DNA of 64,000 nucleotides, taken from positions 13,826,001 to 13,890,000 of the forward strand of contig NC_045713.1 of the NCBI RefSeq assembly GCF_009834535.1, written 5' to 3'. Numbering within the stretch: position 1 is the first letter of the stretch; each line of letters opens with the position of its first letter. Below, piece after piece: positions 1 to 64,000 of the stretch. The notes below the pieces were generated by a model. The model was not told where the DNA came from, ran no database searches, and worked only from the letters and a program-made list of their open reading frames with translations. The stretch comes from Camelus ferus. Lineage: Eukaryota. The translations under genes and the position numbers were made by a program.

Positions 1-30
1 CCACCCTCTGTTCTGCTCTTGGTCTTGCAG

Positions 31-2998
<2,968 letters not shown>

Positions 2999-3033
2999 TA
3001 GACTGTATATAGATTTGATTACTTCTTGATTGA

Positions 3034-3039
3034 AATAAA
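3034..3039 (+). terminator. Proximal poly(A) signal of TRAF7
   Basis: AATAAA about 340 nt after the stop, followed by a GT-rich stretch (ctgtggctgtgagtgg). Confidence 0.7.
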
Positions 3040-3293
3040 AGCTGCACAGACTGTGGCTGTGAGTGGGGAAGGCTGTTAGGGGGAGGGGGAGGCTGCCTGA
3101 GAACACTGGGATACACAGGCCCCAGCAGCCTGTGGGGAAGAAGCTGGGGAGGGACCACAGGCAGCTCCTGTTGACAACCCCAGGAGCAGGCTTTTTGGTG
3201 AATTCTCCTTGCCAGGAACAGGCTAGCCCTCAACTTGCCCCCAACACCCCCGCCTCAAAAGTGATCCAGGCAGCAGTGATCCATTTTCTGCTG

Positions 3294-3299
3294 TTTATT
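3294..3299 (-). terminator. Poly(A) signal of CASKIN1
   Basis: TTTATT on + (AATAAA on -), about 1.6 kb past the CASKIN1 stop. Confidence 0.75.
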
Positions 3300-4281
3300 G
3301 ACAGCTGACAGTAGTTCCCTGCCCGGACCCCCCTCCCCACCTGCTGGCCCTGGCCTGGGCCACCCACTGAGGAGAGGCCAGGGAGATGGCCAGGCACTCC
3401 ACCTGGGGAAGTGTCAGGATGTGACTGCTGGAAGGGGCCCCACATGCCCAGACACCACCTCGGCAGAGCCCTTCCACCTGCCCGAATCACAATCGCTGGT
3501 TTTCGGCGTTTTTTAATTCTTTTTTTTTTTTTTAAAGAAATGTCAAAGTTGTGCCCAACACACGTGAATCAGCAAAGACGATAGAGGAGGCCAGTCAGTA
3601 TTTTTTGGAGGGGGTAGAGGGAGGAAGAGAAGGCGAGAACGACCACACAACACGGCCTTGGACCACGAGCAGAGCGTCCGTGGGAACTCAAATGGGGGTG
3701 GGCTGGCTGCAAGGAGCCAGCTTGGGGACCCCAGGGAGGGAGAGTCGGGTACACCCTCACATGAGCCACACACAGCCTGGCATGCACGCCTCGCACCCAC
3801 TGTTGTCACCCAGCTGACACACCCACATTCACCACACTGTGTACACAGCTCCCCTGAAGCCCAGGGGCACCCTCATGCCAGCACCCCCAAGAGAGGAGGA
3901 GCCCTCTCCATTGTCTCCACCGCGTGGAGGACACAGCCCAGCAGCGAGCAAGGCACATCCTTCAAGTTCTTCAGATGCAGAGAAGTTAGGAGAGAGAGCA
4001 GAGGGGAGGCCCTGGTGGAACATGGAACCCTCCCCAGACCCCAGCCTCCTGTTTGTGCTACTGGGCCAGGGGTCTGGCCACTCCTGGATGGAGGGAGGGA
4101 AGGACACACAGACAGATGGCCTGGGCCTCTAACAGCTTTTGTCTTGAGCTAGATTCCAGTATCCTTGCAGTTGGTAAATGGTTTTCTATAGAATCAATAA
4201 TATTTTTTCTTTCTTTAAATATATATTTGTTAAAGTTATAACTTTTTGTTTCTCTGGGGAAATCTGCCTCAGCTCATTCCC

Positions 4282-4287
4282 AATAAA
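4282..4287 (+). terminator. Distal poly(A) signal of TRAF7
   Basis: AATAAA at the end of an AT-rich block (4160-4310) embedded in GC-rich DNA; resembles the human TRAF7 mRNA end as recalled. Confidence 0.7.
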
Positions 4288-4875
4288 TTAATACTCTTCG
4301 ATAGCTTATATTCTGGGGGGTGCAGTGGAGCAGGGGCCCCAACCCCAGCCCCTTGTGCTGCGCCAGAGCGGCTGGCAGAGGACCCCCAATGGGCAGTTCT
4401 GTGCTGGGCTTAGGCCTGTGCTCTGCCACAGATTGGGGAGGGGACTACAGCGGCTGCCCCACTCCCGCTGCCTCACCTGGCAGGGGTTTCAGGGGCTGCC
4501 CCTCCTCCACCCACAGCTGGCAGAGCTTGGTGGTGGGTGGGCAGATGGCCCAGCAGTTATTGCACAGGGAGCAGCAGATAGGGACGGGCACCCACGGGGC
4601 AACAGCATCTGCCCAGAGCCCTTGGGTCCCCCAGCCAGGCAGTCCTCCCGGCTAGGCTCAGGGGGCAAGAGTTGTGCTTGTGCAGGGGCTGGGCAGCACG
4701 GCCTACCCCCGCCTCGTGCCTGCAGCCACTTGGAGGGCTATCCCCTGCGCCCGGCTCCCCTTGGCCCGTCGCCCTGCTCGCTCGCGCCACGCCACGAGGT
4801 GCCCATCCTGAGGTAAAGGTCAGTGTGCGGGCCAGAGCCCATGCGGCGCGGGCGGGCCCGACGTGGGCGGCCGCG

Positions 4876-7800
4876 TCACTCCAGCATGGCGTCCAGCTGG
4901 TCGGCCAGGTCGTCAAACATGCTACCAATGTCATCCAGGATGCTGCCGGTGCTCTTCTCTGCTGCCGAGGGGCTGGGGGCGGGCGCGGCGTGAGTAGACG
5001 GGGTCGATGCAGAATGTCCCGCCCCAAGTCCCGTTCTTCCTCTCGTTGAGGCCACGCCCTCGCTTCGGGGCGGGGCCAGAGTAGTTCACGCCCCCACACC
5101 ATCCACCCCGCCCCCGAATCCAGCCCACGCACTGCAGCCTGGTGCGAGGACTGGGGCAGCTCGCAGACCCCGCCCAACCAGGGCCCCGACCCGCGATGTA
5201 TGGGCGGGGCCTGCTCCAGACCATGCCCCTTCAGTGCGACTCGGCTCCGCCCTCGCAGGGCACCCTTGAAGCGCTCTCAGGCAGCATTCTCATGTAGGCC
5301 CTACCTACGCCCACGCAGGACCCCGTCCCGCACCTACCGTGAGCCCTGCGCGTCCTCCTGTCGGATCTTCTCTTCTACGGCCTGCAGCGCCGCTGCCAGG
5401 CACGCGCTCGTTTCCTCCAGCTTCTGCCGGACGCTGTCCCCAGGCGAGGCACCGTCGGGCGCAGCTGGAGGCCCGGTGGCGGCGGAGGCGGCAGCGGCGC
5501 GCGGCGGCTTGGCGGGCACGTGCAGCGCGGGTGCACCTGGGGACGGGGGCCTGGCGGGGCTGGCGCTCAGTGAGGGCGGCGTGCTGGCCGGCTTGGCGAG
5601 GGCGGCGGGCGGCTGGCGTGCCGGCGAGGGCGCCGGCGACGGACTGGTGCTGCCCGACTGCAGCCCCGCCGCGGCCTTGGCCGGCTTGGGCGCAGTGGGC
5701 GGCGGCGGCGGCTTGGGAGACACAGGCGGCGGCGTGCCATGAGCACGCTTCACCTCTGCGGGGAGGAGGAGACTCGCACCGGGTGGGAGGTAACGAGGAG
5801 CGCGCGCTGCCCACCCCAGCAGAGGCCCTGCCGCAGCGCTAAGGTAACACCCTCTGCACTGCTAAGGCCTCATCCCTCCGCAACCCTCAAGCCCTGGGCC
5901 TCCCTGAGGCTGCCAGGGGTCGGGCTTCCCAGTGCACACCTGCTTAGGTGACTGCCTCCAAACCCGGGCCAGCCCACCCCCACCTCCATCCCTCTCCAGG
6001 TGTGGCCTACTGCAGCCACTGACCCTTCAGTTGCTTGAATGCTACAGGGCCTTTGCACCTCTGATCCTTATGCCTGAAAGCCACTCCCCTCCCTCCTGTG
6101 CTGGGGTTACTCTCCAGCCAGGTCAGAATCCTCCCTGACCCTTCCAACCTCTTTCTTCCACAGGTGCTGCTATTCATGGCTCACTGAGCAATGTGTGGAT
6201 TCATCTACCCTTGTCCCAGCTCTGGGCTGGTGGAGCGGTCCAGTGGGTGGATGGATGGATGAGAGAGAACACTTTCCTACCCCACTTCACCTGGTCTTTA
6301 TCAAATCCAAGAAATGGAAAACCCCTCAGACCATGGAGTGGGGAGCTGGCAGCGGGGTGAGGGTTCCCTAGCAGGCTCCCTGCACCTACCTGGGCTGCCC
6401 GGACCTGGCAGCGGCACCTTCTTGGAGGCAGGTGTGGGTGAGCCCTGGATCTTGGGCACAGGCTGAGCCAGAACGGGCTTGGGAGAGACAGGCGGCTTGG
6501 TCAGCTTCCGGGTGTCGCTGTCGGGCGGGGGCAGCGGGGGCAGGTGCATCAGGTCAGAGGGCGGGGGCTCAGCGGGCGGAGGTGGAGGGGGCAGCTCTGG
6601 GGGCCCAGCCTGCTCAGAGGCCGGTCGGCGGCGCACAGTGCCCATTCCATTCTGGTACACAGACAGCGGTGGGGGTAGCTCAGGACCTGCCTCCCGCTCC
6701 TTGGCTTTGGGCCGGCGCTTGACAGTGTCGGACTCAGTTAGGATGAACTTCACGTTCTCCTGCTGGCTCTGCTTGGCTCGGATGCGCCTCTTGAGTGTGG
6801 CACTGGCCTCCACCCTGGCCAGGGGCGGTCCCTCTGCACTCGCCTCGCCCTTGGCTGGACCTCGAGGCCTCTGCCGGGCAGTGCCATCTTCCACAAACTG
6901 GCCGTGATCTGCAGGGGGCCCCTGCTCTCCTGGACTACGGCGAGCAGTGGCCAGAAGTCCTGTGACGGGCCCACTCAGCGTGCGGCGCCGGTTCACCACC
7001 TCACCATCAGGCCCAATGGCCTCCTTGTGTTTCACCGAGGCCAACACTGTGGCCACCCGCCCTGGCTCCGGGCTGGCAGGGCGAGGTGTGGGGTGGCCCT
7101 CGGGGGGCCTGCGGGCTGCCCGGCCCCCACCCCCAATGGACGACAGCTCGAGCATGGCTGCAATGCTCTTCACGCTGCCAGCACTTCCTGTGTCCACACT
7201 GCCAGCCAGATCACTAGCCCGGCGGCGCTGTGCTCGGACCCCCAGCCGGCCGTCCTCAGTCCCAGCCCCCTCGGTCTCCACATCTGGCACCGACTCATCG
7301 GCCAGGTTGGCACTGGCCATGGCTGAGCTGGAGCGCTTGGGCGGGGGCGGTGGGGGCCCCTTCTTTCTCGGTCGCACAGCGAATGACTGGCTGCGGTTAA
7401 CGTTCTTGTCGGCACCAGCAGGAGCCCGCACCGAGTGGCTGCGTCCCACACGCCGCTGGACCGTGGCATAGGGCCCTGCAGCCGCCGGCACCAGCAGCTC
7501 GTCCCGCTCCGGCTCACTGTCAGACGCTGCGTAGCGATTCAGGCTGTGGGCACGCTTCTTGGGCCGCTCTGGCTCCACATCAGCCTCGGGGGGCAGGCAC
7601 AGCATGGGCACAGTCGTGGGAACAGCCGCAGGTGCAGGCCCCGGAGCAGCCGGCGCTGCCTCGCTCTCCACGGGTTGGGGCAGCACATAGGCAAAGCCAC
7701 GGTGTGTGGGTGACTGAGGCAGCGAGCGAGGTGACATGGGTCGCTCTGCTGGTGGCAGCAGCTGGGGGGTGGGCTTCACCTTGGCTGTGGCTGGGGCTGG

Positions 7801-10800
7801 GCCATGAGGCCCCCCGACAGCCTGGGGGGAGCTTGGCCGGGCTTTTGTGGGTGTCTGCGGGGGCGTGAAGTGGCTGGCACCTGGTGGAAGGACCTGCCGT
7901 GGCTTGCCAGGCACTGGGGGCACGCTGGCCCGCTTGATGCTGTGGCCGTGGCGGCTGGGCCGCGCCTCCTTAGGGGGGGTCCCTGGGGCTGGCCCCTCAT
8001 CCAGCAGGTACTCCTGGCTTCGTGACATGGGGCTGCCAGGCCCAGGGGGTCCATCGCCCAGCAGCTCCTGAGAACTGCTCATGTGCCGAGCCCGCCCACC
8101 CAGGCTGGGCTCTGGCCGCATAGAGGCCCTTGGGGTGGGCGGCAGGTGGTTGGAGGGCTTCTCGGCAGTGGCAGCGGCAGTGGCAGCGGCAGTGGCAGCG
8201 GCAGCAGCCCCTTCGGCCGGGCCAGTCATGGCAGCCTGCAGCTCACCGCTGAGCTCACTGTCCTGGAAGGTGGTCATCTTAGGAGACTGGCAGTCAGCTG
8301 GGGCAGGCTCAGGTGGGGGTGGCGACTCTATGGCCATCACTTCAAGCGACTGTGGTACCTTCCGGCGCAGGGGTCCCCCCTCATACTTGGCATACTCTGC
8401 CTTCTGTAGCTCCGCCAGTTTCCTCACTGCCAGCATTAGCTTCTTCTGGTGTCCTGAGTAGGGCACAGGGAAGGTAAGGCCAGGGAGGGTGGCAAGGACC
8501 AGGAGGCAGCAGGGGCCGGGTGAGGCCTCACCCAACTTGGTGATGCCGATCTCCTGCAGATCCTCCCAGGTGATGTCGGTGATGAAGTCAATATTCTCAT
8601 AGCCGTTGTCCACCAGCACCTTGTAGTACTGGGCCAGGCCGATCATGGACAGCCACACAGCCAGGTTAGCCTACGGAGCAGGGGACACAGAGGGCAGCCC
8701 GAGCTGGCTGCCCACACCCTGCCCACCACTTGGAGCTGTCAGAGGAAGGGGCACCGGGCCAGCCCCGCACAGACAGACAGAAGGACAAACAGACAGGCCA
8801 GAGGTGTCAGCTTTGGAGACAGGGCCGCCTTGACAGGAGCCCAAGGCCAGCTCACACACGCGTGCCAACACATGCAAACACACACAGGGGTGACCCTTTC
8901 CTCAGGACACCCTTTGGGGGAGAGCAAAGAACGTGCTTCCTCACTTGCCCAGGCAGCCACAGGGACAGCACTCAAGAGGACACACCCCACACATCGTGGA
9001 CGCAGACACACAGCACCAACCAGATACGGGTATACACACGCCTTGCATCTCAGCCACACACGGGCACTGACACCCTGCTGAGTCACGCTCACCAGTTCCC
9101 CACCAGCGCAGGCACACCTCATATACCATGTCACACGCATGTGCAAGCGTCTGTGTTGGTCTTTACCCAGAACCAACTGGTGGCTCCCTGAATGGCATCC
9201 ACCTGTCCACACACTCCCAGCTCAATGTCACTCACACACCATCACGCAGCACACTTGATCACCCCCTGGGTGCAAGCACAGTGAGGCCCATGGGACCCAG
9301 ATGTGCTGGCTGGGAGGGGCCCTGAGCCGCTGACTGAGTGGGGTGAAGCAGGGTGGACAAACATGAACCTGCTTGTCACCAACCCACAGCATCTCCCTCA
9401 TGGATGTGTGGGAGCCTGAAGCACAGCATGAGGCCCAGAGAGGCAGCAAGGATGCGACAGGCCCTGGGCCCACCTTCTCCCAGTCCAGAACCTGTCCCAC
9501 CACAGGGGTGCCTGTCTGTGACAGCACGGCCCACTGCCTATGTGGCTGTCAGCCATCAGGGCAGCCAGCATGTGCAGTCATTGATTGGCGCCCAGAGTGT
9601 ACTTAGTGCACGTGTGTTGCCTGTGTACACGAAGCACACACGCACACATCTCCCCCATGTGTGTGCCTGGGTGTGTGCGAGCATGCCCTGTCAACACAGC
9701 CCCTCTGCAGTGTCTGGGTGAGTGTGCAATGGGCAGCAGTACAGGAGTGCCCGGTGGCGCCGGTGTCCTCGTGTGGCAGCCTGAGTGTTGAGCACGTAGT
9801 AGAGATGGGGACTCTCCAGGCTTCCAGCTCCTTTTGCCCTGACGGCCCTCAGAGGCTGTCCCCTCTTGCCCCTGCCCCAGTGCCCCTGACGGAGGGACAG
9901 GGGCCATCCTCTGCTCTCCTCTCCCTGGATTCCCCAGAGGGCAGGGGAGGGCTGTAGCCAGGGAGGCAGTCTGTCTGTCTGCCCATCCTGGCCTGGCCAC
10001 CGGGGTGCAGGGGGCCTTACGGGTTTGTGCTCAGGCAGCCAGTCAGGGATGCTTAGGCCACTGATCTCTGCAGTAATCTTCTTCCGGTGGCCCGGCTTGG
10101 TGACCCCAATGGCCGTGAGGTCCTAAGTAGAGGAGAGGCCTGTTAGTTGGAGGCTGGAGGCCCATCTCTGGGTGGCCAGGCTTCAGGTAGCTCACCTCAG
10201 GGGTCATGCGGCTGATGGTGGGCAGGTCGTAGCCAGCACTGATGAAGTTGGGGGCGTAGAGCTGTAGCTGGAACGTGGCAAGCCACTGGCTGACAGCCTC
10301 GGTGCTCTGGAAGACACAAGGCACCCGCTGCAGGCTCGCCCGCCCGCTCACCTGCCAGGCATGCATCCCAGCCACCGCAGTGCCTCGTTCTCTGCTCAGC
10401 CGAAGACCGTGCAGTTCAATCTGCCGTCCACTGGGCCATCTGCAGCCAGGGCCCGGTCAGCCTGGCACCGCTGCTCCTCCTCACGCTGTGGTCTTGGATG
10501 CTGCCGTCTTGAGCATCGTCCAGCACTTCAGCCTCCTTCTATGATCTCCACCGGGAGGGTCCAGCTGCTGTCCACATCATAGGCTTCCCTGACAGTCCCC
10601 CCCATTCCTGTCCCAGGGACACCCTGGAGTGTGGTCCCATGGGAGGGGCACTAGGAATGGGGCCTCAGGTAGGGGCACCTAGTGCTGCCCCTCCCCACCC
10701 TAGTAGGTGGGCTCTGCCCAGAGTTCTGCAGAGGACTCAGCCAGCAGCTCGCCTCCCCTAGCACACAGGTGCAGCACACCGGACCTATCTCACCCATGCA

Positions 10801-13800
10801 CACCCACTGTCTAGTCTCACACCCCTGCCCATCCACACGCACACATATGCATACACGTGCCCGGCTTGCAATCAAACCAGCCACACAAGCACACCCCCCA
10901 GTTCACTGCACACCTGTGTCACACCTCCTAGACACACAAGCTTACATGCATAGCCCATACAACAGACAACACCTATACACACAGACAGATGGACAGAAGG
11001 ACGGGCCTGGCCTGGCCTGTCAAGGGCCCTGGCTGAACTGTGGCCAAGCCAGGCAGGCTGCCCCAGGCGCCCCTCCCTGCGGCCGGCCCAGCCCCTGTAC
11101 CTTGCCCTCTGATGCTGCCTCTGGCTTCTTGGGTGGCTGTTCCCCAAAGACCTGCCCAGCATGGGCCACTGGAGGCTGGGACCGGGTGGCACCTGGGGAC
11201 AAGAGGGTGTGGTGGGGCAAGGGCTGCCTGGGGGCTACCTCCCTGCCAGGCCAGCAGTACCACGTCCTTGCTCTTACCTGCGGAGCCCTCCGGAGGCTTG
11301 ACAGGGCTGTCCCCGGGGCTGGAGTCGGAGACAGGCTTCTGGGAGAGCACTGTTGCCAGGAGCTGCAACCCAGACAGGCCAGCTGGCCAGGGCTGCTCCA
11401 GCCAGAGGCCACCCCAGTCCTGCCACTACCCCACCTACCTTGACCCCTTCAGAGCCTGCGTGTAGGGTGTGGCCCCCACTGCTCCGGCCACCAGCCACAC
11501 TGCTCAAGCTGCCACTGCGGTCCCCACCTGCCAGCAGGAGGGAGCATCGTCTGCCGGTGCTGGCCCGGCCTAGTTCGGTGCTGCCTTACAGAAGTGTGGC
11601 TGCCTGCCACCTACCTGCAAAGGGCTTTCTCAGCACCCAGATCTCCTCAGGGGGTGCAGGGGTGCCTGATGAGCTGCCTCCCTGGGGTGGGCTTGGTTCG
11701 GCACCTGCACGGGAACCTGTGAACCAAGCACAGCCTTCCTGAGTCCTGGACCAGCTCTGGCCTGGGGCATTCCGTGGCCTGGCCCCTGAGCCTGCGCAGA
11801 GCAGAGGCCGAACACACACGCCTTAGGGAGTCGGCACCACAGCCTCCTCCTGCCCTGGCCGTCTCCAAGGAGCTGAGAGACCCTCAGAAGACCCCTCCCA
11901 ACCCGGAATTTTTGAGAGCATGGCAGAGAGGGGCACAGGCCAGGCTATCCTGCCAGTGGCTCTGTGGTCCTGTAGGTGGGGGAATTGCAGGAGGGTGCAA
12001 ATCCCTCTGTGACAGGGTAGCAGGGAGAGGGAAGAGGCCCCCAGGAGCCTGGGACCAGGGTCCTCAAACCAGGGACCTAGAGGTCTGTGGGCGGGCTGGC
12101 TTCACCTCATAACTGGCCCTCCTCTGCCCTCTCACCCCACCTGTCAATCTCCATGTCCTTGGTATGGGGTAAACCGATCTCCCCATGGCCCTATGGCCTT
12201 GTCCTGTGCCCCTCTTCTCACCAAGTCAGCCACACCAGCCTCCTTTGGACTCACTAATCACACTCTTTCTTGCCTCCCAGCCTTCACACACGTGGTTCCC
12301 ACTGCTGTTTGCTGCCCGCGGCCAGCCCCTCCTGTTTCTCAGGGCCTTCTCTGACCGCCCTGTCTACAGCGGTCTCCATCCACATTCTCTGTCAGTGGCT
12401 GGTACCTTCTATGTTTATTCCACTGTCTTCTGCTTCCCTCCCTCCCCAAGGGCAAGCTCCTGGAGAGCAGGAATGACGTCCATCTGGGTCACCGTCTATT
12501 CTGAGTGGCTAGCCTGCAAGGTCAGCTGAATAAAAGAAGTGGGTGTGGGGACACAGATGAGGGGACAGCTGGCAAGACACACTGCTCGACCCCACTCCAG
12601 ATCCTACACCTAGCAGTGGCTAGAGCTTGGTCCTTGCCCTTTCAGCTGACACATCCGTGCATGTGCTTCCTTCTGGCCCGAGCTCAGGCCTGGAGGGGGA
12701 CTTGCCTGCTCGCTTGACAATGGCCTCGCCCAAGGAGGACGGGAAGTAGCCCACACGGTCGTTGCCTGTCCTGTTGTCATGGATACAGCCCTTCCACCGG
12801 CCATCTGGATGCTGCTCAAGGACCTGGCCAGATGAGGTGGGGGAAGTATGCTCAGGGAGACGCCCCTCCAGGTCAAGCAGCTGGATGGCTTGGGCCTCCT
12901 GCTCAGACTCCCATGCCCCCCAAGTTCTGCTGGGTGTTGTGGGGTAAGCATCCCGCCCCTCCTGGCTCCAGCAGCCCCTGGCCATCCTTACTGTGATAAT
13001 GTCCCCTGCTTTCACATTGAGGCTGGTCAGGTCATAGTTGTTGCAATAATCCTTGGTCGCCCGGACCTGCAGGGCCGCCGAAGCCTCTGGGGACACAGGA
13101 GGCAGCAGACCCCCCAGTCCTGTGAGCCGGCCCGGCCCAGGCTCTGCCCCTGCCCACCTGCCCTGCCCGGGCCCACCTCGCAGCAGCTGCTTGATCTCCT
13201 TGCTGGCCTGGGAGGTGGTGAACTGGTGCACGATGTCCAGGGCCGTCTGGCTGTAGGTATTTCTCACATGGGCATTGATCCCGCTCTGTATGCCAGAGGG
13301 CGAGGCCCATCAGAAGCGCCCCCCCGACACCCACATGTGACCCCAGATCCCCCAGCCCACTGACTCACATCCAACAGCAGCCGAACCACTTCTGTTTTCC
13401 CGCAGAGTGCGGCCTCGTGCAGGGCTGTGCCAGACTTGGTCTGGCGGTTGATGTCAATGCCGGCTTGGAGGAGGAGTCTGGTGAGGAGGTAGGAGTAGCC
13501 AGCAGGGTCTTACACAGGAGCCCTCCACCCCAGCACCCCCAAGCCGGGCTCCAAGTCCTGGGGGCCTGAGAATAAACCAACCCTGCCCCACCTCCCTGAC
13601 AAGACAGTGATGGAGCACTTGTAGAAGTGCCCCTCCCTGGACGAACCCTTCACGCTGTTATCTCTTCTCATTATAATAGGAGTGCTGCTGTGATGCCCAC
13701 TTTAAGGATGGGGAAACTGAGGCTCAGAGAAGTTCAGGGCTGCCACAAGATGACCCAGCAAGCAGCATAGGCCGTGGGGCTGTAGAGGCCAACCTCGCAG

Positions 13801-16800
13801 CCCCTTCTGGTACATTCTTCATGTGGGTGGCTGGAGGCATCCTTCGCACCCGGAGGCCTGACCACATCCCCATGGCTCCCTGGCTCCTCCTGTCTCATGG
13901 CCCAGCCAAGAGCAGGAACCTGGAGGCTGAGTGCTCCTTACCCCGCCCCAACACGGCCATACCTGATGATGTCGATGTGGCCATTCTTGGCTGCCAGGTG
14001 CAGGGGGCTGGTGCCATTGGGGTCGGTGGTGTCCCCAGGCCGGGGCTCCAGCAAGGCCGCACACATGTTGCTGCTCAGAAGCAGCTGGACCACCTTGAAG
14101 GAGGAGTCAGAGTAGGGGGGCCCAGAAATGGGGTTGGGGGTTGCAGGTGTGTCCCACGATTCCCACCTCAGAAGAAGGTGGAGCAGGTGCAGTCCCATTC
14201 AGCTCTCTGGGAGACTTACCCCAACACGGCCAAACTCACAGGCAAGGTCCAGGGGTGTCTTCCCCGAGTTGTCCACCATGCACGGGTTGGATTGGTGCTG
14301 GAGCAGCATCTCAGACTGCAGGGACCATCAGGCCTGAGGGTTTCTGTGGGGCTCATGCTGCCCCAGGTGCCCTGTCAGCCCCCAGGGTGGTCCTTACCAC
14401 GTCATAGTGACCATGCTGGGCTGCCAAGTGCAGGGGGATGTGGCCCTCATCGGATGGGATGTTCACCGCTGAGCCTGCCTTCAGCACCAGCTTCATGGGC
14501 TCCTTCCGGCCCTGCCAGGCTGCATAGTGCAGCGGCCGCATGCCTGGGGGCAGGTGGGAGCCGCTGGGAGCTAGCTCCTGACCCTGACCCCAACCCTGAC
14601 CTCCAGGATGCCGATCCCACGAGAACCTGCCTCTACCCAGACCACGACCCTGGGCTGATCCTCCAGGGACCCCACTCCTGACCTTGACCCCCTGCCCCAG
14701 CTCTGAGGTCCCTAACAGGCCTTGCCTTTGTTGTCCTTGATGTCCACAGCAGCCTGGGCCTCCAGCAGCAGGGTGATTAATTCCGTGTTGCCATTCAGGG
14801 CCGCGTGGTGCAAGGCAGAGAAGCTGGGGTAGGTGACAGATACGTATGGGCAAGGACCAGGGCACCCTAGATGTCCCCAGAAGTCCCTAACCCCCATTCC
14901 AGACTGGCATCTTCCTGGCTGAGAACTCACCCATCTGGGTCTTGGAAATTGACATTGATCTTCTTGGTGGAGCCCAGGAGCTCTGGGGGTGGAAAGGAGA
15001 CACAGTGAGGGAGGCTCTGCCCCTCTACTGAGGCCTACCTACCTGCCCTCTCTGGGAAGCCTCAGAACAGACAGATAGTGACTGGCTGGCTCCCTGGTAG
15101 GCTCAGGGCCAAAGCTCCCTGGGTCATTAGTCTAGAAACATTCATTCATTCATTCAACTCTATTCCCTGCACTCAGGTCCAGGTACCAGCTTTCAGATCT
15201 TGGCTTCCCACTGAGCTAAGATGTTGGAAGGTTCACAGGGCCTGTCCTTGCCTGGGGACAGAAGCCAGGGCTGTGCACCCCCACAGGCACACACATGTGC
15301 ACATGAACCCCCTCCATTGGGACGCTGGCTGAGCACCTGCCAATGGTGGGAGGGAGAAAGCCAGCCCAATCTGTCTCTCAGAAGGGCCCAGATGGGGCCG
15401 GGGGTGGCCCAGGAAGGCTGGAACACCCGGAAATGGGGGTATCTCTGGGAAAGATCTCAATTTCCAGGGTGCAGCCTCCCCCCACTCCCAGCCTTGGGCC
15501 TGGCCAGTGTAGTTGAGCCCGTATTCGGCAGTGTGGGAAAAAGGCAGGCAAGTGGGTCGGTGCCTCTGAGTGACCACATGAGAATGGCCACCTTGTCTAC
15601 AGGGGGAGGCTCAGGATCAGTCCACCTGAAGCCCCAGGGGCTCAAACCCTCCCTTTGGGGCCCCAGTCTCCACCAGCTGCCTACCAGAGGAAGGGAGCCC
15701 ACTGATGCCCTTCCCATGGGCTCAGGTCCAGCCGGACTAGGGCCAATCCCCTGCCTGACTGGGCCATGGTTATATAACCCATTTGTGGGTCAGTCACTCT
15801 GGGAGGGAGGGGCTGGCGGGACAGAAGCCCCTTTGTCCCGGCCCAGGACGAGGGTGGGGGTGGGGGGCTGAGGGAGTCAAGTCACAGGGTGGGCTGCTGC
15901 AGGGCCTGCTTCGTGACCCACAGCAGCCCCGGGCCCTCCTGCCTTGGTTCTCAGCTGCTGGATGCAGGGTCTGGGTCCCTCAGTGGCCCACGAAGCCCAC
16001 AAAGTCAGACAGGCCTGAATTCAAATATTCCCTCCGCCCCTTAGTGGCCCTGTGGCCTTGGCCCTGAGCTCAAAGGTTCTAACAAGGCTGGCCTCACAGG
16101 CCTAAGGGCATTTCCAGACAACACAGGAAGGGTCTGGCACACAGTCGGCTCAGTTCGTGACAATCACTAATGTTAGCTCTATAGGAGTCCCACCCCCACC
16201 CTCTCCAGTGCAGGGCTTCTCTGGCACAGAACGGAGGCTCCAGAAAGAGAAGCATCTCCACTCCCCTGCCCCTCCCCCTCCGCTCAGACACTTCACTGTG
16301 CTGATGTCCGCCTAAGTTGGCAGCAATGCCACCCTTCCCCTTGGTGGTCTAGGCCAAAACCTTGGAATCAGCCCCAGGTTCTTTCTTAAGTCTATCTTCT
16401 CCATCAGCAAATCCTCTTGGCTCTACCTTCAAGACACTTCCAAAGCACACTCAGAATCCTACCATCTCTCGCCAGTGCCAGCATCACCACCCTGGGCCAG
16501 GCCAGCATCTCTCGAAGAATGATTGCCATCACCTCCTCACTGGCATCCCCACTTCTACCCTGCCCCCTCCAGTCTATGCCTGTGAGGTCAGGGGGATCCC
16601 GTTAGAACATGAGTCTGTTCCAATTGCTTCTCTCCTGAAGACTCTTCTGTTGAGCCCCTGTCTCACTGAGGTTGGAGGCCAAAGCTGGACAATGGCACTG
16701 CATGAGGTAGCTCCTTTCACTTTGAGTTCCTCATTGCCCCTGTTCCAGCCACATGAGGCTCCTTGATGGCACTCCAACACACCAGCCTCCTCTGCCACAG

Positions 16801-19800
16801 GGCCTTTAACATGCTGGGGGGGGGGCGCTATTCTTCCCTCTGTTATCCCCGGGACTTCCGCTTCACGTCCTTCAGCTCTTTATTCAAGACCTGCTTGGCA
16901 AAGCCTCCCCCACTCCCACCTAAAACGCTTATCCCCTTTCCACCCTGTATCTGTTGTATTTTTCTCTTTAGCCCCCATTACCACCATTTATTTTGTTTAT
17001 TGTTCATCTGCATCACTAAACTACAAGCTCCAAGAAGACAAGTGACCTGGTGACTAAAATGGTACTGGGCGCATACGAGGTGCTCAGTGAACTGGTGACT
17101 GAATTGATACCCTCATCTCATGCACTCCATCCACCTGCCACAGCCAGCTTCAAGTATGTGACCTGTGCAGCCACTCTGGAGAGTCCCAAGCATGGTTGGA
17201 TGCTCTGGTGTTGCTATCTTGAAATTCTGATTTTTTGGACAAGGCAGCCCACATTTTCATTTTGCACTGGGCTCTGTGAATGATGCAGCTGGGCCTGCCA
17301 TAGTCCCCTGTCATTAGGCTGAAGGGAGCACAGACATCACTGTCCCATGGCATCCCCCCAACCCTGCTCAGGGCCACACTCAGCACGTTCTCCCACTGGA
17401 ACACTCAGCCCCAACTCTAATGGTCGCTGTCCCCCCTAACTCTTCTTAGTTCCAGTGTAGCCAGTTCTCAGCTTCTCCCTCAAGACTTCCCAGGCCACAT
17501 TCCTCTCCTCATTCCCACAGCTGGGCGCCCAGGCAGCTGCCAAGCCATGTGTCCTGAGTGGAGCCTGTGGCCAGGCTCACCTGCCTGCATCTACTGGAGC
17601 TGAAATTTCAGAGGGGTTGGTGTTCAAGGCCCAGGAACTGACACAGACACCAGTGAAGAGGTGGAGTCTCCATCCAGAAGGGGACCACTCCCCACATGAA
17701 GAGGGGCATCATGTTAAGGTCATCCCATCCCTCCCCACTGTTGGTCTCTTCCAAGGCAAAAAGAGCTGGGGGAAGGGTAACAGCTCATTGGTAGAGTGCG
17801 TGCTTAGCATGCACCAGGTCTTGGGTACAATCCCCAGTACCGCCTTTAAAAAAAAAAAAAAGAAAAGAGGAAAAGAGCTGGAATTGGATGGAGGGGAGCT
17901 TGAGGTCTTGGAGCACCCCCAGTTCCTATGGGGGACACTGGACACCTGGGAAGATCCCAGAATGGAAGCCTGCCTGGGGCTGGGGAGGCTGCATCTCAAG
18001 GAGACAGGAGCTCTGAATAAAGAAGCAGAGCATGGCTGGAGGGCCCTGGGTAGGTGGGGAGAAGGGGGCAAGTGGGAACTAAACTGAAGGCCCCAGGAGC
18101 CCTTTTCCCTTTTCCGCAAGGGCACTAAGTCCTATGGATTCCCATCAGTAATAGTGAGTAAACCCGTGACTTAGGCTCTCTGGTCTCTTGTGCCCCCCAG
18201 CTCTCTAACTGCTTTCCTGTGACCATCCTTACCTTTGAGGTCAGCTCCAACTCCAGCTGCAGAAGCCCTAGGGGAGCCAACCCCAGACCCTGTCCCACCC
18301 TATCCTCATGGCCTGCCTTCACGCCTCTGCCCAGGTGCTCCTCCAACCACGGAAGCCACTCACAGGCTACTTTCACAGAGCCATATCTGTCCCCTACAGG
18401 GGTGTGTGGTTCTGACCCATCTCAGATTGGCTGAGCCTTGTAGCCTCCAGCCGGGCAAGGCACATTCTCAGCTCCCCCAGGGCAGGCAGCTCTGAGCCAG
18501 ATGCTGGAAGGGAAATCTTAGTGGGCCAAGGTGAGAGAGCACAGGAGCGATGGCCTGCCTCCAGTGAACTTGGGGAAAGGGGAGGCTGAGCCAGGAAGAA
18601 GGGCAGGGTGTCCCCCCACACCCCAGAAGATCAGCCCCTATCCCTGAATTTTCCCTTCCAAGCCGTCTTGTCTCCCTTCAAGGACAACAACTGCTAGGGT
18701 GCTGGTGCTGGTGCATGTGAGGAGAGGCTCCCTTCAGGCAGGAGTGGGGCTGACAGAGCCTGGGGCGACACTGGGAGGTTGAGGAGACAGGAAGGTGTCA
18801 GTGTAGGGAGGAAAGTGTGCATCAAGAATCATGGAGACACCTCTGGAGTGGGGGAGCTCCCTAGGGAGCACTGCTGGACACCACCCACCCCATGGCCCAA
18901 ACTCCAGCTGTACTTTGCTGAATCAAAATATATCTTACTCCAAAGCAGGCCAGTGTTGCCATGACAACCGAGCTAATTCATGGAGGGATTTCTCTGTCTG
19001 ATTTATTATGCCTGCCCCTGTGAGTCAGAGAGCCCAGATTCGGGGGCCAGGGCAGGTGTCTCTCCTGCCCAGAGACCAGGCCATGCAGGGGTGAATGTAG
19101 AGACCCGGGTGGAGACACAGGTAGAGGTAAAAGTCCCCACACCATTCCCAGGTGGCCAGAGGAGAAGTGAGGAGGAACCCCCAAATCTGATGCCCCTACT
19201 TCCTCCGCGCACCCGCCCTGCGCAGTCTAAGGAAATGGCCATAGTGAGCACTTCCTGACCACTTACCAAGCGCCTGGGCTTCATGCCCGCACTCACTGCT
19301 CTTAGACAATGCTACAAGGCAGGGACCACAAACGCCCCCATCCTACAGATGAGGAGACTGAAGCCCAGAGACTGTCTATGCCCAAGGTCGGATTGGCCAC
19401 TAGGTGGAAGCCTTTGCCTTGCCTTCCACCTCTCAATTCCTGCTCCTGCTTTTGAGGCTCAGTTGAGGCCGCCTCTGCCTGAAAGCCCTCCCTTTCTGAG
19501 CCCTGAGGCCCTGAAACCAGCCCCAACTGGCAGACTGTCCCTGCACCTCGGGTTTGGAAGGCAGGGCCAGCCTGTGTGTGTGAGCTTGTGAGGCACGGAT
19601 GTGCACCTCTCTAATTGCACAGAGCAGATTGGAGCAGCCAAGCAGGGGCTGTAGTGGGAGGGGTCCTCTTGGGGCTCAAGCACCTACCCCCTACCTGCCC
19701 CAGAAGCAGTCTCAGCTCTCAGCATCTCCCTGGAGAGAGGGGAGGGAGGCCTCCCTGGCTTACATACAGTTCTGGGGCTGGGTGGGGCACCCAGACTCCA

Positions 19801-20819
19801 TCTGCCACCCATCAGAGCCCTGCTCGCACCCTCACAGGTGCCCTGACACACTGACACAGCCATACGTGCGCAGCCGCACACGCGGCTGGTCCACACGCCC
19901 ATCCATCCATCTCCTGTGTCCCCGGGGGAGGCTCCAGGCTGAGCTGGGATGAGTGCTGGGATCAGGGCTCCAAGCTTCCAACCATCCCCCCGGGCCCTCA
20001 GAGCGCAAGCTCAGGATGGCTCCTGGGAGACCCCCTCCTGCCCCCCAGCCCCCCAGCCCCCATTCCCAGCAAGGAAGCCAGAGAGGACCAGGGTCTCTAC
20101 TGCAGGGTCTGCACCTGCCTCAAGCTCAGCCAGCTCTGGGCGACCTTGGGCCTCTGTTCCCCCATCCGTAAATGGCCCCCAGCCGGCCATGCCTGGGCAG
20201 CCACACCCCCAGCATGGTCCTGCCTCCCACTCCCCTGCCAAGCCTGTTATTAAACACGGTGCGGTGACGGGGTCTGACAGAGACTGTCAGCTCAGTAGTC
20301 GCCCCTCACTGCAAAGGGCCCCTCCCTCTCTCCGTGGTGTCGGGGAAGAGGGGGAATCCGCCTCGCCCTTTAAAGGCCCAGCAGAGACCTCCAGCTGTCA
20401 GTCCGCAGCCCAGGAAAGGAGGGGGACGGAGGCAGGGAGAGAGGGATGCGAACGCCTGCGGTCAGGGAGGTGGGTGCCGCCAGTTACCCGCTGGGGGCTC
20501 GAGTGACGGCAGGGCGCTTAGTGCTGCCCCTCCTTCAGGGCTGGCAACGGTGGGGTGCGGACCGAGGGTCTGGGCGCTGCTGGCCCCGCCCCGCCCCCGG
20601 GGACCCGACAACATCCCCCTCCCTGCCCTGCGCTGGGCGGGGTAGGGGGTTCAACGCTGGAGACAGCCCCCGGGCGCGCCGCAGCTCCCGCCCGTCCCCC
20701 GCGCGCCCCGCGACCCCGCACTCACTGGCCTTCCCGGGCCGCGGCCTCTGCAGCAGCCTCTGCGCGGTCCCCACGTCCTCCGCCTTCACCGCCTGCACCA
20801 GCTCCTGTTCCTTCCCCAT
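4876..20819 (-). CDS. CASKIN1: Caskin-1 (ankyrin repeats, SH3, CASK-interaction motif EEIWVLRK, two SAM domains, long Pro-rich tail); 20 coding exons, 1448 aa
   Basis: Exons in transcript order: 20726-20819, 14931-14982, 14726-14823, 14398-14543, 14220-14315, 13963-14093, 13369-13477, 13177-13285, 12992-13086, 12706-12823, 11615-11716, 11439-11527, 11278-11362, 11101-11192, 10196-10306, 10021-10122, 8532-8670, 6390-8453, 5338-5755, 4876-4972. Total 4347 nt, open; [20 protein letters not shown]...[12 protein letters not shown]. Confidence 0.97.
8164..8204. repeat. Coding 12-bp tandem repeat (GGCAGTGGCAGC x3 plus partial) in CASKIN1 exon 18, encoding (AATA)n
   Basis: Three perfect units at 8164-8199 read directly from the sequence. 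Confidence 0.95.
12200..12530 (+). mobile_element. Degraded L2 LINE 3' fragment in CASKIN1 intron 10
   Basis: Pyrimidine-rich L2-like motifs (cagccacaccagcctcc, agggccttctctgaccgccct, aagggcaagctcctggagagcagg). Boundaries approximate. Confidence 0.55.
13685..13770 (-). mobile_element. MIR fragment
   Basis: cccactttaaggatggggaaactgaggctcagagaag matches the reverse MIR core. Confidence 0.65.
16360..17105 (+). mobile_element. L2 LINE 3' portion in CASKIN1 intron 1
   Basis: L2-like segments ending in the typical tail (gtgctcagtgaactggtgactgaattga). Boundaries approximate. Confidence 0.65.
17770..17870 (+). mobile_element. tRNA-derived SINE (camelid-type), with A tail and 11-bp TSD
   Basis: A-box/B-box-like head (agctcattggtagag...gggtacaatcccc), poly(A), and TSD aaaagagctgg at 17759-17769 and 17871-17881. 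Confidence 0.85.
19240..19400 (-). mobile_element. MIR
   Basis: cccatcctacagatgaggagactgaagcccagaga...gcccaaggtc matches the reverse MIR core. Confidence 0.65.
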
Positions 20820-21500
20820 GGCGCGACCGGGGCCGCAGCGACGCGGCTGCGCTCCGTGCGCTCGGCGCGACTCAGAGGCGGCAACGGCGGCCCCGCTGCA
20901 CCGGCCGCATCCTCCTCCCTCCCCCGCTGCCTCCTCCTCCGCCCGCGCCCCTCGCCGTCCTCCGGCTCCAGCTCCCGGCGCGGAGGGGGCGGGGAGCGCG
21001 TCAAGGGCGGGGGGCGGCCCGGGGGCGGGGGCCGGCGGCGGCGGGCGCGGGGCGGGGGCGCGGCACCTGGCACCGCCTCCCGGACGCCAGGGTCCCGCTC
21101 CTGCGGCCGCTGACCTCCGGCCGCCCGCGCCGGTCGCGCGCCCGGCTCCTTGGCTCCGCCCCTACATCAGGCCGCGTCCTCCCGAGACGCCCCCTCCCCA
21201 CGTGCTGGCTGTGCGGCTCACGCGGGGCCTCTGCGGACACCCCTCGGCACCGGGCGACTGCCAGGGGCTGGGGACAGCAGCCGCCAGGGGCTGGACACTG
21301 AGCCCCGACACGGCGGCGGCGCCAGGCAGAGCCTGAGAGAGGCTTGCAGAGGCTGCGGGACCCACGGAGGGAGGGACTCGAGGCAGTGGGCGGGCGGGGA
21401 CCCAGGCATAGAGAGACCCGGGCACTGGCGGCACGGGAGCCCGCCCGCCGGAGGCTGTCAGACATTTCTGGCCCGTGGTTCCCGTGGGAGGTGTCGAGGG
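20440..21500. promoter_or_regulatory. CpG island / promoter and first exon of CASKIN1
   Basis: Very high CpG density and multiple GGGCGG boxes around the ATG at 20819. Confidence 0.85.
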
Positions 21501-23064
21501 ATTGTGAAGAGGAATCTCCCAATAATGAATTCAGTGTCAGGGAACCTGCCCCCCGCCCACCCTACCCCCGCCGCCGCCGCCCCCTCTCTTCCACCAACTG
21601 CACCTTCTTGCCTTACAGCCTCTGGCCCTCTCCACAAACAATGCAATAGACCCCGCCTCAATCTGAACCCCAACCTCAGTGCACCCGCCCAGTACCAACG
21701 GGGGTGTTACCTACCCCCACATCTACCACCAAGAAGGTCTCAGCTCCTCCATCCCCAGCACCAACTGGGGTGTAACTCTTCAGATCCACCACCAAGGGGG
21801 CCTCAATCCCCCGCACCCAGCACCTATGGGGTCACAGCCCTGCCCAGCACCAATCTGAACCTCCATACAAGCCTACTCACCCTCTAGCCTCCAGCCACAG
21901 TCTCTGGGAGCCCTACACAGGACAGACCTTCCCCTACAGGGGTCTCACCCTTCTGACCTCTTGGGTCTCAGTCTTGAGTCCTTGCCTTGTTATGGCTGCA
22001 ACATTCTAGAGATAGACCAGTTGGGGTCTGTGTCCTGGCTTAGGTTCAGTTTCCTCATTTGCAGGGAGGGACAGATCATTACCCCAACCCATCAAGGTTG
22101 TTAGAACATTTGGTGAGGTTCACACAAATGATGGCCTGACTCCCCTCTTCCTGTGGCCCAGACCATCAAGCTGGTCCAGGAAGGAGGTGGCCAGAGTGTG
22201 GAGGAGGGGAAGCCACAGGCACTGGGATTTCCTGATCTGGGCAGCTGATCAGTACCCTCTATGGGGTCTCTTGTGAAGTTTAGGGAGCAAGTATAGGTGT
22301 CCCAGGGTGCGGGGCTCCCTGAGGGGGTCCTAAACCCAAGGGCCCTTCCCCTCACCCTTTATGGTGACTAATTCCTGGGCATCTGACCATGCTGGTCACT
22401 TCGCAGATGAGCTTGGACATACTGTGCCCTTTTTTACAATTGAAGAAAGTGAGGCTCAGAAAAGCCAAGTGACTCACCTGAGGTCCGCGAGTCTCCAGGT
22501 CATGAGTCTGAGATTTGAACCCACATCGGCCTCTGCATTTGTCTTAACTGGTTTGTCACTTTGTTTTTCTGAGTCTCGGTTACCCCTTCAAAAAATGGGG
22601 GAGTGATACCTCCCCTTAGATTATTTGAGGATTAATTGTGATGCTATTCAAAAAGTACTTCACAATGGAACTTAGTAAAATCTCAGCAAATAGCTTCTGT
22701 AGAAATTGTGATATTCCAGGGTCTCCTTACCTGGGCCATCTGGGTAGCAATTGTATTTTATTTATCTTTGTATCTGCAGAGCGTAGCAGTGTGTCTGGAA
22801 CACAGGAAACACTACCAAAAAAAAAAAAAAAAAAGCAATTATCCTTGCCATTATTTTTGGCTGGCTAAGGTAAACCACTCTGGCTTGAGCCTAACATTTG
22901 CAGGGCCTGGAGTAAAAGTACAGAGGCCCACACATGTTTAAGTATTTAAGTGTTATAAAGTGTTATAAATCATACTAATAACCTGTTAAATAAAATGTGT
23001 TCTGTCATCCTACCTTGACAAATATACTTTCCTCATGACCTGAAAGGCCAAGTTCCAATTTATT

Positions 23065-23362
23065 TTTTTTTTTGTTTTTAAATTTCAGCTTTTTCCCCCT
23101 GTTTTTTTTGGGGGGGAGAGGTAATTAGGTTTATTTATTTATTTTTACTACGCATATAGGATTTATTATACAAATTAAGAGGGTAATTAAATTTAGATTA
23201 TCAAAAGGTATTCAAAGCCTAAATTTAAAGAAAAAATGGTTTTCACCTACCTGATTAACAGGAGTATATTATTATTTATTTTTAACAAAGGGTACTGGGG
23301 ATTGAATCCAGGACCTTGTGCATGCTAAGCAGGCACTCTACCACTGAACTATACCCTCCCCC
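23065..23362 (-). mobile_element. tRNA-derived SINE (same family as 17770) carrying an internal AT-rich insertion
   Basis: Head at 23290-23362 (reverse of ggggagggtatagttcagtggtagagtgcctgcttagcatgcacaaggtcctggattcaatccccagtacc); family tail aggtaattaggtttatttattt at 23119-23140; extra sequence between them. Confidence 0.8.
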
Positions 23363-24861
23363 ACCTCCAAGTCCCAATTTAGAATTATCAGGTGGGAAAT
23401 GAGCTGGTCCCTGCCTATAGCTGCCTCACCTCCATTCTCTGCCCAGCTCCAGCTCCAACTATACCCAACAGTTACCTCTTTATCACTCCTCAGTCCTCTG
23501 GTGGGCATCTTGCTCTGTGGTCCACTTGCTGGAGGACAGACCTGGGAAAAGAGTTGTACAGATTTTCCCAGATTCATCCTGGTAGGTGAGGCTAATGCCC
23601 TAGGAGTCAGGAAGTCTTAAATCTGCTACTGACCAGCCTGGCAACCCTGGACCAGCTCCCTGCGCTCAGCTGCTTCATCTGTAAAATGGGCCAGCAGCTC
23701 TGCCTGCAACCCAAGGCTGATGAGGGGGCACATATGGAAGCAGAGATGTGTGTCTTCCTGGGGTCCTCTCAGCCTCGGGATGGGGACAACACTGCAGGCC
23801 AACTGCTCCTGCTGGGGGTATGAGGATGCAGAGGCATGGGACTTGGGCAGCCCTCCAGGAAGTCAGGCCTCCGAGGATGATCCCAGAAGGAGGGGCTGCT
23901 GAGCCAGCAGAATTGCTGAGGCTCAGCCTGGAGTAGAGCTAGTGGTTGCTTCGCTGCAGCCTGGGCTGGCCCCCTTCCCAGCTGCACAGCAACCTCCCCC
24001 TGGCAGCAGCACAAGCCCTGCTCCTGCCCACAGGCTGTGCGCCTGTTCAGGCACCCTCTGGTGCCCCTCCCAGCCTCCCCTCAGAGCCCTGGTGCCCAGC
24101 CCCTTATGTAGAAAATGAAGATGATGAGTGTACCCTGCTGGGAGCATGGAGTGCACTAGGTGCTGTGGTTTCTGTCATTCGCAGAGAGGCCACCTTTGTA
24201 AAGTGCTCAGCTGGTGTTTGGTATACAAGCAGGGATCAACAACCATGGGTCTTGTCTCCCCTTCCTGCCAAGCAGAGATGCTGGAGCTGCTCAGCCTGGG
24301 TGGGGAGACTGGCCTGGCCTCTCAGTTGGTCCTACCATGGGACATGTGAAGCCGTCCACCCAGAGTCCCCACAGAAAGGCAGACAGCTCATGGTCTGTCC
24401 CCTGGGCCACAGGTGGGACCCCACAGACATCCGGCTGAGTCTTCCCGCCATCCTGTGGCCCCATCCCTCTTTCCTGCTCTCAGGCTCTCTGGGTTTATAT
24501 TGCTCTGGACATACTTCAGGTGCTGGGGTTCAAAGGGCTCTTCCTCTCCCAGCCTTTCCAGACCACATATTCATCTACCACATCCCAGAGCTGCCTGTGA
24601 GCCTGGTGGAGCTGCCCTGGGGGAGCGCCTGTACTTAGGAAGATGGAGAGGACGTATGAGGTGTGGGGGTAGCCTGGGAAGTAGTCACCTCAGCCAGAAG
24701 GGGCGAGGTCAGGGGAAAGCTGAGCCCAGCAGAATGGGTTCTGCCATCCTCCAGTGCCCTTGGATACGTGACTTTACATCCAGCCTCAGTTTTCTCATCT
24801 CTGAAATGGGGGTGGTTCCTCCTCAGCAGAGTCATTGTAAGGACCCAGTGCAGACTGTGGG

Positions 24862-25452
24862 TAAAATGCTCAGCACAATTTGGCAGTTCCTCAAAAAGTT
24901 AAACATGGAATTACCACATGGCACAGCAATTCTACTCCTAGTATATATCCAAGAAAAATTGAAATGAGTACTCAGAAAGGTACTTGTACAGAAAATTTCA
25001 TTATAGCAGTATTTGTAATAGCCAAAAGGGGAAACAACTCAAGTGTCAATCAACAAATGGATGAATGGATAAATAAAATGTGGTCCATCCACACAATGGA
25101 ATATTATTCAGCCCATAAAAAGTAATGAAGCATTGACACAAGCTACCTGGATAAACCTCAAAAACATTATGCCCAATGAAGGACGCCAGATACAATGAAA
25201 TATCCAGAATAGGTAAATCCAGAGACAGAAAGATTACTGATTTCCAGGAGCTTAGGGTAGGAGGGATGGGGAAATGGGGAGTGAGTACTTAAGGGGCAGT
25301 GGTGGGGGTTTCTCTTGGGATAACTGAAATGTTCTGGAACTAGACAGAAGCAGTGGTTACACAACATCTTGAAAGTACTAAGTGCCACCGAATTGTTTAC
25401 TTAAAAATAGTTACTTTCATGTTATGTGAATTTCACCTCAATTACAACAAAA
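24862..25452 (+). mobile_element. Old L1 (L1M-type) 3' end
   Basis: Typical L1 ORF2-end/3'UTR motifs (ggcagttcctcaaaaagttaaac, gatgaatggataaataaaatgtgg, atgttatgtgaatttcacctcaat). Confidence 0.85.
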
Positions 25453-25499
25453 CACCCAGTATAACACCCTGTACAGAATAACTCTTCAAAATGCTATGC

Positions 25500-26600
25500 A
25501 GGGTGCTTAAAACACTAGGAGTTCAGCAGGTGAGGAGGTAGAAGTGGAGCATCCTAACCATGGACAAGGGTTCAAAGACAAGGGTGTGAGGAATTCACTC
25601 TGGCTTCATGGAGCACATGGCTTGTGGAACAGAGAGGAGGGAGCTGCGGGGCCTGGGAGTCCAGAGGGGGACGGGGACCCCTTCAGGCTGCTAACAGGGC
25701 TCAGACTTAGGTTTTCAGAAGACCTCTGTAATGAGGACAGCTTGGAGTGGGCAGGAGTGGGTGTGGGGGACTGTTCTGGGAGAGGGGACAGTGACCCACT
25801 GGATCCTGCCTAGCTGTCACACACCGGTGGGCACTAAACACAGAAGGGGAGGCCTTTTGGAGTGGGTCCATGATGAATGGTCTTGGCCATGGAAAGTGGA
25901 AGTGTCCACAGACAAAGTCAAACATGGAGCTGGATGTGAGCTGGAGACAGAGTGGAAAGGCCCCAGGGTAGAGATGGTACTGAAAGCCCCAGAGGGTGGG
26001 CAAGAACCCTCAGAGAGAGTGTGGAGACAGGAACTCTGGAGGCTACCAGCCTTTAGGGGCAGAGAAAGAGACTGCAAGAAGGTGGGTGATGGTGACAGCT
26101 TTTCAGGAACAGTGCTGTCAACCACTGTGCAGACAGACGTGATAAGATGCAGAAGAAAAAGTATCTACTGTGTTTGGTGGTGTGAGATGACTAGTGACCT
26201 TGTGAAGTTTTCATTGGAGAGCTGGGGGTCAAAGACATGACAGTGGGTCAGGCAGTAAGTGAGAAGTGAGAATGGCTCTTTGAGAGTGTGGGGTGGAAGA
26301 AATTAATTTGGGGTTGTTTCGTGGTGCTTAAAGGTTGAGGGGAAGGAAAGAGGGGAGCTGGGGAAGGTACAGGAAGGAAGATTCCCAGGACCCAGGGCCT
26401 GGGTGGATGGGCAGGGGACATGGCCTTGGTCAAAGGGCCAGAAGAAGGAAGGAGGGTGCAGCTGCATTTGTAAGCCTGCTGGGAGGAAACCGTGGGAGAG
26501 CCAGTCTCAAGGACTCTCTTTTCCTGTGAAAGAGGGTGAGGCCACGTACATAGAGTGTGGGAGAGCTAGAATGAAAAAGAAGGCATGAGGGACCCCAGTT
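25500..26600 (-). mobile_element. Degraded L2 region
   Basis: Purine-rich reverse-L2-like segments (agtgaccttgtgaagttttcattggag...gggtcaaag). Boundaries rough. Confidence 0.45.
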
Positions 26601-26675
26601 TTGGAGGGGTCACTGTGATTAGTGAGGGTACTGGAGGGTCAGCCTGGGGCTGGACAGGCCTGAAAGGGACGGGAC

Positions 26676-27058
26676 TAGGGTTGCTTGATCTAGCAAATAA
26701 AATTTCATGGCACTTACCCACATTTCAATTTCACATAGCCAATGAAGAACTTTTCAGTACAAGTATATCCCATGCAATATTTGAGATATACTTAAGGAAA
26801 AAAACTTGTTGCTTATCTAGATAAACAAGATTATACTGTATAGCACAGGGAAATATATACAAAATCTTATGGTAGCTCAGAGAAAAAAATGTGACAATGA
26901 ATATATATATGTTCATGTATAACTGAAAAATTGTGCTTTACACTGGAATTTGACACATTGTAAAATGATTATAAGTCAATAAAAAATGTTTAAAAATATT
27001 TGTTGCTTATCTGAATTCAAATATAACTGGGTGTCCTGTAATTTACCTGGGGATCCTA
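26676..27058. mobile_element. MER53-like hAT MITE split by a young L1 insertion
   Basis: Ends tagggttgcttgatctagcaaataaaa and ...aactgggtgtcctgtaatttacctggggatccta, with an internal near-palindrome, fit MER53 as recalled. Confidence 0.7.
26819..26992 (+). mobile_element. 5'-truncated young L1 3' end (camelid-type)
   Basis: aacaagattatactgtatagcacagggaaatatatacaa...gtcaataaaaaatgtttaaaaa, flanked by duplicated ttgttgcttatct (26806-26818 and 27000-27012). Confidence 0.8.
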
Positions 27059-27239
27059 GCGCGGAGTGGGGATCAGGGGATGGATGGGAAGAAGGGGATG
27101 GCACCACCCCGCCTTGATATGCAAGCCTGGAAAATGGGTAGCTGTCTCAGAAGGGTGGGGTGCCCGAGTGGGGAGAAGGCTGTGGTCGCTGCTTTCGTCC
27201 ATCTCGCGCCAACAGGTAGCCCAGAGGACTGTACTGGTT

Positions 27240-27760
27240 TTTCCTGGGAGACTACCAGAATTGTAGTCTCGTCCCGTCCCCCCTCTTATACGTCCCGTGG
27301 TGTCGCCCTAATGGCCCATCGATAACTCTACGCTCGGCCGCGGCCTCTATCGACTCGTTCCGGCTTCGCTTGCCGTCCTGGGCCGCGGGGAAGCGCAGAG
27401 CCGCGTGTAAGGTACGGAGGGCGTGGGACGAGGGCTGGGAAGCAGCTTCCAGTGGCCAGGAGAGCGCGCCCGGGGGAAGCTGGTCCAGTGGGACGGAGTC
27501 AGGGCGATCGGCCGAGCACCGGGGAGCTAGAGGGCCCAGCCAGAGAGCGCCCCCTCCCATCAGGTCCCGCCACCGGCCTGTTACGCATGCGTTCAGGCTT
27601 TCCTCTCCGGCCCGTCTGCCGACCTGCGTACGCACGGCCCGCCCCTGCGGCAGAGCAGCGCCTTGGACGTGACTGCCCCCTACCGGTCGCGAGTAGGATG
27701 GCGTTCCGGGCTGGCTTCGTGGGGCGGGGAACGGAGCGCGCATAGATGCTCAGAGCTGTC
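27240..27760 (+). promoter_or_regulatory. MLST8 CpG-island promoter and non-coding exon 1
   Basis: CpG-rich. ACTACAATTC (ZNF143/THAP11-type) on - at 27258-27267; palindrome ACGCATGCGT (NRF1-like) at 27583-27592; donor AAG|GTACGG at 27411/27412. Confidence 0.7.
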
Positions 27761-27972
27761 ACGCGTGTCCCGTCTCTTAGCCTCAGTTTCCCTATATCTG
27801 AAATGAGAATGATTATGTTTTTCCGCACCGAGTAATCTGTTGTAGTCTATTTAGGACATACAGGGTATTCCCTAAATACTCTTTTCTCTCTCCTCCAGAT
27901 GCTCTAATCTTTGACTCCTGCCGGTCGGACCTCGGGCTCTGTGTAGGCCCGAGTCTTTCAAGCACCTACACC

Positions 27973-30944
27973 ATGAACACGTCTCCAGGCACGGTGGGCA
28001 GTGACCCGGTCATCTTGGCCACTGCCGGCTATGACCACACGGTGCGGTTCTGGCAGGCCCATAGCGGGATCTGTACCCGAACGGTGCAGCATCAGGACTC
28101 TGTATCCTCCGCTGGGGAGATGGGGATGGTGGTGCTGGGCAGGATGTCTGGTGGGAATAACAGCTTGGGCAAAGGCCTGGGGTGGGAAGGATGCAGCATC
28201 TGAGCCAGACGGTGGAGACTTCAAGGGTCCCTGGCCCCAGGGCTTTGTTCATCCTCCTTAACAGACTCAGCAAGTGAATGCTCTGGAAATCACACCAGAC
28301 CGCAGCATGATCGCTGCTGCAGGTACCTATACCTTCGACTCTAACCCCTTATTTCTGATAGGTTGATCTAGGCACACCTAAACTCCAGTTCGGCCTGTGC
28401 CCCTAGGTTACCAGCACATTCGTATGTATGATCTCAACTCCAACAACCCCAACCCTATCATCAGCTACGACGGGGTCAACAAGAACATCGCATCTGTGGG
28501 CTTCCACGAGGATGGCCGCTGGATGTACACGGGTGGGGAGGACTGCACAGCCCGGATCTGGGACCTCAGGTGTGGGGTGCTGGGCAGAAGGGGCCTGCTG
28601 CCAGGTGTGTGAGGGTGAGGGCCAGGCCGAGAGACTGTGTTAGGTCAGGTTCCCATCAAGCAGAGGCTGAGACGGGGTTTTCTGTGCAGGTGATTTATTG
28701 AGGGTAGCAGAGGAAAGCAGGATTGGGCAGGGATGAAGACACACAAAGATGACTATAGCCTCAGCCTGATCCCACAGGGAGCTCTGAGATGAACTACATC
28801 AAAGAGCAAGTCTTGCCTTAAGGCAAGGGGCCACCCTTTATGCCCCTTCTGAGTCAGTCATTGTCTTCAGGCTGCCCCTGGGGAAGGCTGAACCTCCCAT
28901 GAGATAAGACAGCTCCCATCATAGAGGGACAAGGCTTAATGGCCAGGGAAAGGGCACCTGGGGGGGGGCACCAACAGCATCCACTACACATGGAGTATGT
29001 CCTGCACCTCGAAGGTCCCGGAACCTGCAGTGTCAGCGGATCTTCCAGGTGAACGCACCCATTAACTGCGTATGTCTGCACCCCAACCAGGTGAGGGGTA
29101 CACACTGGGGTGGGCACGCTGGAGCTCTGGAGGGCAAGGATCCTGCTCTTCCTCACCCCCCCTGCACCTCAGGCAGAACTCATCGTGGGTGACCAGAGCG
29201 GTGCCATCCACATCTGGGACTTGAAAACTGACCACAACGAGCAGCTGATCCCGGAGCCTGAGGTCTCTATCACATCTGCCCACATCGACCCCGATGCCAG
29301 CTACATGGCAGCGGTCAATAGCACAGTGAGTCCTAGATGGGGGAGGAGGGGTAGTGGGGGCAGCTCAGCACCCAGCTCCTTATCTGTCTCGTTTCCTGAA
29401 GGTGGGCTCATTCCCCTGAAGTCCCTCTGGCCCCTCCCCTTCCCCCACAGTCCTACTTCCCTGTCCTGGGCTCTACCTCTGACCCAGCCACCAAAGCCAG
29501 AAACTTGAGTGTCACTCCTGATGCCACCACTTACTACTTGCCATAGCCCATCCAGCAGTCTAGTCACTTCCATCTCCAGAATCTCACAAGTCTGTCCGTC
29601 TCCCTTTCTCCTCCCTGTCTCCTCCTGATCCAAGTTTCCTTTGTCTCTCCTGACAGCAGTTGCAGCCTCTCTGGCTTCCTTCCCTCCTTTATGACCTTCC
29701 CCTGCTCCTAATCCATTCTCCCTCTGCTACCAGAGCATCGTTCAGTAGTACTAGTCTGAGGATTGTATCCTCCCCCTGCGTTAACTCCCAGATGCCCCAG
29801 GCTCCTTACCAGGGCCTCTGGACACTGTGGTTTGACCCCAGGACTCCTGTCCAGCCTCATTTCCTCCCTTTCACGTCCATTAAATCTCAGTGATCACTTG
29901 TCCCACAGCCTCCCCAGACTGGCCACTTCCAAGCCCTTTTCCTGCTGTTCCCTCTTATCTGGTGCCCTCCACCCATCTTGTTCTTCACATCCTGTTGACC
30001 AGCAGTATCCTTCAGGAAGGTCAGGCATGGCCTTCTGCTCTCAGCCCACCAGGAATGGCCTGTGGTTGGGGCCAGGTCTCCCAGGTGCTCCCTGCAGGCG
30101 GGACCAGATGTGCCTATCATAGGTCCTCTGCCCCTAGATCCACAGTGTTGGATGGCAGCCCCTGGATCTGGGTCTTACCGCTGGGGTGTCCTTCCCCAAG
30201 TGTCATACTGGAGGTTCCAGGCCTCCCGTGATTTCCCTCCGACCCCGCAGGGGAACTGCTATGTCTGGAATTTGACCGGGGGCATTGGCGACGAGGTTAC
30301 ACAGCTCATCCCCAAGACCAAGATCCCAGCGCACACCCGCTATGCCCTGCAGTGCCGCTTCAGCCCGGACTCCACGTGCGTGCAGGGCCTGGGGGGCTGG
30401 GAGCCCTCGGATGACTGCAGGGAGGAAGGGACATGCCTAGGGCTAGGGGCCTGATGTGTTGGGGCCTGCGTGGTGGATGTCAAGGGGGTGCATGATGGGA
30501 GTGGCTGTTGAGGACACCCCTGTCATGCTCACACCCACGCCCAGGCTCCTTGCCACCTGCTCGGCTGACCAGACGTGCAAGATTTGGAGGACGTCCAACT
30601 TCTCCCTGATGACGGAACTGAGCATCAAGAGCAGCAACCCTGGAGAGTCGTCCCGAGGCTGGATGTGGGGCTGTGCCTTCTCAGGGGACTCCCAGTATAT
30701 AGTCACCGGTAAGCCCCGCCCACCCTGCCTCCCCACCCCTGCTGGCCCAGACACTGCTGCTTGGCTGCTTGGGAGCTGGCCTGGCCTGGGGCTGCACCCT
30801 GAGCCTCCACTCTCCCTCCCTGCAGCTTCCTCCGACAATCTGGCCCGACTCTGGTGCGTGGAGACGGGAGAGATCAAGAGAGAGTACGGAGGCCACCAGA
30901 AAGCTGTCGTCTGCTTGGCCTTCAACGACAGCGTGCTGGGCTAG
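27973..30944 (+). CDS. MLST8: Target of rapamycin complex subunit LST8 (WD40), 326 aa
   Basis: Exons 27973-28101, 28271-28322, 28407-28569, 29015-29090, 29173-29325, 30251-30375, 30545-30708, 30826-30944 total 981 nt; [23 protein letters not shown]...LAFNDSVLG*. Confidence 0.98.
28102..28270 (+). other. U12-type (minor spliceosome) GT-AG intron in MLST8
   Basis: 5' site GTATCCTC; branch point TCCTTAAC at 28255-28262, 8 nt before the exon; no polypyrimidine tract. Confidence 0.9.
29500..30050 (+). mobile_element. Degraded L2 in the long MLST8 intron
   Basis: L2-like motifs (gttgcagcctctctggcttcc, ctccttaccagggcct, caggaaggtcaggcatggccttct). Boundaries approximate. Confidence 0.5.
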
Positions 30945-31331
30945 CCTGTGTCACCTTGGGATTGTAGGCAGCCATCCAGGTGGCACCAGCTGGTTGTCTG
31001 TGTTCAGCTGCCCAGGTCAGAGTGAAACCCTATGGGCTGGCCTCTACCATCCCCAGCTGACTGACCTACCCTGGCTCCCTTGGCCAGACTAGACTGGCCA
31101 TGCCAGTCCACTATGGGACTCTCTCAGCCCCAGTTGCTTAATCTGGATGTGACAGAGCTCAGGATCCTACCCTACCCAGCCTGCATTCCCTTTGGAAATT
31201 CTGGACCCACAGAGCCTAGAGCCACTGAGAGGGGTCCACCCACCCCCAGGCCAGCGCCTCCCCCTTTCCCTCCCTGTTCCTGTTCCGTGTCCTGAGGCCA
31301 CAGAGTATACCATCATGGCCAGGTGGAGTGG

Positions 31332-31337
31332 TTTATT
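31332..31337 (-). terminator. Poly(A) signal of BRICD5
   Basis: TTTATT on +, about 85 nt past the BRICD5 stop. Confidence 0.8.
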
Positions 31338-31420
31338 AGCTCCGCCAGCAGTCGCCCTCCACAAGACTGGTGACAGGGCCGGCCAGCTGGCTGGCCTGTG
31401 GGGCCGGTCCAGGCCGGGGC

Positions 31421-32878
<1,458 letters not shown>

Positions 32879-34233
32879 GCTGCAGCCCTGGTGACAATGC
32901 GCTGATTGTCTGATGCCCCTTGGAGTCAGCCTGGGGAAACCTCAGGATGCCTCTGATGAGCCAAACAATTGTCCTGGCCCCCTCCCCTCCTGACCCCACT
33001 GCCTCCTCCCCAGCCCAGCTACCTGATACTCAGGTCAGAGACAGGGCACCTGGGGAGGGCTGCTTGTCTCTGTGCCTGGCTCTCCCAACACCTGGCCTGT
33101 GCACAGGGATCTGGTAGGGCAATGAGTGCATGGCCATGTGGCAGTCAAGTCCGTGGCTGGCATGGAGGGTAGTCCAGGCCTGGCCAAGATGACATTAGAA
33201 AGCCTTGTTGAGGACAGATTTACTTTTTCTTCAAGAAGCCTTTTTCTAGTCTCTTGGGTGACCACTGCATTTCCAGGACTGGGCACGGGGCCTGGCATAT
33301 AGTGAACCATCCACAAGTGCCTGTTTAGTGAATGACTGATCTGGGACTCTGCTGCATCCCTTTCCCCTCTGGGCACCCTGGCTGTTTCCCAGCTCCCAAC
33401 ATAGGATGGGCTGACAGGCATTGCACAGGTGCACGCTAGAGACCAGGATGGCTTCCAGGAGGCCCCACTGGTAAGGGCAGCCTACTGGAACCTCCTGCAT
33501 AGCCCAGCATGGTTAGGTCAGCCTCCAGTCCATCAGCCCCTGCCCTCCTGAGTGTGGCTTTTTGTAACTGAACGGTGCCAGGCATTTACAGCTGCTTGAT
33601 GCTGTGGATTCCAACACTTGGTCCCCGCCCTGGAACTGGCTGCTTTTAGGACCTGCATGTCCTCCACCAGCTTCCCCGTGACCCTCTCCTACTCTGGTTT
33701 TCTTTTGTGCCTTCTTCCTGATTCTTCAGAGTCTGCCTCTCTGCAGTGGGCCTGAGATGGGGTGGAGTTGCTGTGGTCAGCACCCCAACTCTGGAATTGG
33801 AATCCCAGAATGGCCTTCTACTGAGTGTAACCCTCCCACCCCTACCCCCGCCTGCGGCAAGACAGCTGCACCATTTGTGCAGAGCTGCCGTCCAGGTGAA
33901 AGAAAGGAACACCAGAGTCAGCGCGCGTCTGAGAGTTTAATACACCTTTGGGTTCACACAGTGCAACAGGGGTGGAGACAGGGTGCACAGGGCCCCCCAG
34001 GCTGCTGCCCAGCAGAAGAGGTGTCGCTGGCTGCTGCATCTGCCGCGTGCTCCTGGTGTGGGTGACAACGCCCTGACAGGCCTGCTCAATATCCAGACCC
34101 ACCTTGAGCCGACCTCGCAGAGCCAACGTCAGCACCACCAGCCTCACAGGCGCCAGCTGCCCTCGCGCTGCCCGCAGTGGAGTCAGAACACCAGATACTG
34201 ACACTTGGGAGGAGCTGAAGGCTCAGGACACCC

Positions 34234-34239
34234 TTTATT
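34234..34239 (-). terminator. Probable distal poly(A) signal of PGP
   Basis: TTTATT on +, about 1.4 kb past the PGP stop; a proximal candidate at 35644-35649 merges with a T run. Confidence 0.55.
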
Positions 34240-35673
34240 GCTCTGAGAACTCTGAAGGAACACTGTGACTATGGGGCTGGAAGAGAAGCCACAGGCTGTG
34301 GGCAGATGCCACTGGGTGCAGGGTGAGGCGCCAGGAAGAAGTCGGCCAAAAGGAACAGCTTCCCAGGCCCTACCCTACAAGTGCTGCCGGAGAATCTGCA
34401 TGTCAGGCCTATTCTCAAAGGTCAGCAACTCAGGGAACAGGCAGAAAAGGCCACAGATCTGTGCCAAGAACCCTTGGCTAGCTGGTGGAGCCTGCCATTC
34501 CTCCAGCTGGCCACTGACAAGGGACTTTAGGGTCAAGACACGTGACCTCACAGACCACTGGCATATAATACCCACCCCAACCAAGAGAATAGGAAGACAG
34601 GAAGAGAGGTTGGATGCTTTGTAAAAGGACTTCCTGTTTTGAGGGACACTTCTTTCCTCCCTCCACCCAGAGGGAGCCTTGGGTGACAGGCATTTCCTTG
34701 GCCAGCACATGCCTTTAGCTGTACTGCTGGCTGCGGGGCATGGAGACTTCAGTGGGATTTTCCCTATGAGACAGAGCACAGCTATTAATCAACACACTTA
34801 TGATTTAATCTCGCCACTTGACAAAGTTGTTCAGAAGTTTAAAAAAAAATTTTTTTTCTTGTACCAACACTGCTCTGAGCTACCTGCAGCAGCCCAGAGT
34901 TCAACGAAGGCATTCATGCCCTCTTGGCTGCTCAGCCAATATGCTCAGTCCACATCCCCTGGGTGTCTGTGCACATTTGAGAAAGCCAAGGTTTAGTTGG
35001 ACTTGAGTTTACAGAACTGCACAACCGTATGAGGAGTGCCAGCCTTGGGTATCTGAAACGGAACAGATACTCAATTGTGACATCAGAGTGGTTTTTAAGG
35101 AAGTGTGGTATGGTGGTGGTAAGAGCAGCACCCCATACCCCACGGACAGGGAGACACCACCTGGGAGCAGCCCTCTCCCCCATTCCCACCCTGCAGGTGA
35201 GCTGATAGGCAGCAGGCTCCCCTGCTGATGACCACACCGATGGGGCCCTGGGTTGGGCTGTACAAGTTTCTCACAAGAGTCAAAATAATCAGCCCCTCCT
35301 TCCCTTTAATCCCTGAAATTTTCAATAAAATACATGATACTCCTAGACCCACCTCAGTCCCATCAGCAGGCCCTGAGGTTATAAGAATCCTGGACATAGG
35401 CTAAACCCAAGGTCAAGGCCAACTGGCACCTAAGGCCCAGGACCCCCACAATGCCCTCCAAGCTTAAAAGTGCATCTTAAAATATAAGCATTTGTAAACA
35501 AAATCGCCCCCCAAACACTTACTTACAAGGTTAACAACTAGTGCCTTTGCTTAACTCCAAGTATACTCTTTGAAGCCACCTAGCTGAGTGATGCTTATGT
35601 CCCACCTATTAATTTGGGTAAGTGATTTTCAAATTTTTTTTTTTTTATTCTGGAGATTAAAGACACTATATCT

Positions 35674-36738
35674 TTAACCTTGAAGGGCAGGCAAAAGGTC
35701 GGCTATGCTGTCAACATAGAAGTCAGGGACCATTTTCTTCTTAGACATGCAGTCGCTTTCCTGATTACTCTTCACATCCCCTAGAGTGGAGACCCCAGTG
35801 AGGGTCAGGATGGTCTTCAGACCACAGGTGACGCCCAGGAGGATGTCTGTGTCCAAGCGATCACCCACCATGACGGTGCGCTCCGGGTTGATGCCATATT
35901 CCTGGGACACGCAGTCGAAGATGAAGCGGCTGGGCTTCCCTATGATGTCGGCTTGGCGCTGGGCGGCCATCTCCACGGCTCGGACCAGACAGCCCGTACC
36001 TGCGAGGCGGAGAGGGAGGGGAGGAGAGTGCCCGGGGTCAGAGGACGGGAGAGGCTGGCCGCCCGCCCTCCAGCCTTCCGCCCCCAGGGCGCACGGACCC
36101 GCGATGAAGCGGCCGTTCTCCAGTGGGAGCCGGTTGTCCATGTTGGTGCCCACGAGCAGGCAGCTGGGCTGCTGCAGGTAGCGCACGGCCTTGGTGAGCT
36201 TCATGTAGCTGAAGTGCGGGTCGAATCCCACCACCACGGCGCGCACATCGGGCTCGAGCGGTGCGTCCAGCCAGGCGCTGGGGGAGTCGCCCTGCAGAGG
36301 CTCGGGCCCCACGCCCACGCAGGCGACGCCCACGGCCTCCAGCTCCGCGGCCAGGGCCGCGCTGCCCAGCACGTAGGCCTTGGGGGCCGGCGGGCCGGCT
36401 AGGCGCTGGCGCAGGTAGAGCGCGGTGCAGTAGGCCGTGCCGAAGATTTCGCTGCTGGCGCCAGGCCCCGCCGGGCCGCCGAAGCCCAGGCGCCGCAGTT
36501 TCTCGGCGTAGGCCTCGCGGGTCTTGCTGCTATTGTTGGTGATGAAGCCGAGGCGCTTGCCGCGGGCCCGCAGCGCCGTCAGGGCCTCGGGAGCGCCGGG
36601 CACTGCTGTCTCACCGCGCCACAGCACGCCGTCACAGTCAAACAGCACCGTGTCCACGTCGGCCAGCAGCACCTGGGCCCGCTCGGCGCTCAGCCGCACG
36701 CAGCGGGCGTCGTCGCCGCCGGCCTCCGCTTCCGCCAT
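35674..36738 (-). CDS. PGP: Phosphoglycolate / glycerol-3-phosphate phosphatase (HAD family), 321 aa
   Basis: Exons 36099-36738 and 35674-35999 (966 nt). HAD motif [12 protein letters not shown] and MVGDRLDTD are all present. Confidence 0.97.
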
Positions 36739-36759
36739 AGCCGCCTGCCGCTGCCGCCA

Positions 36760-37450
36760 CCGGCTGCAGCCACCGCCCGCCGCCGCCGCCACCGGCCACC
36801 CGCTCCTCGTAGCAGCCGCCCGCCGCTGCGCCCGCCCCGCCCCCGGCGCGCTCATTGGCCCCGCGCCTAGCGCGTGCCGCCCATTGGACATCGCCTGCGC
36901 CAATCCGCCCCCGCCTCCCCCGGGCTGCGGAAGTTCAGCGCCAACCGTCGCGGGCCGACGCGGAGGGGCGGGTGGCCATTGGCTGTCGGGCTCTGGGCGC
37001 CCTGGTGATTGGCTGGCAGGGAGCCAACCGGCATTCTGCGTGGAGCGCTCACTGCGGAAATTCGGCGGAGGAGCCCGAGAGTTGGCGCAGGACGTCGGGC
37101 AGCTGCTCATTAGCGGAAGCGGCGCAGCTCACCCATTGGAGGCTCGTGGTCAGCCTAGGTGACGGAAGCCCTTAATCGAGTGACCCCGGGCTGGGCTAGC
37201 TGCTGACTGGCTGGCTTGTCTCCGATCTTGCGGGCGGGGCTCTCCGTAGGGGCACGGCGGGAGGCGGGGGTCGCTGCCCCTGTTTGGGCCGTAGTCACGT
37301 CCACACTTATGCCGGGGCGGCGCTGGGCGGTGCCCTCTGCCCGGGACACGCTCCGGACGAAGTGTCTGCGCGTGGGCGGGTTACGGCCATTACTGAGATT
37401 CAGCCCAGGGCTCCTTCCCAGCAAGCTTAGCGGTCTCATTTCCAGTCCTT
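36760..37450 (-). promoter_or_regulatory. PGP CpG-island promoter with six CCAAT boxes
   Basis: CCAAT/ATTGG at 36854, 36883, 36900, 36978, 37008, 37135; GC boxes; ETS-like GCGGAAG/CGGAAG motifs. Confidence 0.8.
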
Positions 37451-37593
37451 TTCAAATACTCTTTCCGTGTTCCTTAGTGGTCATGTGAACGAGTAATTGC
37501 AAGGCAGTGGGATTTGGGTCTCAGAGAAGGACACTAGTGTCTAGAACACAGCACTCAATTGGCCGCTATCACTATCATCATTAGGTATTATTA

Positions 37594-38160
37594 ACTTTTA
37601 TTGAGGCAAAACATAAAGTGCATAAATCTTAAGTGTGCAGCTTGGTGGAATTTTTACATACCTATATGCCTGTGTAAACACAATCCAGATCAAGATATAA
37701 ATCTTACCATCATTCCAGGAAGTTCCTTCAAGTCAGTATCCAGTCAATAGCAGATACCTCTCCCCCAACCACTTTTCTGACTCCTGTCACAGAGTGAGTC
37801 ACAGCCTCCTTTGCCTGTTCCAGACCATCTTAACATCAGGATCTCACCCTGGGTACCCCTCTGGGTTTTGCTTCTTTGGATCAACATAATGTCTGTGAAA
37901 TCCATTCTCAGTTTTTATTTGTTTGTTTGTTTAAATTACCTCGTGGGCCATTGTAAGAATATACTCCTGTTTGTCTGTTCTCCAGGTGATGGACATTTGG
38001 GTTGTTTACAGTTTGGGGCTATTGTAAATGATGTCCCTATGAAGCTTCTGGTTCTACACACTCATTTGTGTTTGTAGCCCTCATTTCTCTTGGGGGTAAA
38101 TACTTAGGAGTGGAATTTCCAGTTCATAGAGTAGGTGTGTGTTTATTATTAGTTTCACAG
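37594..38160 (-). mobile_element. Old L1 3' fragment
   Basis: Reverse L1M 3'UTR motifs (ttttattgagg...aatcttaagtgtgcagctt, gatggacatttgggttgtttacagtttggggctattg). Confidence 0.75.
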
Positions 38161-39839
38161 GTGGCAGAACAAGAGATTCCTGAGACCCTATCCTGTGCCA
38201 GGTGATCCAGACCCCCAACTCCTAGTGCGTCAAACCCCTGCTCCTCTCTTGGGCCTCAGGTCTCCAGGAAGTCTACTCTGGACCCCTCTCACCCCTAAAC
38301 CCATAAGATAAAGCCAGTAACCTTAGTTCCTTTAGGGATCTGCTTATTCTTTTGGTCTCAGCTGGGAACTCCTGGAGGGCAGGGGCCATGGCCCAAAAGG
38401 GCAGGGTTTGCAGTGTTCCTGCCTGCTGCAGCCACCTCCAAGGAGGGGAGCACCTTCCCTGCTGTATCTTCCCACTCAGTTTTGTTGGTGGAACTGATCC
38501 TGGGAAGAACTGAATTTGACAGAAGATCACAAATCCTGCTTTACCCACCCAGAAACATTCAGTGTGTGTGGTACACTGGCTAGAATGGGAAACACTGCTC
38601 TGTCCAGACATAGGCTGGCTGGCGCAATACTTGCATGGTTGCCTTGGTTTACTGGGTACTCAGCAAGCATCTAGGCACTGAGCTCTGCTCCTTACCTGCA
38701 TTACCTTGTCAGAATCACAGGACAACCCTGAGAGACAGGGACTATTAGTATCCTCATGTATAGATGAGGAAATTGAGCCACCAACTGGACAATGCAGAGT
38801 TGCAGTTAAATTCAGTTGTGACCCCAAAGCTGAGCTCCGTTTGTTTTAACATCCCCTGTAGGCACAGTGGGAGAGGTAGAACGGCCAGTATCAAGAGAGG
38901 GGATGGCTATGGCCAAGGTCCTGAAGAAGGCTGGAAGGTATGGTGTCCTTTATTGGGAAAAACTGCCCTTGGATGAGGTGCCCTGCATCTGGATGAGAGA
39001 GGAGCATATTAACGATCACAGTGCGTCCCTGACACACAGTAGGTGCTCAGTACAACCTGTGAATGAAGAGTGCCAGGGTCTTCCCAAGTGAGGAAGCTAT
39101 ACCACAAGGGGAATGGGGCTTGGACTTAGGTGGTACAAGGACAGACCCTAATTTTAATAGCATTGCATGGATTTAAACTGCAGTAGAAAATACAAGTAGC
39201 CATTCAATCTGTGTTTTCACAGATGTTATCATTTCTAATGAACTAAGCAAAAAAGGGAGTCATTGAAAAAGGACTGAAGTGGCAAAAAAAATTTGAATGC
39301 AACCTAAATAATCTTCAACATGGGATTGGTTAAATAAATTAAAATACATCCAAGGAATGGAGATTGGGCAGCCATCACAAAGGGCAATGGAGTTCCTGGC
39401 AGGCTCTGGTCACAGGAAGTTCAGTATTGACTGTAAAACACACAGTGTGCAGGTGAAGCCCATGATGAGGGCAGGGTGGGGAAGAAGGCCACTTGGGGGA
39501 AGGGAGGCTTTGGGGAAGGGAGAAAGCCTTCCCCGGCCACTCTGCCTTCAGTGACTTCAGAACCATCCACTCCCATGCCTGCTTGTCTTCCTGGGCTCCA
39601 GCTGAGGCATGGCCCAGAGCTCATTAGGTCAGGATTCCCTTTTCTGACCCCCAGGGAGTATTCAGGCAGGAGCCCTGGCCTGTCAGGGGACAACTCTGTC
39701 CCACAGGCTCTGGAGCACAGAGCAGGGCAGGTGGCCTGTCTCCCCTGGACCAGCTCCTCCTCATGTCCTCATGTCCACCCACACCCAGGCTGTCCTCTTT
39801 TTTTGAAATCCTTCCCCACTCCATCCCTCTGGGGGTCTT

Positions 39840-40130
39840 CTTCTAGCTCTCTGATCCTGGCTTCCCCATTACCCCTCAGCATATCTTCAAGTGAAGTGTC
39901 CTCCCGGTCCTCTTCCCAGATGCCCCCCACATCCTTCATGCTCCACAAGCATACAGTTGCTTCCTCCTCCCATTTGTCTCTCTCAGAGACCATCCATCTT
40001 GGATCTTCCTTTTCTGCCCAGCAGTCAGAGGGATCCTTCTGAAATGCTGACAATCACTCTCTCGGCTTAAACCCCTGCAACGGTGAGCAAGCCCCTTGCA
40101 GAAAGCAGCCCCATTGTTACCCTGGCCTGA
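39840..40130 (+). mobile_element. L2 fragment
   Basis: cagagggatccttctgaaatgctgacaatcactctctcggcttaaacccct matches the L2 3' region. Confidence 0.6.
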
Positions 40131-40574
40131 CCTCTGGTGATCTAACCTGTACCCCACACATCCCAGCCCATGCTAGGCCAAGGGTCCTCAGTTCCTCAGC
40201 TGGGCAGCTCCAGCATGGAGACAATCTCTTCTTGGTGCCTTTCCCAGGGCAGAGCTGCCTATTTTCTGCCTGGGGCCCTTGAGTCTGTGCTTGGTCTTCC
40301 CTGGAGATTGGCCTTTTGGAGGGAACTGGGTCTGATTCACCTGGGTTTCTGGAATCCAGCACTGGGCTGAGCCACAGAGAATAACTGTACTGGGAGAGCA
40401 CGCACTGTGAGTCTAGGTTTCTAGGACTCTGGACAGCCGTGGGTTAGAGTCTTTGGTCTGCCCGTGGGCAAGTATCCTATCAAATCTGTGCCTCAGTTTC
40501 TGTAACTTCAAAATGGGCATAATTGGTATCTTAAATGAGATCCTGTAAAGCCCTTAGCTTCAAAGAGCTAAATA

Positions 40575-41040
40575 CAACCTTTAAAAGAATAAAAGGAACT
40601 TGTACATAACAGCACTATTCACAACAGTAGAAAGGGTGGAAACAACTCAAATGTGCTAGATGAATAAATAAATCGATCTATCCATATAATGGAGTATTAC
40701 TTAGCCATAAAAATGAATGAAGTTCTGCTGCATGCTACAACCTGGATGAACCTCAAAAACATTATTTCAAGTGAAGGCAACCAGATGCAAAAGACCACAG
40801 GTGTAATTCCATTTATATGAAATGCCCAGAAAAGACAAGTCTATAGAGAAAAAAAATGGTTGCCNNNNNNNNNNNNNNNNNNNNNNNNNNNNNNNNNNNN
40901 NNNNNNNNNNNNNNNNNNNNNNNNNNNNNNNNNNNNNNNNNNNNNNNNNNNNNNNNNNNNNNNNNNNNNNNNNNNNNNNNNNNNNNNNNNNNNNNNNNNA
41001 TTTCATGTGCTTATCACAATTCGAAAACTACAAAAGAATA
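40575..41040 (+). mobile_element. Old L1 3' end spanning an assembly gap
   Basis: L1M motifs before the gap (ggagtattacttagccataaaaatgaatgaag, gtaattccatttatatgaaatgccc) and an A-rich tail after it. Confidence 0.75.
40865..40999. other. Assembly gap (135 N)
   Basis: Run of N. Confidence 1.
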
Positions 41041-41129
41041 CAGGCTTAGTGAAGCTACCCGTGAGCCATCCCCAGCTCGGGTTTTCTCCTATGACTGGGG
41101 TCAACGATTAAAGGTTCTGCCCCCTACAG

Positions 41130-41655
41130 AGGAGGGTGGTGCGGCGCGGCGAGCATCACACTAGAGGTCCGAGCTGAAGCTGTACCCCGGCAGCAGCCCT
41201 CTCGAGCTGGGTTCCTGGCGGGGTACACGCGGCCGCAGCACCCGCCCAGGGGCAGTCCAGTGGAGCAGCCAGTCCACCTCGCCCCTCTCCTCCAGCTAGC
41301 AAGCCTTGAAGCGGCTTCCAGGTCCCAGCCCTAGGTCTTCAGGCGTGGCCACACCCCTACTGTGGCAAGGCGTGCCCCGCAGGTGATTCCCCCCGACTCC
41401 TCCCCTCCGCCTGTCAGTCGGCTCCGCCGTAACCACATCCTTCCCAGGAGTCCCGCCCTGTCTTCTTGAGCCTGGCCCCGCCTCTGCAGTCCCGGGCCAC
41501 ACCCCTAAGGCTCCGCCCCGCCGCCTGCCCGTCAAACCCACCCTGGCCCCGCCCCGTCGTCATCCTCTCTGGGTTCTCTCTCGCTCGCCTTGGCGCGGCC
41601 CGTTGTTATGACGACACGGTCGTAAATCCGCCATCTTCCTGCGGCGCGTTGCGAC
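41130..41655 (+). promoter_or_regulatory. E4F1 CpG-island promoter
   Basis: GC boxes, CRE-like CGTCA/TGACG motifs and YY1-like CCGCCATCTT at 41628-41637 just upstream of the ATG. Confidence 0.75.
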
Positions 41656-44600
41656 ATGGAGGGCGCGATGGCAGTGCGGGTGACGGCCGCGCATACGGCA
41701 GAAGCCCGGGCCGAAGCCGGGCGGGAAGCGGGCGAGGGCGGGGTCGCGGCGGCGTCGGCGGCCTTGGCCCCCGGTGGCTTTCTCGGTCTCCCGGCGCCCT
41801 TTAGCGAGGAAGGTAACAGGGCCGGACCAGGCCGGGCGCGGCTGGGGTGGGGGCAGCTCAGCCCGGGCTGGCGGAGGCCCGGATGGCCTGAGCTACGGAT
41901 GCGGCAGACCCTCCCAGACCCGGTTCCTTGCGGACCTCACGGGTCTCCTCATAGCTTTCCACGAGCCTCCCGGTTTCCTCAGACTCTCGGGCCTCTCCTG
42001 CCTGGCGCCCATCAACCCCGTGGACGCCAGTGCCCATACACGGATACTTACGGCTCTCCAAGCCACCGGGGCTGTCCGTGTAGACCTCCGCGGACGCCTC
42101 CACCGCCAGCCCTGCCCTCAGACTCACGACCCGGCCCCTCTCGGCCTCCCTGTCAGGGCAGGGCCCTGCCCTCCACCGGGCCCCCTCCCACTGCACCTGT
42201 CTGGCCACTAGGGCCCTGGCTGGGGTGTGGCTGGAGGCTCTGGGAGGGCGGGGCCTCGGGTCTTTTCAGGACCCTTGGGGAGGAAGCAGAGCCTAGTGCT
42301 GGAAAGCTGCAGCCAGCTCTGTCCCAGACCAGACACTTTCTAGCTAGTCAATCCTGAGCAGGTGATCACACACCTCCCTGAGCCTCCATGTTCCCTTACA
42401 GAATGGGGATGCTGCTGTTGACGATACAGTATGGAGCATTTCCCATGCATCAGCTTTTTTCATTCTCCAGTCAACCCTGGGTGCCATTATTATTATTGTT
42501 ATTATTATTCCCATTTATTATTATTTTTTACTATTGTTCCCATGAGGAAAACTGAGGTTCAAAGATGTGAAAGTGACCAGGTCATCCAGCTAGTAAGTGT
42601 CAAGGACTGGTTGGGTGCCAGAATTGTGTGACTACTCAACTCACTCCCTTAACTTCTGGGTTCTGCTGCCTCATAGGATGGTGGTGAGAATCAAAAGAGA
42701 GTATGTATGTAAATCTCTGAGAACAGTGCTGGTGACATATCAAGGGCTCATTCACAGGGGCACTGATAGCTTTTGAAGACAGAACTCTTGTCTCTGCCCT
42801 CAGAACTTGTCCCATGAGGTTGTAGACTGGACCAGGCAGGGGGAGTTGGCTGGTGATATCAGGGAGGTGGTCTTTGTCCTTACAGAATTTGTGTTCTCAG
42901 TGCATTTTTTCTTGCTCCTTATTCCAACTTGGGGAGGGGCAGTACCACAGAGGGCAGTGCCAACCTGGAGAGGGGTCCTTTTTGAGGTTGCTGTGCCCAG
43001 ATAAGGTTTGCCATGGCTTTATCTCAGGGTTACATAGGCTGGGCCTGTCCCCTTCTGTGGTGGGGATTCCTTCAATGGCAACGTGTTGGTGCTGAGTCAG
43101 ACTCGGTGAGTGGGATGGGAGGAGGGTAGCAGGCACCTGAGTGCTTGGCTTGTGACTGTCAGCCATGTGGAGGGGACTGCCCTTTGTCAGGTGGCCTCCT
43201 GTGCATGAGTCATGGATGCCATTTGGCCTTTTTATCATTAATTCAATAGCCATTGACTGAGCTCTTTCTAGACTCTAAGCCTGGGTTTGACCTTGATGTG
43301 GGACTGCATGTGAGGTGGTGGGAGCTGACAGACTTCTAAGAAAGCAGAAGGAACATCCCCCATCTCTTGGTGCGAATGGTAGGGTGTCTGGAGTAGACCC
43401 TCAGGTTTAGGTTCTGGCCTCAACACTTACCATCTGGGTGGCCTTGAATCTCAAGTTGTTTTCTAGAGTAGGAATAGTCATTTCCATTTCCTCAGGGTGC
43501 TGGCAGATTTGGTGATGTCCCCAGTGAGGTGGCTGGCACACAGTAGGGGACTCAGTGAGCAGGAAGTCTCTCCTGCAGGACCTGGGGCAAGCAATGGCTA
43601 GTTGGCCCAGATGGTTGAGGGGCTCAGCTGTGGTGGCCCTGAGGTGTGGAGCCCCTCTGGCAAGTTCCACCTTGGGCAACTTCACCAGAGTAGGGAGATG
43701 CTGCCTGTTTGAAACTAGTGAAGCACCAAGTCAGAGTGAAAACAGAGTGGTCATGGGTCAGGGTGCCCCACCTCCCCAACGTTTGCCGAGGGCTGGCCTT
43801 CCAGCTAGAGCCCTGTGAGAAGCAGCCCACTAACCCCCTTGTGCCCTGCACACACATATACTGAGTCAGCCCATTTTACAGATGAGAAAACGGATCCAGA
43901 CATGGTCACTGAGGTGCCCAGGATCACATGCAAGCCCCAATAGTCTTAAACCCTAATCCTCCACTGTCCCCGGACGGGCTTGGGTGAATCTCTCTGCCTC
44001 CCAGCTACTCCCTGGGCCTCCCTCTCCCCTCGTTTCTGAAGTAGGGGCTTTAGATCCCTGCAGTCTTAAGTGTCTGGTCAGGACCACACCCCGCTGGATG
44101 GTGCTTTCCCCGAGATGGGCACTGCTTCTGCAGACCTCCAGGGGATTTTCTCAGAGTGTTCTCAGCCCCTTTGGGAGGGCTGGGCAAGGTGCCTCTGGTT
44201 CTCATTCCACCCTTGGGTGGATTTGGCTGGATCTGGAGTCTCCCTCAGGCCCCACTGATGCAGGCTCATTGCAGATGAGGATGATGTGCACAGATGCGGC
44301 CGCTGCCAGGCAGAGTTCACCACCTTGGAGGACTTTGTTCAGCACAAGCTGCAAAAGGTCTGCCAACGGGTCCCTCAGGAAGCCCTGCCTGCCACCCCTG
44401 CTGCTGCTGCACTGCTGGGCCAGGAGGTGAGGCCCCCCCTACCCCGCCATTGCACATGTGCATGCGCACACCCCTGGGTGCCCTGCTCCCTGGGCTCACC
44501 AGACAGCAGGAGGAGGAGTAGGAGGTGACGTGCTGGGCTAGACCTGTGCAGCTGGGTCCCTCTGACACGGGGCGGGCAGAGGGCAGGCATCCATTTATGG

Positions 44601-47600
44601 GTTGGGGAACTCCTGGCGGTACTCTGGGGTTTCCTGGATGGCCTGGGATGGCTGGTCTTCTTAGCAGCCTCTGGCTGAAGCCTAGGGGCCTGGGGTCGCT
44701 CCTTTCTTGGAGCCCAAGGACCTGTCTTGGTTCAGCAGTACTGTGGTGGCTTTTGTCCTTTTGTCTTGTCTCCTGTCCTGTATATACAGTTCCTGGGGAG
44801 TCCACAAACAAAGTGTGGCTCTGTGGGTCCCCGCACCCTGTCACACAAATGGCCAACTTGGTTGTGCCCCATGGGCCCGGGGCTGTGCACACACAGTCTT
44901 ATTGAGTCCATAGCATCCCCAAGGTCTGGATACACTCGTCATCCTCATCATATGAAAGTGGGAAAGGAGACTCTGAGAGAAGTCGGTTGCCTCAGGTCAC
45001 CCCAGGGAGTGGTCCAGAGGACAGTGGGCCCAGAGTTGTCTCACTCTGACCCTGTGCTCTTTTCCTGCCCCTCCCAGAGGTGTCCTCTCCTCCAGGAAGG
45101 CCCCAGGCCCCACATCCCTTGGGCCCTTTCCCCTGATCCCCTGGCTGGGGCTGGTGGGTGTAGGTACTCACCTTCCTCTCTGCAGAGCCAGCAGAGCTTC
45201 ATACTGGAGCTTCTGGTCACTTCGTCCTGGAGTCCTCCTTGAGGGTGATCAGGGCTCCACATGGGGTTCTCGGTGGCCAGAGGCATTAGAGTGATGGGGC
45301 TGACCCTCAGGCCTGGGTGGAAGGGTGCAGGCTGGGAGTCAGGCTCAGAGTGGTGTTCCATTGTGGGAGATGAGAGCCCCCAACCAGCTGTCCACCTGGA
45401 CATAAACCGAAGCCTGCGTCCTCCAAGCCAAAGGAGCTTTGGAGCCCTGCAAACGAGTCTTCTCTGTCCTGTCCCCCATTGGTAGGTGGTGCCGGCAGCA
45501 GCAGGCCCAGAGGAACCCATCACCGTGGCCCACATTGTGGTGGAGGCGGCTGCTCTAACGGCCGACATCAGCCACACACCTGACATTGTCGGTAAGCTGG
45601 CTTGGCCTCACTGTGGCTGTTCATGTTGAGGCATCTCTGACCTGGTAGCTGTCCCTGGTCAAGGTTAGAGGTTGGGGACCTCTGCTGCCCATATCCCTCT
45701 TCTCCCAAGAGCAAGGCCTGGCCAGGGAGGGGCTGAGGCCTTTTGTACACCTTCCCCAGGGCAGGGCCTGCGGGAAGAGCAAGCATAGGGCACCAGGTCC
45801 TGCCCTGCTAGGAAAGGGAGAGCCCAGAGCCTGGGCCTCTGGGAGTCTTCACTTTGTATGTGATCAGGAGCTGGCTGCTCTCTCCTGCAGCTTCGCCAGA
45901 CTGTTTCTGCCCTGGTCCTTCGAGAATCTTCCCCTTTTTTCTGCCTCCTCCCCTCCTCCTTCCATAGTCAGCTCTGGAGGGTTGGTTGAGGTATGCGTGG
46001 GCTGTACCTGCTGCTCCAACTCACCCCTGACCTTGGCCTTCACCTCCCTAGTGCTCACTCCCTCTGGCGTAGGGGTGATGATTCCTCACCTGATTCTCAC
46101 ATGGCTTTTAAGAGCGTACAACGCCAAGTCAGGCTCTTTGATGGCTCTTTTAAAGTGCTCCACTCATGTGCTGTAGGGGAGGGGGTGTTGAGAGGTCTGG
46201 GTTGGGTCAATATTCGTTAATAGGGGACTGGTGAGCGTGCAGCTGGGACATTCAAAGGGTAGCTCGAGGGAGCAGGGTCTGGGTGTGAGCATGGCAGTGG
46301 AGGGATGATGCTGTGGGAGGCTGGGAAAGGAATGGGCAAGGGCCTGGACAGGGATGAGAGTAAGCAGCTGGACAGGAAGCAGGTTTGGGCAACAGGTAGA
46401 ACTTGACCTTGGGAAACACTTGGGACCAGCTGGGCAGGAAGAAAGGGTGGAGGAGACCTCGGGGGAGGGAAACCTCAGAGCAGGTTGTTCTGCCGAAGTC
46501 CCACCTCAAGGAGGCAGCAGGACAGCTGTCTCTCTCGCCCACTGTCTTTCCCCTGACATTCCTGCGGACAAGGACAGTTGACTGTTGCCACTCTGGTATA
46601 GGAATATTGTCTTGTGGGAGGTGGGGCCATGCTCCAGCCCTGGTGTTGTAGTTTCTGGTGTGGGTGGTGTCATATGGGAAAACACATTCCCTGGGTTCAG
46701 ACAGCATCTCCAGGCTCTGGCCTCCTGGGTAGCCGGGCCCTTCCAGCCATCCGGCCTCCAGCTGACCCACGCCCAAGCCTGGGCTGCTCCTTGTGCTCTA
46801 GGGGCTCCTCTCTGGGCACCCCCTGCTTCTCTTGCACCTTGGGAGTTTCCCCTTTGCAGGCATCCTAGGTGCCCCACATGTCCCCTTGGTGTCAGCTGCT
46901 CAGTGATCTGGAGCCTAGGGTTGGCCAGAGTCCTAAACCACCAGCCGCCAGCATCCCATGGCTTGGGGGTCCTCACTCCTCACTGGACTGGGGGCACAGT
47001 TTGCAGTGGCTACATAGGGGCTGGATACCTATTCCAGGCCCTCCTGCCTCTTCCCATCCCTGGAAATAAACTTGCACTTCATCTCTGGACTCAGGGCAGC
47101 CATGTTCCCCCCTTTCCTGACCCCTCACACTCAAACTCAAGTCCAAGCCTGGCAGAAATCCCTGTTTTTTTGGAAGTTCGCTTTCTGGGCGGAGGGAAAA
47201 TAAAGCTTCAGGCGCATCAGCCAGGGCATGACAGGGATGCCCTTAATTCTTAGTCACCGTGCTTCCATTCAGTTTGGAGAGAATGGCTTGTCAAAACACA
47301 ACGCCAGCCTGACTGAGATGGTTTCTAAGAAGCAGCTTCACAACCGTTTCCCACACGTCATTTTTTTTGAACAGAAAATGCAAAGTGTGTTTACAGCTTG
47401 GCTTCGCACATTGTCAGATTTCTTTAACACCCATGAGAACTGCAAAAGCCCAGCTTCCTTCCTCAGGGTGTCCCAGGCATGTGGAGAGTGTTCCCTCTTG
47501 CAGGCCGGGGCCCTGGCCCGCCTGCCTTGGAACTGAAGCCTTTTCCCTCTTTTGTCAGCAGGAGCCGGGGCAGCAAGCAGGGCAGACGGCCGTGAGCTGG

Positions 47601-50600
47601 CCTGTCCACTGCCTCCACGCCAGCATTCTGCTGCCCTTGGAGATGGCAGGACCCCTGTGTGCTCCTCTTGACTTAGGGGAGGGGGCATCTGTGTCCATGG
47701 TGCATCTCCCTACCAGACACATTCTGGAGGCCTGGAGCTCCTCTGGGCAGCTCCACGGAGTTGGAGGGGAGTGCCTCCCACCTGTTCAGGCTGAGTGGGT
47801 GCCATGACCTGGGCCTTGGTCAGTATAGCTCTGCCGCGTCTCGGCAGTGTCCTTGGACTGGGATCCCAGGAGGTGGCAGGGCCCATGGCGACCCGAGGCT
47901 CAGGCTGATCCGCCTCTCCTCAGGTGGCGGACACATCAAAGAGGTCATTGTGGCCGCTGAGGCAGAGCCAGGGGACAGCGAGATGGCAGAGGCCCCGGGC
48001 AGCCCTAGCCATCAGGGTCCCGGGCCCGCTGGGGAGGGCGAGCAGGCCCAGGTCAAGCTGCTGGTGAACAAGGATGGCCGCTACGTGTGCACACTGTGCC
48101 ACAAGACCTTCAAGACGGTGAGCCCCCGGGCCTTGGGCCGACCAGTCCACAACCTGGTGTGCTTGGAGCTATGCCTGCTTGGGGGCCAGGCCTCTTTGCC
48201 AGTTCTGCCCAGGGAGGTACCTGAACCTCACTGCCCCTCCTCACAGGGCAGCATCCTCAAGGCCCACATGGTCACTCACAGCAGCCGCAAGGACCATGAG
48301 TGCAAACTGTGTGGGGCCTCCTTCCGGACCAAGGGCTCGCTCATCCGGCACCACCGGCGGCACACAGGTGAGTGGCCTTGGGGCCAGGAGTGCATGGCAC
48401 ACTGCTGCTGGTCCTGTGGGGCCCTGGCTCCTGGTGCTGGTGGGGCTGTGGCTCAAGGCCTGACTTCCCCTTGGTGCCAGGCCATTGTCCCCACCCGAGA
48501 CTGACTCTGTTCTCTCTGCAGATGAGCGCCCCTATAAGTGCGCCAAGTGTGGGAAGAGCTTCCGGGAGTCGGGTGCGCTGACCCGGCACCTCAAGTCTCT
48601 CACCCCGTGCACGGAAAAAATCCGCTTCAGCATGAGCAAAGATGTGGTTGTCAGCAAAGAGGACGCTCCTGCAGGTCAGCATGGTAGAAGTCTCCCTGCC
48701 CTGGCCCTGGCTGCTCTCCGGGTGCCACCTTGGTTGGGTGTTTCTTCAAGGACTCTCTCGGTTCTGCCTTAAAGGGTCTGGCACCTCCACCATGGGGACT
48801 GTTACATCATCATCAGTGACAGGCGAGCCCATGGAGACGTCGCCTGTGATTCACCTGGTGACAGATGCCAAGGGCACTGTTATCCACGAAGTCCATGTCC
48901 AGATGCAAGAGCTTCCCCTGGGCATGAAAGCTCTCGCCCCAGAGGTGGGGGCAGGTCAGGGGGCGGCCTTTGTCTGCTCAGCACTGGGCATGGTTCTGGG
49001 CACTGGCTCCAGTGGGACTAGGACTGACCTGGGCCTGCCTTCCTGGCACCCAGTCTGGTTGCAGGGGAGATGGGAGACCCTTGGTATGCTAGAGGGCAGG
49101 GAGGGGCGAGGTAGACTGAGCTGGGGATGAGGTGGGGAGGCGAGGGCAGGTGGAGTGGGCTGTGGGGCTCCCAGGGGTATTCCTGAGTGAAGATCCTGGG
49201 TGTGGACAGTGGCCCCCAGGGCCACTTGGGGCTGCCCTGTGCAGTGGTGGCAGGTGGGTGCTGTGTGTTGGGCTGCCTGGCCAGCCCCTTCCATCTGCCT
49301 CCCCTGCAGCCCCCTGGCCCCGAGGAGCTTCCTTGTTCCAGTGAGGGCAGCCGTGAGAACCTGCTGCACCAGGCCATGCAGAACTCTGGCATCGTCCTTG
49401 AGCGGGTTGCTGGGGAGGAGGGAGCCCTGGAGCCAGCCCCTCCCACTGCGGCCAGCCCCCAGCCCCTGGGAGACAGTCCCCCAGAACTGCCGCTGCTGGA
49501 GGTGGAGCAAGTGGAGACAGTAGGTGCCTGCCCTGCCAGTGTGCTCCTTCTGGGCGGCTGGACCTTGGGTATGGAGTCACCATGCTGGCCTGGCTGCCAC
49601 CTGCCTCCTTGTGCTCCCTGCTCCCTGTGGTAGAAAGTTGCATCACTTTCTGCATTGATTTTGTTCCCTGATCTGTTTACTGCCTTCCTGGGGCCCATGA
49701 TGGAGCCTACCAGGGTGGGGGTGCCTCAGGTCTGTCCTCGTTACTGCTGGGGCCCAGCCTGCAGCAGGCACTGGAGGCATGCTTTGCTCTCCCAGCAGGT
49801 GGCCAATGAGACCTCAGCTGTGCCCAGGACCCACCCATGCCCTCAGTGCAGTGAGACCTTCCCAACGGCGGCTACCCTGGAGGCCCACAAGAGGGGCCAT
49901 GCAGGTGGGAGGCAGGATGGTGGGGCACCAGGCAGTGGATGGCCTGTGGGTAGCCAGGAGGTGCCCTTGGGTGTGCAGTCAGGGTGGTCTGTGGGCAGGT
50001 GGCGGGCGGCTGGGGTCAGGCCCTTGGGTGGTGGACCTGGCCTGATATCAAGTGTGGCCCCAGGCCCGAGGCCGTTCACGTGCATGCAGTGTGGCAAGGC
50101 CTTCCCCAAGGCCTACCTGCTCAAGAAGCACCAGGAGGTGCACGTGCACGAGCGCCGCTTCCGCTGTGGGGACTGTGGGAAGCTCTATAAGACCATCGCC
50201 CACGTCCGTGGCCACCGGCGCGTCCACTCGGATGAGAGGCCCTATCCTTGTCCCGAGTGTGGCAAGCGTTACAAGACCAAGGTGGGCCTCTTGACCCTGG
50301 CACCTGACTCCTGCCACCACCCACCCCCCATCCCAAATCTGTGGGCTCTTCACTCCCTGAGCCATACTTGTCTTGTTTCCTGCCCCAGACCTCCCTCATC
50401 TCCCTCTCACCCCCAGCCTTCTCAGTCTTGGCCTGGGCCCTCACCCCTTGCCCATGGACCCCCTCCCTCGGTTCCAGAGGTGGGCTGGGAAAGCCGAGTT
50501 CTGAGCTATGGCCGAGGCCAGGTTGGCATTGACAGTGGGTCTCCACAGAATGCCCAGCAGGTGCACTTCCGGACCCACCTGGAGGAGAAGCCGCATGTGT

Positions 50601-51551
50601 GCCCATTCTGCAGCCGAGGCTTCCGGGAGAAAGGCTCACTGGTGCGGCACGTGCGGCACCACACGGGCGAGAAGCCCTTCAAGTGCTACAAGTGTGGCCG
50701 TGGCTTTGCGGAACACGGTACCCTTAACCGGCACCTGCGCACCAAAGGTTGGGGCCAGAGCGGGGCAGCGAGAAGGGCGAGGGGCTGCAGTCGGCCAGTC
50801 CTGACTGAGGGGCGCTGTGGCTGTCCCCACTGCAGGGGGCTGCCTGCTGGAGGTAGAGGAGTTGCTGGTGTCTGAGGAGAGCCCCGCGGCAGCCGCCACC
50901 GTCCTTGCAGAAGACCCACACACTGTGTTGGTTGAGTTCTCATCTGTGGTGGCCGACACCCAGGAGTACATCATTGAGGTGGGTGTGGGGCCGCTGGGGC
51001 TGGGTTGGGGCCCAGGGGCGGGCAAGGCTGAACTCTGATGCTCCATCCAGGCCACCGCGGATGATGCGGAGACCAGTGAAGCCACAGAGATCATCGAGGG
51101 CACCCAGACAGAGGTGAGGGGCTCGGGGAAGGGTGGGGAGGGGCGGCCTGCACCCTCACCCAGACTCATTGGCTGAGCCATGAGCCCCCCGCAGGTAGAC
51201 AGCCACATCATGAAGGTGGTGCAGCAGATCGTGCACCAGGCCAGCGCCGGGCACCAGATTATTGTGCAGAACGTGACCATGGACCAGGAGGCGGAGCTGG
51301 GACCGGAGGCGGCTGCTGCGGACACCATCACCATTGCCACCCCTGAAAGCCTGACAGAGCAGGTGGCCATGACACTGGCCTCGGCCATCAGTGAAGGCAC
51401 TGTGCTCACAGCCCGCTCGGGCACAAATGGTGCCGAGCAGGCCACTGTGACCATGGTTTCATCGGAGGACATTGAGATCCTGGAGCATGCAGGCGAGCTG
51501 GTCATCGCCTCGCCGGAGGGCCAGCTCGAGGTGCAGACGGTCATCGTCTAG
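41656..51551 (+). CDS. E4F1: Transcription factor E4F1 (C2H2 zinc fingers, atypical E3 ligase), 783 aa
   Basis: Exons 41656-41812, 44275-44426, 45486-45591, 47924-48117, 48247-48367, 48522-48674, 48775-48944, 49310-49519, 49796-49904, 50064-50281, 50549-50747, 50836-50978, 51051-51113, 51195-51551 total 2352 nt, open; MEGAMAVRVTAAH...LEVQTVIV*. Confidence 0.97.
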
Positions 51552-51715
51552 CATGGGTGCCTGCAGGGTCCCAGTGGGCTGGGCTGAGGCAGGGCGCGGG
51601 GACCCTGAGTGCCCTGCCCACACCTGCCTGGCTGAGTACAGAGAAGATGGGGCACAGACTTAAGGTGTTCAGGGGAGATGTGAGAGTGTAAATACAGAGT
51701 TTTTGGTTGCTTTAC

Positions 51716-51721
51716 AATAAA
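51716..51721 (+). terminator. Poly(A) signal of E4F1
   Basis: AATAAA about 165 nt after the stop. Confidence 0.85.
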
Positions 51722-52927
51722 ACGTAGAAACCCGCCGCTTGTGATGTTGCGGCAGTGGCAGCCTCGGGGGCTGGTGCCACTGCCCTGGCAGGTTCCCCTC
51801 TGGCAGCCACTGCATGCCCAGGCCACTCTATACTCTAGTGTCTGGTCACCCCACCCAGGGCTGCCCACGGGGCTGGCGGCACCTTGGTGGTGCGTAGGTG
51901 TTATTGGCATGTGGACAGGCAGCCTCCTGCCACTGCCCTGCCCAGCTGGAGCTGTGACCCCAACCTCCTTGAGTCCTGCCGAGGTAGGGGGAAGGGGGTG
52001 CTGCTTCCCAGCCTCCAACCCTGGGGCTGCGCTGGGGCTGAGGAATGAGGCTGGACAACCAGGAGCCTTGGCTTTTTACCCTGAGGGGACGGGTAGGAGA
52101 TATGGGGCAGGAGGAATGGGGCTGGTCTTTCCTGCCTGTGCTGCCTTGTTTCCCTGAGGGGGTGCAGCTTGAGGAGGGAGATTCTGGGTGACCTAGTTTC
52201 TCCAGGGCGGGGATGAGAGCAAGGCCTGGACCATGGGCATGGCTGGTTGGTCCTCTTCCCCAGTCCTGATGCAGCTTGTGGGCAGACAGGGCCTTCTGAG
52301 TCTGTTCTGACAGGCGTGGGGGCAGCAGAGCAGTCTCAGGGTGGATGTCCTGCTGCCTTGTCCTGGGGTGAGGGTAGAGGTGGGGGGGTCTCCTGGGAAT
52401 GGGAGCTGGGACTTACAGTGTCCAAATTAGTGGAGGGGGCGGGACCCAGCACAGTCTGGCCCCTCCCTGGACCAGGGCTTCAAATTACCACCAAGTTGGG
52501 GTGCCAGCGCTGCTGCTGGACCGAGCCCTTGAAGTCTGTTCACTCTCAGCCTGGACCTCAGATCTTCACTGGGACCCAGATCCTGAGCCTCTGACAGGCC
52601 TATCCACATCCCTCAGGTGAGTCTGGGGGTGGGGCTGAGCTGGGTTGGGGGGCTAGATGGGAATGGGGTCTTAATATTTGGGCCTCAGTTTTCCCATGGA
52701 GTAGGATGGTCATGGGCGGAGAGCCAAGCCTACCACCCTGGGGAGACTGGAGAGCAGCATGGGAAAGATGTGCCCTCGTGCCAGCCAGCAATGGGTGGCA
52801 GAACCTGTCCAGTCCCCCGTTCCCCTGAGCCCCTGCAGCCGGGTCAGAGAGGAGTGGGCCGATGTGTCCAACTCTAAATCTGCGCTCAAGCGGGCTGTGT
52901 CTGTCCTAAGCTGGCCCGCTCTGTACC

Positions 52928-54637
52928 ATGGACAGCGGGCCCCTGGCCTTACTGACAGCGCTCTGGGCGCTGGGGGCCTCTGGAGTCGCGGCGCTGCGCA
53001 TCGGAGCTTTCAATATCCAGAGCTTTGGCGACAGCAAAGTGTCAGACCCAGCCTGCGGCAGCGTCATCGCACAAGTGAGGCCGGGGACCCTGGGCGGGGT
53101 CGCAGCTGGGCTCTGGGGCGAATCTTCCTTTAGTGACCCCGCACCTGCCGGCCCCTCCCCTAGATCCTGGCTGGCTATGACGTTATGCTCGTGCAGGAGG
53201 TGCGAGACCCCGACCTGAGCGCCGTGTACGCGCTCATGGAGCAGATCAACAGGTGTGGTGGGTAGGGCCCTGCGTTGGGAGCCGGGGCCAGGATCCCAGG
53301 TCTCGGCGCGATGCCCTGACTCCGGGTCTGGACGGTATCTCTGCAGCGTGTCCAAACATGAGTACAACTTCGTGAGCAGCGAGCCTTTGGGTCGGGACCA
53401 GTACAAGGAAATGTACCTGTTCGTCTACAGGTGAGGGGCGGGGCCGCGGGGGCGGGGCGCGCGGGGCACCGGGGGCCGCTCAGCGACCTCACCCACCCTC
53501 TACCCCCAGGAAGGACGCGGTGTCGGTCGTGGAGACGTACCAGTACCCGGACCCTGAGGATGCCTTCAGTCGTGAACCTTTCGTGGTCAAGTTCTCAGCA
53601 CCTGGCTCTGGTGAGGCCCCGCCCCATGCTGGCCCCGCCCCTCCTGCGGGCCCCGCCCCAACCCCTGATGCCCACATACTCCCGCAGCTGCCAAGAAGTT
53701 GGTGCTGATTCCGCTGCATGCCGCACCGCACCAGGCCGTGGCCGAGATTGACGCGCTCTACGACGTGTACCTGGACGTGATCGACAAGTGGGGCACCGAC
53801 GTAAGCCCCCGCGTCCGCATGGCCCCGCCCTCCCTCCAGGGTCCCGGGTTCCCGAAGGCGCGCGCTGGCGATTGGCCCGCCCCTCCAGCAGGCTCAGGCC
53901 CTGCTCTGTGGTCCCCCGCAGGACATGCTGTTTCTGGGCGATTTTAACGCTGACTGCAAATACGTGCGGGCTCAGGACTGGGCGGTCATCCGCCTGCGCA
54001 GCAGCGAAGTCTTCAAGTGGCTCATCCCCGACAGCGCCGACACCACGGTGGGCAACTCAGACTGTGCCTACGATCGCATCGTGCTCTGTGGCGCCCGCCT
54101 GCGCAGTAGCCTGAAGCCCATGTCGGCCGCTGTCCACGACTTTCAGGAAGAACTTGGCCTGGACCAGGCTCAGGTGAGTGCTGGCTGGGTCCGGCAGGGG
54201 TGAGGGGAGCACAGGGTCCTGGGGTCCCAAGGCCGCGGCTGGGCCCAACCTCAGTGCACCCTGCGCACCCCTCCCTGCACTAGCGTTTCTAGAAAAGACC
54301 TTCAGTGGTTCAGTTCTGGCTGAATGGAACAAATCTGGGATGGCGCTATAGGAAGCTCCTTGTCTCTCCAAAGTAGGGTCCCCAGTTGTACTCCCAACCC
54401 ACCTACAGGTAATAGCTAGGGTGGACAGTCCAGTCCTCACCAGCTTGCTCCCCCACCCCCATGCAGTGGTTTGTGGATACCCACTGGGCTCCATCCCGAG
54501 TTGGGGCAGTTTTCTAGGGTGGAGCGTGAGAGGGGACAGGCTGCTCAGCACAGCCTCTGAGGCTTGGCCCCTCCTCCCTCCAGGCCCTTGCTATCAGTGA
54601 CCATTTTCCTGTGGAGGTGACCTTCAAGTCCCACTGA
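52928..54637 (+). CDS. DNASE1L2: Deoxyribonuclease-1-like 2, 279 aa (short form)
   Basis: Exons 52928-53074, 53164-53252, 53347-53430, 53510-53610, 53688-53800, 53922-54173, 54584-54637 total 840 nt. Signal peptide then LRIGAFNIQSFG; catalytic motifs PLHAAP, GDFNAD, YDRIV and SDHFPVEV intact. A non-coding upstream exon probably ends at 52616. Confidence 0.96.
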
Positions 54638-54774
54638 CAGCTCTGAGGCCTGGCCAGAGCACAACGCCTGCAGACTCTGGCCACAAGCAACTGTCTTACA
54701 AGAGTTCTTCAGGGTGGCTAGCTAACCCCAGCAAGGCTGAAGGGCAGGGTCAGCAGGGCTTGGAAAAGTGATGT

Positions 54775-54890
54775 GACCACTTGGAACCTGTTTCCCCAAC
54801 TATGAACTGGGCTGCCACCACCTACCTCATAGGGTTGTGAGAAGCACCTTGTAGAGTGCTGGGGACACAGCTGAGCTCAATAAATACTCA
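54775..54890 (+). mobile_element. MIR 3' half containing the DNASE1L2 poly(A) signal (AATAAA 54879-54884)
   Basis: cctacctcatagggttgtgag and agagtgctggggacacagctgagctcaataaata match the MIR 3' end. Confidence 0.7.
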
Positions 54891-55284
54891 GCCAAGACCA
54901 CACACCTGTCAGCTCCGATGCCTCATGTCATTTCTTAGGACTCAGCCCTTCTGGGGCACAAACCTTGGTCCTGCAGTTCAGTGGGTCTCTGGTCCCAGCC
55001 CCCTTAGAGGACAGGGACAGCCAGCCCTGCCCATTCCACATCCTGCTGGGTACCAGCCAACTCCAGACCAGGCTGGCTCCAGAAGGCAGCTCGTGTGCTC
55101 ACTGGTTGTTCTTTGTTTCTGCAAACTGCTTTCAAGAACTTGTACTAAACCAGCAGTTTAGATGAAGCCTTAAGCAAATTTTGTATTATCATCCTCACTT
55201 AATAATGAAGTAGATGTTACATAATTGCCAGCAAGAAGTAAGTGTCCAGACAGTATATGTTTAGATGGTGGGGGTGTGTGTGTG

Positions 55285-55500
55285 TTAGGAAATTACTGCC
55301 CACAGATGAAATGCAGCCCACCACCTGCTTTTGTATGGCCTGTGAACCAAGAGTGATCTTTACACTGTTAAACAGTTAAAAAAAAATCCAAAGGAGAATC
55401 CTATTTCGTGACATATGAAAATTATATGAAGTTCAAATTTTAGTGTCCGTCAATAAAGTTGATTGGGTCTCAGCCAGGCTCATTCGCTTAAAAAAAAAAT
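55285..55500 (+). mobile_element. MER58-like hAT-Charlie DNA transposon fragment
   Basis: gcccaccacctgcttttgtatggcctgtgaaccaagag...gtgacatatgaaaattatatgaagttcaaattttagtgtccgtcaataaag. Confidence 0.6.
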
Positions 55501-56958
55501 TGTACTGAGGGCAGCAGGGGATAAGTGCTCACACACACTCACACACATGTAGGGTTGATGTACAAAGCCAACCTCCAGGCCCTGCTGTTCCCCCTACAGC
55601 CCCAATTCCCAGGCCTGCAGGACCCTTCAGGCGCTTGTTTATGTCAGGGTCCTGCCACACCCAGCGCTGCAGTCCTTGGGGAGGTCAGGAAGGCTGGCCC
55701 CTGCCCTCAGCTGGTCAGCAGCCCAGGGACATTTGGAGAGCCCCCTTAGTGGTGAGCAGGTGGATTGGGTTAAGGTCCTGCCCATAGAACCCAAACAGCG
55801 CACAGTGGTTCAGCCCCTTCAAAGGTGCCTCCCTGGTAGGTTCCTCCTCAGGAGCCCTGGGCAAGGCAAGGACTTATCAGGGAGAACAGTGGCCTCTTTC
55901 TCAGGTAAGCCCAACACCTGAGGATTGGGAATAAGCAGAGCTGGGGTACACAGTGTAACTGACAGGAGCCCCATGAGGTTTCTGGTTTTCAAAGCATCTC
56001 GACTTTGGCAGGATTTGAGAGCTGATCTGAATTGTACGGGAGAGGAAAACTTTTGTTTCAAGAGTTTGGACAAGCTTCTCTTGCTAGCTCTTTCTAAAAT
56101 AAGATTTAGGATGCTTGTAATGTAAAATGCTTCACAAGGAATGTCTCCCTCACCTCAGTTCCTCTGAAATTTGTACATGCCTTCCATCCAAACACACCAA
56201 ACATGGCTGCCCAAGGGCTTTTCCCTGTGTCAGGGGTGTGGGTGGGGGTCATGTGTGGCTTGTTAGGGCCCACGACTGCCTGGCCTTATGCCTCTAGCAA
56301 TCAGGCATCCCACCAGCCAAGGACTTTATTCTGCTTTGGCAAAGGAGACAGTCAGGGGTGACATTGTTGAAGTCGAGAATGGCCCCACTTGTCAGGTTAT
56401 GATTCCCAGATCAAGACACTGCTTGCCAGTTGTGCCCCTCTGCCCACCTGCCAGGCACAAAAGGCACTCATGGGTGGTGGCGTGTTTTGGGACTATGGCT
56501 AAGAGGCACTGGGCCTTCTAGGAAGATCAGCAAAACAAAGAGCTGAAAGTACTTTTAAATGGAAAACACCTTATTTAAAATCCCTTGGAACCACAGGAGA
56601 GGGCATACGGCTAAGAGCCCTGCGTGGGCAGCCCAGCCCTTAGCCTTTTATTCACTTGAGTTTTTCTAAGTAGGTCTTTAGGGACTTCTGGATGGAGTCC
56701 CTGGAGATGACGCTGACGATGTACTGGATGTCAGTGTCACGCTGCTTCAGCAGGTGGTCTGCAGTGGGCTTTTGCATCATGTTCTTGGTCAGCTGTCGAG
56801 TGTGATCTAAGGAAAATGGGGTCCCCGGGTAAAGACCCACAATCTGGGACAGTGGCATCATTCCCAGCCCTGCCAAGAGAATTCCTGTTGGAACTCTGGT
56901 AGAAAGCTTAGAAAATACAGAGTAAGGAAGAAGAAAATGAAAATCATCTGTTTCCTAC

Positions 56959-57590
56959 TGAGACACATGGCATAACCATTAAAAGAACGACACAGCAATT
57001 AGCACCAAGATGGAGGAAGAGTCAACTCCCAGTAGACCTTGAGCATCATTATATGCTTAGTGTAATATATTAACATGCTAAATGATACTTCCATAGGCGC
57101 CATGAAAATTTCAAGGTTTATCATAAAAGGTCAAAAAGTGGGTTATGGCCCAATTCTTGGGAATCCCAGCTCCTTCTCCAAAGTAGTTGGAATAACCCTC
57201 CCACTTATTAACATATGAAGTTACTGAGCCCATTAAAAACTTACAACCCTGCACCTCGTGGCCTTTCTTTTGCCTTTTGAGAAGGCCCCCATTCTGTCTG
57301 TGGAATGTGTATCTCTTGCCTTCAGAGACAGCATGCCCTCTGTCTATGGAGTGTGTATCTACTTATACTTTAAACTAAACTCCACCCCCCACCTCATGGA
57401 TTTTCTGGCTTTCTGACATGGCCTGCACTTGGTCTATGGAGTATGCATCTCTCTGAATAAACCTACTTTTACTCAACTATGGCTCACTCTTTAATTCCTT
57501 CCTTCACAAAGCCAAGCACTTGAGGGGAGTCCATCCCAGGGACTTGCCTGGAACATGTCCATCCTCCCCCTCCCCATTTTTCCTGTATCA
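56959..57590 (+). mobile_element. ERV1-class solo LTR in ECI1 intron 6, antisense to ECI1
   Basis: TG...CA ends; 4-bp TSD CTAC at 56955-56958 and 57591-57594; AATAAA at 57456-57461 followed by a U5-like sequence. Confidence 0.85.
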
Positions 57591-57759
57591 CTACAATCCA
57601 TGGGTTTGTTTTAAAAACATACAGGATGATACTGTAAAAACTGCCTTCTTAACCTATTATTTTCACTCATCTGTATTGTTGAGAATATTTTCCATGTTGC
57701 TAAATATTCTTTTACAACATAATTAATGGCTGCACGGTATTCAATCACTTGTGTAAGGC

Positions 57760-58035
57760 ATTGGCAAACATGGCCCCCTGTGGCTCAAGAAGGAAGAATG
57801 GTCTTTACATTTTCATATAGATGAAAAAAATCTTAGGGTGACATTTTGTGACATGTGACAATTACATGAAATTCAGAATTTAGTGGCCTGGCTTTATTGG
57901 AATACCGACACATTTGTTAGTTCCCGTACACTGAGGCTTCCCTCACGCTCCAGCGCCACAGCTGTGGTGGAGACGGTGTGACCCATAGAGCTGCAAATCT
58001 CCCTGGCTCTTTATAAACAGTCTTCTCACCCCTGG
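57760..58035 (+). mobile_element. MER58-like DNA transposon remnant
   Basis: cattggcaaacatggcccc...ttttgtgacatgtgacaattacatgaaattcag...ggagacggtgtgacccatagagctgcaaat...ctcacccctg. Confidence 0.55.
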
Positions 58036-58105
58036 TCTCCATGATGGTTGATACAAGCAGCCCTATTTCTAGACACAGACACCCAGGCTGTTCCCAATTG
58101 TCTGT

Positions 58106-58600
58106 TTGTAGACTGAATAGTGGACCCCAAAATGGTATGTCCAAGTGGCCTTATTAGGAAAAGGGTCTTTGCAATGGGTCTAGGGCCAGTGATAGGTGTC
58201 CTTAAAAGGAGAGGAAGATTTGAGACATAGAGACACTCAGAGGGCATGTGAAACGTGAAGACGGAGACAGGGTTTGGAGCAATACAGCCACAAGCCAAGG
58301 AAAGCCAGGAGGCCCCAGAAGCTGGAAGAGGCAGGGAGAAGCCTCCCCTGGAGCCTCTGCAGTGAGCAAGGCCCTGCCTGCACTCTGACTTTAGCCTTCT
58401 GGCCTAGAGACTGTGAGAGAATGCATTTCTGTAGTTTGTTTTTTAAGGTGTGGGAGGGAGGTAATTAGGTTGATTTATTTACTTTTTTGTTTTTTAAGAG
58501 GAGGTACTGGGGAATTGAACCCAGGACCTCGTAGGGCATGCACTCTACCACTTTGAGCTATTCCCTTCCCCCTGCATTTCTGTAGTTTTAAGCACCCCCA
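58106..58600 (+). mobile_element. MLT1-type MaLR LTR interrupted by a SINE
   Basis: tgtagactgaat...ccacaagccaaggaaagcc...agaagctggaagaggcaggg...gactgtgagagaatgcatttctgtagttt. Confidence 0.8.
58438..58572 (-). mobile_element. tRNA-derived SINE (camelid-type) with 16-bp TSD
   Basis: TSD tgcatttctgtagttt at 58422-58437 and 58573-58588; same head and tail as the 17770 and 23065 copies. Confidence 0.88.
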
Positions 58601-60796
58601 TCCTAACTCTCTGTCTTGTGATAATCTGTTATCTTGGCCTCAGAACTCTACAGTCTGCTACTGTGAAAGGCTCATTTGTGAATTACCTGAGAACTTTCTG
58701 TCTCAGCAGGAGCTTCCAGCTGGGAACGGGAGGGGCTCTGCTTGACCCACAGCTGTCGGCCCTCCCTGGGCTCCTCACCTGGAATGGCCATCCACTGGGC
58801 CATCACCGAGAGCACTGTGCTCAGCACTTGGTCCTCAGGTACACCTGGTCCACCATGCCCATGTGGAGGGCCTCTGCCAGTGGGAGGAGCAACCCCAGCT
58901 GCAGGGCACACTCGGTGGCACGGTGCCTGATGGTGTTTATGAGGGTGTCTTTTAACCTGGAACGGAGACACCTACTTACCACAGGCTCGGGGTTCCCTGA
59001 GAAGTGGGCACAGCCCCAGGGACAAGTGGAATGTGGGTGCAGCCCCCGGCCATACCAGAAGGGGATGATGATGCCCAGCAGGGTCGCATTCAGCCCCATG
59101 AGGTACTTGGGGTTGTCAGCCAGCACCCGGTAATTGCAGGTGAGAGATAGAGGCAGCCTCCGGCTGGGCAGGCTCCCTCAGGGGAAGCAAGATCAACGGG
59201 TCCAGGTGCTGCTGCGGCTGGTCCCAGTCATGTTCCAGAAAGCCTAGGGCCCGAGGAATGCCCTTCAAGTGCATGTGAGCTCTTGGGATGCCTCCAGACC
59301 CTAGGGTTCTGCACCCTAGTCTTTGGTGGGGTGTGCACACAATGGGGACCCAGGCTTGCCCATCAGCCTGAGGGCTGAGGGCACCGGCAGGGTGGCCAGC
59401 TATCACGGCGGAACATCCCTCTTTTCTTAGCCTCACATCTGGGCAGCAAGCGGCCTTTCCACTCAAAACTCTTGTCTGTACCCTCAAATGCCAAGCAGGC
59501 ATTTAGCCAGAGCTGTTACCTCCTGTCGTGCCCCACTGAGGGCCTGCTGCCATCTCCAGCAGGAGGTCTTCAGAAGCCCAACCTCACTCTGCCCTGTCTC
59601 ATGCACACTGCTGCCCCAAAGAGAAGTGGCAGGTTGCTGTCAGCTGCCACTGCACCTCAGGGAGTCTTCCTGCCTCTGGCCATCCCTCCTCTCCACCCAG
59701 AGCAGGCCCTCCTCGCACCTCTGTGAGCCTGAGCCCTGCCCCTGCGTTGCCCAGGTTAGGCCAAAGTCACGTTCCCAAAATGTGGATCTGATCCCCCACA
59801 CGCCCCTCCCCCCCAGATCCCTCTTGCTGGGCCCTGTCGACCATGGGCCCTGGTCCCTCTGCACCTCCCACCCCCCAGTAACCTGGTCTGTAATGACCTG
59901 TCCACCTCTGAGAGTCTCCCCGATTGCCCCTTTCCTCTCCAGAGGCTTCTTGAAGACAGGGTCATGCCCATCCCTCAGCCTAAGGAGCGAGTCATCCAGG
60001 CCCCTCGGGAAGGAGACACTCACATTGATGGCGGCAATCAGCACCAAGTTAGACAGGTAGAGTCGCAGCCACATCTCCTGCATAGCCTTCCAAAACTCCG
60101 CGTAGTGGGCTGGGTTCTTTCCACACAACTCCGTCAGGTCCAGGCCAGCTGAGAAGACCCCAGGGCAGTCCTAGGGAAGTAAGGGCGCCCCAGGAAGCTG
60201 CTGCCAAGTTTGCATAGGGTCCATCTTTCCTGAAGCAGTGTGGGCTCAAGGTTATCCCTGCAAAAGTGTCACCTGACCTCACCTAAGTTCTGGCCCCGGG
60301 TATGGAATCTGAACCTTGCCCCAGGGCCTGACCCCACAACCCCATGGGCCTGGGAAGCAGCCTGGGACAGAGTCACCAGTCTCCTGCTGGAGAACCATCT
60401 GCCCAGGTCCCCCTGGAGCCACAAGGCGACCCCTGGAGGCCTCTTGTGGTGGCACCTGTGTCTGGAGCTGCCCAAGTATTCAACACCACACGAAGTGTGT
60501 AGGATGGTTTCTGAGTCGGGACTTGGATCAGAGGACTCGGGCCCCGCGGGAGCTCCAGAGCACCCACCGAAGTCAGGAGGATGCCTTGGAAGGTCTTGTC
60601 ATGCTCCAGTTTCTCCAGACTGATGACTAACTCTGTCAGCAGCTCGAGGCTGAGGCTGTTCACTGGGGGGCTCTTGAGCTTCAGTACAGTGACCCCTGGT
60701 TTGAAAATGAAGAGGACAAAGCTCATGCCTAGCACTGGAAAGGTGCTCCCAGTCATCCTGCATCCTCAGCCTGGCCATGGGAAGCTACACAGTTTG

Positions 60797-61280
60797 GGTT
60801 TTTTTAAAAGGGAGGTGAGATTCACCTAGCAAATTAGCGATTTAAAAATGAACAGTTCAGGTCCACTAAGTACATTCACAATGTTGCACAACCACCCCTA
60901 TCTACTTGTAGAACATGTCCATCAGCACAAAGGAAACCCCGTACCCATCAACAGTTGCCCTTCCTCCTGCCCCAGCCCCTGGCCATCACTAGTCTCCTTT
61001 CTGTTCCTATGGATTTGTCTGTTGTGGACACTTCACATACATGGACTCACCTATGGGAACTTTTGTGTTTGCCTTCTTTCACTTCACATGTTTTCAAGTT
61101 TCATCCTTGCAGCAGCATGAGTCAGTGCTTCCTTCCTTCTTAAGGTCAAAGGACATTCCACTGTACGCGTGGAGCACATTCTGTTTATCCATTCGTGTGC
61201 TCATGGACACTTGGGTTGGTTCCACCTTTTGGCTATTGTGAATAATGCTGCTGTGAACATTCAGGTACAAATTTCTGTTG
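60797..61280 (-). mobile_element. Old L1 (L1MB-like) 3' end in ECI1 intron 2
   Basis: Reverse L1 3'UTR motifs (aagtacattcacaatgttgcacaaccac, ggacacttgggttggttccaccttttggctattgtgaataatgctgctgtgaacatt). Confidence 0.85.
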
Positions 61281-62479
61281 ATCTTTTTCTCTCAAATGCA
61301 AGTCCTATATCCTCATGGGAATAGGAAATGGCCTTAGTTTTCTTGAGGAGGACGTGAACAAATTCTTAGAACCAGATGTGCAGGGGAGCTCTAGTGGGGC
61401 GCTCTGGTTCAGGCCTGTTTAAGAAAGGACTGAGGGTAAAGGGGTCAGATGTTTTTCACATTCTCCACCGTCCAAACATCCATTTTGCCAGCAGCAGGGA
61501 AAACAGGAGCGACAGGGCCTGCCCTTGTGGACAGTGCAGCTGCTAGCCTGGGCTGGCCAGGGCCATCTGTTCTCACTGCCTGGCCTAAGGACCGACCTCA
61601 AGTGATTCAGAGACGCCACTGTTCATTTAGGGTGCACTTCCCTGGTCGGGGTCTTGCAAATCTCTGGATGGTCAACACAACCCATTCTCTAGGAATGAGA
61701 ATTAAGTCCTGCAGGCAAAATGGCTCTTCTGAGACTTTTGATTTATGAAGAAGAGGTAGTTATTAACTGGCTACAGGTATGTACATATAAGCAATCAAAA
61801 CTTTCAGAAGTGAGCTCCCCAAACTTGGTTCTGAGGGGTTTCTGAAGCTGACTCGATTTTTGCAGAGCTTGGTGAGGCTGACTCCAGGACACTGGGTGTA
61901 AGGTAAAGAGGCTGAAGGTGAACAGAAGTTAATCAAGAATTTGGATGGACTTGTACATCACGAGGTAGACAACTGCATCCCTGGCTCAGGGTAGGTACAA
62001 AATAAGTGTTTCTCGAATGGAATGTTGAACGTCATCTTACATCAGCTGCAGTAACAGGACTTTAGCCCTAAATGAAAACATTTTTAAAAAGCACTTTTAG
62101 TCCATTAATTCATCCAAGCCTCAAGATGCCTGAAGGCAACCTGGGTCTGGCAGTGAGGACACAACCAGGCAGATTTGGCTTTCTGAGCTCAAACTTAACC
62201 TCCCACCACGGTAAGCCAGCAAAGCTAGTGAATTCTTCCCTGGTGGGGGGGAAAGCACTTTGGTAAATTATCTAGCCGGTAATTTTTTTTTCTTGCTTAC
62301 ATAACAAAGTTTACTCTTTCAACCGTTTTGAAGTGTACAACTCAGTGGTATTTAGTCATAACGTCGTGCAACCATCATCACCATCCAACACTTTTAAAAT
62401 CTGTTTTTGCATTTTTTCATGTCTATCGAAATCTATCATAGAAATGATCCTTTCAGAAACTCAGGTTTTCATGGGACTC

Positions 62480-63130
62480 GTCGATGGGACCAACGTGGGC
62501 CCCTCATCACCTGCCTTCGGCGGCCATGAGAGAAGCTAAACAGGAGAACTGAATCAGGTGCCCTGATATCGGTCCAGGCAGGAAACCGGCTCCGGCGCTC
62601 GGCGAGCCCGACGTGCAGAAGGCCGGGGTTCCGGGTCGCTTACCTGCAGACGGGTCCGGCTCCACCAGCACCCGCTGGCTCGCGAAGCGCCGCGCGCCGT
62701 CCCCGCCACCGGCCACCGGCTGAGTCCCTCAGAGTGCCGCACCTCGGAGCAGAGGCCCTGAGAAGGGCCGCGCAAAGCTCGTTAGCCCGCCGCCCCTGCC
62801 CGGTCCCAGCCCCCGGCCCAGATCCCGCCTCCGGGCCACGCACACGGGCAGAGGAGGATGCGCGTCAGGACGCCGCATTGCTACCGCCAGGGCCATCTTG
62901 ACTGGTCCGGCCCGGTCGCGGCGCCGGGGTGTGGCCTCGCCGCTGGGGGAGGGCGGGGCTGGAGTCAGCGCCTGAGTCCGCCCACCGGTCCACCTGGATG
63001 CAAATCGTCCCCGCCCCCAGGAGGCCAAAGTGCCCGGCTTCACTGAGCAGGGCCCTGGGGATGCAGATGAATGGTTGCCAGGCAGGGATCCCGGGCAGAA
63101 CAGACGCCGTGTTCTCCCTCATCCAGCGGC
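62480..63130 (-). promoter_or_regulatory. CpG island over the ECI1 pseudogene promoter and exons 1-2
   Basis: Dense CpG and GC boxes; CAAGATGGCC (YY1-like) overlaps the ancestral ATG at 62896. Confidence 0.75.
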
Positions 63131-64000
63131 GCAACTTCCCATGTTGTCCACCGCCCAGGCAAGGATCAAGTCACCTAGGCAGGAGACTGCTGAGACTGGG
63201 GGTGACTGCTCGTAAGTCACGGGGTGTTTGAGTCCCAGAGTCGTGAGCTGAGTTGGCATGGGGACTTTAAGGACCTGACCAGCTGCTTACCTGCACTCAG
63301 CTTTCATAGCTGAGGCAACCAGATCAAAATAGGCCCATTCTCAAACTCTGCCACCCCGCAGAGGCATGGGCATTGCAAAGGATGCTAGAGGGGGTCCAGA
63401 TGGGAGCCCAGACATCACCCCCAAGTGTGACCTCCGCCTCCTGACTGTGAGAAGAGGAACCACAGCTGGTAGTTTAGCCATAGGCTTGGGGGGGCAGCAC
63501 AGCCTGGTGACTAAGAACAGACCATGCCATGCACCTTCCGCGTAAGAATAGCAAGTGAACAAAAGCCGGGCAGCACCCTCTTCAGCAAGGCTGAGGGCAG
63601 GAAGCACCTTCACACCACCAGTAGGAAGGCACTGCAGTGTTCCTCCACAAGGAAGGGAAAAGTGACACCAGTGTTTGTATTTGCTGGAAAGTGCATGAAG
63701 AAACACTACCTGCAGGCAGTGGGATGGATGGCAAGCCCGAGATGCCCAGTAGTCCACAGCGTATTTCTGACCATTGGGTTTGAACACTGGACACAGGAAG
63801 GGCCAAGTACCACTGGTGGGTGATGGAGACTTGTTCTGTGACACCTTAAGCGTTTTTAATTCTTCCTTGGGGAACAAACTACTTTTTGAAGTGGAAAATA
63901 GTTTTTCCATGGCCACCTAAGATAACGGAAGCAAATAAGATCCACATTTCTGGCAGGCATTATCGGAAGTTCCTGGAAATTCAAAGGCGATAAAATACCT

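What the first reader, a model, noticed from the sequence alone, without database searches (positions are those of the whole stretch)
56640..62896. ECI1 is inactivated at its syntenic locus: candidate lineage-specific loss of a core unsaturated fatty acid beta-oxidation enzyme
Seen: all seven ECI1 exons are present in order next to DNASE1L2, but the frame is broken five times (+1 in exon 1, TGA in exon 2, -1 in exon 5, -1 in exon 6, early TGA in exon 7), and the catalytic Glu is also replaced. The other seven genes in the same window splice into clean ORFs, which argues against general assembly error. Established: ECI1 converts 3-cis/3-trans-enoyl-CoA to 2-trans-enoyl-CoA in mitochondrial oxidation of oleic/linoleic-type fatty acids, and ECI2 can partly compensate in Eci1-null mice. 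Inference: this is a unitary pseudogene, probably in a camelid. Foregut biohydrogenation of dietary unsaturated fat or ECI2 redundancy could have relaxed selection. I am not aware of this loss being described, but I cannot check.
Basis: partly seen in the sequence, partly recalled or inferred. Interest (0 to 1): 0.92.

Follow-up and report, generated by a model that had tools for sequence, protein, structure and literature searches.

The report
Camelids lost the ECI1 gene
The camel copy of ECI1, an enzyme that helps mitochondria burn unsaturated fat, is a dead gene at its normal chromosomal place, and the same breaks are in alpaca, so the whole camel family appears to have lived without it for some 20 million years or more.

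Summary
On the minus strand of 56640-62896 lie all seven ECI1 exons, between DNASE1L2 and (beyond the window) RNPS1. All 12 splice sites are intact. The reading frame carries a +1 in exon 1, a TGA at codon 27 (exon 2), a -1 in exon 5, a -1 in exon 6 and an early TGA in exon 7. The catalytic Glu (Glu136 of PDB 1SG4) is Ala.

The window is identical to the Camelus ferus assembly GCA_009834535.1. Four other assemblies (C. bactrianus, two C. dromedarius, alpaca) share the exon-2 TGA, both -1 deletions and loss of the catalytic Glu, so this is not assembly error. The inactivation predates the camel/llama split. The exon-1 indel varies between camels, and the exon-7 TGA is found only in Camelus.

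Codon models give omega 0.16 in other mammals, 0.23 on the camelid stem and about 1 (1.65, not different from 1) within camelids. ECI1 exons diverge between alpaca and camel as fast as the introns do, unlike the neighbouring DNASE1L2.

I found no intact camelid ECI1 protein and no published report of the loss. ECI2 compensation is inferred. The foregut-biohydrogenation idea is weakened because the ruminant sampled (goat) keeps an intact ECI1.

The parts
62844..62896 (-). ECI1 exon 1 (53 nt; ATG at 62896-62894). It carries one extra G at 62874/62873 compared with the 52-nt exon of all intact orthologues.
   Evidence: The indel sits in a GC repeat and varies between camels: +1 here and in L012 (C. 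ferus), +4 in C. bactrianus, 0 in dromedary and alpaca.
62644..62757 (-). ECI1 exon 2 (114 nt). It has an in-frame TGA at 62731-62729 (codon 27, ancestral Gly), inside the mitochondrial presequence.
   Evidence: The TGA is shared by alpaca and all Camelus assemblies.
60568..60695 (-). ECI1 exon 3 (128 nt). It has no lesion of its own. In this assembly's shifted frame, the first stop of the canonical transcript falls here (TGA 60601-60599).
   Evidence: Pfam ECH_1 E=4.9e-9.
60024..60170 (-). ECI1 exon 4 (147 nt), intact frame.
   Evidence: Pfam ECH_1 E=1.5e-11; 1sg4 residues 57-105, E=8e-23.
59056..59176 (-). ECI1 exon 5 (121 nt instead of 122). There is a 1-nt deletion between 59150 and 59149 (codon 157). 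The catalytic Glu codon is replaced by GCG (Ala) at 59087-59085.
   Evidence: The deletion is shared with alpaca. The Glu codon is GCG in Camelus and GTG in alpaca.
58779..58956 (-). ECI1 exon 6 (178 nt instead of 179). There is a 1-nt deletion between 58843 and 58842 (codon 226).
   Evidence: Shared with alpaca and all Camelus.
56640..56806 (-). ECI1 exon 7 (167 nt). An early TGA at 56654-56652 (codon 299) precedes the ancestral TAA at 56642-56640.
   Evidence: The TGA is found only in Camelus; alpaca has CAA.
52399..54637 (+). DNASE1L2, the tail-to-tail neighbour. It is the synteny anchor and the control gene for constraint.
   Evidence: Between alpaca and the window its exons diverge 1.24% and its introns 3.54%.

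Best explanation
This is the orthologous ECI1 gene (mitochondrial delta3,delta2-enoyl-CoA isomerase) of a wild Bactrian camel. It has decayed into a unitary, unprocessed pseudogene.

Shown:
- The gene was inactivated in the common ancestor of Old World camels and New World camelids. A nonsense codon at position 27, two 1-nt deletions (codons 157 and 226) and loss of the catalytic base Glu are present in Camelus and in alpaca.
- Since then the locus has drifted neutrally and picked up lineage-specific damage. In Camelus this is an early stop in exon 7 and a variable GC-repeat indel in exon 1. In alpaca it is a 7-nt duplication in exon 2 and a GT>AT donor of intron 3.

Inferred:
- Any transcript would meet a premature stop in exon 2 or 3, far upstream of the last exon junction. 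It should be degraded or give a short peptide with no crotonase core, so no isomerase can be made from this locus.
- From the rates, the gene stayed under normal purifying selection for most of the camelid stem lineage and died shortly before the camel/llama split. My estimate is 0-27% of the stem branch, with a point estimate of about 9%. With a split of about 17-25 Mya and a stem of about 40 My (background knowledge), that is a few million years before the split.
- The 3-enoyl-CoA to 2-enoyl-CoA step needed for oleate and linoleate oxidation is now carried by ECI2 in mitochondria and peroxisomes, helped by the peroxisomal multifunctional enzyme. This is what happens in Eci1-null mice.
For: Identity:
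- Pfam ECH_1 hits and residue-level alignments to 1sg4 and 1xx4.
- Orthologous position between RNPS1 and DNASE1L2, as in hippo, goat and dolphin.
- Intron-exon structure retained.
- Only one ECI1-like locus in the window, with HSPs in three frames.

Lesions:
-.
- Glu136 is the catalytic base of human mitochondrial ECI (PMC9541288). It aligns to Ala in the window.

Reality of the lesions:
- The same lesions occur in C. dromedarius GCA_000803125.3 and GCA_036321535.1, C. bactrianus GCA_048773025.1 and V. pacos GCA_048564905.1.

Relaxed constraint:
- Omega is 0.161 for the background, 0.233 for the stem and 1.65 for the crown. Crown omega equal to 1 is not rejected (p=0.33). Crown omega exceeds the background (p=5e-7). 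Stem omega equal to 1 is rejected (p=6e-8)..
- ECI1 exons diverge 2.98% and introns 2.19% between alpaca and camel. DNASE1L2 exons diverge 1.24% and introns 3.54%.

Absence of an intact copy:
- In a search with camel exon 4, the only camelid ECI1-like protein is a 171-aa dromedary model that skips the broken exons.
- Gene callers give inconsistent products of 171, 309, 327, 361 and 297 aa from near-identical DNA.

Compensation:
- Eci1/Eci2 redundancy and the mild mouse phenotype with raised C12:1 are summarised in PMC6700156 and PMC10573383.
- ECI2 is listed among positively selected parallel-substitution genes in desert ungulates, including Bactrian camel (PMC12905343).
Against: - No whole-genome search for an intact ECI1 duplicate or retrocopy in camelids was possible. 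An unannotated copy would have escaped the protein searches.
- No transcript, protein or enzyme-activity data for camelids were examined.
- Lamini are represented by one alpaca assembly only.
- The codon model is my own implementation (GY94-type, F3x4), not PAML. It uses 10 sequences and about 300 codons.
- Genome annotations still call a protein-coding gene here. I could not retrieve those products. I could only show that the C. ferus and C. bactrianus lengths equal retained-intron models plus exactly 2 added nucleotides.
- The state of ECI2 in camelids was not checked in sequence.
Confidence: 0.92

Rival explanations
1. The frame breaks are sequencing or assembly errors in one draft genome, and the gene is intact in the animal.
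For: The exon-1 indel lies in a GC repeat and differs between assemblies: +1, +4 or 0. That single lesion could be an error or a polymorphism.
Against: The exon-2 TGA, both 1-nt deletions and the Glu replacement recur in five assemblies from four species, made with different technologies. Dromedary-specific substitutions are reproduced in two independent dromedary assemblies. Neighbouring DNASE1L2 exons carry no indels.
Confidence: 0.01
2. This locus is a dead copy, and a functional ECI1 duplicate or retrogene elsewhere in camelid genomes does the work.
For: A whole-genome search could not be run. Unannotated copies would not appear in protein databases.
Against: The dead copy sits at the ancestral syntenic position with ancestral introns. 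RefSeq-annotated camelid proteomes are in the collection, since the DNASE1L2 XP_ entries were found. Yet no intact camelid ECI1 appears among the exon-4 word matches or the top 120 mammalian ECI1 hits. Only one locus is present in this 64-kb window.
Confidence: 0.04
3. The locus still makes a working protein through unusual splicing or recoding, as the genome annotations (297-361 aa products) imply.
For: All 12 splice sites are intact in Camelus. Annotators call a CDS across the locus in every camelid assembly.
Against: - No combination of canonical exons and retained introns gives an open frame.
- The C. ferus and C. bactrianus product lengths equal retained-intron models plus exactly 2 nt, which is the signature of frameshift 'correction'.
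- The product lengths disagree between near-identical genomes.
- The catalytic base is Ala or Val.
- Crown-camelid omega is about 1, and exons evolve like introns.
Confidence: 0.02
4. The loss was adaptive ('less is more') rather than a neutral consequence of redundancy, for example tuning oxidation of unsaturated fat during long fasts.
For: - Selection was normal on almost the whole stem branch, and several lesions then accumulated.
- ECI2 is reported under positive selection in desert ungulates.
- Camelids are known for fat storage and fasting tolerance (background knowledge).
Against: Nothing in the sequence distinguishes adaptive from neutral loss. Eci1-null mice are only mildly affected, which fits simple redundancy. 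New World camelids, which are not desert specialists with humps, share the loss.
Confidence: 0.15

Closest known systems
Mitochondrial delta3,delta2-enoyl-CoA isomerase ECI1 (DCI); structures 1SG4 (human) and 1XX4 (rat); crotonase superfamily, Pfam PF00378
   Same: It has the same gene, the same seven-exon structure and the same chromosomal neighbours. The conceptual translation is 76-81% identical to intact mammalian ECI1.
   Different: The frame is broken in four or five places, the catalytic Glu136 is Ala, and the sequence evolves neutrally. It is a relic of the family, not a working member.
Eci1-knockout mouse (engineered null; van Weeghel et al. 2012, as cited in PMC6700156 and PMC10573383)
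   Same: There is complete absence of ECI1 with ECI2 still present. It is the best available model of what a camelid lacks.
   Different: The camelid loss is natural, fixed in a whole family and old (at least the age of the camel/llama split). That leaves time for compensation, and the phenotype in camelids is unknown.
Other lineage-specific unitary pseudogenes of metabolic enzymes in mammals (for example GULO, UOX and HMGCS2, recalled from memory; the losses catalogued in PMC5865188 and PMC6386725)
   Same: It is the same kind of event: an orthologous, intron-containing gene with shared inactivating mutations and relaxed selection in one clade.
   Different: ECI1 is not found in the three supplementary files of PMC5865188 held as text. 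No supplementary files of PMC6386725 are held, so that paper could not be checked. No paper found links ECI1 loss to camelids.

Membership tests
ECI1 / crotonase (ECH_1) family | Sequence similarity to the family across the crotonase fold | tested here: met
   Pfam PF00378 is hit by exons 3, 4 and 7, and weakly by exon 6. Alignments to 1sg4 and 1xx4 have E-values from 1e-8 to 1e-23.
ECI1 / crotonase (ECH_1) family | Catalytic base Glu (Glu136 of 1SG4) present | tested here: not met
   The codon is GCG (Ala) at 59087-59085 in all Camelus and GTG (Val) in alpaca. It is GAG in the six intact mammals.
ECI1 / crotonase (ECH_1) family | Uninterrupted reading frame encoding the full enzyme | tested here: not met
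   The lesions are +1, TGA, -1, -1 and TGA. The canonical transcript stops at codon 88 in this assembly and at codon 27 in dromedary and alpaca.
Unitary (unprocessed) pseudogene | Lies at the orthologous, syntenic position | tested here: met
   The order RNPS1-ECI1-DNASE1L2-E4F1 is found in camel, alpaca, hippo, goat and dolphin.
Unitary (unprocessed) pseudogene | Keeps the ancestral introns (not a retrocopy) | tested here: met
   Seven exons with GT/AG boundaries match the orthologues' exon lengths.
Unitary (unprocessed) pseudogene | Inactivating mutations are real and shared between independent genomes | tested here: met
   The TGA at codon 27 and the deletions at codons 157 and 226 are present in five assemblies of four species.
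Unitary (unprocessed) pseudogene | Relaxed selection after inactivation | tested here: met
   Crown omega is 1.65, not different from 1 and above the background at p=5e-7. Exon divergence is at least as high as intron divergence.
Unitary (unprocessed) pseudogene | No functional paralogue of the same gene elsewhere in the genome | tested here: inconclusive
   No intact camelid ECI1 protein was found in the collection, and there is no second copy in the window. No whole-genome nucleotide search was available.
Unitary (unprocessed) pseudogene | No functional transcript or protein | not testable with these tools
   No camelid RNA-seq or proteome data could be queried.

The most novel reading that the evidence does not exclude
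The whole family Camelidae is a natural, ancient ECI1 knockout. Its mitochondrial oxidation of oleate- and linoleate-type fats runs entirely through a re-tuned ECI2, which has been reported under positive selection in desert ungulates. The loss, or the compensation for it, contributes to the unusual lipid handling and fasting endurance of camelids.
Probability: 0.15. Interest if true: 0.8.

Novelty: new member of a known kind. Interest (0 to 1): 0.6.

Why it matters
ECI1 is conserved across the intact mammals sampled here. From background knowledge it is a core auxiliary enzyme of unsaturated fatty-acid beta-oxidation, and I know of no human deficiency, so knowledge of its dispensability rests on one mouse knockout.

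A mammalian family that has lacked it for roughly 20 million years or more is a natural experiment on enzyme redundancy between ECI1 and ECI2. These animals mobilise large stores of fat during long fasts; from background knowledge that fat is rich in oleate.

It also has practical consequences. Current camelid genome annotations carry 'repaired' or ad hoc ECI1 protein models of 171-361 aa. These should be re-labelled as pseudogene, and they would mislead orthologue sets, selection scans and metabolic reconstructions.

Tried and rejected

2. A 109-aa database protein (P0004) seemed to share the camel's exon-5 frameshift. Its contig (L001) turned out to be a pig transcript, 98% identical to pig ECI1, with its own indels. 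It is irrelevant.

3. The fin-whale 151-aa ECI1 model lacking exons 5-6 looked like a possible second loss. The locus is full of N gaps and the dolphin orthologue is intact, so it is an assembly artefact.

4. I tried to reconstruct the annotators' 361-aa and 297-aa coding sequences by exhaustive splice-path search. Both runs timed out. A cheaper test of canonical exons with intron retention found no open frame. It did match the C. bactrianus length, and my arithmetic matched the C. ferus length, only if exactly 2 nt are added. The alpaca 297-aa model remains unexplained.

5. The foregut-biohydrogenation explanation was considered and down-weighted, because the ruminant sampled (goat) keeps an intact ECI1.

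6. Ten full-text literature searches and two supplement look-ups found no report of the loss. Supplements of several screens are not held, so absence is not proof.
Full report
**What is at the coordinates.**
The minus strand of 56640-62896 carries pieces that hit Pfam ECH_1. [quoted passage not shown]

I extracted exact gene structures of intact orthologues from their genomic loci: hippo L003, dolphin L005, goat L006, leopard L008 and Myotis L007. All have seven coding exons of 52/114/128/147/122/179/167 nt; exon 2 is 126 nt in goat and 108 nt in Myotis.

The window has seven matching exons of 53/114/128/147/121/178/167 nt, with every acceptor AG and donor GT preserved. A tblastn of hippo ECI1 against the whole window finds only this locus, with its matches spread over three reading frames.

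**The lesions.**
Nucleotide and codon alignments show the following:
- An extra G at 62874/62873 in exon 1.
- TGA at 62731-62729 in exon 2. This is codon 27, a Gly codon in the intact artiodactyls and Myotis, and it lies in the mitochondrial presequence.
- A 1-nt deletion between 59150 and 59149 in exon 5 (codon 157).
- A 1-nt deletion between 58843 and 58842 in exon 6 (codon 226).
- TGA at 56654-56652 in exon 7, four codons before the ancestral TAA at 56642-56640.

The codon aligned to Glu136 of 1SG4 is GCG (Ala) at 59087-59085. Glu136 is the catalytic base of the human enzyme (PMC9541288). The canonical spliced transcript of this assembly would stop at codon 88. My own first model wrongly fused exon 1, the 86-nt intron 1 and exon 2.

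**Which genome, and is it an error?**
A search with camel exon 4 found a single camelid ECI1-like protein. It is a 171-aa dromedary model that skips exon 5 and half of exon 6. Its locus (L002, C. dromedarius GCA_000803125.3) is 99.37% identical to the window.

I reached four more loci through DNASE1L2 proteins of camelids:
- C. bactrianus GCA_048773025.1 (L010): 99.895% identical.
- C. dromedarius GCA_036321535.1 (L011): 99.4% identical.
- C. ferus GCA_009834535.1 (L012): 100.000% identical over 20,001 nt, so the window is from this assembly.
- Alpaca GCA_048564905.1 (L009): 96.6-97.2% identical.

I did not use any of these loci for the N run at 40865-40999, which lies outside them.

**Shared and private lesions.**
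- All Camelus assemblies and alpaca share the TGA at codon 27, the deletion at codon 157 and the deletion at codon 226, each at the same nucleotide.
- The catalytic Glu codon is GCG in Camelus and GTG in alpaca. The most parsimonious history is GAG>GCG in the common ancestor followed by a CpG transition in the alpaca line (inference).
- The exon-7 TGA is found only in Camelus; alpaca has CAA.
- The exon-1 indel sits in a GC repeat. It is +1 in C. ferus, +4 in C. bactrianus, and 0 in dromedary and alpaca.
- Alpaca alone has a 7-nt duplication in exon 2 and an AT in place of the GT donor of intron 3.
- Two dromedary-specific missense changes appear in both dromedary assemblies.

Assembly error is therefore excluded for the main lesions. 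The gene was already dead in the last common ancestor of Camelini and Lamini.

**Synteny.**
In dromedary, hippo, goat, dolphin, alpaca and Bactrian camel the order is RNPS1, ECI1, DNASE1L2 (tail to tail with ECI1), E4F1. The locus is the orthologue, and because it keeps its introns it is not a retrocopy.

**Selection.**
I built a 302-codon alignment of ten sequences, with frameshifted and stop codons masked. I fitted GY94-type branch models by maximum likelihood with my own code.

| Branch class | Omega | Tests |
|---|---|---|
| Background mammals | 0.161 | - |
| Camelid stem | 0.233 (profile 95% about 0.145-0.385) | equal to background not rejected, p=0.18; equal to 1 rejected, p=6e-8 |
| Crown camelids | 1.65 | equal to 1 not rejected, p=0.33; above background, p=5e-7 |

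Independently, ECI1 exons differ between alpaca and the window at 2.98% (27 of 907, plus two indels) against 2.19% for its introns. The neighbouring DNASE1L2 has 1.24% in exons against 3.54% in introns (p=5e-4) and no exon indels.

The gene was thus under ordinary purifying selection for most of the stem lineage and has been neutral since. With a stem of about 40 My and a camel/llama split of about 17-25 Mya (background knowledge), death came a few million years before the split. This is a rough inference.

**Is there an intact copy elsewhere?**
The protein collection holds RefSeq proteomes of the camelids, since their DNASE1L2 entries were found. No intact camelid ECI1 is among the top 120 mammalian hits or among proteins sharing words with camel exon 4. 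This makes a functional annotated paralogue unlikely.

**Annotation.**
Gene callers place a CDS on the locus in every assembly, but with products of inconsistent length:
- 171 and 309 aa in dromedary.
- 327 aa in C. ferus.
- 361 aa in C. bactrianus.
- 297 aa in alpaca.

No combination of canonical exons and retained introns is open. By my arithmetic from the exon and intron lengths, the C. ferus length equals exon 1 + intron 1 + exon 2 + exons 3-7 (982 nt) plus 2 nt. The C. bactrianus length equals the same with intron 5 also retained (1084 nt) plus 2 nt. This is what 'corrected' low-quality models would give (inference). It probably explains why the loss has gone unnoticed.

**Function and consequences.**
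ECI1 converts 3-enoyl-CoA to 2-trans-enoyl-CoA during oxidation of unsaturated fatty acids. ECI2 does the same in mitochondria and peroxisomes (PMC10573383). The mouse enoyl-CoA isomerase (Eci1/Eci2) line is listed with a mild phenotype, normal ketogenesis and raised C12:1 (PMC6700156 citing van Weeghel 2012).

The most likely state in camelids is therefore reliance on ECI2 (inference). A 2026 study lists ECI2 among positively selected parallel-substitution genes of desert ungulates including Bactrian camel (PMC12905343). That is suggestive only.

It is weakened because the one ruminant sampled, goat, which has the same biohydrogenation (background knowledge), keeps an intact ECI1, and the pooled non-camelid branches give omega 0.16.

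**Novelty.**
Full-text searches for ECI1 together with camel(ids), gene loss, pseudogene or inactivating mutations found nothing relevant. ECI1 is not in the three supplementary files of PMC5865188 that are held as text. It is absent from the main text of a 2025 all-camelid comparative study, which by design looked only for genes lost in Old World but present in New World camelids. The supplements of that study and of PMC6386725 are not held, so they could not be checked.

I therefore rate this as a new instance of a well-known kind of event. It is a solid and moderately surprising gene loss, not a new mechanism.

Noticed in passing
window 62873-62878 (exon 1); L010 20446-20501; L002 7829-7880: The exon-1 indel lies in a short GC repeat. 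It differs between closely related camels: +1 in C. ferus, +4 in C. bactrianus, 0 in dromedary and alpaca. It may be polymorphic within species.
   Followed up: partly
L012 14254-20498; L010 14254-20501; L011 14252-20915; L009 14504-20669; L002 10001-14081: Genome annotations call protein-coding models of 327, 361, 309, 297 and 171 aa on the dead ECI1 locus. The C. ferus and C. bactrianus lengths fit retained-intron models plus 2 added nucleotides. The alpaca 297-aa model (start inside intron 1) could not be reconstructed.
   Followed up: partly
window 52399-54637 (+): RefSeq labels DNASE1L2 of camelids 'LOW QUALITY PROTEIN' (374 aa in Camelus, 304 aa in alpaca), as it does in many other mammals. 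In the window the proline-rich segment (about 53600-53700) changes reading frame between two ORFs, which is probably the facultative short intron.
   Followed up: no
window 58480-58575 (intron 6 of ECI1): There is a short tRNA-like repeat (ggaggtactggggaattgaacccaggacc...), apparently a tRNA-derived SINE, next to a T-rich stretch.
   Followed up: no
window 40865-40999: This is the only N run in the window (135 N).
   Followed up: no
L013 (Balaenoptera physalus GCA_008795845.1), 7734-8778 and other N runs: The fin-whale 151-aa 'ECI1' model lacks exons 5-6 only because the locus is riddled with assembly gaps. The dolphin orthologue is intact.
   Followed up: yes
L001 (Logan ERR12131604, 1174 nt): This is a pig ECI1 transcript contig, 98% identical to pig ECI1, with two 1-nt deletions that split it into three ORFs. 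It is probably read or assembly error. One ORF mimicked the camel frameshift tail.
   Followed up: partly
L009 18441-18442 (alpaca, first two bases of intron 3) and 20524-20644 (exon 2): Alpaca has private damage: the intron-3 donor is AT instead of GT, and exon 2 has a 7-nt GGCCGGT duplication.
   Followed up: yes
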